A stretch of DNA of 64,000 nucleotides, from contig CM075987.1 in NCBI GenBank assembly GCA_038087875.1, positions 25,360,001 through 25,424,000 on the forward strand, read 5' to 3'. Both the position numbers and the translations under genes were made by a program. Origin of the DNA: Malacoraja senta. Lineage: Eukaryota. The notes under the pieces are model-generated. The model was not told the origin of the DNA and searched no databases. It saw only the letters and a program-made list of their open reading frames with translations. Shown in pieces: positions 1 through 64,000 of this stretch. Within the stretch, counting starts at the first letter, position 1, and every line of letters begins with the position of its first letter.

Positions 1-325
1 AGGATCACTTGTTGTATGTGACGGCTGGTGGGGTGAAAGGTGAGGACTAGGGGGACTCTGCCCTTGTTGTGAGTGGGGGGATGGGGAGAGAGAGCAGTGT
101 TGCGGGGTATGGCAGAGACCCTGGTGCGAGCCTCATCTATGGTGGAGGAGGGGAACCCCACGTTCCCTGAAGAATGAGGACATTTCAGATGCCCTGGTGT
201 GGAACGCCTCATCCTGGGAGCAGATGCGGCGTAGACGGAGGAATTGGGAGTGGGGGATGGAGTCCTTACAGGAAGCAGGGTGGGAAGAAGTGTAGTCCAG
301 ATAGCCATGGGAGTCGGTGGGTTTG
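1..325 (-). mobile_element. Penelope-like element fragment (RT C-terminal/thumb region), runs off window start
   Basis: Minus-strand translation KPTDSHGYLDYTSSHPASCKDSIPHSQFLRLRRICSQDEAFH..SSFFRERG is the typical PLE post-RT motif. DNA is homologous to 3860-4140. Confidence 0.88.
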
Positions 326-391
326 CAGGTGTGGAAATAGGAATGATGTGTCAAACATCCACCAAATATTCTAAAGATAGACACAAAATGC

Positions 392-893
392 TTTACGTCT
401 TTGGAGTGTGGGAGGAAACTGAAGATCTCGGAGAAATACCACACAAGTCACAGAGAGAACGTACAAACTCCATACAGACAAGCACCCATAGTCAGGATCG
501 AACCCGGGTCTCTGGGGCTGCGATGGGCCTGTCCCACTTACTCAACTTTTTCGGCGACTGCCGGCACCCGTCATAGGTCGTTGCAGGTCGCCGAAAATGT
601 TCAACATGTTGAAAATCCAGTGGCGACCAGAACAAGGTACGACTCTATTGGGCGACTACTCACGACCGTACAGGCTTCACCCCATGACATGTCGCCTGTA
701 TGGTCGTGAGTCGTCTCCTCAGTCGCCCAAAGAGTCGTAGCGTCTTTCTGGTCGCCGCTGGATTTTGAACATGTTGAAAATGTTTGGCGACCTGCAATGA
801 CCTATTATGCCGGGTGCCGGCAATCACCAAAAAGGTCCCGTAAGTAAGACAGGCCCATTAGGCAGCAAGTCTACCGCTGCACCACCGTGCCGC
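392..893 (-). mobile_element. tRNA-derived V-SINE (HE1-like), split by a MITE
   Basis: Reverse complement carries the A box and GGTTCGATCC B box. The SINE sequence resumes (GGCAGCAA..CTACCGCTGC) after the 524-857 insert. Confidence 0.85.
524..857. mobile_element. PIF/Harbinger-type MITE, family A
   Basis: TIRs TGGGCCTGTCCCACTTAC / GTAAGTAAGACAGGCCCA, largely palindromic interior, homologous to 9394, 16548 and 22823. Right flank is TTA, left flank degenerate. Confidence 0.85.
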
Positions 894-1599
894 TGAGGTC
901 CAGGACAGAAAGGTCAGTTTGGGAATGGGAAGGGGAGTTAAAGTGTTTGGCACCCGGCTGGGTGTCCATCTTCTACATAAAGCTAGGTTTCTGGCCTACT
1001 GGTCCAGAGACATAACATAGATGTTCTCTGTACAGAGATCCAAATAGATGGACCAGACCTATTGTGACAATGCCTAATCCTCAGTCCGTCTCTCGTTGCG
1101 AAAATTAAAGTCAGCTGTGAATCATAAGATCATAATTGATGGGGGGTAGAATTAGGCCATTTGGCCCATCAAGTCTACTCCGCCATTCAATCATGGCTGA
1201 TCTATCTCTCCCTCCAAGCCCCATTCTCCTGCCTTCTCTCCGTTACCCCCGACACCCAATCAACCTAAACAACGAGTGAGAAGGAGCAGGCAGAACAGTA
1301 ATAACACTGAACAAATAAAAACTGGTAAAATAAAGTCCAGAATAAAAGGATTATTATCCTAAACCAGCACCAATAATTCCATTGGTTTTGGTTGTATTGT
1401 TGGGTAAACAGATTTTTGATTTTTAAGGTTAATCAATTATTTGTCCTCTATCTACGTATCCCGACTATGAAATCTAACCCTGTCATTTCTACATACCATC
1501 CCTTTCATCTTTATATCAGTACCAATTCCAATATTGCTTCTTGTTCCAAAGTATATGTAGCACTCAATCAAAGATCTCTGAATACAATGCTACCTAGAT

Positions 1600-1887
1600 A
1601 CATCACAGTAACTTTTGCTTTCCCTCTATCTCCAACCCTCCCCTTGGCTAACAATGCCTCGGTTATTACCCTCCCCCCGAACAACAATGATCCATTCCAC
1701 ATTTCCCTTGACCTCCGTCCCCTTTGATGTCATGTTTTCACACCTTACCCTTCCACATCTCTGTGTCTCCCTCTCCCCTGACTCTCGGTCTCAAGAAGGG
1801 CCATGACCCAAAACGTCACCCATTCCTTCTTTCCAGAGATGCTGCCTGTCCCGCTGAGTTACACCAGCTTTTTGTGTCTATCTTCAG
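1600..1887 (+). mobile_element. Penelope-like 3' end with degenerate hammerhead-like motif
   Basis: Pyrimidine-rich 3' UTR followed by ..CAAGAAGGGCCATGACCCAAAACGTCACCCATTCC..GTGTCTATCTTC, as seen downstream of the GIY-YIG ORF in the 2574-4230 copy. Confidence 0.7.
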
Positions 1888-1958
1888 GGTAAAAGAGAGG
1901 ATGAGAGACACGGAGAAAGTGTGTGTGAGAGAGAGAGAGTGGGGAAGTGTGAAGGGGA

Positions 1959-2263
1959 GGGCGGCACAGCGGAGCAGCGGTAGAGTTGTTGCCTTTCAAC
2001 GCTTGCAGCGCCAGAGACCCAGGTTCGATCCCGACTACGGGTGCTGTCTGTACGGAGTTTGTACGTTTTCCCTTGGGTTTTATCCGAGATTCTTCGCTTT
2101 TCTCCCACACGTACATGTCTGTAGGTTAATTGGCTTGGTATAAATTTAAATTGTCCCTAGTGTGTGTAGGGTAGTGTTAATGAGCGGGGATCGCTGGTCG
2201 GTGCAGACTCGGTGGGCCGAAGGGCCTGTTTCCTCGCTGTATCTCCAAACTAAACTAAACTAA
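1959..2263 (+). mobile_element. tRNA-derived V-SINE (HE1-like), near full length
   Basis: A-box-like start, B box GGTTCGATCC, central GGAGTTTGTACGTT domain, 3' GGGCCGAAGGGCCTGTTTCC and (CTAAA)n tail. Confidence 0.92.
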
Positions 2264-2573
2264 GCAAGCAGAAATTTGCTGCTGATTTTAACTTGTCTCA
2301 ATGACAGACTGCGTGAGGGTCAGGGTGGCGGGTTAGGAAGCCAAAGTAGGATACGTTGGCATAAATCCAGCTAGGTTGAGCAAGCAGTGTTGTGCCTATA
2401 TTTCCAGACCAGTGAGAGAGCTAGACTGGTGACATAAACTCAATACCAACAGTGGCAAAGGAGAATTTAATTACAGTTAATTATATAAATCTGCAGTCAA
2501 ACAAAAGTTAGCGTCACTAATAGTGACCTTGAAACTACCAGGCTGTTGTAAAAATGAAAAGAATCTGACATCT

Positions 2574-4230
2574 ATGTGTAGGAAGGAATTGCACATAGAC
2601 ACAAAAAGCTGGAGTAACTCAGCGGGACAGGCAGCATCAAAGATCCTGTAGCGGAGCAAGATAGACCACTCCTTCTAAATGCAATGGGCTGACGTGTAGT
2701 ACGCAACGGAGCGGAATGTGGACCTTTTTTTCATTCATTTCAGTAACCCGACCCGACCCGACTCGAAGTGTAATCAACGTTGCGGGGGAACAGTTTGTGT
2801 TAATAAATTATAATTCTGAAAATAAGGAGAAGATTTTTCCCAAATGACTTTTATTTTTACGAAGATGTTTCCGTAACCGGCTTCCGTCTCCGCACTAGTA
2901 TCTTTGCTCCGCGATGGGATCTTTGGTGCGGAGACGGAAGCCGGTTACGGAAATGGGGCCAAAAATGACCCATGAATCTGCCCGTGACCGTACTACGTCT
3001 TTTTCGTTGAGTGGACCATCTTGCTCGCTGTAGGGTCTTTGGGCAGCTTCTCTAGAGAGAAGGAACGGGTGACGTTTTGGGTCGAGACCCTTCTTCAGAC
3101 TGGTTAGGGATGAGGGAAATACACGGTGATGTGGAGAGATAAAGAACAATGGATGAAAGATATGCAGAAAAGTAACGATGATAAATAAGGCAGGCCATTG
3201 TAAGCTGTTGGTAGAGAAGCTAGTGCGACTTGGGTGGGGGAGGGATAGAGTGAGAGGGAATGCCGGGGCTGCCTGAAGTGAGAGAAATCAATATTCATAC
3301 CACTGGGCTGTAAGCTGCCCAAGCGAAATATGAGATGCTGTTCCTCCAATATGCCTTTAGCCTCAATCTGACAATGGAGGTGACCGAGGACAGAAAGGTC
3401 TGTGTAGGAATGGGAAAGAGAATGAAAGTGCCCAGCAACCGGGAGATCAGGTTGGTTCACGCGGGCTGAGCGAAGGTGTCATGCGAAACGATCGCCCAGT
3501 CTCCGTTTGGTCTCGTCGATGTATAAGAGTCCACATCAAGAAGAATGGATACAGTAGATGAGGTTGGAGGAGGGGCAAGTGAACCTCTGCCTAGCCAGAA
3601 AGGACTGTCGGGGTCCCTGGACAGACTCGAGGGAGGACGTATAGCGACAGGTGTTGCATCTTCCACGGTTGCTGGGGAAGGTAGCTGGGGAGCGGGTGGT
3701 TTGGGTGGGAAGGGATTAGTTAACCAGGCAGTTGCAGAAGGAACGGTCTCTGCGGAAGGCGGAAAGGGGGTGGAGATGGGAAAATGTGTCTAGTGGTGGG
3801 ATCCCGTTGGAGGTGGCTGAAATTTCAGAGGGATATGTGATGGATGCGACGGCTGATGGGGTGGAAGGGAAGGACTAGGGGGACTCTGTCTCTGTTGTGA
3901 CTAGGGGGAGGTGGAGCAAGGGCGGAGCTGCGGGGTACCGAGGAGACACGTGTGAGGGCCTCATCTATGATGGGAGAGGGGTACCCCCGTTCCCTAAAGA
4001 ATGAGGACCTCTCGGATGTTCTAATATGGAACACCTCATCTTGGGAGCAGATGCGGCGTAGACGGAGGAATTGGGAGTAGGGGATAGAGTCTTTGCAGGA
4101 AGCAGGGTGGGAAGAAGGGTAGTTGAGATAGTTGTGGGAGTCTGCAGATGCATGTTTGAACCAAAGACAGACACAAAAAGCTGGAGTAACTCAGCAGGAC
4201 AGGCAGCATCTCTGGAGAGAAGGAATGGGT
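2574..4230 (-). mobile_element. Penelope-like element, 5'-truncated and frameshifted: RT C-terminus, GIY-YIG endonuclease, 3' UTR/pseudo-LTR
   Basis: Minus-strand peptides FFRERGYPSPIIDEALTRV..RDRVPLVLPFHP, NLIYCI..CGLLYIDETKRRLGDRF (GIY-YIG) and PVAGHFHS..LEEQHLIFRLGSLQPSGMNIDFS. The terminal sequence is repeated in direct orientation at 4141-4230. Interrupted at 2638-3041. Confidence 0.92.
2638..3041. mobile_element. Non-autonomous DNA transposon with ~33-bp TIRs and 8-bp TSD (hAT-like)
   Basis: TIRs CAAAGATCCTGTAGCGGAGCAAGATAGACCACTC / GAGTGGACCATCTTGCTCGCTGTAGGGTCTTTG. TSD GGCAGCAT (2630-2637) / GGCAGCTT (3042-3049). Cleanly interrupts a Penelope end. Confidence 0.85.
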
Positions 4231-4344
4231 AGGAATTCAAAAGAGAGTTAGATTAGGGCCATAGGAATCAAGGGGAATTGGGAGAAGGCAGGAACGGGGT
4301 ACTGATTGTGGATGATCAGCCTTGATCACATTGAATGGGCTTGG

Positions 4345-4760
4345 ACACACTAGAGGCAGGAAACATGTTCCGATGTTGGGGGAGCCCAGAACCAGGGGCC
4401 ACAGTTTAAGAATAAGGAGTAAGCCATTTAGAACGGAGATGAGGAAACACTTTTTCTCACAGAGAGTGGTGAGTCTGTGGAATTCTCTGCCTCAGAGGGT
4501 GGTGGAGGCCGGTTCTCTGGATGCTTTCAAGAGAGAGCTAGATAGGGCTCCTAAAGATAGCGGAGTAAGGGGATATGGGGAGAAGGCAGGAATGGGGTAC
4601 TGATTGGGGATGATCAGCCATGATCACATTGAATGACTCGAAGGGCCAAATGGCCTGCTCCTGCACATATTGTCTATTGTCTATTGTCTATTGAATGGTG
4701 GTGCTGGCTCAAAGGGCCGAATGGCCTACTCCTGCACCTATTGTCTATGTATCTATATAT
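4345..4760 (+). mobile_element. CR1-clade LINE 3' fragment
   Basis: RTRGHSLRIRSKPFRTEMRKHFFSQRVVSLWNSLP (CR1 ORF2 C-terminus), 3' hairpin region and (CTATTGT)n tail. Confidence 0.92.
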
Positions 4761-4762
4761 TT

Positions 4763-5025
4763 ATGGAAGGAACTGCAGATGCTGGTTTAAACTGAAGATA
4801 GACACAAAATGCTGTAGTAACTCAGGGGGTCAGGCAGCATTACTGGAGAAAAGGAATGGGTGACGTTTCGGGCAGAGACCCTTCTTCAGACTGGCCCTCA
4901 GTTCCCTCTTTCTTCAGACCCTTCCTTCCAGTCTGAAGAAGGGTCTCGACCCGAAACATCACCCATTCCTTCTCTCAAGAGATGCTGCCTGTCCCGCTGA
5001 GTTACCCCAGCATTTTGTGTCTATG
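4763..5025. repeat. Fold-back (inverted) pair of Penelope-like termini with hammerhead-like motifs
   Basis: Left arm ..GACGTTTCGGGCAGAGACCCTTCTTCAGAC. Right arm GTCTGAAGAAGGGTCTCGACCCGAAACATCACC... Confidence 0.8.
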
Positions 5026-6257
5026 CTCTGACATCATTGTCAGCTATTGAAAAAAACTAACCCTCCGCCCCCCATAAAGAAAGAGTTTTAAAAAAACTGC
5101 TGTAACGTGCGTTTTGACATTCTTCTTCTTATTCATTCAGTTGATGTCGACCAGATACAATCAGTGATGCTATTACATTGCTGATTACCTCTATCACAGT
5201 TCACTGTATGAGGACTAATGGAGTGCAGGAAACCTTATCATAGCAATTATGTCTTCTTAAATACAAACGCGCTTTTGCTCAATTTCTCATTTCCCCAGCC
5301 GCAATCCACAACTCTGGTGGAGATCGCTGACCTTCTTCAAGGCACCATCAGCGCAGCCTAGAACAAATCAGTCTGCTCAAAATGGAATCAGCCCTAATTT
5401 TATTTCCTTCCTTGTACAGAATATGACCTAAGTGCCCATTTAGTTACCTGGCTGATAATGACTATTCTCATGACAGTAGTAGTTGATGAGGGACTTGCCA
5501 AAGGTCACGGCAACAGATTTTCCAGCAAAATTGGAACCTCTAACGAACATGGTCTGAACGTGTGACTGCTAAGGTGAAAAGAATATTCATTGAACAAATT
5601 TCTTGGCATTGCCTTTGAACAAATAATTCCCACTCTAGCTCAAGTTCTTTCACTTGCTGGCCATTTTATTTTTCTCTACTTGGTTGCAAAATCAAACGTG
5701 ACTGATTCTTGCCAGCTGTAGCCAGGCAGCTGCACTCTGCTATCAGCAAATGGAGAGCAGTATGGAGGAGGAAGGAACTACAGATGCTCGTTTACACCGA
5801 GGTTAGACACAAAATGCTGGAGTAACTCGGCGGGGCATGCAGCATCTCTGGAGAGAAGGAATGAGAGATGTTTCAGGTTAAGACCCTTCTTCAAACCTAG
5901 AGATCGATCCTGAGCTACTATCTTCCTCATTGGAGATCCTCGGACTATCTTTGAATCGAACTATACTGGACTTTATCTTGCACTAAATATTATTCCCTTT
6001 ATCACTGTGGATGACTCGATTGTAATCATGTATTGTCTTTCTGCTGACTGGTTAGCACGCAACAAAAGCCTTTCACTTTCCTTCTCTCCAGAGATGCTGC
6101 CTGTCCTGCTGAGTTACTCCAGCTTGATACACGTGACCATAAACTAAACTGAAACACTTGGTCATTTGCATCCAGAAGGACACGACTTGTATTCAGCAAG
6201 TCCATGCGATAGATTCAAGATTCACTTCCGAAACCTGGGATCATAATGCAACGTGTT

Positions 6258-6545
6258 CCACGATGGTGCAGCGGTAGAGTTGCTGCCTTACAGCGCCGGA
6301 GACCCGGGTACGATCCTGACCACGGGTGCTGTCTGTACGTTCTCCCTGTAGACACGTGGTTTTTCGCCGAGATCTTCGGTTTCCTCCCACACTCGAAAAA
6401 CGTACAGGTATGTATTACGTTAATTGGCTTGGCGTACGTGTAAATTGTCCCTGGTGTGTGTAAGATCATGTTAGTGTGTGGGAATCGCTGGCCGGCACAG
6501 ACTGGGCGGGCCGAAGGGCCTGTTTCCGTGCTGTATCTCTAAACT
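6258..6545 (+). mobile_element. tRNA-derived V-SINE (HE1-like)
   Basis: A/B boxes, central domain and 3' GGGCCGAAGGGCCTGTTTCC..CTCTAAAC. Confidence 0.88.
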
Positions 6546-6573
6546 CCCAGTCCAGTACGAAGATCATCGTGCT

Positions 6574-7367
6574 TCTTCTTCTTCTTGCGTATGGTGTGCA
6601 CAGCCTAAAGTTGCAAGTCAACTTGTTCTATTTGATCTATTTGTTTGTGCACGTTGGGTTGATTGCATTAAAGCGGGCATGCAGGTGCAGCAGGCAGTGA
6701 AGAAAGCGAATGGTATGTTAGCATTCATAGCAAAAGGATTTGAGTATAGGAGCAGGGAGGTTCTACTGCAGTTGTACGGGGTCTTGGTGAGACCACACCT
6801 GGAGTATTGCGTACAGTTTTGGTCTCCAAATCTGAGGAAAGACATTCTTGCCATAGAGGGAGTACAGAGAAGGTTCACCAGATTGATTCCTGGGATGTCG
6901 GGACTTTCATATGAAGAAAGACTGGATAGACTCGGCTTGTACTCGCTAGAATTTAGAAGATTGAGGGGGGATCTTATAGAAACTTACAAAATTCTTAAGG
7001 GGTTGGACAGGCTAGATGCAGGAAGATTGTTCCCGATGTTGGGGAAGTCCAGAACAAGGGGTCACAGTTTAAGGATTAAGGGGAAATCCTTTAGGACCGA
7101 GATGAGAAAAACATTTTTCACACAGAGAGTGGTGAATCTGTGGAATTCTCTGCCACAGAAGGTAGTTGAGGCCAGTTCATTGGCTATATTTAAGAGGGAG
7201 TTCGATGTGGCCCTTGTGGCTAAAAGGATCAGGGGGTATGGAGAGAAGGCAGGTACAGGATACTGAGTTGGATGATCAGCCATGATCATATTGAATGGCG
7301 GTGCAGGCTCGAAGGGCCGAATGGCCTACTCCTGCACCTATTTTCTATGTTTCTATGTTTCCACCCC
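6574..7367 (-). mobile_element. Second copy of the ribozyme-headed ~140-bp retroposon, disrupted by a CR1 insertion
   Basis: 6574-6670 is the reverse complement of the 35190-35285 body and (GAA)n tail. 7359-7367 is the reverse complement of its 5' GGGGTGGAA. An 11-bp TSD ATCATCGTGCT lies at 6563-6573 and 7368-7378. Confidence 0.88.
6671..7358 (+). mobile_element. CR1-clade LINE 3' fragment (young; uninterrupted ORF2 C-terminus to stop at 7266)
   Basis: VKKANGMLAFI..LVRPHLEYCVQFWSP..IEGVQRRFTRLIPG..RRLRGDLIETYKIL..RTRGHSLRI..FTQRVVNLWNSLP, then a (TTTCTATG)n tail. Confidence 0.96.
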
Positions 7368-7907
7368 ATCATCGTGCTGTCTCTCCAGCAGGGCTAAACT
7401 GAGGCCGTACCTTTTTTTTCAAATCCTCACAAAGCAATTTTAATGAAAAAGCAGAGATTGGCTCTTCCCAGTGCTGTGGCCAATACTTAAACCTCAACTG
7501 CTACCACCAGGATAAATCCTGTCTTTATTGATTAGTACCTGTACTATTGATTAGTGTGGGTGTCAGGCGTTATGGGGAGAAGGCAGGAGAATGGGGTTAG
7601 GAGGGAGAGATAGATCAGCCATGATTGAAAGGCGGAGTAGACTTGATGGGCCGAATGGCCTAATTCTACTCCTAACACTTATGAACTTGTACATTAGTGG
7701 GTGTTTGTCATGAGTAAATTGGTTGACAAGATTCCTGTAATTATAAGACTTTTAAAAGTACTTGTCTGGAATTGTTGCACTGCAATGTTGGGAACTCTAT
7801 TCTGCACTCTGTGTTTTTCCCTTTGCTCCACCTATTGTACTTGAGTTTGGCTTGACTGTATCTCTGTATTATCTGATTTGATTGAAAAGCATAAAAAAAA
7901 AACTTTT

Positions 7908-8190
7908 CATAGAAACATAGAAAATAGGTGCAGGAGTAGGCCATTCGGCCCTTCGAGCCTGCACCGCCATTCAATATGATCATGGCTGATCATCAAACTC
8001 AGTATCCTGTACCTGCCTTCTCTCCATACCCCCTGATACCTTTAGCCACAAGGGCCACATCTAACTCCTTCTTAAATATAGCCAATGAACTGGCCTCAAC
8101 TACCTTCTGTGGCAGAGAGTTCCAGAGATTCACCACTCTCTGGGTGAAAAATGTTTTTCTCATCTCGGTCCTAAAAGATTTCCCCTTATC
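7908..8190 (-). mobile_element. CR1-clade LINE 3' fragment
   Basis: Near-identical in reverse complement to 7080-7358. Confidence 0.92.
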
Positions 8191-8967
8191 CTTTTCACTA
8201 TACCACAGTGCATATGATAACACGTTCATATGTTCATAAGACATAAGAACAGAATTAGACCATTCGGCCCATCACGTCTGTGTTGTCCCCGTGACCTGCG
8301 TGGGTTTTCTCTGAGATCTTCGGTTTCCTCCCACACTCCGAAGACGTGCAGGTTTGCAGGTTAATTGGCTTGGTGTGAATGTAAATTGTCCCCAGTTTGT
8401 GTAGGATAGTGTCAGTGCGCGGGGATCGCTGGTCGGCGCGGGCCCGGTGTGCCGAAGGGCCAGTTTCCGCGCTGTATCACTAAACTAACTTGGGAAACTC
8501 CGTGCAGACGAGCACCCATGGTCAGGATAGAGCCATGGTCTCTGGTGCTGTAGCTATACTGGAAATATTATAAAATAAAAGCTGGAGAATGTATTTCTCA
8601 ACCTTACTTCTTGAGCCGAGTTGCAATTCCGGTGTTAATGTCGGAGTATCAATTTGCATGTGAGAGGCAGCTCGAGCAGATCAATGTGATGTTGGAAAGT
8701 AAATGAGGCAACACAGCCCACCTTCACTGTTCAGCGGCCTTAATTGACTGGAAATAAATGTTGAGTTGGAGAAAGGTATCATGATGAGCAAGCAAAATGT
8801 ACCTCTGTTTCATTGTAACCTTGCAACTATCTCCAGAAAGTCAATGACAGAACCTGAGGAGTTGGTCTGGCTGTTCATCAGCATTTTTCGGGCAAATTGG
8901 ATCGTAAGGTCAAGTGAGAGGAGCAGAATTAGGACATTCGGCCCATCAAGTCTACTCTGCCATTCAA

Positions 8968-9163
8968 TCAAGTCAAGTCACATTTATTTATATAGTACAT
9001 TTAAAAACAACTCTCGTTGGCCAAAGTGCTTTACATTTGTTATAAGAATAATATAAACAAACAAACTACATACATATATAAATATAGCTCAGAGGACGTC
9101 AAGAAAGGCTTGGGTGTATAGATAAGTTTTTAGTCTTGACTTAAAGGAGTCGATGGAGGGGGC
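8968..9163 (-). mobile_element. L2-clade LINE 3' end, truncated by the assembly gap
   Basis: APSIDSFKSRLKTYLYTQAF (L2 ORF2 C-terminus), 3' UTR TGTAAAGCACTTTG..TATATAAATAAA and (GACTT)n tail. Confidence 0.8.
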
Positions 9164-9363
9164 NNNNNNNNNNNNNNNNNNNNNNNNNNNNNNNNNNNNN
9201 NNNNNNNNNNNNNNNNNNNNNNNNNNNNNNNNNNNNNNNNNNNNNNNNNNNNNNNNNNNNNNNNNNNNNNNNNNNNNNNNNNNNNNNNNNNNNNNNNNNN
9301 NNNNNNNNNNNNNNNNNNNNNNNNNNNNNNNNNNNNNNNNNNNNNNNNNNNNNNNNNNNNNNN
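9164..9363. other. Assembly gap (200 N)
   Basis: Run of N. The flanks belong to different repeats. Confidence 1.
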
Positions 9364-9393
9364 ATAGGTTTAAGGTGAAGGGGTAAAGATTTA

Positions 9394-9680
9394 AGGGCCT
9401 GTCCCACACGCAATTTTTTCGGCGACTGCCAGCACCCGTCATGGTCGCGGAAGGTCGCCGAAAATATTCAACATTGTTGAAAATCCAGTGGCGACCAGAA
9501 AAAGGTACGACTCTTTGGGAGACTACTCACGACCATACAGGCGTCACCTGTATGGTCATGTCGTGAGTAGTCGCCCAAAGAGTCGTCCCTTTTTCTGGTC
9601 GCCGCAGGATGTTCAACGTGTTGCGACTATGACGGGTGCCAGCAGTCGCCGAAAAAAATCACGTAAGTGGGACAGGCCCT
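9394..9680. mobile_element. PIF/Harbinger-type MITE, family A
   Basis: AGGGCCTGTCCCAC..GTGGGACAGGCCCT, flanks TTA / TAA. Confidence 0.88.
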
Positions 9681-9749
9681 TAACTGGGACATGTTGGTCG
9701 GTGAGGACAAGTTGGGCCGAAGGGCCTGCTTCCACACTGTGTGACTCTA

Positions 9750-10445
9750 TATCCCCGTCCCACTTACGTGTCCTTGGCATGCTAATTACCCGACCTCGTG
9801 GTCGCATTGAGGCGCGACGGTCCCGCGAAGGTCGCACGTGACTTTATGCGCCCGCATAGCCATCTGGAGCGCGTGACGTCATTTGAAGATGGACACAAAC
9901 TGCTGGGGTAACTCAGCGGGACCGGCAGCATCTCTGGAGAGAAGCAATGGTTGATGTTTCGGGTCGAGACTCTTCTTCAGTCTGAAAGAAGGGTCTTGAC
10001 CCGAAACGTCACCCATTGCTTCTCTCCAGAGATGCTGCCGGTCCCGCTGAGTTACTCCAGCATTTTGTGTCCATCTTCAATTTTCTTGGCCCCGCTCTGG
10101 GAGTAGAAGTGGGGGCGGATCCAGATCCGCAACGGCCGTGAGCCCCAGGCCGAGCTCGGCGATGGTTTGCCTGCTTCTGCTGCTGTTGGAGGTGAGACGT
10201 TGCGTCACGCCAGGGTCTTGGGCCTGTCCCACTTTGGCCGTCAGTTATGCGACAGGCCGGTGGCGCGCGAAGATTTCGTTCGCTACAAAATTTCGGAGTG
10301 CCGCGCGATACCGTGCACAACTCCATACCCCTCCGCGCTTCTCAGTGGGACCGGCCCCGCGCGGCCACACGATGCCCGTGCGCCTCAACGCGACGACGAG
10401 GTCGCGTAATTTGCGTGCCAAGGACAGGTAAGTGGGACAGGTTTG
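9750..10445. mobile_element. PIF/Harbinger-type MITE, family C (GC-rich), containing a Penelope-end hairpin
   Basis: ~65-bp imperfect TIRs (..GTCCCACTTACGTGTCCTTGGCATGCTAATTAC / GTAATTTGCGTGCCAAGGACAGGTAAGTGGGAC..). Internal fold-back at 9883-10080. Confidence 0.82.
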
Positions 10446-11491
10446 ACTTGCCTTTATTTACTCTGCACTAGACCACATATGCAGATAATGGAGCCGATGC
10501 TCTTTGTCAGCGAGACAGCTGATCTTTAAGATGAAACAGTTGGGATACACTTCACAAGTTAGCACCTCAGCTACTTATTTTTAGTGTAGTAATGGCATTT
10601 TCAGATCTCGGTCCCACTTCTAGCGTTCGACAGTAATTGACATTAAATAACTCTCTCTCGACGTCAAATGACCTTCTCGCAGATAAATCACCGGCTACAT
10701 TTTTGCGGTATGCAATTCAAATTGTCCAACCATGAAATGGAGCTGAATCACATCAATTATCACTGCAAAAGACCAACACAGTGCGATACGATTTCATCAT
10801 CACAGGATTTTGTACAACAGCATAATTTGCTGCCAAGGAGACACAACATTCAATGATAAAAAAAAAACAATTCCATTTCACTTTTCAATCCATTTCAATC
10901 CTCATGGTAATTTAGCTTCTAGTTTTGTGACTTTCACCTTAACTTCGTCAGAGATCAAAAGGCACTCGCAGACGTGGGAACAATTCACCTCTTTAACTGG
11001 CGTTTCAAGCAGAGCGATGCATATTCAAAGTATGTTGCAATGTAACACAGCTCTGAGACATCAGTGTAATTGACATTTGACAATATGATTTACCATGGGA
11101 AACAATTTAAAATGTCATCGTATTTTCCCATTTACAGACTATGCTGTGAGCTGAGCAGATGCATAAACAGCTCTGACAATAAGTCAGTGAAAAATGTAAA
11201 AACCAGGGAAAAATACCGCAGGTCCCTCAGATAATGAACCATTTCAAAGGAAACTTTTTCTCAGCAATTGTTCCCAAGGAAATTATCATAACAACTAAAG
11301 ACGTAAGTGATTCAAGAGGTAGAAACAAAGAACTGCCAATGCTGGTTCGCACCAAAGATAGACACAGAGTGCTGGAGTAACTCAGCAGGTTCAGGCAGCA
11401 TCTCTGGAGAAAAAGGATGGGTGATGTTTCGGGTCGGGACCCCTTCTTCAGGCTCTCGTCTGAAGAAGGGACCCCACTTGAAACGTTACCC

Positions 11492-11773
11492 GGGTGGCAC
11501 GGTGGCTTGTTGCTGCCTCACAACGCCAGAGACCGGGGTTCGATCCTGACTACGGATGCTGTCTGTACGGAGTTTTTACGTTCTCCCCATGACTGCGTGG
11601 GTTTTCTCCGGGTCCCCCAGTTTCCACCCGCATTCCAGAGACGTACAGTTTGTAGGTTAATTGGTTTTGGTAAAATTGTAAATGTGCCGGATGGTGCTAA
11701 TGTACGGGAATGGCTGGTCGGCACGGACTCGGTGGGACCGAATGGCACGTTTCTGTGCTGTATCTCTCAACTG
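11492..11773 (+). mobile_element. tRNA-derived V-SINE inserted in a Penelope-end fold-back
   Basis: B box GGTTCGATCC and central domain. Penelope-end sequence lies on both sides (11325-11490, 11780-11812). Confidence 0.8.
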
Positions 11774-11849
11774 AAGATTCTGCCTGACCCGCTGAATTAC
11801 TCCAGCACTTTGCCTCTAACACAAGTAATTCAGCTAGTGTTTGTTTTTC

Positions 11850-12390
11850 CGGTGTGCAGATTTGGGTCCCATATCTGAGGAAGGATGCGCTGGCTCTGGA
11901 GAGGGTCTGGAGGAGGCTCACAAGAATGTTTACAGGAATGAGTGAGTTAGCGTATGATGAGCGCTTGACAGCACCAGGCATCTACTCACTGGAGTTTAGA
12001 AGATTGAGGGGGGACCTCATTGAAACTTACAGAATAATGAAAGGCATTGACAGAGTGGATGTGGAAAGGATGTTTCCACTGGTGGGAGAGTCTAGGACCA
12101 GAGGTCATAGCCTAAAAATTAAAGGGCGGACTTTCAGAAAGGAGGAACTTCTTTAGTCAGAGGGTAGTTAATCTGTGGAACTCATTGCCACAGAGGGCTG
12201 TGGAGCCCAAGTCAGTGGATATTTTTAAGGTAGAGATTGACAAATTCTTGATTAAAATGGGTGTCAAGGGTAATGGAGAGAAGGCAGGAAAATGGGATTA
12301 GGAGGCAGAGATCGGCCATGATTGAATGGCGGAGTAGACACGACGGATCAAATGGCCTAATTCTACTCCTATAACTTGTGAACTTTTGAA
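11850..12390 (+). mobile_element. CR1-clade LINE 3' fragment
   Basis: PYLRKDALALERV..YSLEFRRLRGDLIETYRIMKG..SRTRGHSLKIKG plus 3' UTR. Confidence 0.92.
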
Positions 12391-13404
12391 CGTGAATTCA
12401 ATTAGTCATTAGAAAAAGCTTTAATCAGACATTGAATTTTGTTTTATGATTGATGGGAAGATGGAAAATCTATTCTACTTATTTGTTGTGCAGCTTTTAT
12501 TGATTGGAACATGACCAGCTTTACCGGCAGCTCCTATAGAGAAACCTTATGACCCCAATTGCATTTCTGAAGGTGACTGACTTACAATATTGAGCAGACA
12601 ATTAGAGGAATATATTCATCAGAAGAAGGAAAATCTATCTCCTCCAAATCATAATTAGCTTCATGGAATTCTTTGCCACAGAAGGCCAAGTCAGTGGATA
12701 TTTTTAAGGCAGAGATAGATAGATTCTTGATTAGTACAGGTGTCAGAGGTTATGGGAGAAGGCAGGAGAATGGGATTAGGAGGGAGAGATAGATCAGCCA
12801 TGATTGAATGGCAGAGTAGACTTGATGGGCCTAATTCTACACCTATCACTTGTGACCTTATGACCTTAAAGATGCCCATTGAGCAGTCTCTCTTGATTTT
12901 GTGTACATATTAATTTCTGACATTATTTTGTTTTCATCCGTGCCCACATTTGCATTAATAACATCAATGAAATTATTTGACAAATCAGCAGTTGAGTGAA
13001 GAAAGATGGAATAGTTTCATGGGAATTATTTAGGTGCCAATAACAAATTTGTTCATTTTTGACAAATCAGATATCCTAACATTAATCATTCATAGGGATG
13101 ATATGCCTTGGAGCTAGTGCTGATATTTAGTATCAATAAAAGTGTCTCCATTAATGGGTCATAGATCTACTGTCAGGTTTAGGCCTATGTGATGGTGCAT
13201 ACTTGGTTCATCCTTCTTATCCTTACAGTCTCTGTGATCCACCATGGACCCAATAAGTCATCGAGCCATAGAGTGTGGGACAGCCCCTTTGACCTACACA
13301 TGCCCACACTGACCAACCCTCCCCATCTACAATATCTACTCGTCCCACCTGCCTGCGTTTGGCCCATATCCCTCCAAACCTGTCCTATTCATGTGCCTGT
13401 CTAC

Positions 13405-13985
13405 TTAGAAACAGAGAAAATAGGTGCAGGAGTAGGCCATTCGGCCCTTCGAGCCAGCACTGCCATTCAATATGATCATGGCTGATAATCCAAAATCAGT
13501 ACCCCGTTCCTGCTTTCTCCCCATATCCCTTGATTCCATTAGCCCGAAGAGCTAAATCTAACTCTCTCTTGAATACATCCAGTGAATTGGCCTCCACAGC
13601 CTTTTGAGGTAGAGAATTCCACAGATTCACAACTCTGGGTGAAAAAGTGTTTCCTCATCTCAGTCCTAAAAGCCTACCCCTTATTTCTACCCCATATCTA
13701 CTTTTTAAACATTACGGTAGACCCAGTCTCAACTACCTCCTCTGGCAGCTCAATCCATACACCCAACCAGGAATCATAGTTTAAGAATAAGGGGCAGGCC
13801 ATTTAGGACTGAGAAGAGGATATTTTTTTTTCACCCAGAGAGTTGTGAATCTGTGGAATTCTCTGCCAAAGAAGGCCAATTCACTGGAAGAGAGAGTTAG
13901 ATTTAGCTCTTCGGGCTAACGAAATCAAGGGATGTGAGGAGAAAGCAGGAACGGGATACTGATTTTGGATGATCAGCCATGGTCA
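13405..13985. mobile_element. Cluster of CR1 3' fragments in both orientations
   Basis: 13405-13690 (-) and 13770-13985 (+) match the CR1 3' end. Confidence 0.8.
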
Positions 13986-15419
13986 CAATTGGATCTGTCC
14001 TACACAAGTGTCCTCCGACAAAATAACCCATTTGTGATCTGGTTTGTGGCTGATAATTTGCACAACGCAGGACCCTTGAGGAGGATAATCTGATTTTTTT
14101 TGTTCATTTCCCAGCTCCCTCACAGCATATTTATAACTTAATTTAAGCCACACTTTTCATCTTTGTTTCTTTTCATGTATCCAAGGGTTTCAGGAGCAGC
14201 ATACTAACTCCAAGTGATGAATATAATGAGAACAGTGGCAGAGTTTGTGGTGGAGCTGCAGATTCATAGCTCCTGCAATCTGGTTTCAATCCTGTCCTCC
14301 CTTGCACTGTGTGTGGTTTGCATGTCCTCCCGATGATTGCATGGGGTTTAACTTGGGTGCAGAAGGCCACCGAGTGCTGGAGTAACTCAGCGGGTCAGGC
14401 AGCATCTCTGGAGAACGTGGATAGGTGATGTTTCGAGTCATAAGCTCACAAGTCATAAATGATAGGAACAGAATTAGGCCGTTCGGCCCATCAAGTCTAC
14501 TCCGCCATTCAATCATGGCTGGTCTATCTCTCCCTCCTAACCCCATTCACCTCATAACCTATGACAATCAAGAATCTATCCATCTCTGCCTTAAATATAT
14601 CCACTGATGTGGCCTCCACACCCTTCTGTGGCAAAGAATTCCACACATTCACCACCCTCTGACTAAAGAAATTCCTCCTCATCTCCTTTCAAAAGGAACG
14701 TACTTTAATTCTGAGGCTATGACCACTCGTCCTGGACTCTCCCACTATGGGACTACTGGGTCCCACTAGAGTCGAGACCTGTCTCTGGTTTCCTCACTCA
14801 TCTCAAACAAGTGCAGATTGGTATATGAAATAACCGCAGCAAGTTAGCCCTAGTGTAGTCTGAAGAAGGGGTCCTGACCCGAAACATCGCCTCTCCACAT
14901 CCTCTAAAGATGCTGCCCGACCAGCTAAGTTACTCCAGCACTTTTTTTCTTTCTTGTAAACCAGCATCTGCAGTTCCTTGTGTCTCCTAATGTATTTGCA
15001 ATGGTTTGGTATTATCAGGTGTCGCAAGAAAAAATGAAATGTTTTGTTTGTCGAGCTGCGGAGTTGAATCATATTGTACACACGTGCAGTCAAGCATGTA
15101 CAGCAGGTTTACAGAATTATGCTTCGATAATTATGTTCGGAGTAATTAAACACAAACTTTGTGTAATGAGATAAGCTGAGTGAATAAGGAGAGCGAGAGA
15201 TAGAATAACAACAATATATATGATAATAGATAAGGAAAAAACAAATATTCACGCAGACTGGAAGCTATATAAATGTAGCAAAATGATGAAGATAGATTTT
15301 TCAGCGTAAGAGATTATATATGAAGAAAGGCAAAGAATTATGAAATGCTCCAAATAATGACAGATAAAGTATTAAAATTATCGACACGCTTGCTAAATTC
15401 AACAAAATAAACAGTTCAT

Positions 15420-15598
15420 TTGTTTATTTATTTGATTCACATGTTTAATCAATAATGTTTTATTATTAATGTTTAATGTTTTATGTGTCATTCCTAACTG
15501 TCACTGCATGTCATGTTGTCACTTGTGGGCGGAGCACCAAGGCAAATTCCTTGTATGTGAATACTTGGCCAATAAACTTATTCATTCATTCATTCATT
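15420..15598 (+). repeat. Short retroposon 3' end with (TTCA)n tail; second copy at 46960-47140
   Basis: Shared AATGTTTTATTATTAATGTTTAATG..GCGGAGCACCAAGGCAAATTCCTTGTATGTGAA..CCAATAAACTTATTCATT. Confidence 0.7.
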
Positions 15599-16318
15599 GT
15601 GGACATTGGACTTTGGTCTAAGGAAGTGAAACGCTATAATAATCTACAATGCCAAGGGCTACATTCTCTCTTTCCCCTTTGGTCTATCTATTGTAGTTGA
15701 GTTTGACGATTCTATCTATGTATGCATATCTGATCGGTTTGGATAGCGTACAGAACAAAGTTTTCCCTGGACCTTGGTTCAGGTGACAATGATAAACATT
15801 TACCTAAACATTTCCACTCTAAAATACTTTCGCAAAGCTTCCAGTAACTCTACATAAATTGGAAAATTTCCAATCCCATTCCACGCATAAAGCAGCTCAT
15901 AAATTATAAATCTGTTACTCAAATATCAGTTTTGTGACTTGCCAAGCCTGTAATTAGGGCATCGTGTGTCTATAAACTTACGATAAATATCAGATCAATA
16001 TGATCTAGCTGAGAGAACTAATATGGTTTTGTAATGTGGAAGTTATATCTTACATGCCCAATAACACGTTCCTGTAGGTATCAGGAGTGGCTGCAAATTA
16101 TTATTTTTGTGGAAATTATTTATGTAGACTTCCAAAAGAGGATAGTTAAGAAAAAATAAAGGCTTGTGGAACGGGTCAGAAGTTATCATTATATGTGGAG
16201 AATTGATTAAGAGATTAGAGATAGAGAGTGGTGATAAGATGGCCATAGTCCAATTGCAGAATGTGACAGATGGTGTCTCATAGGGGTCTGGTACGAGAAT
16301 ACAACATTTCATTATGTT

Positions 16319-16545
16319 TGTGTAGGAAGGAACTGCAGATGCTGGTTTAAACCGAAGATAGACACAAAAAGCTGGAGTAACTCTGCGGGTCAGACAGCAT
16401 CTCTGGAGAGAAGGATTAGGTGACGTTTCAGGTTAAGAAGCTTCTTCAGACTCTATCTTAAGTCGGAAAACGGTCTCGACCCAAAATGTCACCTATTCCT
16501 TTTCTCCAGAGATGCTGTCTGACCTGCTGAGCTACTTTTGTGTCT
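16319..16545. repeat. Penelope-end fold-back
   Basis: TGTGTAGGAAGGAACTGCAGATGC.. arm followed by its inverted partial copy. Confidence 0.78.
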
Positions 16546-16547
16546 AA

Positions 16548-16877
16548 TTGGCCTGTCCCACTTAGGTGATTATTTTAGGCAACTACAGGCGACTGGTTTG
16601 TCGCCACAGGTTTGCCGGTGGTCGCCGGGAGTAGTCTCCTCAGTCGCGCAAAAAGCCGTAGTGTCTTTCTGGTCGCCGTTAAATTTTCAACTTGTTGACA
16701 AATTTTCGGCGACAGTGGGCTTGACGCCAATGAGCGCAGCTTGACTTCTCTTGACATAGGTGCTGTCGTAGGTTGTCGCCAGGATGATGTGGGTCGTCAC
16801 CGGTTTTTCGGCGACCTGCTACGACTATGACAGTCGCCGGCAGTTGCCTAAAAAAATCGCCACGTGGGGCAGGCCCA
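16548..16877. mobile_element. PIF/Harbinger-type MITE, family A
   Basis: TTGGCCTGTCCCAC..GTGGGGCAGGCCCA, flanks TAA / TAT. Confidence 0.82.
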
Positions 16878-17485
16878 TATTTCATTATATTTATCAATTA
16901 ACTGGACTACTGTCTAAACTAAGTAGTGAAAGTGGGAGCTGAAGATTCCAAAGGGACATTGCTGGCATTAAATGAAGATATGAAACTGAGGAGTTAATTG
17001 TGGAAAAGTTGAATGATCAGTCATTTTTAGACCATAACGAGAAAAATCAGACTATGGTCCATGTACTGAGAAATGCAGCAGTCGAGAACATTTGGGGATT
17101 CAATTACTGGGATACAATCAGTCCAGAAGCCCAGAACTGATTGACCCATGTTTACACGATACATACAAGACAGAACAGCGTGGTAGTCTATCATTATATT
17201 GCATCCCAACGGTCATTATCATTTCTGCAGTACATTTACACACACCTTACATTTGAGGAACATAGATTTTTCGTTTCAAAAAGATTGATTTTCTGATCAT
17301 GCAACATAGAAGAGTAACAGTATCATATATATGGCTGAAAGGGATAATTTGCTGCTCAGTCTCAGAAAACATATAAAGATATCTTGTCAATGAATGCTTG
17401 CCTTTCATATGTTTATTGTGCAGTACATCTGAAAAGCAAAGATTGAAGTTCAGATCCTAATCAGCCCAGGACCAATTAGTTCTGG

Positions 17486-18222
17486 GGGCAGCACGGTGGC
17501 GCAGCGGGTAGAGTTGTTGCCTTGCAGCGCTTGCAACGCCGGAGACCCGGGTTCGATCCCGACTACGGGAGCTGTCCGTACGGAGTTTGTACCTTCTCCC
17601 CGAGACCGCGGTATCTTCGGTTTCCTCCCACACCCCAAAGACATAGATACATAGATACATAGAAAATAGGTGCAGGAGTAGGCCATTCGGCCCTTCGAGC
17701 CTGCACCGCCATTCAATATGATCATGGCTGATCATCCAACTCAGTATCCCGTACCTGCCTTCTCTCCATACCCCCTGATCCCTTTAGCCACAAGGGCCAC
17801 ATCTAACTCCCTCTTAAATATAGCCAATGAACTGGCCTCAACTACCCTCTGTGGCAGAGAGTTCCAGAGATTCACCACTCTCTGTGTGAAAAAGTTTTTC
17901 CTCATCTCGGTCTTAAAGGATTTCCCCCTTATCCTTAAGCTGTGACCCCTTGTCCTGGACTTCCCCAACATCGGGAACAATCTTCCTGCATCTAGCCTGT
18001 CCAACCCCATAAGAATTTTGTAAGTTTCTATAAGACCCCCTCTCAATCTCCTAAATTCTAGCGAGTACAAGCCGAGTATAAGACGCACAGGTTTGTAGGT
18101 TAATTGACTTGGTATCAATGTAAATTGCCCCTAGTGTGTGTGTGTGTGGGATAGCGTTAATATGCGGAGATCGCTGGTCGGTGGGCCGAAGGGCCTGTTT
18201 CCGCGCTGTACCTCTGAACTAA
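17486..18222 (+). mobile_element. tRNA-derived V-SINE split by a CR1 insertion
   Basis: A box TGGCGCAGCGG and B box GGTTCGATCC. The SINE resumes at ~18080 (AAGAC duplicated at the junctions). Confidence 0.88.
17643..18077 (-). mobile_element. CR1-clade LINE 3' fragment (young)
   Basis: LGLYSLEFRRLRGGLIETYKIL..GYGEKAGTGY, near-identical to 6930-7358. Confidence 0.95.
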
Positions 18223-18809
18223 TCAAGAAGGGTCTCGACCCAAATCGACACCCATTCCTTCTCTCCGGAGATGCTGCCTGTCCTGCTGTTACTCCAGCAT
18301 TTTGTGTCCACCTTAAACTAAACTAAACTCAGCATTGAAGATGTTCCAGTGCAGTTTCTGTGTTAAGCCTCCCATAGTTTGTCTAGATGGATGGATGCAC
18401 TGAATTTTACTGCATTTCTCGATGCACAAAAGAATTTCCATTAAAAAAAGTCAATTAATAAGATGAATGCAGCTTTTCTGTCGGACGAAGGGAAATAAAT
18501 AAAACAGAGTTCTCTAGAAATAATGCTTCTGGAGCTGTATTGATAATGGATGTGCCCTTAAAGGATGGCTTTACATTAATTATTGGAAAAAAAACATAGA
18601 TATGGGCATAGTTGTGCAGCAAAAGTGCACCTCAGATTGAAAATGAACTGATAAGTGGGTGGGTGAAGCAGTTGACTTCATCTTGAATACTGCGATGAAT
18701 TGCGATTTCAGAGATAACATTCAGATGGTAGAGACAATGCAGGCAAAAGCTGCGATCTAGGAATTTACATTGATCTTGGAACGAACGCTTCATACCATGG
18801 CGCATTTCA

Positions 18810-19483
18810 GAGTTTCGAGTTTCGAGGTACAGCGTGGAAACAGAGCCTTTGGCTCACCGAGTTCACGCTGACCATCGATCACCCTAGTTCCACGTTATCC
18901 CACTTTCTCATCCACTCCCTACACACTTGGAGCAATTTTACTGAGGGCCAATTGATCTACGAACCCGCACGTCTTTAGGATGAGGGAGGAAACAGGAGCG
19001 TCCCACGTGGTTGCGGGGAGAACGTGCAAACTCCACACAGTCAGCAACTGCGGTCAGGATCGGACCCTGGCAAGTGAGGCAGCAGCTCTACCAGTTGGTG
19101 GCCAACACATAAGGTAAACTCCGGTGGGGACTGATCAAAACAAAAAGATTCTCCCTTTATAGGTTGTTGCTGCTAGTTTGTAGGTGTTAGTTGCAGATAG
19201 AATGCATATTGACTACAACTCAAACACTCAGGAATGGAAGGAGTTTAATTTAACTTAGAGTTACAGCACGGAAACAGGCCCTTCGGCCCGCCGAGTCCAC
19301 GCTGACCAGCGATCCCCGCACACTAACACTATCCTACACCCACCAGGGACAATTTACACTTATACCAAGCCAAATAACCTACACACCTGTACGTCTTTGG
19401 AGAGCACCCGGAGAAAACCCACGCAGGTCACGGGGAGAACATACAAAGTCCGTACAAACAGCACCTGCAGTCAGGATCGAACC
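18810..19483 (-). mobile_element. Two diverged V-SINE copies (about 18810-19103 and 19245-19483)
   Basis: Reverse-complement SINE central domain and 3' ends. Confidence 0.75.
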
Positions 19484-19605
19484 CTTTGTTCATGACTCCA
19501 GAATCTGCAGTTTCTTGTAGCTTTAGTTTAGTTTAGAGATACAGCGCGGAAACGGATCCTTCGTCCCATCGAAATCCGCGCCGACCAGCGGTCCCCGCAC
19601 ACTAA

Positions 19606-19925
19606 AACCCCTGTCCCACGGTACGAGTTCATTCCAAGAGCTCTCCCAAGTTTGCCCTGATTCGAACTCGGAGATTTACGGTAATGGCCACTCGTCGGTA
19701 CTCAGGGCTCTCGTGGACATTTTTCAACATGTTGAAAAATCTTCACGAGTCTTCCCGTGCTTACCTGCCGTTAGCGAGTCTTCCCGGGTACCTGCCGTTA
19801 GCGCTAAGAGACGTCCCCGAGCTCCGACGTACCCGCTACGTTCATTCTCCGTGCTTGCCACGAGTTTGATTTTTTTAAAACTCGGGAGAGCTCTTGGAAT
19901 GAACTCGCACCGTGGGACAGGACTA
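19606..19925. mobile_element. PIF/Harbinger-type MITE, family B, inserted in a SINE 3' part (19522-19966)
   Basis: ~45-bp TIRs (..CTGTCCCACGGTACGAGTTCATTCCAAGAGCTCTCCC) and exact TAA TSD at 19603-19605 / 19926-19928. Removal restores the SINE CACTAACACTATCC. Confidence 0.93.
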
Positions 19926-20614
19926 TAACACTATCCTACACACACTCTGGACAATTTACAATTGTACCCTTACTAATCTATACTTATAGTCTAGACATAA
20001 TTCAAAATCTGAAAAAGTGTCTTTACCCGAAACATCACCTATCGATGATCTACAAGATGCTACCTGAATTCCTGTTACTTCAGCACTTTGTGTCCCAACT
20101 GTTATAATTCTAACTCTCTTCAGTCTTTCTCAGACACCACTTTTGAAATAATTTCTGCTTCATTTGCTGAGTGTGGAATTCTTGTTCACAGCAGCTTAAC
20201 TTTCGTGTCCTTGGTCTGTTTTACAAAGTGGATTACAGCAATATTACAGTGAGATAAATGGTGACATTTAATGCAGCTCGACAATGACTAGTAAAATTGC
20301 AAACAAAGACTTTTTAATGTGAATGTCTTGAACATTCCCACAGAAATATTGCAGAGTGTAATATTGTGGATGATAGCTTTATGAACGCTGGACTTGTAAA
20401 AGATGACTGAAGCAAAAGCCATTAAGTTGACTAAAGGTATCAGCCAAAAATAGGGAACAATTTGTTACAAAATAAAAAACTATTTGCACAATAGATTTCC
20501 TTGCAGTTTTACTGAAGATTTCAATTTAAAAGGAACAATTAAAAGACCATTTGCTGATGTATAATTTGACAGGTCAAAACGTTAAAAATCACTGGATATT
20601 TGAAAAGTTCATAC

Positions 20615-20872
20615 GCTCTAGGAGCAGGATTAGGCCATTCGGCCCATCAAGTCTGCTCCGCCATTCAATCCTGGCTGATCCATCTTTCCCTCACAACCCC
20701 ATTCTCCTGCCTTCTCCCCATAAACGCCTGACACCCGTACTAATCAAGAATCTGTCAACATCCGTTTAAAAAATATCCATTGACTTGGCCTCCACAGCCG
20801 TCTGTGGCAGTGAATTCCACAGATTCACCACCCTCTGACTAAAGAAATTCCTCCTCATCCCCTTCCTAAAAG
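20615..20872 (-). mobile_element. CR1-clade LINE 3' fragment
   Basis: Matches the reverse complement of 12140-12370. Confidence 0.85.
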
Positions 20873-21016
20873 TTCCTCTTCTCTCTAAGGCCTACTTGGT
20901 GTGAGTGACTTCACTATTTGTTTTGCAACCCTCAAGTGCACAACATGTGCCTGCTGTTGGATGCCACACGCAATGCCTTAAGGCTTACAATTGGCAAACC
21001 AGGAACAAGGGCACAA

Positions 21017-21230
21017 TGTGTAGGAAGGAACTACAGATGCTGGTTTAAACCGAAGATGGACACAAAATGCTGGAGTAACTCAGCGGGTCAGGCAGCATCT
21101 CTGGAGAGAAGGAATGGGTGACGTTTCGGGTCAACATCCTTCAGTCCCTGTCTCGACCTGAAACGTCACCCATTCCTTCTCTCCAGAGATGCTGCCTGTC
21201 CCGCTGAGTTACTCCAGCTTTTTGTGTCTA
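21017..21230. repeat. Penelope-end fold-back
   Basis: Two inverted arms of the GACACAAAA..GGGTGACGTTTC unit. Confidence 0.82.
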
Positions 21231-21677
21231 CAACGATGCCTTAAATGACGCCTTAAAAATATCCAGTTCTTGTCGAACACATTTGTTGCGCTGGTTATTT
21301 ACAAAAAAACATAAGAGATAAATCCTGATCTCCCGTTGGAAGACTGAGAAGGGATGAGTGAAATTCTGGCTGCATCTCGTTCATATCTTATGAACTTCAT
21401 GCCAGCGGTGAGTGACAGAAATGATGTTGATTTTGTGATGCATTCTTCAATGATGCTAAAATATCAACAATGTACGGAATCCGTTGGTTGGATCCAGCAA
21501 TCGGGATCTCCATTTCCTCACAGATCTCGCTGAATGAACTTCCACACTGTGGGATGTAAAGTCACGTTGCGGTTCATAATGTGATTTTTTTTTTTTTTTC
21601 CTGAGCTAATTAAGTCTTGTCGGAAGAAAACACTAAGTACTGTAGGAACTCAGCGGGTCATGCTTTTTGTAACACAC

Positions 21678-21948
21678 ACGGTGGTACCGTGGTAGAGTTG
21701 CTGCCTTGCAACACCGGGGACCCAGGTTCGATCTTGATTATACCGAGTTTGCACGTTCCTCCTGATGGATTTTCTCCAGGATTCCCGGTTTCCTCTCACA
21801 CTCCAAAGAAGCACACATTTGTAGGTTAATTGGCTGCGGAAAAATTGCAAATTGTCCGGAGCGTGTAGGATAGAGCTAGTGTTTGGGGATCGCTGGTCGA
21901 CGCAGAATAGGTGGGGTTTCCGCGCTGTATCTCTAAACTAAACTAACT
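21678..21948 (+). mobile_element. tRNA-derived V-SINE (diverged)
   Basis: B box GGTTCGATC, central domain and (CTAAA)n tail. Confidence 0.8.
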
Positions 21949-22588
21949 TACGCAAAGGGCAGTGGGTGTATGGAATGAGCTGCCGGGGGAGGTAGTTGTG
22001 ACTGGTACTATCACAACGTTTAAAAAACATTTGGACAGGTACATGGACAGGATATGGGGTCAAACACAGGCAGGTGGGGCCAGTGTAGATGGGGCATGTT
22101 TTTTTGGTGTGGAATTTCTATGGTATATCCAATGAGATAGTCATCGTGTGATACCAGCTTAGATCCAGGCCAGCATGCACATGTTGGGCTGAAGGGCCTC
22201 TTTCCATGCTCTATTACTCCATCACTCTATTGCCTTCCATTCCATAATCAATACAAAGGACAAAGGCAAGTAGCTTGGAATGAGTTGTGAAGAATCTTTT
22301 TTCTTTGAGTAAGTTGGAAAATGCATAATTTTCAGCCCGCTAATAAAACAGTAGCTAATAAATGTCAAGAAATTGAGACGGTGCTTCTGTAAATAAATCA
22401 ATTATTCATTAAACATTCATAAAGGCACATTGCCATTTAAAATGTTGTTCCTTAGGATGGTTTAACTTTGCTTCATTTAACGAGCAGCTTCAATCAATCT
22501 GTACATATCCGATATTACTGATTCTCATTTCACTGCTGTAGAAATACAAGTTCCCAGTCTTTTACATTGGTAGTTTATGCATTGTTTG

Positions 22589-22822
22589 GGCAGCACGGTG
22601 GCGCAGCGATAGAGTTGCTGCCTTACAGCGCCGGAGACCCCGGTTCGATCCCGACTACGGGTGCTAGTCTGTACGGAGTTTGTACATTCTCCCCGTGACC
22701 TGCGTGGGTTTTCGCTGAGGTCTTCGGGTTTCCTCCCACACTCCAAAGACGTGCATGTTTGTAGGTTAATTGGCTTGGTGTAAATGTAAAAAATTGTCCC
22801 GAGTGTGTGTAGGGTAGAGTTA
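22589..22822 (+). mobile_element. tRNA-derived V-SINE, truncated at a MITE insertion
   Basis: A box TGGCGCAG, B box GGTTCGATCC and central domain. Confidence 0.88.
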
Positions 22823-23430
22823 AGGGCCTGTCCCACGTTGCGATTTTTTTCGGTGACTGCCGGCATCATTGACTGACGCATCAGGTCACCGAAAAATTTG
22901 CGGCGTGATGACATATTGACGCGCGGTGTTTTTTCAAGTGTCGCAATATTTTTTTTGTCGCCGCTGGATTTTGGAATGTTCGAAATCTTTTGGCGACCCT
23001 GATATGACGCCGGCAGTGGCCGAAAAAAAATCGCCCACAATTGAAACAGAAGATTGTTAAGGGTTTGGACACGCTAGATGCAGGAAACATGTTCCCAATG
23101 TTGGGGGAGTCCAGAACCAGGGGCCACAGTTTAAGAATAAGGAGTAAGCCATTTAGAACGGAGACGAGGAAACACTTTTTCTCACAGAGAGTGGTGAGTC
23201 TGTGGAATTCTCTGCCTCAGAGGGCGGTGGAGGCCGGTTCTCTGGATACTTTCAAGAGAGAGCTAGATAGGGCTCTTAAAAATAGCGGAGTCAGGGGATA
23301 TGGGGAGAAGGCAGGAACGGGGTACTGATTGGCGATGATCAGCCATGATCACATTGAATGGCGGTGCTGGCTGGAAGGGCCTACTCCTGCCTCTATTGCC
23401 TATTGTTTATTGCCAAGTTGGACAGGCCCT
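22823..23430. mobile_element. PIF/Harbinger-type MITE (family A-related) with a CR1 inserted in its right TIR
   Basis: Left TIR AGGGCCTGTCCCAC after TTA. Right TIR split as AAAAAATCGCC [CR1] GCCAAGTTGGACAGGCCCT. Confidence 0.82.
23041..23411 (+). mobile_element. CR1-clade LINE 3' fragment
   Basis: KIVKGLDTLDAGNMFPMLGESRTRGHSLRI..GYGEKAGTGY and (CTATTG)-type tail. Confidence 0.93.
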
Positions 23431-25257
23431 ACTGTGCAGTGTCTTCCACCCAGAGGAGTGCAATCAATAACAAGAGAGGATGGGTTTAAGGTGAGAGGGG
23501 AAAGATTTAATATGAATCTGAGGGGCAACTGCACTGGCATTAGACAGGCTAGTTATCTCTTCTCTTCCCATGAACTTTAAAAACCTGTTTGTCCATCATT
23601 TAACTTTTCCAATAAAAGCTGAAGACTTCTGTAAGCACATATCAACACAAATAGTTGCTGCAACATCTCAAGGGAAAGTGGAAAACAAGTACTTTTATTT
23701 TCTTTGCTGACAGATGCGGGTATATGGAATGAGCTGTCGGAAGAGGTAGTTGAGGCAGATACGATAAAGACAGAATCATGGTGGAGTGGATGCGCATGTG
23801 AGAGAGAATGTTACTGAAAAAGAGGTGTAAAAACCAGATGGTTCTAGAAGCAAGCATGAACTGAATGGGCCTCCAACTGTTGTAAGAAAATATAAACATC
23901 AAGGATGTTTAGAAAAAACTTTGAAAAAAAATACCCTGCTCCTGAAATTTGGTCCCACTAAAACCAGTGGAATAATATTACTAATAAAATAACGAGGAGT
24001 AGAAATACACTATCAGTAGAAGGTGCATTTTGATCCACTGACAGGATTAATTTCCCATCCACAACAATTTAACAATTTTTGGTTGACTTGTTTTAGAAGA
24101 TCAAAGGAAAATAATTTGAAGGTACAGTACACAAAGAATTGTGGCAATGCTATCCAAAATAATAATGTTGCACAATTGGCAAAAGTAAAAATAAGAGACA
24201 GATGTTTTCAATGTTGATGATACTAAATAAGATCTTCAGGAGATGGATAATAGCCATAACATTTCCTTCCGAGCTCAATATAGTAATTTATTTAAATTTG
24301 CATAGTCATCGCAATTGATTCAATGTCCAACGGTCAATTTATCCATGAAACATCTTGAAATATTTCTCTGTTGAAAGATATTGAGTCAGATAAAATATTT
24401 TGGCATTGATCTCACATTTCATTAGAAATCTGGTGGCGCAGCGGTAGAGTTGCTGCCTTACAGCGCAAGAGACCCGGGTTCGAACCTGACTACGGGAGCT
24501 GTCTGTGTCGAGATTGCAAGATCTCATCGTGACTTCATGGGTTTCTTCCGGGTGTTCTGTTTTCCTGTCACGTTCCAAGAACTCGCAGGATTGCATGTTA
24601 ATTGGCCTCTGTAAATTGCCGCCAGTGTCTAAGAGACACTGCGCTTCATTTCATGTGCCCAATAACATTGACTTTGACTTTAAGAAGTGGTTGCAAAAGT
24701 GGGTTAACTCAGAAACAGTGTGAATGAGTGATTTTGCTGATGTGATAATAGTCACAGAGTCATACAGCATGGGAACAGGCCCTTCAGCCCAACTTACCCA
24801 CGCTGTCCAACATGCCCCATCTACTCTTGTCCCACCTGCCTTGAGTTTGGCCCATATCCTTCCAAATCTACCCTATCCATGTATTTGTCCAAATGTCTTT
24901 TAACCATTGTGATAGTACCTGCCCCAACAACCTCTTCTGGAAGCTCATTCCATATACCATTGTGTAAAAGGTTCCTGTTCAAGCTTCCCCCCCTCACCTT
25001 TAACCTATGTCCTCTGATTCTTGATTCGCTTACTCCGGGTCAAATACTTTGTGCATTCACACTGTCTATCCCTCTTCGAGAATCTGGATAGAAATTGAGC
25101 AGGACCCATGCTATCATAAGGAGAATACGCAAACTCCACAGACAGCAACAAAGGTCGGGATCAAACCTGGGTTGCTGAATCTGTGAGGCAAGCACCACCT
25201 AGTCTGAATAGTGCATGGGATCTGGGGGATAAATTGCTAGGTACTCATGATTCATGA

Positions 25258-25687
25258 CCCAGCACAAATTGGAGGAACAGCTCCTCATATTTCGCTTGGG
25301 CAGCTTACACCCCAGTGGTATGAATATTGACTTCTCTAACATCAAGTAACCCTTGCTTTCCCTCTCTCTCCATCCCTCCCCTTCCCAGTTCTCCGACCAA
25401 TCTGACAGTCCCCCTGATTATATTTCATGTCTGTTTGCTTCGTTGTCACCTTCTCCAGGATAACAATGGTTTATTATACATTTTTCTTGATCTTCATCTC
25501 TTGTGATCTCTTACACTTCCTTATCTCTGTAACTCCCTCTCCCCTGACGCTCAGTCTGAAGAGGGGTCCCGACCCAAAACGTCACCCATTCCTTCTATCC
25601 AGAGATGAGGCCTGATCCGCTGAGTTACTCCGGCATTCTGTGTCTATCTTTGGTGTAAACCAGCATCTGCAGTTCCTTCCCACACAT
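25258..25687 (+). mobile_element. Penelope-like 3' fragment (GIY-YIG C-terminus, 3' UTR, terminal motif)
   Basis: KLEEQLLIFRLGSLHPSGMNIDFSNIK*, then CTGAAGAGGGGTCCCGACCCAAAACGTC and the terminal CAGCATCTGCAGTTCCTTCC. Confidence 0.88.
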
Positions 25688-26339
25688 GCCATTTTATAAA
25701 TTGCATATAACCAGCATCTCAATTTGATATGTACAAAATACTTTGGCTTTACTGCTCTAAGATACACTGGATATGCCTTCATGATTTCTATTCACAATTG
25801 CGCAAATGTGATGCCTGTAAATAAAATTACAGTTGACCCCTTGGTACACCATCTAAATTGATAAACTCAGTAACAACATAAAATACAAATTGTTATTGAG
25901 ATGTAATTTTATTCCTGACAGATTCAATAACTGTCAGTTCTGATCACGGATCAGGATTCTGATTTCAGCATCAGTTCAATTCAATTTGATTTGAGATGAA
26001 TTTGAGGCCATTGTATAACATGCACAAATCAGGTTATATCCAGCTTTAATCTTCCTGATCAATTGCAAGGGGCAGCACTCCAATATGATGAGTATAGTAA
26101 CATCAATATGTAATTACCATATTATTCCACCATTAGTAACATTTTCATTGTTGGTGTCCTCTCTCGTTTTTCCAAACCCTTCAGCTCATAAGATTGAGTA
26201 ACGCAAATATATTTTAATCAATGCAGCTGCGTGTTATGTCAGTCAAGATCAGAGAAAGCCGAACTGCATCTTGCAAAGTCCACCCATTTTGGAATTAAGG
26301 ATTCAAGCATGAGGCAGTTAGTTGCATGATCAGAATTCA

Positions 26340-26732
26340 AAGATGAGTCACACCCTGGCCACTCCCTCTTCTCCTCTCTCCCATCAGGCAAAAGGTATAG
26401 AAGTGTGAAAACACACACCTCCAGATTCAGGGACAGTTTCTTCCCAGCTCTTATCAGGTAACCAAACTATTCTACCATAACTAGAGAGGTGTGCTGAACT
26501 ACTATCTACTTCTTTGATGTCCCTTGGACTATCCTTGACTGGACTTTTGCTGGCTTTACCTTGCACTAAACGTTATTATAGACAATAGACATTATTCCCT
26601 TCTCATGCATCTATATGCTGTAAATGGGTTGATTGTAATCATGTATTGTCTTTCTGCTGACTGGATAGCACGCAACAAAAAGCTTTTCACTCTACCTTGG
26701 TACACGTGGCAATAAACTAAACTGAGCTGAAC
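26340..26732 (+). mobile_element. Rex1/Babar-clade LINE 3' fragment
   Basis: HPGHSLFSSLPSGKRYRSVKTHTSRFRDSFFPALIR, with 3' UTR ending CAATAAACTAAACTGA. Confidence 0.85.
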
Positions 26733-27778
26733 AGAACTGATTTAAGGGAATAGGATGCTGGAGTAACTCAGCGGGACAGGCAGCATCTCTGGAGAGAAGG
26801 AATGGGTGACGTTTCGGGCCTGAAGAAGGGTCTCGAGCTGAAACGTCACCCATTCCTTCTCTCCAGAGATGCTGTCTGACCCGCTAAGTTACTCCATCTT
26901 TTTATGTCTCCCAACATTCAAACATGTGACGGGATTGATGGAAACACTCGAAAATATTGTCCTCCACCTTTTCCAACAGTCATTGCAACCTTTAAATTCT
27001 TGTCATTAGAACGCAAGTTTTTTCCATTAAGAAATACATTTTACCATCCAATAAGATAGGGACATTTTATTATTTGTAAGGAAGCAAATTGTAGATGACA
27101 GGACGGTTCGGGCTTTTTCCAGTGTTCAGAAGACATTGCCTTAGCATTCTGCTCCAGAATTCCTTTTAAACATGTTTTCTCAACCAGGAAATTAAACATC
27201 TTGTGAAAGTGCTGTTGAAATTGTAATGCATTTGACCATCAGTTTGAATTCTGATCTTTGAAAGTACCAAAACGCTGTATCTGGTGCCAATAGTTTACGG
27301 GCCAGTTAAGCTGAACAGGTGGGCTATAATTTATGAAGTATTATGAGTTTGATGACTAATAAGATTTCCTGTACCAATTAGTTTTCAGAATAATCACAGC
27401 AAGAAGATCATTATCAGTCCTTTGGGACTGATTATAAAACAGACAGGGTCAAAAGGGATTGAACTTTTATGGATCGGTAAATTTGTGTGCAGTGTTAAAA
27501 CTTGTTAATCAATGCCAACAAGACAGCCAGGCAGCTTCCACAGAGCCAGCCACAATAATAGTAAGATTAAACGAGAACTTACCAGTTTGAAGTTTGATCT
27601 GTATTTTATGAGGAGTTACGATGAGGGATTACGTGAAGAGCCCGTCCAGCACGCATGCGCGACATTCTTCAAAGCAGCGGTGTGGAATCACAGGAAACAC
27701 AACAATTGAAATAAACATAGTAAAGAAAAGGAGAACTAAGATACCAGTTGATCTATAATTGAGGGTGGGAGCGGAGGG

Positions 27779-27891
27779 CACGTAATCCCTCATCGTAACT
27801 CCTCATAAAATACAGATCAAACTTCAAACTGGTAAGTTCTCGTTTAATCTTACTATTTTACTTCGGAGTCACGTGAGTGACTACGTGAAGA
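27779..27891 (-). repeat. DIRS internal complementary region (ICR)
   Basis: 27779-27857 is the exact reverse complement of 27557-27635. 27855-27891 is the exact reverse complement of 30977-31013. The two halves overlap on ATT. Confidence 0.95.
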
Positions 27892-28057
27892 TTTTAAAGC
27901 TCGGTGATTTCAAACCGTGTAACAGTTCATACTTCACTCGCTGCCGAAGTCATTCAAGGGAGGAAGTATGTTATCGTAATCAACCATAATCTGTTTGTAA
28001 ACAATAATGGTATCTATTAAACAATAACAAATGACAAAATGCTCCCCCGGGCTTAAA

Positions 28058-28960
28058 TTATATATTTTTGCAGATTTTAAAAGTTTCTGCAAATAACACA
28101 GGTTCTGCTAGCGGCTTGTGGTAGAACGTTTGGAACGTTTTCTCCATGTTCATTCTTTTAGCCGCCGATGTGGATGCTGCCCTGGTGGAGTGAGATGTAT
28201 ATACATCAGTATCTACTCCAGCAGCTCCCAGTACCTGCTTGAGCCATCTCGAGATGGTTTGGCTCGACACCCAACCATGAGGTTTCTTGTGGCTGACCCA
28301 TAAGACTTTTTTTTTTTTCTTCTTTTTTTTTTCTTTTCCTTCTCCCTCGAGAATCTCTTGTTGTGTTGATGTAAGTGAATAAGTGAGTCATGACACACAA
28401 CCGTAGGTCAGGTGGGTATGCCCGGAAATCCATAACTAGGACTCAAGTTCCTGGCTTGCTCTGCTTTAGCAGCTCCTGAATGGTGAATGAGACCCGGTCT
28501 GGTGTTATAACCATGTTGTCCAGTCGCAGTAAGTGGAGGGACTGGACTCTTTGTGCTGAGACTAGTGGCATCAGCATGACCGTTATCAGGGTTAGCTTTT
28601 CCAGGGTGAGACCTGGCTGGGGACCATCCCCTTAGGTATGTCAGGACCACACTGACATCCCAGATTTGGGTATACCTAGGTCTAAGAGGGTTGGAGTTGA
28701 CGATACTCCTCATGAGTTTGATCACTAGCGGTTGAGACCCTATGGCCTGTTGTCCTGGCACCTGTTTTAAGTAGGCTGACAGCGCACGTCTGGCAGTATT
28801 GATGGCGCTGTAGCTCAATCCTTCATTATGGTGAAGGCCCCCCAGGAACTCCAGTACATTGGTTATGGTTGCAGATGAGTACGTTGTCCCAGTAGTCGAG
28901 CAGTATCTTTCCCACTTCCTGATGCTCGATAGGTATTGTTTCCTGGTGGACATACGGTGT
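28058..28960 (-). pseudogene. DIRS tyrosine recombinase (frameshifted)
   Basis: STRKQYLSSIRKWERYC..VLEFL..GLSYSAINTARRALS..PRYTQIWDVSVVLTYL, and SQTISRWLKQVL..YTSHSTRAASTS (HSTR = HxxR box). Several frameshifts and a T-rich expansion at ~28306-28342. Confidence 0.92.
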
Positions 28961-29104
28961 CATCATGTTGATGGTCCTGTCAGACACCCCAGTCCCAGCA
29001 GTGGTCTTTTGATAATCTGCAACCCAGTAGGTTAATTTTGTCATGGCATGGATGACTTATGCCTGATACAGGGTGCGTCAATAGGTCTGGGCTACTGGGA
29101 AAGA

Positions 29105-29461
29105 TCAGAGGAGTTTCGATGACCATGTCGAGGACCACTGGGAACCATGGCTGTGTAGGCCAGTTGGTACTATCAAAATACCTGAAGCAGAGTCCATCTC
29201 TATTTTGCGTAGTACCCTACAGATTAAGGCAGAAGGGGGGGGGAAAGCATAGAAGAAATAGGTCCCCCAGTTCAGCGCGAATGCATCTATCGCTGCTGCC
29301 TCAGGGTGTGGTTCCCAAGGGACATACATTGGTACCTGGTGATTTAGTCTGGATGCAAAGAGATCGATATCTGGTGTGCCATATTGGTTTGTAATTTTAG
29401 CAAAAGCTCTAGGATTTAACATCCATTCGGTGTTTATCATTGAATTTGCGTGACCTGGCAC
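29105..29461 (-). pseudogene. DIRS DNA N6-adenine methyltransferase-like domain
   Basis: PDIDLFASRLNHQ..AAAIDAFALNW..FYAFPPP..LICRVLRKIE..GILIVP is the DLFA/DAF/YAFPP signature following RNase H in DIRS1 pol. Confidence 0.85.
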
Positions 29462-30810
29462 TGTATTTAGCTTACCTGGTAGGTAAGTTGCTGATAGCCA
29501 AATATGTCTATCGACCCACCATTACCAGATTGTGTTGACCCAATTGTCACATGATATCGATTTTATTCCGCCCATATGGTTAATATAGGCCACCACCGTG
29601 ATATTATCAATTTGTAAATGAACATGCAAGTTGTGCATATTCCTAGAATATGCTTTAAAACCATAAAACGCACCCAACATTTCCAAATAATTTATGCCCA
29701 GTGTTTGTAGTAAAGATGAGTCTAGGTTAGTCCATCTACCACCTGTGCTGGATATGGTATTAGTTGCTCCCCAGCCTTGAGCACTGGCATCTGTTTGTAT
29801 AGTTAACGTTGGGTTATTGATGATGATAGGGCTGGAACTATGCCAAATGTGTTATATCCACCATTGTAACTCTGATATTGCTTCAATGGGAAGTTTCATT
29901 GTTCGGTCAAAGTGACCTGCATGTCGTTTCAACGCCTGTACCTTTGCCCTTTGTAGGTGCTGTTAGTGCAGGAGTCCAAATTGTGTAGCTGAAAATGCTG
30001 CTACCATTTTGCCAATTACTCTTGCCACTTGTCGGATGGTTGGTCGATTGCTTACCATTAAATTGTTGCACGTCTGTGCCAATTCTGCTGCTTTACCTTT
30101 TGGCAACATTACAGACATGTGGATTGAGTTAATTGTGAATCCCAGATAGTCCATAGTTGTGGATGGCGTCAACTTAGATTTATCTGGATGTATGACAAAA
30201 CCCAGGGTTTCAAATAATTGTTTGGTAGCTAATACAGCTGATTTAGCCAACTCCATGGTTTTGCCTACTATTAGGATATGATCAAGATACGCCATGACAA
30301 TTTGTCTTTGTTTCGTTAATGTTGCCAAGGCTGGTTTTAATATCTTGGTAAATAGTCTAGGGCTGATGTCAACCCATTAGGCAACAATTTATACTGCCAT
30401 AGTTGCCCCATCCAGGTAAATTTCAGGTATTTGCGATGCCCCTTGTGAATGGGTACTGAATAGTAAGCATCTTTTAAATCAATGCTTGCCATAAAGTATC
30501 CTTTGGAAACCAGTTGTTTAGCAGTTACAAATGTTTCCATTTTGAAATGTACATACTTAACAAAGGTATTTAGTGAGGTTAAGTCAATGATGATGCGACA
30601 TCCACCATCTTTTTTGCTTTTGGTAAATATATTTGAGACAAATTCCAAAGGTTCATGTTTGGATTTCTCAATGACACCCTTTGTAAGTAACCTCACCAGT
30701 TCTGCTTGAGCCTCTAGTTCTCTTTGACTGAGAGGGTAAAGACCCTTTGGGGTACGTGCTGAACTGGTGGCATGTTTTCTTGAATGAACTCTATTTTGTA
30801 TCCCCGAATA
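29462..30810 (-). pseudogene. DIRS reverse transcriptase-RNase H (frameshifted)
   Basis: FVSNIFTKSKKDGGCRIIIDL..HFKMET..SIDLKDAYYSVPI..LPNGLTSA; AYLDHILIV (YxDD changed to YLDH); YLGFTI; RNase H TDASAQGWGA..INYLEMLGAF..QIDNITVVAYIN. Confidence 0.94.
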
Positions 30811-31083
30811 CTGTTAAGTATATAACTATCATTCATGAGACACCTCCTGTTAGTACAGTTCCCCCATTTACATGCTGGTAGGAACCAGACCCACCTACCT
30901 CCATAGTTATGGTAGTGTTCCTTTCTTCCGTTTGTTCATCCGTCGTTATACTGTCGCGCATGCGTGCTGGACGGGCTCTTCACGTAGTCACTCACGTGAC
31001 TCCGAAGTAAAATCTGCACATCTATTGCAATGTGAAATTTCAGTGCAGTTGGTCACCACCTTCTGAGGTGTTGCAGTTATTTC

Positions 31084-31403
31084 TAGTTTAGTTTAGTTTA
31101 AAGATATAGCGAGGAAACAGGCCCTTCGGCCCACTGAGTCCGCACCGACCAGCGATCCCCGCACACTAAAACTATCCTACACACACTCGGGACAATTTAC
31201 ACTTACACAAAGCCAAATAACCTACAAACCTGTACAACTTTGGAGTGTGGGAGGAAACCAAAGTTATCGGAGAAAACCTACGCAGGCCACGGGGAGAACG
31301 TGCAAATTCCATACAGACAGCGTCCGTAGTCGGGATCGAACCCGGGTCTCCGGCGCTGCAAGCGCTGTAAGGCAGCAACTCTACCGCTGCACCACCGTGG
31401 CCG
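31084..31403 (-). mobile_element. tRNA-derived V-SINE, full length
   Basis: All SINE domains present in reverse complement, with (CTAAA)n tail. Confidence 0.92.
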
Positions 31404-31624
31404 TCCTATGGCACGTTAGACAGAGATGAACCTTTAAATGACATTTTAAGCGCTCTAAAAATATTTTTCTCTATCTGTAAATGGTCAATTATCCTGCAAA
31501 CCCACAAAACCGGAGCACCCGGGGAAAACCCACACGGTGACAGGGAGAACGTACAAACTCCACACAGGCAGCACCTGTAGTCAGGATCGAACCTGTGTGG
31601 CAGCAGGTCCATCACTACGCTAGT

Positions 31625-31978
31625 GTGTAATGATAGGAAAAGTTTCCTGGAGAGGACAAGGCAGCGTTAGTGGAGAGGTCGGTGCGGTCGTCAATGATGG
31701 TGGTGGCCAACCAACGAGGACGCACACACGGAAGTGAGGATGTCGCTGCCGGGGGAAGGAACAAAGGATGACCCGGCATGGGGGGGATCGTCGTGAGGGA
31801 GGGGGGAGGGAAAGGAAAAACAAAGGGGGAACTGTCGCGGGAGAGGGGGATTTGTAACGTTGTACGCGCCCTTTATGGGCGACTATTTGCATACCTTGGC
31901 AAGGTATGCTAGCAAAGAAAGAATTTCACTGTGACTTGTCACATGTGAAAATTAAGTATTCTATTCAATTCAATTCAA
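31625..31978 (+). repeat. Unclassified retroposon 3' portion with purine-rich body and (ATTCA)n tail
   Basis: Ends ..GAATTTCACTGTGACTTGTCACATGTGAAAATTAAGTATTCTATTCAATTCAATTCAA, resembling the Rex1-type 3' stem-loop plus tail seen at 51230-51280. Confidence 0.5.
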
Positions 31979-33115
31979 AGTGTTTGGGTGATCATTGGTT
32001 GGCACGGACTCGGTGGGCCGAAGGGCCTGTTTCCACACCATAACTCTAAACTAAACTAAACGTCAGTTCAGTTCAGTTTATTGTCATGTGTTCCGAGGTA
32101 CAGAGAAAAGCGTTGTTGCGTGCTAACCAGTCAGCGGAAAGACAATACAGAATTACAATCGAGCCGTTCACAGACAATGAAGGGAAAATGTTTTCTTTAA
32201 CAGAGGTGTCATAATCAAAGGACACAACTTTAACGGCAGCCTAGGACTCTATTCTTTGGAGCGCAGGAGGATGAGCGGTGATCTTATAGAGGTGAACAAC
32301 ATCAAGACAAGAATAGGTCGGGTAGCCACACAGAGTCCATTGCCCAGAGTAGGATAATCGAGAACTGGAGGACATGGACTAAGTCTGGTTTACTGTCATG
32401 TGCACTGAGGTACAATGAAAAGCTTTTGTTGCTTGCTAACCAGTCAGCAGAAAGACAATACATGATTACAATCGAGCTGTCCACAGTGTACAGTTACATA
32501 GGAGGGAGAGATAGATCGCCCATGATTGAATGGCAGAGTAGACTTGATGGGCCGAATGGCCTAATTCTGCTCCTATCACTTATGAACTCATGGATATGAC
32601 AAAGGGAATAATGCAAATTACGTTTAGTTCAAGATAAAGTCCAATAAAACAGAAATTGCTGGAAATACTCAGCGGTTCAGTCAACAACTGAAAGAGAATA
32701 TAGACATAAAAAGCTGGAGTAACTCAGCGTGTCTGGCAGCATCTCTGGAGAGAAGGAATAGGTAATGATTCAGATCAAGACCCTTCTCTAGACTGAGAGT
32801 CAGGGGAGAGTGAAACTAGAGATATAGACGGTGATATAGGGGGATGGATGTAGAACAAATGAATGAAAGATGCAAAATAAAGTAATGACAAGAAAGGAAA
32901 CAGGCCATTGGATCGCTTGTCGGCATGGATACGGTGGGCCGAAAGGCCTGTTTCCACACTGTATCTCTAAACTAAACTCAATTAGAACTCTGTTACTGGG
33001 GTGTGTTTGTTGTTATTCTTAGGAACGATGGAATATTTTAGGTTAGAATGTTACACAATCGAGCACATTAGCATTCTACATTTTTTTTCATTCTGATGGT
33101 CTCTTTTTCCCCAAC

Positions 33116-33408
33116 TTTAGTTTAGTTTATAGATACAGCACAGAAACAGGCCACTCAACTCACCTAATCCATGCTGACCAGCGATCCCCGCACACTTAAC
33201 ACTATCCTACACACAAGAGGGACAATCTGCCAAGCCAATCAGCCTACAAACCTGTACATCTTTGGAGTGTGGGAGGACCCGGGGAAAACCCACGCAACTC
33301 ACGAGGAGGACGTACAAACACTGTACAGGCAGCACCCAGAGTCGGGATCGAACCCGGGTCTGTGGCGCTGTGAGGCAACAACTCTACCGCTGCACCACCG
33401 TGTCGCCC
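33116..33408 (-). mobile_element. tRNA-derived V-SINE
   Basis: Reverse-complement A/B boxes and tail. Confidence 0.85.
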
Positions 33409-33999
33409 TTTCTTTACTGCTTTTTAACAGTAATCAGAAACTATTTAAGCAGTCCTCAGATTTTCACATCGACAAAGCCCAACAAGTTATTAGATGAAGA
33501 AAATTTAAAAAAACTGCAGATGCTGGAAATTCAGAAGAAGAAACAGAACTAATGTTTCAAGTTGAAGGCCCTTGATCAGAATTTGGAAAGTCCACGGGTT
33601 TTCGACCTAAAATATTAACTCTATTTTCCTTTCTGCCCTGCTGAAAGTTTCCAGTACTTTCTGATAATACCTTGCAGCAAAGTCTTTCACCATTCAAGAA
33701 AATGTGGATTATTTCTGTTCTATATTTTTACTCATCTGAAAAACATTTCAGAAGTTTCAGGTTTAAGATGCAGGAACTGTTAACAAAGATGCACCACAGA
33801 TTTTTCAGACACTTCCTTGATCTGTAATCCTTGAGAAATAAAACTGTTAACACATTATTTGATTTATATTTTGTGCTGTAAGTTGCAGCTTCAGGCTGAT
33901 CCTGAAAAATGTACATTTGCTGGAGAATAAAAGGACATTCCTTCAGGAAGGAGATGAGGAGGAAATAAACAAAACTAAAAAGGTCCTCAGTGTTGTGTA

Positions 34000-35117
34000 C
34001 ATCACCGGACATACAAAGTGGAATCAATAAGGCTAGGGTGGTGTTTAACATGCTCAGGAAGATCTGGAGCTCAAAACACATCGCAATCAACACCAAAATA
34101 CGCATCTTCAACTCAAATGTGAAACAGGTGATGCTGCATGGATCAGAGACATGGAAAACTACAAAACACACCACAAACAGGCTGCAAACATTCACTAACA
34201 TCTGCCTTAGGAGAATACTTAACAGCTGGTGGAGAGACAAAGTAAGCAATGTGGACCTGTGGAAAAGAACAAGCCAGGAGCCCATTGACTTACAAATTCG
34301 AAGGAGAAAATGGAATTGGATTGGACACACCCTCAGGAAACCTGCCACAAACATTTCCCGGCAAGCCCTGAATCTTCTGAATCTTCTGAATTTGTAGTCG
34401 GCAGGGCAGTACTCTGCATATCGCCAACTTGGATGTGTTGTGCATACTAACATGTTGTTAGTGCCCCCTTAAAACTGTCTAGTGAAGGTGATTTGACTAT
34501 ATTGTCTAGTTTATTCCATTCCCTTAAGGTTCTTACAAAGAATGAGTTCTTATAAATATCTGTCCTGGCGAATGGGGTTTCTATTTGCATATAATTTCTC
34601 TTTCTTGTTCTCCTTTCTGTTGAGTATGTGATGTATCTATCTGCAGTTATGCCCACCATCCTCTTTTGAATCTTGTACAACATGGCTAGTCTTGTTCCTT
34701 GCCCTTCTTGTTTCCAGCATTTCCAACCCCAGGTCGGACAGCATCTGGGTGACACTGCTACCTCTATTGTAGTTCCTGATGCCAAAGCGTGCTGCTTTCC
34801 TCTGTATCCCTTCTAGTTTGTTGATATGACCAGTTTTGTATGGGTCCCAGGCGCATGAAGCATATTCCAGTAAGGGTCTAACCAATGTTGTATATGCTGT
34901 GGTTTTCACTTCCATTGGGAAATGGAACCCCCAAGGAAAAAGGAAAAGAGGTCGCCCCAGAAACAGCTGGAGAAGAGGTGTCCCGACAGAAATGTCTGAG
35001 AGTGGGCTCAACTGGGGAGATCTCGAAAGAACTGCCAACAACCCAGTGAGGTGGAGGACATTTGTCAATGGCCTATTCTCCCTAGAGGAGCAAAGGGCTT
35101 AAGAAGAAGAAGAAGAA
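34000..35117 (+). mobile_element. RTE-clade LINE 3' fragment, split by a nested LINE
   Basis: INKARVVFNMLRKIWSS..TKIRIFNSNVK..GSETW..LRRIL..RRRKWNWIGHTLRK..RQAL [insert] WNPQGKRKRGRPRNSWRR..RWRTFV..*, then a TAA(GAA)n tail. Confidence 0.94.
34371..34918 (-). mobile_element. L2/CR1-group LINE 3' fragment (Daphne/Crack-like; clade uncertain) nested in the RTE
   Basis: TAYTTLVRPLLEYASCAWDPY..LEGIQRKAARF..SSVTQMLSDLGL..RLAMLYKI..YKNSFFVRTLREWNKL..SLDSFKGAL*, with a (CAGAAGATT)n tail and one frameshift. Confidence 0.85.
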
Positions 35118-35145
35118 ACATGTCCTCTGATCAGCAGAGTTCAAA

Positions 35146-35199
35146 GGGGTGGAAGATTGCAACCTTCACGTGGTCCGCCCTGTTTCGACTAATGCAATC
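35146..35199 (+). ncRNA. Predicted minimal HDV/CPEB3-like self-cleaving ribozyme (54 nt)
   Basis: P1 GGGGUGG/CCGCCCU (G1.U wobble), P2 GAUUGCA/UGCAAUC, P3 ACC/GGU, L3 UUCACGU, J1/4 GU, vestigial P4 UUCGA, J4/2 CUAA with catalytic-position C35189. Confidence 0.88.
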
Positions 35200-35285
35200 A
35201 ACTCGACGTGCACAAACGGAAGATCAAATAGAACAAGTTGTCCAACAACTTTAGGCTGTGCACGCCACACGAAAGAAGAAGAAGA
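35146..35285 (+). mobile_element. ~140-bp non-autonomous retroposon with 5' HDV-like ribozyme and (GAA)n tail
   Basis: 13-bp TSD AGCAGAGTTCAAA at 35133-35145 and 35286-35298. A second copy with the same 5' end lies at 6574-7367. Confidence 0.9.
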
Positions 35286-35724
35286 AGCAGAGTTCAAACA
35301 TTTCTGGAAACGATACAATTGTCGAACATTTGATAACTGTGTAATTAGTTAATGAGTTGAATGTAGCCTTTCCGTCACACGTATATTCCCCAAAGGGTAA
35401 ACTCAAATAGGATTTGTATAAGAAATGAAAGCACTTCTTGTGGGAAAAGAGCCTAAAGTGCAAACCGTTGAAATCTGCAATTTAATTAGATTGAATACAA
35501 CAGTTTAGAAATCAAATCGCTGAAAGAAACATTGAAGACGCACATAAAGTAAATGATTTGAGTTAAAAATAAACTCCATTGAAAATTTACATGATGTAAA
35601 AATGATGCTTAGTCAGCAGTCAATATAAACTGATCTTGCAAACCCAAGCTGTCAGTTCTCTGCCAAGAGAGATGATCGTTACTGCAAACTTTCTTCCTTC
35701 AGTTGAAACATGTCAAGGTTGCAC

Positions 35725-36930
35725 AGTTGAAGCTTTATACGGTGCTAACGGGGCCACATTTGGAACATTGTGAGCCGATTTGGGCCCCCCATATCTGAGG
35801 AAGGATGTACTGGTTTTGGAGAGGGTCCAGAGGAGGCTTACAAGAACGATCCTGGGAATTGTTAGGTTAACGTATGAAGAGCGTTTAAGGGCTCTGGACC
35901 TGTACTCGCTGGAGTTTAGAAGGATGAAGAGGGAACCTACCCAATAATGAAGGGCATAGGTGGAGTGGATATGGAGAGGATGTTTCCAGCAATGGGAGAG
36001 TCTAGAATCAGAGGACTCAACCACAGCATAAAAGGACGTATCTTTAGAATGGAGACGAGGAGGGATTTCTTGAGCCAGAGGGTGGCTGTGGAGGCCAAGA
36101 CACTGGGTATTTTTAAAGCAGAGATTGCTAGATTCTTGATTAGTAAGGTCGTCTAAGTTTACAGGGAGAAGGCAGGAGAATGGGGCCGAGAAGGAAAAAT
36201 AGATAGAATAGAATAGAATAGAAACTTTATTTGCCACACGACCAGGGTTGGTGGTAATTGGGTTCGGTACATGATGGTACTGCTTTAGCACATTAACACT
36301 AACAACAATAATAATAAAGCACATCACAAATCACAAATCTCACCAACAATACATAGTGCAAAAGAACAGACAAAAACCATAGACAAGACACTGTATACAT
36401 CAAAGTCAAAAAGTTATTGGAGGGAATTAAGTGTTCTTATTGCTGAGGGGAAGAAACTGTTTTTAAAATGGGTGGATTTTGTAGCATGTGACCTAAGGCG
36501 TCTCCCTGAAGGGAGAGACTGGAAAATGTGGTTTGCTGGATGGGAGGGGTCCGAGATGATCTTTATTGCCCGTTTTGAGGTACGTTGGAGGTAAATGGAA
36601 TGGATTGAGGGGAGGGGAGAGTTGATGATCCTAGAGGCCTTGGAGACAATGCACTGTATTCTGTGTAGTGAGTGACTGTCAGTGTTTCCGTACCAGACTG
36701 TGATTGAGGAGGTGATGATGCTTTCAATGATGGATTGATAGAAGCGTACCAGGAGGTGTTTGTGGACTCTGAACTTCTTGAGCTGTCTGAGGAAGTATAG
36801 GCGTTGTTGTCCTTTCTTAATGATGTGGTCAGCATTGATGTGCCATTTTAGATTTTAGATCACCATTGATTGAATGGTGCAGTAGGCTCGATGGGCTGAA
36901 TGGCCAAATTCTGCTCCTATGTTTTATGAT
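35725..36930 (+). mobile_element. CR1-clade LINE 3' fragment, split by a Rex1 insertion
   Basis: Degenerate ORF2 C-terminus at 35725-36200. The 3' UTR resumes at ~36856. Confidence 0.85.
36204..36858 (-). mobile_element. Rex1/Babar-clade LINE 3' fragment
   Basis: LKWHINADHIIKKGQQRLYFLRQLKKF..FYQSIIESIITSSITVWYG..IISDPSHPANHIFQSLPSGRRLRS..FKNSFFPSAIRTLN, with a (TTCTA)n tail. Confidence 0.9.
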
Positions 36931-36998
36931 AAGGTTGAAGGCTTGCAACTTTGTTCCTTCAGGAATATGTCAAGGTTCTCCTTCTTTAAGGTAAGCAA

Positions 36999-37145
36999 AG
37001 GGCTTGTCCCACTTAGCCGTAATTTGCGCGCTATTTACGCGACCTCCAGAAATGAGGTTATCGCGTTGTGACGCATGGGTAGCATGCGGGTAGCGCGGGA
37101 CGGGCGCATGGAGAGGCGTGGAGGAGTGTGGAGTTGCGCGCGGAA
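36999..37145. mobile_element. One-ended remnant of a PIF/Harbinger-type MITE
   Basis: AGGGCTTGTCCCACTTA terminus plus GC-rich interior. No partner TIR found. Confidence 0.6.
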
Positions 37146-38209
37146 TCCATAGATGCTGCCTCACCCGCGGAGTTTCTCCAGCATTTTTGTCTACCATTGA
37201 AAAATCTTGTTTGCTGCAGCATTACAGGCACATAGTCTCAGCCAAACACCCTCAAAATAATACATTAATTACACCTCAATAGCTAAAAAAAATGTTGGAA
37301 TACAAAGATATCGGTGAAAAACATAATTCGAATAAATAACTCCATGGTAGTGCAAGAAGTGGATCATAGTGTTTCATTGTCTCGGTAGATGTTAGAGCTC
37401 ATACGTTGCCCAACACAAATTGGAGGAACAGCATCTCATATTTCACTTGGGCAGCTTACAACCCAGCGGTATGAATATTAATTCCTCTAACTTCAAGGGA
37501 TATGGGGAGAAGGCAGGAACGGGGTACTGATTCTGGATGAGCAGCCATGATCATATTGAATGGCGGTGCTGACTCAAAGGGCCAAATGGCCTACTCCTGC
37601 ACCTATTTTCTATGTTTCTATGTTTCTCGAATTAGGGTGGTACAGGTTGGTTCAAGAACCTGATAAATGCGGGAAAGTAGCCGTTCCTGAACCTGGTGTT
37701 GTGTGGGACCTCAGGCTTCTATATATTCATGTGTGTGTATACATGTTTACTGCTGCTGCAAGTAAGAATGTCATTGTTCTATCGGGGACTAACGACAATA
37801 AAACACTGAAGAAAGGGTCTCGACCCGAAACGTCACACATTCCTTCTCTCCAGAGATGCTGCCTGTCCCGCTGAGTTACTCCAGCATTTTGTGCCTAACT
37901 TCTGCAGTACATCCGTAGAAGTTTGATAGAATATTTAGAGACGTCAAATCTCTTTAAACTTATAAGAAAGTAGAAATACTGGTGCACCTTCATCCAAGAT
38001 GTTAACGGCAAGGATTTTGAAACTGCTAGCCCCCCCCCCACCACCATCAAAGTGAATATTGACATCAAAGTAAAAATCTACCTTTGTTGGTTATTTTTCT
38101 TTGTTACAAATAGAGGGCACGTTTTGTTTTTGATAAGCATACAAAAACATTAGAACACTAAATCCCACTGCAGAGACACAGATATCACCAATGTATTACA
38201 GGGAGGTCT

Positions 38210-38733
38210 CAGCCAAACACAGATTAGAGGAACAGCATCTCATAGTTTGCTTGGGCAGCTTACACCCCAGCGGTATGAACATTGATTTCTCCAACATCAA
38301 GTAACCATTGCTCCCCTCTCTCTCTCTGTATCCCACCCCCACCCTAGTCATCGTACTAGTTTCACTGTCGTCCTGTTGAGTTTCACTGCCTGTAACTCGT
38401 TATCACCTACCCCACAGCCAGCAATGGACCATTGTGGGCTCCACCTTTCCTTGATCATCGTTGTTTTTTTCCACATCTTTCATTCATTTGTCCTATCTTC
38501 TTCTTCTTAAGCCCTTTGCACCTCTAGGGAGCATAGGCCATTGACAAATGTCCTCCACCTCACTGGGTTGGTGGCAGTTCTTTCGAGATCTCCCCATTGG
38601 TCCTATACAGCTTCTATATCTCCCATTTCCCAATTCCCCCGACTCTCAGTCTGATGAAGAGTTCTTGACCCGAACCGTCACCTATTCCTTTTCTCCAGAG
38701 ATGCTGCCTGTCCAGCACTTTGTTGACTATCTT
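38210..38733 (+). mobile_element. Penelope-like 3' fragment
   Basis: RLEEQHLIVCLGSLHPSGMNIDFSNIK*, 3' UTR and CTGATGAAGAG..GAACCGTC motif. Confidence 0.85.
38497..38599 (-). mobile_element. Short 5'-truncated RTE copy
   Basis: Reverse complement of 35010-35115 including the (GAA)n tail. TSD GTCCTAT at 38490-38496 / 38600-38606. Confidence 0.88.
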
Positions 38734-39800
38734 CAGTCTCAGACGATGATGGTTTAGTTCATTCCATTCTCAAAATGCATTGACAAGAGCTGACAAAGGA
38801 AAAACATGTCTCTAAAGGTTTAGAAAATAGGGATATTATGCCATCATAACTCTCGAAACAAACAAGTTTCGAAGGAGCAGTGAAACCATTTGCAACATTT
38901 ATTTAAATACGGAACAGAAAAGTTGGAACATTGCAATATTTATTTCAATAAATGAAGAGATGAATTCCACACAACTCTGATTAAATTGTGTTTTATATTG
39001 CAGCAACACCTTTAGTCAAATGTAAATCTCCATTATCTATCCAAGCTCTGTTTCACAGAAAAATGATCTTCCAAATTATATGTTTTTCATCTCCTTAGTG
39101 TAGCGAGCGTGGTAGTTTGAGAAACGACTCAGACACGATCCCTTGATTGCAAAATGTGGAGAAATCTATGTCCAGCATTTTCTTCGCACAGTGTGCAATT
39201 ATACCACAATGATTGCAACGTCCGATTTTTTTTCTGAACTGCGGTAATAGTTTGAAACACTCAATTTAACAAACAACGTCCATTTACAAGCTTTAATAAA
39301 GCCAATGTCCAAATGTTTTAGTCAGCACCGTCAACTGTGAAGAAGGGTCGCGACCTGAAACGTCACTTATCCATGTTTCCCAGAGCCGCCGCCTGGCCTG
39401 ACGAGTTGCTCCCGCACTTTGTACGCAGGATGGAGCTGCAGATGCTGGTTTAAACCGAAGATTGAAACAAAAAGCTGGAGTAACCCAGCGGGACGGAGAA
39501 AAGGTATTCACGAGAGAGTTAGATATAATTCTTAGGGCTAACGTAATCAAGGTATATGGTGAGAAAGCTGGAACAGGCTACTGATTTTGGATGATCAACC
39601 ATGATCATATTGAATGGTGGTGCTGGCTCGAAGGGCCAAATGGCCAACTCCGCCACCTATTTGCTATGTTTCTATGGTTTTATGGTTCTATGAATGGGTG
39701 ACGTTTTGGGTGAAGAAGGGTCTCGACCCGAAACGTCACCTATTCCTTTTCTCCAGAGGTGCTCCCTGACCCGCTGAGTTACTCCAGCCTTTTGTGTCTA

Positions 39801-40383
39801 TGTTACGACTCCCGAATGCAGGTACTTCAGAGCCGCGTAACATAATTCAAAAACCAGGTTCAAGTTCAAAAATAGTTTTAATTATTCAATGGAACACAAA
39901 ACCCAAACCTGATTCAAACAACCCAGTCAGGGATATGGATGGACTGACAAACAATTTAACAGTGCTCCAGCCAGCCACGTGATGGACCGTCGAACCGGAG
40001 ACTCTAAAACCTGCCTAAAGAAATATAACCCTGAAACAAAATACACGAAAACACTAAGGTCAGCCCTTATCCGTCTCAATTCAATATTTGTTAATAAGTA
40101 ATGGTGAAAGTACACAAAGTTCTATGCCAGGTGGCCAGGCCTTCCGCAGCTCATTCCAGCAGTCAGCTCACAAGTCAGGGTCGACGAAGAAGAGAGAGAA
40201 TCCTGGGAGACTCTGGTATTTAAGCTTCAGATGAGTCACCCGTCACCTGACGCAGCTTGGCCAATCGGGTACAGGAGCCTTTTAACCCCTTGATTCCAGA
40301 CTCACAGCCACAAGGCCTGCACTCGGGAAAGAAACAGAGAAAGGTAAGTACATAGCATTCACCAGGGGGGGAAGCGCCTAACA
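39801..40383 (-). mobile_element. Solo LTR (583 bp)
   Basis: TGTTA..TAACA termini and 5-bp TSD GTCTA (39796-39800 / 40384-40388). Removal restores the Penelope-end TTTTGTGTCTATCTTC. Strand inferred from minus-strand TTAAATA (~40217-40223) and ATTAAA (~39877-39882). Confidence 0.85.
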
Positions 40384-40445
40384 GTCTATCTTCTGTCAAT
40401 CTTTCCGTTGCCATTGTCAATGATAGACTTTAGAGCTTTCAGTTA

Positions 40446-41048
40446 AAGGCCTGTCTCACGAGTCTGCGGTCTATGGCGGCGAAACGGGAGGAATCTGCCG
40501 CCATAGACCGCGCACTCGTGAGAAAGTACAATTCCCGGGCCGTGCGGCGGTGTTCCCAACACGGCGCGGTGCTAAAATAAAATCGACAATGTCCAAAACT
40601 AAATACTCACCGCACAACCTCCACCAGTGATGCACAAGTGCGGCACGGCCGCTCGCACGGGCCGCCGCCAGTGTGGCTCGAGCGCCGTGCGTCAAACCTC
40701 CACTGCCACAGCCTCCGCCAGTGAGGCACGTGCCGCCGCCAGTGACGCACGTGTGCTGCACGGCCGCAGGCACAGCCACCGCTACAGCGCCGCGATCAGG
40801 ATGGCCGCCGCCACAGCCGCCGCTGTTGAGTCACGTGCGGCGGGCCGACGTCATCGCAGTCGGCCCGCCCTTTTTTTACTTACCGCAAGCACGTGGGACC
40901 CGCCGTGTTTGAATTAACTCGGCCCCGCGCAGCATCCGTGCGGCGCTCCGGTGGATAGGCTCGATGCTCTCGCCGTTGCCGCGCGGTCCTCGCTACCAGC
41001 GACGCCGCGCTTCACCGCCGATGACCGCAAACAGGTAAGACAGAGCCT
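40446..41048. mobile_element. PIF/Harbinger-type MITE, family F (CpG-rich)
   Basis: AAGGCCTGTCTCACGAGTCTGCGGTC / GACCGCAAACAGGTAAGACAGAGCCT, with TTA on both flanks. Confidence 0.75.
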
Positions 41049-41579
41049 TTATGTTTGGAAATTCTTCAACCGTGACAGCCAAAGCATCATTTTAATTATT
41101 CAATTATTGACCATGCACATTGAAAGGCTATTAGAAAACAAAGCACACTGCTGTAAATCACATTTGAGTGTTGCACTCTTGAATGGCATCAGTACAACAC
41201 AGAACTGTGCAGAAGATAGACTCAAAGTGCTGGAGTAATTCAACGGGTCAGGCACCACTTCTGGAGCAAAAGGATGGGTGACGTTTTGGGTTGGAACCCT
41301 TCTTCAGACTGATGTCTCCCCAGTTGAAGAAGGGTTCCACCCAAAGGATGCTGCCCGACCTGCTGAGTTATTCCAACGCTGTGTGTCTATCTTCCTCTGG
41401 AGTTCTTTCCTACACATAGAACAGAACAGCGCAGAAACAGGCACTGTCTGTGCCGAACATGATCTCAATTCAATGATCAATTCTGTTTGCATGTCTTCCA
41501 TATCTCTTCATATTTATGTGCCCTTCTAAAAGCCCCTTAAACACCGCTGTCATCTCTGCTTGCACCACCAGGTCCAAAG

Positions 41580-41896
41580 GGGAGCACGATGGCGCAGCGG
41601 TAGAGTTGTTGCCTTATACTGCTTGCAGCGCCAGAGTCCCGGGTTCGATCCTGACTACAGGTGCTGTCTGTACGGAGTTTGTACGTTCTCCCCGAGACTT
41701 GCATGGGTTTTCTCCGAGATCTTCGGTTTCCTCCCACACGCCAAAGACGTACAGGTTCGTAGGTTAATTGCCTTGGTGTATGTGTAAAATTGTCCTGAGT
41801 GTGTGCAGGATAGTGTTAATGTGCGGGGATCACTGGTTGGTGTGGACTCGGTGGGCCAAAGTGCCTGTTTCCGCACTGTAACTCTAAAAAAACTAA
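41580..41896 (+). mobile_element. tRNA-derived V-SINE, full length
   Basis: A box TGGCGCAGCGG, B box GGTTCGATCC, central domain and 3' end. Confidence 0.92.
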
Positions 41897-41927
41897 TACC
41901 CTACCTTGACTTGCCTCCATTGCCTAA

Positions 41928-42246
41928 TAGCCCTGTCCCACTGTACTAGTTCATTCAAGAGCTCTCCCGAGTTTAAAAAAAAAACCAGACTCGTGGTAAG
42001 TACGTAGAATGTACGTAGCGGGTACTTCGGAGCTTGGGGACGTCTCTTAGCGGCTCGTAACGCTAATGGTAGGTACTCGGGAAACGCGGTAAGCTCGGGA
42101 AGGCTCGTGAAGGTTTTTCAGCGCGTTGAAAAATGTCCACGAGAGCCCCGAGTACCTACGAGCGGCCATTACCATAAATCTCCGAGTTTGAATGAAGGCA
42201 AACTCGGGAGAACTCTTGAATGAACTCGCACAGTGAGACAGGGCTT
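41928..42246. mobile_element. PIF/Harbinger-type MITE, family B
   Basis: TAGCCCTGTCCCAC..GTGAGACAGGGCTT, exact TAA TSD. Reverse orientation relative to 19606 and 53040. Confidence 0.92.
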
Positions 42247-42816
42247 TAAGGATTAAATTTATGGCAATGAATTGTAGATGTCACAGCTAACTGATATGAA
42301 TACCGTGTTTAGCATAAATCTGGAACACTAGAATTCAACTCCAGGCTCCGATCTGAAACAGTGCATATATAAGAACCCTCTATAAAATTTGGAGCAATAT
42401 AAAGTGACAATCTGCCTACATTCCTGTCGTCATCGCCGCACTCTTCAAACATTTCCCTCTGCTGAGTACCGTGTGTCTGTCGCTGTTTCCAAGATGCATG
42501 TGACAGCTTACATTTTGAAACCTGAAAGTTTTCAACTAATTGCATGTTAGATTGTCTTCACAAAATCTGCTAAAGAAGGCTAAAGTGTTTAAATTGGTAA
42601 ATGGAACATGTTGATGGATGACTCCCCAGGGGTTTATCGCAACTCTGAGTGTATTTCCATTATCCTACACCTCTCCCCACCACGCGTTTTGAAGCTTGTC
42701 GGCAGCAGTGGGGTCACACTGTAAACAACCAGTGTCGACACTTAAAAAAAATATCCATACATCGCCAAATTTATATCCGTCGTTAAAGTGGCAAAGCATT
42801 GTTCAAAATCCTGAAT

Positions 42817-43215
42817 GTTTAAGAAGGGAACTGCAGATGCTGGAAAATCGAAGGTAGACAAAAATGCTGGAGAAACTCAGCGGGTGCGGCAGCATCTATG
42901 GAGCGAAGGAAATAGGCAACGTTTAGGGCCAAAACCCTTCTTCAGACGAAGTCTGAAGAAGGGTTTCGGCCCTAAATGTTGCCTATTTCCTTCGCTCCAT
43001 AGACGAAGTCTGAAGAAGGGTTTCGGCCCTAAATGTTGCCTATTTCCTTCGCTCCATAGACGAAGTCTGAAGAAGGGTTTCGGCCCTAAATGTTGCCTAT
43101 TTCCTTCGCTCCATAGACGAAGCCTGGAGAAGGGTTTCGGCCCTAAATGTTGCCAATTTCCTTCACTCCATAGATGCTGCCTCACCCGCTAAGTTTCTCC
43201 AGCATTTTTGTCTAC
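42817..43215. mobile_element. TSD-flanked Penelope-end fold-back with internal 4 x 57-bp tandem array
   Basis: Direct repeat GT(T/A)CAAAATCCTGAAT at 42801-42816 / 43216-43231. Tandem units start at 42944, 43001, 43058 and 43115. Confidence 0.9.
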
Positions 43216-44259
43216 GTACAAAATCCTGAATTTTTTTTTCACGCAAAGGGTGGTGGGAGTATGGAACGAGCTGCCGGAGGAGGTAGTTGAGACAGGGACT
43301 ATCGCTACGTTTTAAGAAACAATTAGACAGGTACATGTACAGGACTGGTTTCTTTTTAATTTTTTTTAATTTTTTTATTTTTTCAATATTTTTATTTTAT
43401 TAGAAGTAAGTACAATCATATGGCACCAAAGTGCCTAATATATAATGACTTAATACATTTTATGTACAGCCTCTTATTTTTTTTAACGTTTTTCTATCTT
43501 TTACTATCTACTTTCTTTTTTCTTATTCTTCTTTATTATAATTTAAAAAAGGAAGCTGGACAGGACTGATTTCGAGGGATATGGGTACAATGATAGGTTT
43601 GGAGGGATAGGGCAGGTGGGACTAGTGTAGATGGGACATCTTTACTAGAAATAGCACGGAGCACCAGAGCTGAATGAACGATCTGGAATCAATCTGGTGA
43701 TAAACTCTTGATGTGCAAGTTCAATGGAATTAAGTAAGTAAGTAAGTTTATTGGCCAAGTATTCACATACAAGGAATTTGCCTTGGTGCTCCGTCCAAAA
43801 GTAGCACCAAGGCAAATTCCTTGTATGTGAATTCTTGGCCAATAATCATCCTTACTTATCTCTGAAAATTATGTCTTGCTGCGACCAGTTTGTTTTTTGT
43901 CAAGAACGTATTGAACGTCAAGAACTGAGTTGGATGATCAGCCATGATCATATTGAATGGCGGTGCAGGCCCGAAGGGCCGAATGGCCTACTGCTGCACC
44001 TATTTTCCATGTTTCTACGTATTCAATTACAACACAAATAAGTAACACAAAAAACACAAATCACCGTTTCTATTTCTTCAGACATCAACCAGATCTATGA
44101 TCACACTGAAGAAACTCATCACATTGACTTTAAAAACACCTTCAGTCATTCACAACGAATTTCCACAGCATCTTTGAGTAATGTGTATGTAAAATCTTTT
44201 AAACTCATACAAATAGGTTGAAGGCATTTGAGCAACGGAGTTTAAACGTCACGGCAACA

Positions 44260-45625
44260 GGGCGGTGCGGTAGCGCAGCGGTAGAGTTGCTGCCTGACAG
44301 CGCCAGAGACCCGGGTTCGATCCTGATTATGGGTGCTATCTGTACGGAGTTTGCACGTTCTCCCTGTGACCGCATGTGTTTTCTCCGGGTGCTCCGGTTT
44401 CCTTTCACACTCCAAAGACGTACAGGTTTGTAGGTTAATTTGGCTTCGGTAAAAATTGTAAATTGCCCCTCAGTAGCAATGTTACAACATTTTGAGATTT
44501 AAAAAATAAAGTCTGCAATTTATCCCATCAGATAAAGCATAAAAAGAAGTTTAATTTGACACTTAATTCACTTTCATATCTTCAGTATTAAAAAAGTTAT
44601 GGCCATTTTCATACTCAGAAATTAGCATCTAGTTCCCTATTGCTTTTCCATTGACTTAACACAAAAGCTGTGATCGAGGACAGTTAAAAGCCCATAACTT
44701 TCTTAAAAATTATGATAACTGAAAGAAATTTTCAGTTATTATAGATTGAAGCATTCAGAAACAAATATGAAACAATCTTACTTCGAAGACATGAAAGTAA
44801 AGCATATAATTAGTTAGTTACCTAATTGTAGCTAATTACAAAATTCAATTACTAGATCTAAACATCTATCAATTTCTTAAGAATAGATTAACATTTTTAA
44901 ATAGCCTAAGTGTCCAAATAACATTCACACAATAATTCACAATATAACATAATTTTTAAATCTAATTTTCATGAATTTACAGGCCAAATGGAAGGAATTG
45001 AATGTTTAATACCTGTAAATTAATGGGCATTTAATTCATCTTGTGAGTGAGGATTTCTGGAACGCGATCTTTTGGAACGTTGATTTGCGGTGAATTTAAC
45101 CCCGTATTGGCATGAAAACTACTGCCGTTAATTCGGGGAATAAAATCACCGTGTCGCATGAAAAAATGTGAAAAAATGTGAATTAAAGGCTTCTTAAGAA
45201 GCACTTTTATACATTTAAAGAAACCACTTTCGTTTACCTGTCCCATGCGTGAAATCCGTCCCCGTTATCGGCTTCAGGAGCTGATTTTAAAATTACTCTA
45301 GCGCTGACATTGACGATTTAATAAAAATAAAAAATTCACAAATCGCCACTAGGAACGATTTGTCAGCCAACGCTTGTACTCCAACAAAATATTAACCAGG
45401 ACAAGGGAGGAGAAACCCGCGTTTTAACCCCCCCCCCCTTAAAGGCGCCAAAATCGCGCACACGGCCAGTGGCAGAATTACAGCGCGACTGAAGGTACGT
45501 TTTGTAACATACCTACTGTCACAGTGTGCAGTATAGTGTTAATGTACGGGGATCGTGGTCGGTGCGAACTCGGTTGGCTAAAGGGTCTATATCCGCACGG
45601 TATCTCTAAATTAAACTAAACTAAT
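44260..45625 (+). mobile_element. tRNA-derived V-SINE split by a 1-kb TIR element
   Basis: SINE 5' two-thirds at 44260-44470. The 3' part resumes at 45519-45625 with a (CTAAA)n tail. Confidence 0.88.
44471..45518. mobile_element. Non-autonomous DNA transposon (1048 bp), superfamily unresolved
   Basis: Imperfect 17-bp TIRs CAGTAGCAATGTTACAA / TTGTAACATACCTACTG. Interrupts a SINE. No long ORF and no clear TSD. Confidence 0.78.
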
Positions 45626-45706
45626 CATCCACAACGTAAAGATGTGTGCTTTGTCAAAACACAATTCACTCAAGAAAATGTAATTTGGTGCAGGCAGGAG
45701 TGTTTA

Positions 45707-46144
45707 TCTTGTACTCGCTAGAATTTAGAAGATTGAGGGGGGATCTTATAGAAACGTACAAAATTCTTAAGGGGTTGGACAGGTTAGATGCAGGAAGATT
45801 GTTCCCGATGTTGGGAAGTCCAGGACAAGGGGTCACAGTTTAAGGATAAGGGGGAAATCTTTTAGGACCGAGATGAGAAAATCATTTTTTACACAGAGAG
45901 TGGTGAATCTGTGGAATTCTCTGCCACAGAATGTAGTTGAGGCCAGTTCATTGGCTATATTTAAGAGGGAGTTAGATGTGGCCCTTGTGGCTAAAGGTAT
46001 CAGGGGGTATGGAGAGAAGGCAGGTACAGGATACTGAGTTGGATGATCAGCCACGATCATATTGAATGGCGGTGCAGGCTCGAAGGGCCGAATGGCCTAC
46101 TCCTGCACCTATTTTCTATGTTTCTATGTTTCTATGTTTCTATG
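45707..46144 (+). mobile_element. CR1-clade LINE 3' fragment (young)
   Basis: Near-identical to 6936-7358, with a (TTTCTATG)n tail. Confidence 0.95.
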
Positions 46145-47504
46145 AGCACACCATCGAACATAGAACTGTACCGCACAGGAACATGGCCTTTGGGCCACAA
46201 TGTCTGAGCCAAAAATGATGCCGTCCATCTAATCTGCTCTGCCTGCATATGATCCATGTCCGCCGATTTCCTGCATATCCATGCGCCTATCCAGAAGCCT
46301 CTTAAATGCCATTTCCCTACCTACTTCCACCACCACCCCTGGTGGGGTTCCAGGCACCCACCACTCTCCGTGTGAAAGGGCCTGTCGCACACATTGTGTG
46401 CAGGAAAGAACTGCAGATGCTGGTTTAAATCGAAGGTAGACACAAAATGCTGGTGTAACCCAGCGGGACAGGCAGCATCTCTGGGGAGAAGGAATGGGTG
46501 ACGTTTCGGGTCGAGACCCTTCTTCAGACTGTCTGTCCGCCAGCATTGCAACAATTTAATAAAATGGACATCTTGCGAGATGACTTCACCAATCAGTTCA
46601 CAATCAATGGCAGGCACATGTGGGACAGATAAACATCTGGTTTCCTTCCCTGAAGGATGTTAGACACCTGTTAGATTTTTATCATAATCTGATGAAACAT
46701 CAATCTTACTTTAAGTGACAGGAGCTGTATATTTACAATTTGTTTGAAGTGAATACAAATTTACCAATTAACAGAATTTCATGTGGTTCCAATTTCATAA
46801 GTTCATGTCCTAAGTTTGAGGAGCAGAATTAGGCCATTCGGCCCATCAAGTCTACTCCATCCTTCAATCAAGGCTGATCTATCTTTCGCTCTCAACCCCA
46901 TTCTCCTGCCTTCTCCCCATAACCTGCAGATGTTATCAATAACCAAAGGTCTGTAGCCTCCTTTCGCTCTAGTATTTTATTTCATTCACATGTTAAAACT
47001 ATAATGTTTTATTATTAATGTTTAATGTTTTATGTGTCATTCTTAATTGTTTACTGTATGTGGTGTTGTTACTTGCGAGCGGAGCACCAAGGCAAATTCC
47101 TTGTATGTGAACATACTTGGCCAATAAACTTATTCATTCTTCTCCTTACGCTGGTTTGTATAAAGATAGATGCAAAATGCTGGAGTAACTCAGTGGGCCA
47201 GGCAGCATGTCTGGATAAAAAAAGATTAGGTGATTTTCCTGGTTGGAATCGGTGACATTCCAACCCAGATCATCTCCTATTCTTTTTTCGTCCCATCTGA
47301 AGAAGGGTTCCATCTCTGGAGAAAAATAACAGGAAACATTTCAGGTTGGAACGTCACCAATTCCAACCCGGGAGGGCAATTATTATATTTCTCCAGAGAT
47401 GCTGCCTGATCCGCTGGGCATTTTGTTTCTATACTTGGCTTGCTTTTTGGTCAGACTTCCCATGAAATCCGTAAAAGGTAATCGAGTTTCACTGCACCTC
47501 ACAA

Positions 47505-47782
47505 TAAAATACAATACAATACAATACAAATGTATTGTCATTTGAACCTCAAAAGAAGTTCAAACGAAATTTGGTTTCTGCAGTCATACAACAAGAAAAG
47601 AACCAAGACACACAACCAACACAATTTACACAAACATCCATCACAGTGAATCTCCTTCTCACTGTGAAGGAAGGCAAAGTCTTGTCTCTCCCCTGTGTTC
47701 CATTCTTCTCCCGATGTTAAAGCCCCCAGCGGGCGATGGCAAGTCCCGCGGACGTTAAGGTCGTGCCGGGTGATGCAAGGTA
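47505..47782 (-). repeat. Unclassified retroposon 3' portion with (TATTG)n tail
   Basis: Minus strand ends ..AAATTTCGTTTGAACTTC..GGTTCAAATGACAATACATTTG(TATTG)n, a stem-loop plus microsatellite tail. Confidence 0.55.
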
Positions 47783-47881
47783 ATTGGTACATGTGACAAT
47801 AAACAGACCTGGAAACCTTGGCCGTGAAACCTTGAAAATGAGCCGTACAAAGAGATCTTCAGAATGAGGAGGGGAACGTAA

Positions 47882-48381
47882 AGGGCCTGTCCCACGGGCA
47901 TGCGACTCCATGCGGCAAGCGCGACCTAACCGCAAGCGGGGGCCGCGCGGGTGCTGCGTGGAGGTCGAGTGATCCCCGTACAGGGCCGGTCCCACCACCA
48001 TGCGTCTGCATGCGGCAAGCGCTACCAAATCGTAAGCGGGGGCCGCGCGGAGGTCGAGTTGCATCAAGACGGTGCGTACGGCGGCGAGGCGGTGCGCACG
48101 GCTGTCGATGCGGCACGCACGGCCTCGATGCGGCTGCGTCCTGCGGTGCGCACGGCTGTCGATGCGGCGCGCACGGCCTCGATGCGGCTGCGGGCCGGCA
48201 GGCTGTTGCCGCACGGAATTTTTGAACACGGTCAGTTTTCCGGAGCCCCGCGCGATGTCGGGACCAGCTCCATACGGCTCCGGCGATCGAAGTGGGACCG
48301 GCCCCGGGACCTGCGCGCGGCCTCCGCTTGTGGTTAGGTCGCTCTTGCCGCATGGAGTCGCATGCCCGTGGGACAGGCCCT
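47882..48381. mobile_element. PIF/Harbinger-type MITE, family D (CpG-rich)
   Basis: ~50-bp near-perfect TIRs AGGGCCTGTCCCACGGGCATGCGACTCCATGCGGCAAG.., exact TAA TSD (47879-47881 / 48382-48384), internal ~54-bp direct duplication. Confidence 0.94.
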
Positions 48382-48925
48382 TAAGTCTGGAACGTCAAAG
48401 TGAAAATGAACAATCAGACTGTTCTTTCTGTGTGGCTGAAATCATTGACTTGTGACCAACTTCTATCACACAGTTTGATGATTAATATAACTCGGAGTTC
48501 TTTCAAGAGCTCAGCAATACGAAAGAGTACTGCAAGAAATGTGTTGGCCAGTATTATTGTTACATTACAGTCTGTCGGGCAATTTGCTCATTTCTATAAG
48601 TGGCTGGTTAACACCTATTTGAAACCTAAAGAGATTTGCAAAACAACAGATGAATTCATTGACTTTGCACGATTTGAAATTTCATCCTGCATGTGAGTAG
48701 CCCTGGGAGAGGTTAGCGAAACAGAGAAGATTCTCACTTTTAAGCAAAACCAGAGAATTGCTGTTTTCACACCCATTGCGAGCTCGTAAGGTAACGGCAA
48801 ATGATTCCTAACAACATGTCTACTCCATTTGGTTTTAAGAGGTATGTGAATTTAATTTGCTGTGGAAATAGATTTTCTTTTGCTGAAACAGAATTTACGT
48901 CTAGAGTTTCATCGAGTTATTTTTT

Positions 48926-49195
48926 TTAGTTTAGATACAGCATGGAAACAGGCCCCTCGGCCCATTAAGTCCAAGCCGACCAGTGATCCCTACACATTGA
49001 CTATCCTACACATAGCCAATTAACCAACAAGCATGCACGTCTTTGGAGTGTGGGAGGAAACCAGAGATCCAGAAGAAATTCCACGCAGGTCACGGGAAGA
49101 ACGTACAAACTCCGTACAGACAGCACCCGTAGTCAGGATCGAACCTGGGTCTGCTGTTGTAAATCAGCAACTCTACCGCTGCGCCACCATGCCAT
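48926..49195 (-). mobile_element. tRNA-derived V-SINE
   Basis: Reverse-complement A/B boxes and central domain. Confidence 0.85.
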
Positions 49196-50835
49196 CCATT
49201 ATTGCCCTGCTCAAATTCAAATGTCATCAAAATAATATATTAAAACAAAACATAATAAGACAAAATAGACCTTTCAATTACTTTTTTTTGTGAAAAGAGC
49301 TCCTTTGAAATATTTCATTGGGATCTCGATTTGAGAATGATAAAAATCACACTGGGACTAAGGGAATACTATAAATAATAAGGATAGGTCACCAAAGCAT
49401 GACGTGGAAACTGCAAAATAATGGCACAAAGAATGGAGGAATCACCCACAACTGATAGAATGGCTGTTAATTTTCCAACTCTCCAAAGGAATTTTCCAAC
49501 ATTTAAAAAAGGACAGATATAGGAATTTATAAAACCCCTTCAAGACATCAAAAAATGGTTTCAATAAATGTGATAATGATGAAGTCTAGTCTGCCTTTTT
49601 TTTATGGGGATAGACATAAGATGTTGGAATAACTCAGCGGGACTGGCAGTAGCGCTGGATAGAAGGAATGAGTGACGTTTCGGGTCGAGACCCTTCTTCA
49701 GACACTTTTGTCTTTTGTTAATTCATTTACGGGAAGCGGGCATTGCTGAGGCCTTCATTTTACACACATCTCTCATTGCCCACAGAGAAGGCTGCAGAGG
49801 CCAAGTCAACCGCTCTCGACACCATTCTCCTGCCTTCACCCCGTAACTCCTGACACCCATGCCAATCAAGAACCTGTCAATCTCCGCCTTATAAAAAATA
49901 TCATTAACTTGGCCACATCCAAGACACAATATAACTTTATTTATACAAGGAGGGAAATTGTTCCAACTAAACTAAACTAAACTAAACTAAACTAAAGAAA
50001 GGTCTCAACCTGAAACGTCACCCATTCCTTCTCTCCAGAGATGCTGCCTGTCCCGCTGAGTTACTCAAGCATTTTGTATCTATCACCAATGCAAATGGTA
50101 TTGAACAATTAATCTGTTCAAAACCAGGAGAATCCAAGAATTATTGATTCCTGTGGGTTACCCTACAACTGCAGTGTGGACCTAGATTGATGGCAGAATT
50201 TTTTTTTTAAAACCCGAGCCCATTATCTCTGCAGCTGGATTTACAGCAGGCATTAACGGCTCATGTTGACATTCACATCTAAAACCCACTCAGAAGCTGA
50301 CAGCTATCTGATTCCTTTTCACTACTGTGCTTCTCTATAGATTTATCCTCGATTTAATGGATCACTTTCTCCACTTCTCATTCATATCCGTTAAATTTGA
50401 TTTGTTATCATTGATTTTCCCGCACCAATAATCTGCTATTATCGGCCGTCAGTGTGACTGTTTCAAACTCCAGGAAACATGATTTTATTCAATGAAACAG
50501 CTTATTTTTATCCCATACAGATTAAGCCGCACAATCTGTGCCTGCGTCGAGAACTGTGAGTTGAAACAAGAAAATTCAGTTGCAGTTATAATTTTGTTTA
50601 TTGTCACTGGTACTGAGATACAATGTTTACTTATTTACTCTTTATTCATATAAATTCCATGGAAGTGAATTATATTGTGCATCTCAAATGTTGGGGTTAT
50701 GATTTATAAATTCTGTAAGTAGTGATTTGCGTTATCAGAATGGCGACAATACACATTTTCCCGTGATGGTGTTAATGTGCGGGGATTGCTGTTCGGTGCG
50801 GACTTGGTGGGACGAAGGGCCTGTTTACGCGCTAT

Positions 50836-51280
50836 AAACTACAAAAAGTAGTAAACACTGCCCGGCCCATCATCGCCAGACCTCCCTTCCATCGAGGGGA
50901 TCTATCACAGTCGCTGCCTCAAAAAGGCTGGCAGCATCATCAAGGACCCACACCATCCTGGCCACACACTCATCTCCCCGCTACCTTCAGGTAGAAGGTA
51001 CAGGAGCCTGAAGACTGCAATGACCAGGTTCAGGAATAGCTACTTCCCCACAGCCATCAGGCTATTAAACTCGGCTCGGACAAAACACTGAACATTAATA
51101 GCCCATTATCTGTTTATTTGCACTTTATCAGTTCATTTATTCATGTGTGTATATATTTATACAATGGTATATGGACACACTGATCTGTTCTGTATTCATG
51201 CCGTCTATGTTCTGGTGTGCTAAAGCAAAGCAAGAATTTCATTGTCCTATCTGGGACACATGACAATAAACTCTCTTGAA
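50836..51280 (+). mobile_element. Rex1/Babar-clade LINE 3' fragment
   Basis: DLPSIEGIYHSRCLKKAGSIIKDPHHPGHTLISPLPSGRRYRSLKT..RFRNSYFPTAIRLLN, with 3' UTR ending TGACAATAAACTCTCTTGA. Confidence 0.9.
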
Positions 51281-51434
51281 CTGTTGATATCTCGAAGATT
51301 AAAACTAAAGCTGAACAACTAATTCTGGGAACTACATGCCTGCAGAGACTGGAGGTTTGCTAGTCCCCTTGGAACCTCCAACCGCAGCCATCTTCCGGCA
51401 GCCCTAGATGCTACTTTTAGTATCGTTTTTTATA

Positions 51435-51733
51435 GTTTAGAGCGGAAACAGGCCCTTCGGCCCACCGCGTCCGTGCCGACCTGCAATCCCCGCACATTAA
51501 CACTATCCTACACGCACTAGGGACAATTTTACATTCATACCAAGCCAATTAACCTACAAACTTGCATGTCTTTGGAGTGCGGGAGGACACCGGAGATCTC
51601 GGAGAAAACCCACGCTGGTCACGTGGAGAACGCGCAAACTCCGTACAGTCAGCATGTACTCGGGATCGAACCCGGGTCTCTGACACTGCAAGCGCTGTAA
51701 GGCAGCAACTCTACCAATGTGCCACTATGCCAC
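51435..51733 (-). mobile_element. tRNA-derived V-SINE
   Basis: Full SINE in reverse complement. Confidence 0.88.
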
Positions 51734-52032
51734 TTTTGCATACCATGCTGTGCAGCCAGCATCTGCACCCAATTTACTCCGTGTTAGAACAAGAACAAGG
51801 GGCAAGCTTACATTGCCATTTTGAGATGAGTAATTATGGCTTATGTTGTCAATATGTCTGCCGACCACGTATATTAACACTGCAACTCAAATGGGTGAAA
51901 TCCATCTTTAATGGTGAATGATAAAAAATACAGATCACTCTTAAACCGATTACACTCTAAGAGGGCAATGTTGAATGAGATCAGCAATCTTGGTACAGAA
52001 ACACTTACAAATTCCCTACACGAAAGTAGTGT

Positions 52033-52341
52033 TAGTTTAGTTCGGAGATACAGAGTGGTAACAGGCTCTTCGGCCCATCAAATCCGCACCGACCGGCGAT
52101 CCCCGCACATTAACACTACCCTTCACATGCTAGGGACAATTTACATTTGTACCAAGCCAATTAACCAACAAACCTGTACGTCTTTGTAGTGTGGGAGGAA
52201 ACGGAAGATCTCGGAGAAAACCCACGCAGGTCACGGGGAGAACGTACAGACTCCGTACAGACATCACCCGTAGTCGGGATTGAACCTGGGACTCCGGTGC
52301 TGCAAGGGCTGTAACTCTACCACTGCGCCGCCGTGCCGCCC
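52033..52341 (-). mobile_element. tRNA-derived V-SINE
   Basis: Full SINE in reverse complement. Confidence 0.88.
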
Positions 52342-53039
52342 ATGTTGAATGTTGAATAAGGCCAACAAGAGAATCATAGAGTGACATAATGTGGAAACAG
52401 GCCCTTCAGCCCAACTTGCCCAGCTACACTAGTTCCACCATTTGGTCCATATCCCTCCAAACCAACAATCTTGGTGCAGAAGAAGGTTATTAATCTTATC
52501 CGGAAGAAGGGTCTCGACCCGAAACGTCACCCATTCCTTCTCTCCAGGGATGCTGCTGGACCCGCTGAGTTACTCCAGCATTTCATGTCTATCTTTGGCT
52601 TAAACCAGCGTCTGCACTTCCTTCATACATATCTTGGTGCAGAAACGCTTAGAAGTTCCCCATATCTAAAATAGTATTAGACGAGTGTAAAACCTAATTA
52701 TTTAATTGTCAGAGGGTCGTGCCATTGATTTGCAAGGGAAATTAATTTAGTGAATAATTCATCGAGTCTCAAACACTCAGTTTAAAATGTTCCTTGTCCA
52801 TGGCAGACCCTGAAGCAATGTTTAAAGGACTGTGTGTTTTTAATTAATAATGGGACACCGCCAGAAAGTATTTGTTCCCTTGATTAGGCAGATCAAACTT
52901 CAGTGGTTTATGATTGTTTTATTTTTAGAATTTTATGAGTTTTGTGATCTCAGTGTCGGAGACTGGTTGGATTATTAATCTCCTTCAGCGATATAAGGAG
53001 GCAGTTTAATAATCTATGTGGCACCAGAGTACAGAGTTA

Positions 53040-53373
53040 AAGCCCTGTCCCACGGTACCAGTTCATTCCAAGAGCTCTCTCTCCCGAGTTTGCCCTGATT
53101 CGAACTCGGAGATTTACGGTAATGGCCGCTCGTCGGTACTCGGGGCTCTCGTGGACATTTTTCAACATGTTGAAAAACCGTCACGAGTCTTCCCGAGCTT
53201 ACCTGCCGTTAGCGAGTCTTCCCGAGTACCTGCCGTTAGCGTTACGAGCCGCTAAGAGACGTCCCCGAGCTCCGACGTACCCGCTACGTTCATTCTCCGT
53301 TCTTACCACGAGTTAGATTTTTTTTTAACTCGGGAGAGCTCTTGGAATGAACTCGTACAGTGGGACAGGGCCA
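53040..53373. mobile_element. PIF/Harbinger-type MITE, family B
   Basis: AAGCCCTGTCCCAC..GTGGGACAGGGCCA, exact TTA TSD (53037-53039 / 53374-53376), highly similar to 19606-19925. Confidence 0.93.
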
Positions 53374-54419
53374 TTAGCCTGGAATTTGGAGCATAACACA
53401 GACTAGGTGCAGTGTGTGTCGAGATTGAGTTTGAGTTTAGTTTATTGTTTCGTTTACTGTCACGTGTACCGAGGTACAGTGAAAAGCCATTGTTGCCTGC
53501 TGCCCATTCGGGAGAAAGACAATACATGATCACAATCGATCCCGTCCACACAGATGCAAGACATGGGGAATAACGTGAATAACTGAATCCTGCCTTCTCA
53601 TACAGTCGTGCGATAGGAGTAGAATTAGGCCATTCGGCCCATTAAGTCACCTCCGCCATTCAATCATGGCTGATCTATCTCTCCCTCCTAACCCCATTCT
53701 CCTGCCTTCTCCGCATAACCCCTGACACCCGCACTAATCAAAAATCTATCTATCTCTGCCTTAAAGCATATCCATTGACTTTGCCTCCACAGCCTTCTGT
53801 GGCAAAGAATTCCACAGATTCACCATGTTCAGTATGGATGATGGATAAAGAAATATATACGACACAAACACAGTGCATAAACTCTCCCAAGCTGAGGTAC
53901 TGCCCTGCAGGGGTAGGTTGGTGCCATGGAGCTCTCACACGAAGACACTGATCATGTTCTCACTCATGCTTTTTACCTCAAGATGGAAAAATCAAATGCT
54001 AAAGGGCATAGAATCATAGTCTTAGAGTCTTACAGTGTGGAAGCAGGCCCTTCAGCCCAACTCGTCCACGCCGACCAACATGCCCCATCTACACTAGTCC
54101 CACCTACCTGCATTTGGCCCATATCCCTCCAAATATCTCCTATCCATGTACCTGTCCAAATGTTTAGTTTGGTTTAGAGATACAGTGCGGAAAAAAGGCC
54201 CTTCGGCCCAACTCGTCCTCGGCGACTAACATGCCCCATCTACACTAGTCCTACCTGCTTGCATTTGGTCCATATCCCTCCAAATATCTCCTAACCATGT
54301 ACCTGGTTCAAATGTTTCTTAAATGTTGTGTTAAAAGGTGAGGGAGCAAAGTTTAAAGGAATAGTGTGCGGCAAGTTTTTTTTACACAGAGATTAGTGAG
54401 TGGCTGTAACAGTGTAAAG

Positions 54420-54554
54420 TGTCTGAAGAAGGGTTTCGGCCCGAAACGTTGCCTATCTCCTTCGCTCCATAGATGCTGCTGCACCCGCTGAGTTTCTCCA
54501 GCATTTTTGTGTAACCCACGATTTTCCAGCATCTGCAGTTCCTTCTTAAACACA
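54420..54554 (+). mobile_element. Penelope-end unit (second subfamily) with intact hammerhead-like core
   Basis: CTGAAGA-A-GGGTTTCGGCCC-GAAAC-GTT. Same subfamily as 42817-43215. Inserted in a CR1 fragment. Confidence 0.8.
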
Positions 54555-55569
54555 GTGGCTGTCGGGAATGCTGCCGGGAATGATGGTGGTCGTGGCATAT
54601 TTAATAGTGGCATATTTCAGACAGGTACATGGATATACAGGCAATGGAGGGATATGAATTATGTGCAGGCTGAGAGGGATTGGTCTTGGCATCATGTTCG
54701 GCACAGACATTGTGGGCTGTTAGACAATAGGTGCAGGAGTAGGCCATTTGGCCCTATGAGCCAGCACCGCCATTTAATGTGATCATGGCTGATCATCCCC
54801 AATCAGTACCCCGTTCCTGCCTTCTCCCCATATCCCCTGACTCCGCTATCTTCAAGAGCCCTATCTCGCTCTTGTAGTCTTGTGCTGAATAGTTCGATGT
54901 TCTATATTCTATGTTTCCCCCTCTCTGCCAATGGCTCTCATTTCGCATTCTTTGACACATGAAAGAAACAGTTCAGTAAGGGTGGTGTGGACCTGACTCT
55001 GTCTGAAGTAAGAATTACCTGTTTCCAATGGGTTTTCTTGTGAAACAGTGGTCGCCATAGATTGTAAAGCCCCACTGTGAAATGTAATCGAACATTTTGT
55101 AAGGATATAATGTTGGAACTGTTTTCTGAACATGATTTCAAAATCTAAAGGTTATTGCATTGGAATCCTATCAATACCATCCGACCAACAACCAGAGAGC
55201 AGTCCTGAACTCTATCGACCTCATTGGAGTCCCCCAGACTATTTTTGATTGGACTTTACTAGACTTTATCTACCACTACACGTTATTCCCTTCATCATGT
55301 ATCTGTACACTGTCAATGGCTCGATTGGAATCATGTATTGTCTTTCCGCTAACTGGTTAGCACGCAGCAAAAGCAATCCACTGTACTGCGGTACATGTGA
55401 CAATAAACCAAACTCAAACTCAAACTCAATTCAGCCCTGGCCAGGAGATTTGTAAATATATCCAAACGCCTGCAGACCCGACCCTGAGCTTAGAGCCGAG
55501 TCCAGGCTCAAGTTAAAAGAGGTTGTATCTGACTGACCTCCAGTGCATTTCCCATTCAGTCAAGAGATT

Positions 55570-56050
55570 TGGAGTATTGTGAGCAATTATGGGCCCCATC
55601 ACTGAGGGTACAGAGGAGGCTTACGAGAATGATCCCAGGATTGAGTGGGTTAACACATGTTGAGCGTTTGACGGCATTGACCTCATTAATACATAGCGAA
55701 TAGTGAAAGGCCTGGATAGAGTGGATGTGGAGTGGATGTTTCTACTCGTGGGAGAGTCTAGAACCAGAGGGCACAGTCTCTGTTCGTTCCTTTAGGAAGG
55801 GGGTGAGGAGAAATTTCTTTAGTCAGAGGGTGGTGAATCTGTGGAATTCATTGCCACAGAAGGCTGTGGAGGCCAAGTCAATGGATATTTGCTAAGGCAG
55901 AGATAGATAGCTTCTTGATTAGTACGGGTGTCAGAGGTTATGGGGAGAAGGCAGGAGAATGGGGTTAGGAGGGAGAAATAGATCAGCCATGATTGAATGG
56001 CAGAGTAGATGTGATGGGCTGAATGGCCTAATTCTGCCACTCATCACTTA
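55570..56050 (+). mobile_element. CR1-clade LINE 3' fragment (diverged)
   Basis: Homologous to 11850-12390. Confidence 0.85.
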
Positions 56051-56879
56051 AGAGCAGAGATGCATTAAATCCTTTCACACTGCATCTTATCTCCATCTAA
56101 CTAAATTGAAATCCAAACTTGGAAGTGAGTTTACTTTCCATTAAATAAGATTAAGATGACAAGATAGGTATATTTACATTGCCAAACTGGACAAAATTGT
56201 TATAATTTGGGAAGCAGTGTGTGGCATGCGAGGTATTAAAGTGTCTTATGTTTTGAACACTGCTGGGAGAACATTAGAATTTAGCATTCTCTGCAGCCAA
56301 TTCATTCGTGCCACGGGAGTTGCAGTAATATTATCAACTATTATCTCTGCGATGCTGCTGTTTAATAATGAATGCAAAAGCAAATGTCAGCTCAAATGTC
56401 CCCTTGGCTTGGTAACAATGAGAGGTTGGAAAAGGCTTGTCCTTCACACATTCTCCTCACTCACCCTGCACAGAGCAGGAAACTCAAACATAACAAAAAC
56501 AACACACTTCAGTAGAAGGGTCTCGACCCCAAAACCTCACCCATTCCTTCTCTCCAGAGACGCGCTGCCGGTCCCGCTGAGTTACTCCAGCATTTTGTGT
56601 CTATCTGAGTTACTCCAGCATTTTGTGTCTGTCTAACAAAACAACAGCCCCCCCCCCCCCCCCCCTCCACTCCTCCCCTCCCATCCGTGACCTTTGTGTA
56701 AATAGCGGCATGCAGCCTGGCAAGTTAGATGCACAGAAATGCCGAACGCCAATGTTTTGATGAGCAAACGTCCCTTCTGCTGTAAACAATTGCAATGGCC
56801 AGTTACCATAACTTCATACATTCATGGAGCAGAATTAGGCCATTCGGCCCATCAAGCCTACTCCGCCATTCATTCATAA

Positions 56880-57719
<840 letters not shown>

Positions 57720-58589
57720 TTACTGATCCATCCTTCTCTCTCAACCCCATTCTCCTGCCTTCTCCCCATAACCCCTAACACCCGTACTAATCAAAAATCT
57801 GTCAATTCCGCCTTAAAAATATCCATTGACTTGCCCACCACAGCCTCTGTGGTGGTGAATTCCACAGACTCATCACCCTCTGACTAAATAAATCCCTTTC
57901 TAAAGATATGTCCTTTTATTTTGAGGCTATGCCCTCTGGTCCTAAACTCACCCACAAGTGGAAACATCCTCTCCACATCCATTCTATCCAGGGCTTTCAC
58001 TATTCGGTAACATTTAATGAGGTCCCCACCTCATCCTTCTAAATTCCAATGCTGTACGGGTGTCTTTTCCATGTTAGACACCAATGCTCATGTTTAGTGG
58101 AAGTGGGATTTGGCAAGCTAGTCATCGTTTGCGTGGGATTCTTCCAAGATCTCAGACAAACAACACCAAAGGGAGCTGCGACCGGCTTAACATATGTGGT
58201 ACATTCTGGGGAATTTCTTCTAAAGGAATTGTAACTGTTATTTCACTGGAATCATATATAATTGAACCAGTTGTAGGAAGGAATTACAGATGCTGGTTTA
58301 AACCACAAAATGCTGGAGTAATGGGTGATGTTTCAGGTCGAAGAAGGGTCTCGATCTGAAATGTCACCCACTCCTTCTATCCAGAGATCCTGTCTGTCCC
58401 GCTGAGTTACTCCAGCATTTTGTGTCTATAATGTTGACGATACCTAAATCTATCTCACCACCATTGTGGATGCCACTGTGGTGCATCAACGGAGAGGTGC
58501 GTTTCATAGCTTCTGTGACTTGGTTTAAATCCTAATCTCTAGTGCTCTCAATGTGGAGTTTGCAAGTTCTCCCAGCTACCAGACATGTT

Positions 58590-58975
58590 TTAGTTCAGTT
58601 TAGTTGAGAGATACAGCCCAGATAGGCAAGCAAGAATTTCATTGTCCTATCTGGGGCACATGATAATAAAACCCTCTTGACTCTTGACTTGACTCTGGAA
58701 ACATGCCCTTCGGCCCATCGAGTACACACCAGCGATCCCTGTACACTAGTGCTATCCTAAACACTTGGGGCAATTTGCAATTTTTACCGAAGCCAAATTA
58801 ACCTACAAACCTGTACGTCTTTGGAGTGTGGGAGGAAACAAGAGCGCCCGGAGAAAACCCACGCAGGTCACGGGGAGAACGTGCAAACTCCATACAGGCA
58901 GCACCCGTGGTCAGGATCGAACCCGGGTCTCAGGCGCTGTGAGGCAGCAACTCTACCGCTGCACCACCTTGCCAG
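58590..58975 (-). mobile_element. tRNA-derived V-SINE with a short Rex1-type 3' end inserted (about 58625-58695)
   Basis: SINE in reverse complement. The insert matches 51225-51280. Confidence 0.82.
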
Positions 58976-59300
58976 TTTTCCAGCATCCTCCTACATCCCA
59001 AAGACATTTGTTAAACTACATGGTGAATGTGAATGGACCACAGTGTGTTGGTCGATGGTAGAATCCTGGGGTCGTTGGTGAGGTGTTAAAACAGCTTATG
59101 TTATGAACACTGCTGGGAGTGTTCAATGGGATCGTGGGAGAAACAGAATGAATTAGAGTAAAAATAAGTGCTTGCTTGATAGTTGGCTGGTCCAATCTTC
59201 CATGCTATACCTCTCCATGACACCATCTCTGTGACTACTTCAGTGTGTTAACCCTGCACACCAGTATCAGATGAGCAGAAATATCCCTCAACAATTCCTC

Positions 59301-59596
59301 AGCGCAGCGGTAGAGTTGCAGCCTCACAGCGCCAGAGACTCGGGTCCGATCCTGACTACGGTTGCTGTCTGTACAGATTTTGTACGTTCTCCCCATGACC
59401 CGCGTGGGTTTTCTCCAGGTGTTCCGGTTTCCTCCCACATTCCAAAGACGTGCGGGTTTGAAGGTTAATTTGGCTTCAGTAAAAATTGTGAATTGTCCCT
59501 AGCGTACTGTGTATGGGGATCGCTGGTCGGCGTGGACTTGGTGGGCCGAAGGGCCTGTTCCTACGCTGTATCTCCAAACTAAACTAAACCAAACTA
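59301..59596 (+). mobile_element. tRNA-derived V-SINE
   Basis: SINE domains and (CTAAA)n tail. Confidence 0.88.
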
Positions 59597-60390
59597 GATT
59601 TGTACTCCACAGTACAAATGTTACAACATGAATTGAAAAATGATCCCAACATTTTGGTTGCCAATGGTAACAGTGCTTATCTGAAGAAGGGTCCCGACCG
59701 GAAACGTCGCCTATTCATGTCCTTCAGAAATGCGGCTCACCAGTCGATTTACTGCCTCATCCGCTGAGTTTCTCCGGCATTTTTGTCTACCAGTTGATTT
59801 ACTCCAGCACTTTGTGTCATTTTTTTTGTAAACCAGCATCTGCAGTTCCTTGTGTCCACATTAATAGAGCTTGCAGCAGCTCAGAAAGAAAAGTGCGCTC
59901 ATTCTGCCAGGAAGCAAAAGGGCTATTTTCTTAAGCTGCAGATGGCTGTGGAGGCCGTCAATAGATATTTTTAAGGCAGAGAGAGAGAGAGAGATTCTTG
60001 ATTAGTACGGGTGTCAGGGGTCACGGGGAGAAGGCAGGAGAATGGGGTTAGGAGGGAGAGATAGATCAGCTATGATTGAATGCCCTAATTCTGTTCCTAG
60101 AGCTTATGAACTGATGATATCCCCTTTAGGAATAGGTCTTAAATTTCATTAAAATTTAATTTGCAAAAACAAATCAATGATCAAACCAGATAATTGCAAC
60201 TTGCTTGCATGCAAAGTATATGTGGAAATTAACAGCTGTTTCATCTGATATGAAATGGAACCAGAGTAGATAATAAGGGTAAATAAGTAATTAGGTGGTT
60301 GATGCCCCTTGCCCAGTGTTTAAAGTTTAACCACAAGATGGCAGTGTGTAGACACCAAACGAACCAGTGCCAAAGGAAATAGTTACTTCA

Positions 60391-60600
60391 GTGAAGATAG
60401 ACACAAAAAGCTGGAGTAACTCAGCGGGACGGGCAGCGTCTCTGGAGAGAAGGAATAGGTGACGTTTCGGGTCGAGACCCTTCTTCAGACTGTGAGTCAG
60501 GGGAGAGGGAAACGAGAGATATAGACGGTGATGTAGAGAGATATAGAACAGATGAATGAAAGATGCAAAAAGCGACAATGTTAAAGGACACAGGCATTTG
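60391..60600 (-). mobile_element. Penelope-like 3' end with intact hammerhead-like core (60461-60488)
   Basis: Minus strand CTGAAGA-A-GGGTCTCGACCC-GAAAC-GTC. Confidence 0.85.
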
Positions 60601-60674
60601 CTTTATCATCTTTACTTTTTTGCATACATTTGAGATTAGGTTTGAGATTGTATTTGAGAATATGAAACATTAGC

Positions 60675-61253
60675 CAGAGCATTGAGTGTAGAATTTGGGA
60701 GGTCATGTTGCAGTTGTATTTGATGTTGGTGAGGCTGCATTTTGAGTATTGTGTTCAGTTTTGGGCACCATGTTATAGGGAAGATGTCAAACTGTAAAGA
60801 GTGCAGAGAAGATTTAGGAGGATGTTGCCAGGACTCGAGGGACTGAACTATATTGAGGGGTTGAGCAGGCTAGGACTGCATTCCTTGGAGCGCAGAAGAT
60901 TGAGGATTGATCTTATAGAGGCGTACAAAACCATGAGAGGAATAGATCAGATAGACACACAATTTCACTTGCCCAGAGTAGGGGAATCGAGAACCAGAAG
61001 ACATAGATTTAAAGTGAGGAGGAAAAGATTTACTAGGATCTTTTTCACACAGAGGGTGGTGGGTGTATAGAATGAGCTGCTAGAGGTAGTAGTTGAGGCA
61101 GGTACTATTTAAGAAAAATCTAGACAGGTACATAGACAGGTGTGGAGGGATATGGGCCAAATTCAGGCAGGTGTGATCAGTGTAAATGTTGGCCGGTGTG
61201 GGCAAGTTGGGTCGAAGGGCCTGTTTCCGTGCTGTATCACTCTATCACTCTAT
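60675..61253 (+). mobile_element. HER1-like CR1 LINE 3' fragment (shares its 3' end with the SINEs)
   Basis: VQRRFRRMLPGLEGL..SLERRRLR.DLIEAYK..SRTRRHRFKV..FFTQRVVGV, with 3' GAAGGGCCTGTTTCCGTGCTGTAT as in the SINE tails. Confidence 0.88.
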
Positions 61254-61634
61254 AAGCTTGCACACAGATACTCAAAAAGAAAATTGATCGGCTTAGATGT
61301 GAAGTGTGTTTAATGTAATATATTTGCGTTATTACGTCATATATTATGTCAATATACTACATCAATATATTATGTCAAGAGAGAGTTAGATTTAGCTCTT
61401 AGGGCAAACGGAATCGAGGGATATGTAGAGAAAGCAGGAACGGGGTACTGATTTTAGATGATCAGCCATGATCATATTGAATGGCAGTGCTGGCTCGAAG
61501 GGCCAAGTCGTCTACTCCTGCACCTATTGTCCATGTTTCTATGTTAGTGTTCTGCAGATACTGTGGTATTGGCACTAACAGCAACTGTCTTGTTCTGGAG
61601 GCTGTCACCAATGCCATGTTTGTAACAAGTCATG

Positions 61635-62017
61635 TTACAAAATTATAAGAGGACTGGACAAGCTAGATGCAGGAAAAATGTCCCCAATGTCGGGCGAGTC
61701 CAGAACCAGGGGCCTCAGTCTTAGAATAAAGGGGAGGCCATTTAAGACTGAGGTGACAAAATACTTTTTCACCCAGAGAGTTGTGAATTTGTGGAATTCC
61801 CTGCCACAGAGGGCAGTGGAGGACAAGTCACTGGATGGATTTAAGAGAGAGTTAGATAGAGCTCTCGGGGCTAGTGGAATCAAGGGATATGGGGAGAAGG
61901 CAGGCATGGGTTATTGATTGGGGACGATCAGCCATGATCACAATGAATGGCGGTGCTGGCTCGAAGGGCTGAATGGCCTCCTCCTGCACCTATTTCTATG
62001 TTTCCGTGTTTCTATGT
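61635..62017 (+). mobile_element. CR1-clade LINE 3' fragment
   Basis: YKIIRGLDKLDAGKM..SRTRGLSLRIKG..FFTQRVVNLWNSLP..GYGEKAGMGY plus tail. Confidence 0.92.
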
Positions 62018-62304
62018 AATTCACACGTGGTGCGCAGAGGTAGTTCCCCTGCCAGGACAGACAGTGCGGTTCTGGTGGGTGGGCGAGCCTGCCATCTGAT
62101 GGGAAATGTGGGAGAAAAGGCGCATCCTAATGGCTCAGCAAGTTTATCCTTTGAAGAGCAATCGAACAGAAAGAGTAGCGTGGGAAGGACCAGCAGGCGC
62201 TGGTTTACGTCGGAGATAGACACAAAATGCTGGAGTGACTCAGCGGGTTATTCCAGCATTTCCCTCCCAATTCAGCTGGCTCAGGTTTAGGGGGTAGAGT
62301 GGAG

Positions 62305-62611
62305 TGGCACGGTGGCGCAGCGGCAGAGACCTAGGTTCGATCCTGACTCCGTGTGCTGTCTGTGCGGAGTTTGCACGTTGTGTGGGCTTTCTCCGGGTGC
62401 TCCAGTTTCCTCCCACTTTCCAAAGACGTGCAAAGAAGTAGGTCAAGTGGCTTCTGTAAATTGTCCCTCGAGTATAGGATGGTGCTAGTGCACATGGAGT
62501 GATCGCTGGTCGGCGCGGACTCGGTAGGCTGAAGGGCCTGTTGCCACGCTGTAACATTAAACTAAACTAAGCTAAACTGGATTAAATTAAACTAAACTAA
62601 AAAAAAACTAA
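62305..62611 (+). mobile_element. tRNA-derived V-SINE
   Basis: A box TGGCGCAGCGG, B box GGTTCGATCC and extended (CTAAA)n tail. Confidence 0.85.
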
Positions 62612-64000
62612 GATGGAGTTGGACTTTGGACAGCCAGGTTTCTGATGGGGAATGTTTACCTTCCTTGAACTTGGCTGCAGGGAGATACAAGGATGGACAC
62701 AAGTGCTGGAGCCACTCGGCGGATCAGGCAGCATCTCTGGAGAAATGGAATAGGTGACGTTTCGGGTCGAGACCCTGCTTCAGACTGTTTCAGATACACC
62801 TCTGTGGTTTTTTAAAATCTGTTTCAAGCGTGTGTACACTGGCAAACTTTCTCATCGGTTGTTACTGATGTTGGGGTCTCACGATCGACCCGCACGCAGT
62901 AGATGAGCATGAGGAGGGAAAAGGGGAAGTCAGTGTGGACCCGGCGTGGAGGGGAGGACTCAATGGGTCTAACACTCAAATTGAATGTTGCAACGTGTCC
63001 TTAAAAACTCTGGTCTTGTACAACTGACAACGCAGCATCTACCAGGCTCATGCTGGACAGGATCTATTATTCTGTTCATGTACAATTCGTAACAGTTGGA
63101 TCCCCCCCAGCTTTCTTATCTAGTTACCAACCAGCACTTGACAGTAAATAAATTAATATGGGAGACCAAGAGCCCCAGAACCATTTTCAATATTTCAATA
63201 GAAGCAAATAACAGCAGCAATACTCTGGTGAAAATCAAACACAGTTATTTTAAGATTTAACAGCAGTTTCAGTGTTCACCAAAATAAATTACTATCGAAT
63301 AAATGCATTATGCTTTTCCCCCCCAAAATGCCGTGTTGTAGGTAAAGCAATCATTTATATATTTTTTCCTCTCAGACATATCCGTTATTCATAATAATAT
63401 TGAATACAGTTTAAACATATTTTGACATTTACAGCAAAAGGCAGATCGTTCAATGGGCTTACGATTCGCATTATTTCAGAAGGACAATCATTTTCTTTCA
63501 CTTGCATTCCATGCAAAGCATTTAAGCAGTAATTAGACAGGTACATGGACAGGACAGGTTTAGAGGGATATGGGCCAAATGCAGGTAGGTGGACCTAGTG
63601 TAGATGGGGTATGTTGGTCGGTGTGGGCATGTTGGGCCGTAGAGCCTGTTTCCACACTGTATGAGTCTATGTCTCAATGACTAATGCCAATTTTTACGTG
63701 TGTTCCATATCTCACCACTCAGTGGTAGCAGGGTGTTAGATCTTTCCTCGTTGAGGCTTTCCAGTAGATGTACTAAGCTTCCATGTGTCCCTCTGCATGT
63801 TCTTGGGACCTTGAAGTCTGCCGCTGAGCAACGTTTGGTTGCAGGTACCTCCTTGCACTGGAACACCAGCAAGCTTGGGTGAGATCAAAGTGTGTCTTTC
63901 ATAGAGTTGCCAATGTTCCAGGGGATGTTTCTCTCAGTATGCCTCCCTGGGAAAGTTAAGGTCCCCGAGATTCTGCAATGTATATGGCTACGGGTGCTGT

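What the first reader, a model, noticed from the sequence alone, without database searches (positions are those of the whole stretch)
35133..35298. Candidate new SINE-like family: ribozyme head + structured body + RTE-type (GAA)n tail
Seen: the 140-bp unit has a perfect 13-bp TSD, no convincing tRNA A/B box pair, and a (GAA)n tail identical in type to the RTE copies at 34000-35117 and 38497-38599. The body can fold as CGTGCACA..TGTGCACG enclosing AGTTG-loop-CAACT. The second copy keeps that inner stem with a different loop (AAGTTG-ACTTG-CAACTT). The body shows no obvious homology to the neighbouring RTE's 3' end beyond the tail. Inference: a non-autonomous, ribozyme-processed retroposon mobilised in trans by an RTE-clade LINE, analogous to the internally deleted, ribozyme-bearing R2 derivatives of insects. 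I do not know of such a family described in elasmobranchs, but I cannot search repeat databases. Two copies in 64 kb suggest high copy number.
Basis: partly seen in the sequence, partly recalled or inferred. Interest (0 to 1): 0.85.

Follow-up and report, generated by a model that had tools for sequence, protein, structure and literature searches.

The report
Ribozyme-headed short retroposon family
This is one copy of a very abundant 127-base mobile element that begins with what looks like a tiny self-cutting RNA of the hepatitis-delta type, a known design that I did not find reported as a high-copy family in a vertebrate-sized genome.

Summary
Window 35146-35285 is a 127-bp body plus an (AAG)n tail between perfect 13-bp target-site duplications.

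The family has about 10,000 copies in the 1.94-Gb genome. At least 93-96% of them are 5'-complete. There is a near-identical young subfamily and an older one about 3.6% diverged.

The first 54 nt fold as a compact HDV-like nested double pseudoknot:
- P1 is 7 bp and starts with a G1.U pair.
- P2 is 7 bp and P3 is 3 bp, with a 7-nt L3.
- P4 is vestigial, and a C sits in J4/2.

This fold, anchored at base 1, arises in 12 of 200,000 shuffles. The only Rfam match is a weak one to an HDV family. Ten of the 11 differences between the subfamily consensuses avoid paired positions, and the eleventh keeps its pair. In a single-cell RNA run, 509 reads join a constant adaptor directly to G1, so RNAs begin exactly at the predicted cleavage site.

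The proposed RTE partner is not supported. The RTE shares only the tail type, and no intact RTE ORF was seen. A second repeat family, 'X' (623 candidates), shares the last ~36 nt plus the tail and is the better partner lead. I could not identify it.

Verdict: a ribozyme-headed, SIDE-like retroposon, a new variant of a known kind. Self-cleavage is inferred, not shown.

The parts
35133..35145 (+). left target-site duplication (13 bp)
   Evidence: Identical to 35286-35298.
35146..35199 (+). 54-nt HDV-like ribozyme head. P1 35146-35152 pairs with 35175-35181 (G1.U at the base). J1/2 is 35153-35154. P2 35155-35161 pairs with 35193-35199. P3 35162-35164 pairs with 35172-35174. L3 is 35165-35171. G 35182 follows P1. 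The vestigial P4 is 35183-35188. The candidate catalytic C is 35189, in J4/2 (35189-35192).
   Evidence: My descriptor script finds this fold. It arises in 12 of 200,000 dinucleotide shuffles when anchored at base 1. Rfam HDV-F-prausnitzii matches 35146-35199 over the full model, at 16 bits and E 1.3, and at 17.5 bits and E 0.41 on an old-subfamily copy. Adaptor-joined RNA 5' ends lie at 35146.
35200..35236 (+). linker and the 5' half of the 3' domain, of unknown origin; includes the outer-stem strand at 35207-35214
   Evidence: It matches no held RTE or L2-like sequence. No other family shares it with a different upstream sequence (5 hits, all damaged copies of this element).
35237..35272 (+). 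3' module shared with repeat family X, the likely recognition site for the partner's reverse transcriptase; includes the inner hairpin's 3' strand and the outer-stem strand at 35257-35264
   Evidence: Pattern search: 199 hits, mostly family X. L059:48-95 aligns to this part.
35273..35285 (+). (AAG)n tail
   Evidence: Tandem Repeats Finder. In 39 copies the tail is 6-74 nt long, median 12.
35286..35298 (+). right target-site duplication
6574..6680 (-). second copy, old subfamily, with its 5' part lost or disrupted
   Evidence: locus L031.

Best explanation
The element is a short non-autonomous non-LTR retroposon with a self-cleaving ribozyme in place of a promoter.

Proposed mechanism:
1. Copies are transcribed passively, inside longer host or read-through transcripts.
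2. The first 54 nt fold into a minimal HDV-type (delta-like) ribozyme and cut the RNA just 5' of G1. This frees an RNA that starts exactly at the element's first base.
3. The 3' module (the last ~36 nt) and the (AAG)n tail are recognised in trans by the reverse transcriptase of an autonomous LINE.
4. That enzyme copies the RNA at a nicked target by target-primed reverse transcription. This yields full-length copies with 5-14-bp target-site duplications and tails of variable length.

Shown here:
- the family's anatomy, copy number, uniform 5' ends and TSDs;
- very young copies;
- abundant RNA;
- RNA 5' ends at G1;
- the ribozyme-type fold and its conservation between subfamilies.

Inferred: self-cleavage itself, passive transcription as the source of the template RNA, and the identity of the partner. 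The best partner lead is the unidentified family X, not the neighbouring RTE.
For: Family and ends:
- Of 40 scored genome matches, 32 are 100% identical and 8 are 99% identical, nearly all full length.
- 29 of 30 fetched loci carry the exact first 60 nt, each directly after a different flank.
- Old-subfamily loci have the same head.
- Motif counts are 10,042 (head), 10,417 (mid) and 10,748 (3' end).
- 39 of 49 distinct copies have an exact TSD of 5 bp or more abutting G1, mostly 11-13 bp.

Ribozyme fold:
- The full HDV topology is present with 17 base pairs in 54 nt.
- It arises in 12 of 200,000 shuffles.
- An HDV family is the only Rfam ribozyme match at E up to 10. It spans from the first base to the end of P2.
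- J4/2 reads CUAA, as in that model's consensus.
- L3 reads TTCACGT, the same heptamer at about the same distance from the cleavage site as in a published mouse Cpeb3-ribozyme primer (PMC10919898, passage seen).
- P4-less 'minimal' HDV-like ribozymes are described in PMC10879173 (passage seen).

Selection on structure:
- The young and old consensuses differ at 11 places.
- Ten lie in unpaired positions. The eleventh turns U-A into U.G in P1.
- By my binomial estimate this has a chance of about 0.007, given that 62 of 127 positions are paired.

RNA:
- Depth is about 600-800 over the element, against 0-10 in the flanks, in two bulk runs.
- In single-cell run X22, 509 reads (plus 37 at the next base) carry loose letters directly before 35146. 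Their consensus is one constant 30-nt non-genomic sequence ending in GGG, with agreement 0.68. I recognise it, from recall, as a template-switch oligo.
- No other listed loose-end site in the element carries that adaptor consensus.
Against: - The Rfam score is far below the family's gathering score (16-17.5 bits against 44).
- Nothing in the window reaches gathering for any family.
- Nested-fold energy is no better than shuffles: z +0.20 for the whole body, with 114 of 200 shuffles folding as well.
- My loose descriptor also hits roughly once per 5-10 kb of unrelated genome, so its weight rests on being anchored at base 1.
- In the two bulk RNA runs no place passed the tool's test for many molecules beginning or ending. 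Hundreds of reads run across 35146 into unlike flanks. These libraries appear unstranded, so cleavage efficiency cannot be read from them.
- An RNA 5' end at G1 would also arise from transcription starting there.
- No parent LINE with the same ribozyme was found.
- Copy-to-copy variation is neutral decay, so true covariation evidence is thin: one pair-preserving change.
- I could not search Repbase or Dfam.
Confidence: 0.72

Rival explanations
1. It is an ordinary SINE transcribed by RNA polymerase III from a degenerate internal promoter. The RNA 5' end at G1 is a transcription start, and the ribozyme-like fold is incidental.
For: The adaptor-joined RNA 5' ends at 35146 fit a start site as well as a cleavage site. 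By eye, two stretches of the head partly resemble the recalled box A and box B consensus at plausible spacing. This rests on recall only and was not tested by any tool.
Against: ARAGORN finds no tRNA-like gene. Rfam gives no tRNA, 7SL, 5S or snRNA match at E up to 10 on either strand. The anchored HDV fold is rare in shuffles, 12 of 200,000. The differences between subfamilies spare the helices. A dual promoter-plus-ribozyme head, as in L1Tc Pr77 (PMC3383444, abstract seen), is not excluded.
Confidence: 0.13
2. One reading: the element is mobilised by the RTE-clade LINE whose copies lie next to it, through the shared (GAA)n/(AAG)n tail.
For: In the DNA I hold, RTE and this element account for 69 of 70 sites with (AAG)4 or more, 17 and 52 respectively. 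The sample is biased, because the loci were chosen for these two families. RTE copies end ...GGGCTTAA followed by (GAA)n.
Against: - There is no similarity beyond the tail between the unit and about 2 kb of RTE 3' sequence in 30 loci.
- Among 150 scored RTE copies out of 2155 candidates, the longest open frame is 440 aa.
- The best non-duplicate RTE pairs are about 95% identical, whereas young copies of the element are 99-100% identical.
- Family X shares 36 nt plus the tail.
- RTE 5' ends were not examined.
Confidence: 0.2
3. It is only a fragment of a longer element, such as a truncated LINE 3' UTR, or a chance repeat with no special head.
For: One locus (L091) at first looked like a 3.4-kb LINE that starts with the head and ends with the body.
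Against: - L091 is an old copy of the element with a 5'-truncated L2/CR1-like LINE nested inside it. An intact copy of that LINE (L092) aligns only to the inner part and has its own, different 3' end and tail.
- That junction occurs once in the genome.
- Head and body motifs occur in near-equal numbers.
- The copies have TSDs abutting base 1.
Confidence: 0.03

Closest known systems
R2 SIDEs and R2/R1 hybrid SIDEs of Drosophila (PMC3414825; abstract and passages seen)
   Same: [quoted passage not shown] They are not Pol III SINEs. In the hybrids the ribozyme and the 3' end come from different elements, and a central part has no identifiable origin.
   Different: SIDEs sit in fixed rDNA sites, are cut from the 28S co-transcript, have few copies, and have known parent LINEs. 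This family is dispersed genome-wide with TSDs and has about 10,000 copies. Its ribozyme is much smaller (54 nt with almost no P4), and no parent LINE with that ribozyme was found.
NARTc/RIME/SIDER elements of trypanosomatids, which carry the Pr77 HDV-like ribozyme (PMC4035085, passages seen; PMC3383444, abstract seen)
   Same: They are dispersed non-autonomous retroposons that carry an HDV-like ribozyme in their first ~77 nt, shared with a LINE.
   Different: Pr77 is also a promoter, and the parent LINE (L1Tc/ingi) has the same head. Here no promoter function or parent LINE is shown, and the host is an animal-sized genome.
HDV-like ribozymes at the 5' ends of RTE, baggins and other LINEs (review PMC6765202, passages seen; the primary paper, Ruminski 2011, is not held)
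   Same: The proposed role is the same: freeing the retroelement RNA from a co-transcript.
   Different: Those ribozymes head autonomous LINEs. The review says some non-autonomous SINEs also use hammerhead or HDV-like ribozymes, without detail that I could check.
Mammalian CPEB3 ribozyme and P4-less 'minimal' HDV-like ribozymes (PMC10919898; PMC10879173)
   Same: The L3 heptamer TTCACGT lies at about the same distance from the cleavage site as in the mouse Cpeb3 ribozyme primer. P4 is nearly absent, as in minimal delta-like ribozymes.
   Different: There is no Rfam CPEB3 match at E up to 10. CPEB3 is a single-copy intronic ribozyme, and the minimal ones were described from metagenomes and phages. 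Kinship is not shown.
Schistosome hammerhead SINE-like elements and metazoan retrozymes (reviews PMC6765202 and PMC7761336, passages seen)
   Same: They are short non-coding retroelements that carry a small self-cleaving ribozyme.
   Different: They use a different ribozyme class (hammerhead). They occur in tandem or as circular RNA, and the schistosome elements are transcribed by Pol III.

Membership tests
HDV-like (delta) self-cleaving ribozymes | Nested double pseudoknot: P1, P2 and P3, with P1.1 and an optional P4 | tested here: met
   P1 7 bp, P2 7 bp, P3 3 bp, L3 7 nt, and a G after P1 facing a C in L3. Found in 12 of 200,000 shuffles anchored at base 1.
HDV-like (delta) self-cleaving ribozymes | Cleavage 5' of a G that opens P1 with a G.U pair, and a cytosine in J4/2 | tested here: met
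   G at 35146 pairs with T at 35181. C at 35189 lies in CUAA, aligned to the model's GCUAAG. The role of the C in catalysis is not testable here.
HDV-like (delta) self-cleaving ribozymes | Reaches an Rfam family's gathering score | tested here: not met
   16.0 and 17.5 bits against 44, at E 1.3 and 0.41. Rfam HDV families are narrow, so this lowers membership in those families, not the fold.
HDV-like (delta) self-cleaving ribozymes | Self-cleavage activity giving a 5'-OH product | not testable with these tools
   Only indirect evidence: 509 adaptor-joined reads end at G1.
SINE in the strict sense (Pol III-transcribed) | Head derived from tRNA, 7SL, 5S or snRNA, with an internal Pol III promoter | tested here: not met
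   No tRNA by ARAGORN. No such Rfam match at E up to 10.
SIDE (short internally deleted LINE derivative) | 5' ribozyme plus a 3' end bound by a LINE's machinery, with no ORF | tested here: met
   The body is 127 bp, too short for an ORF. Copies have TSDs and tails typical of target-primed reverse transcription.
SIDE (short internally deleted LINE derivative) | A parent LINE in the same genome carries the same 5' ribozyme | tested here: not met
   The exact 22-mer of the head's 3' end followed by non-element sequence gave 18 hits. None is a LINE 5' end. A diverged ribozyme would have been missed.
SIDE (short internally deleted LINE derivative) | The 3' end is shared with the partner LINE | tested here: inconclusive
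   Family X shares ~36 nt plus the (AAG)n tail (199 pattern hits; 623 candidates). Whether X is a LINE could not be read, because no more genome letters were available.
RTE-dependent SINEs | 3' tail region homologous to the RTE 3' end | tested here: not met
   Only the microsatellite type is shared.

The most novel reading that the evidence does not exclude
This may be a free-standing 'ribozyme-SINE' lineage of a large animal genome. In this reading, a minimal CPEB3-like delta ribozyme has been captured as a substitute for a promoter and has no LINE parent. The element thrives at about 10,000 copies, is still moving, and lives on read-through transcription. Elements of this type could be the source from which single-copy host ribozymes such as the mammalian CPEB3 ribozyme were recruited.
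Probability: 0.2. Interest if true: 0.85.

Novelty: new variant of a known kind. Interest (0 to 1): 0.62.

Why it matters
Ribozyme-headed non-autonomous retroposons are known from fly rDNA (few copies) and from trypanosomatids. The paper that named SIDEs calls them rare.

A dispersed family of about 10,000 copies that is apparently still active, with a 54-nt near-minimal delta ribozyme and RNA ends at the cleavage site, would show three things:
- This promoter-free strategy can succeed on a genomic scale in an animal.
- A natural, very small eukaryotic HDV-like ribozyme would be available to test.
- There would be a concrete candidate type of ancestor for host-recruited ribozymes.

It also warns annotators that short repeats without a Pol III head may be ribozyme-processed.

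Tried and rejected
1. L091 as the parent LINE (head + 3.3 kb + body). Rejected. It is a nested 5'-truncated L2/CR1-like LINE inside an old copy of the element.

2. Other 'head followed by foreign sequence' sites. L093 is a disrupted copy with no ORF. L094 is an ordinary copy with an indel.

3. A second RTE lineage (L095). It ends in (GTAA)n, so it is not a partner.

4. A LINE sharing the body from position ~61. Only 5 hits, all damaged copies of the element.

5. The active L2/CR1-like LINE as partner. About 20 of 57 scored copies have a 1014-aa open frame, but its 3' end and tail differ.

6. Reading family X upstream. Two metagenome scans, one for X and one for the head, found nothing.

7. Minimum-free-energy z-scores give no support.

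8. Earlier notes of this scan hold nothing for this genome or sequence.

9. Sequencing runs under eight coded organism labels hold 90-100% of the element's 10 sampled words. Only X12 and X22-X24 were laid on the sequence, so the wider species range is a lead only.

10. Ruminski 2011 could not be read.

11. Paper searches for an HDV-like ribozyme with shark, cartilaginous or SINE terms returned nothing that describes such a family.

Full report
**Observation.** One search shows the unit exactly as described. A perfect 13-bp direct repeat lies at 35133-35145 and 35286-35298. It brackets 140 bp, made of a 127-bp body and an (AAG)n tail. Tandem Repeats Finder sees the tail.
That fold is not significantly better than shuffles (z -1.48; 14 of 200 shuffles fold as well).
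- The whole body scores z +0.20.
- ARAGORN finds no tRNA.
- The second window copy, 6574-6670 on the minus strand, is 87.6% identical over unit positions 45-140. It has lost an intact 5' part.
- Both neighbouring RTE 3' ends finish ...GGGCTTAA followed by (GAA)n. In the copy at 34917-35117 the ORF's TAA lies directly at the tail.

**The family.** The window lies in a 1.94-Gb assembly.
- Searching with the unit gave 1412 first-look candidates. Of the 40 scored, 32 are 100% and 8 are 99% identical, nearly all full length.
- In 29 of the 30 fetched loci the exact first 60 nt follow directly on unrelated flanks, and TSDs are visible.
- Searching with the second window copy gave 2914 candidates. 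This is an older subfamily, 95-98% identical to the query, and its copies carry the same head.
- Exhaustive motif counts, allowing up to 2 mismatches, are 10,042 for the head, 10,417 for the mid-body and 10,748 for the 3' end. Reversed-pattern controls give 1, 28 and 0.
- The 3' motif is also present in family X (see below). So at least 93%, and more likely about 96%, of copies are 5'-complete.
- Among 49 distinct copies in the held loci, 39 have an exact TSD of 5 bp or more abutting G1, mostly 11-13 bp. By eye, 8 of the other 10 have a TSD with one mismatch or a few extra bases at the junction; L002 and L034 are unclear.
- Tails are 6-74 nt long, median 12.
- 33 of 36 TSDs start with a purine. 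This is confounded by the purine tail.
- In this sample, which is biased towards best hits, young copies differ from their consensus by 0.03% (n=29) and old ones by 3.6% (n=26).

**The head.** The first 54 nt satisfy the HDV-like nested double pseudoknot.
- P1 is GGGGUGG paired with CCGCCCU, with G1.U at its base.
- J1/2 is AA.
- P2 is GAUUGCA paired with UGCAAUC.
- P3 is ACC paired with GGU.
- L3 is UUCACGU.
- A G follows P1 and faces a C in L3. Then come a vestigial P4 (UUUCGA) and J4/2 (CUAA).

Anchored at base 1, my descriptor is met by 12 of 200,000 dinucleotide shuffles of the first 70 nt. Unanchored, it is loose. It hits unrelated genome roughly once per 5-10 kb, and (GT)n runs massively. 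So the weight of the evidence lies in the coincidence with the element's first base.

Rfam gives nothing at gathering in the window. At E up to 10, the only ribozyme family on either strand is HDV-F-prausnitzii. It matches over the full model, from base 1 to the end of P2, at 16.0 bits and E 1.3. On an old-subfamily copy it is the only match of any family, at 17.5 bits and E 0.41. The gathering score is 44.

The L3 heptamer equals that in a published mouse Cpeb3-ribozyme primer said to lie 18 nt from the cleavage site (PMC10919898, passage seen). HDV-like ribozymes that lack P4 are described in PMC10879173 (passage seen).

**Constraint.** The two subfamily consensuses differ at 11 places, 10 substitutions and 1 insertion. 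Ten are in positions that are unpaired in the ribozyme-plus-hairpin model. The eleventh changes the U-A pair of P1 to U.G. With 62 of 127 positions paired, one or fewer hits in paired positions has a probability of about 0.007 by my calculation. The 3' structure was drawn from the same sequence, so this is supportive rather than strong.

**RNA.** Four runs were laid on 35000-35420.
- In two bulk oligo-dT runs the depth is about 600-800 over the element and 0-10 beside it, in both directions.
- In those runs, 89-92% of what was laid runs on into unlike sequence. The copies are therefore mostly embedded in longer transcripts.
- In those runs the tool lists no place where many molecules begin or end.
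- In the single-cell run X22, 509 reads (plus 37 at 35147) carry loose letters directly before 35146. Their consensus is one constant 30-nt sequence ending in GGG, with agreement 0.68. I recognise it, from recall, as a template-switch oligo.
- The full adaptor, including its GGG, precedes the element's own GGGG. This argues for a true RNA 5' end rather than adaptor invasion at an internal G run.
- Sense reads exceed antisense reads 3- to 9-fold in that run.
- Poly(A) loose ends lie behind 35267, 35271 and 35274 (53, 61 and 136 reads). They may be oligo-dT priming on the A-rich tail, so they do not define the RNA's 3' end.
- A 5' end at G1 fits cleavage, but it would also fit a transcription start.

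**The partner.**
- *RTE:* it shares no similarity with the unit beyond the tail. The best non-duplicate pairs among 29 copies are about 95% identical. The longest open frame among 150 scored copies, out of 2155 candidates, is 440 aa.
- *Second RTE lineage:* it ends in (GTAA)n.
- *L2/CR1-like LINE:* it is clearly young. About 20 of 57 scored copies have a 1014-aa open frame, with endonuclease, RT and a GDSL-like ORF1 end. But it ends in an (ATGGTTAT)n-like tail.
- *L091:* I first took this locus for the parent LINE. It is that L2-like LINE, 5'-truncated and nested in an old copy of the element. Its junction is unique in the genome.
- *Pattern searches with 'not-this-base' letters:* no family shares the body from about position 61 (5 hits).
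- *Family X:* 199 hits share positions 101-120 behind a different, recurrent upstream sequence. One copy is held at L059:1-95. X shares positions ~92-127 plus the tail. It has 623 first-look candidates, and the 40 best are 95-97% identical and reach the 5' end of the query. An open frame runs into a TAG inside the shared part, but 19 codons prove nothing.
- I could not read further upstream of X.

**Comparison and novelty.** The design is that of the SIDEs of R2 and R1 (PMC3414825) and of NARTc/SIDER (PMC4035085). A review states that RTE and baggins LINEs carry HDV-like ribozymes, and that some non-autonomous SINEs use hammerhead or HDV-like ribozymes (PMC6765202). I saw passages only of these three papers. 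My five paper searches found no description of such a family in cartilaginous fishes or sharks. Repbase and Dfam were out of reach, and the primary survey (Ruminski 2011) is not held. I therefore rate it a new variant of a known kind: dispersed, high-copy, apparently active, with a near-minimal ribozyme and no detected parent.

**Verdict.** The ribozyme-headed retroposon reading is supported (0.72). The RTE partner is not. Self-cleavage and the partner remain to be shown.

Noticed in passing
L092 (G000:C2:44372500-44378200, minus strand): An L2/CR1-like LINE with a 286-aa ORF1 ending in a GDSL/esterase-like domain and an open 1014-aa ORF2. About 20 of 57 scored genomic copies have the same open frame, out of 303,209 first-look candidates. 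Its tail is (ATGGTTAT)n-like. It looks recently active.
   Followed up: partly
L059:1-95, and the 199 places listed: Repeat family X shares the last ~36 nt and the (AAG)n tail with the element but has a different upstream sequence. It has 623 candidates, and its best copies are 95-97% alike. Its nature (LINE or short element) is unknown.
   Followed up: partly
L091 (G000:C1:20849450-20853950): An old copy of the element is split after its ribozyme by a 3.26-kb 5'-truncated L2-like LINE. A 4-nt repeat (AATC) lies at the inner junctions, and the outer TSD is GCTAGTTGGCC.
   Followed up: yes
L095 (G000:C1:16058600-16059300, minus strand): A second RTE-like lineage, 43% identical in protein to the window's RTE. 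Its ORF stop is followed at once by a (GTAA)n tail.
   Followed up: partly
window 33980-35117: The RTE 3' copy is interrupted at about 34374-34916 by some 540 bp of unrelated sequence, after which the ORF resumes. The insert was not identified.
   Followed up: no
window 35146-35268 (run X12, record 2): A metatranscriptome contig holds unit positions 1-68 followed directly by a second unit from position 1. This is a partial head-to-tail dimer.
   Followed up: no
window 35263 (table 4): In run X23, 131 of 778 reads carry an extra AA behind 35263, against 9 of 674 in X24. This is probably one highly expressed variant copy.
   Followed up: no
Runs under eight coded organism labels (12 studies) hold 90-100% of the element's 10 sampled 31-mers. 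This suggests the young subfamily is shared by several species.
   Followed up: no
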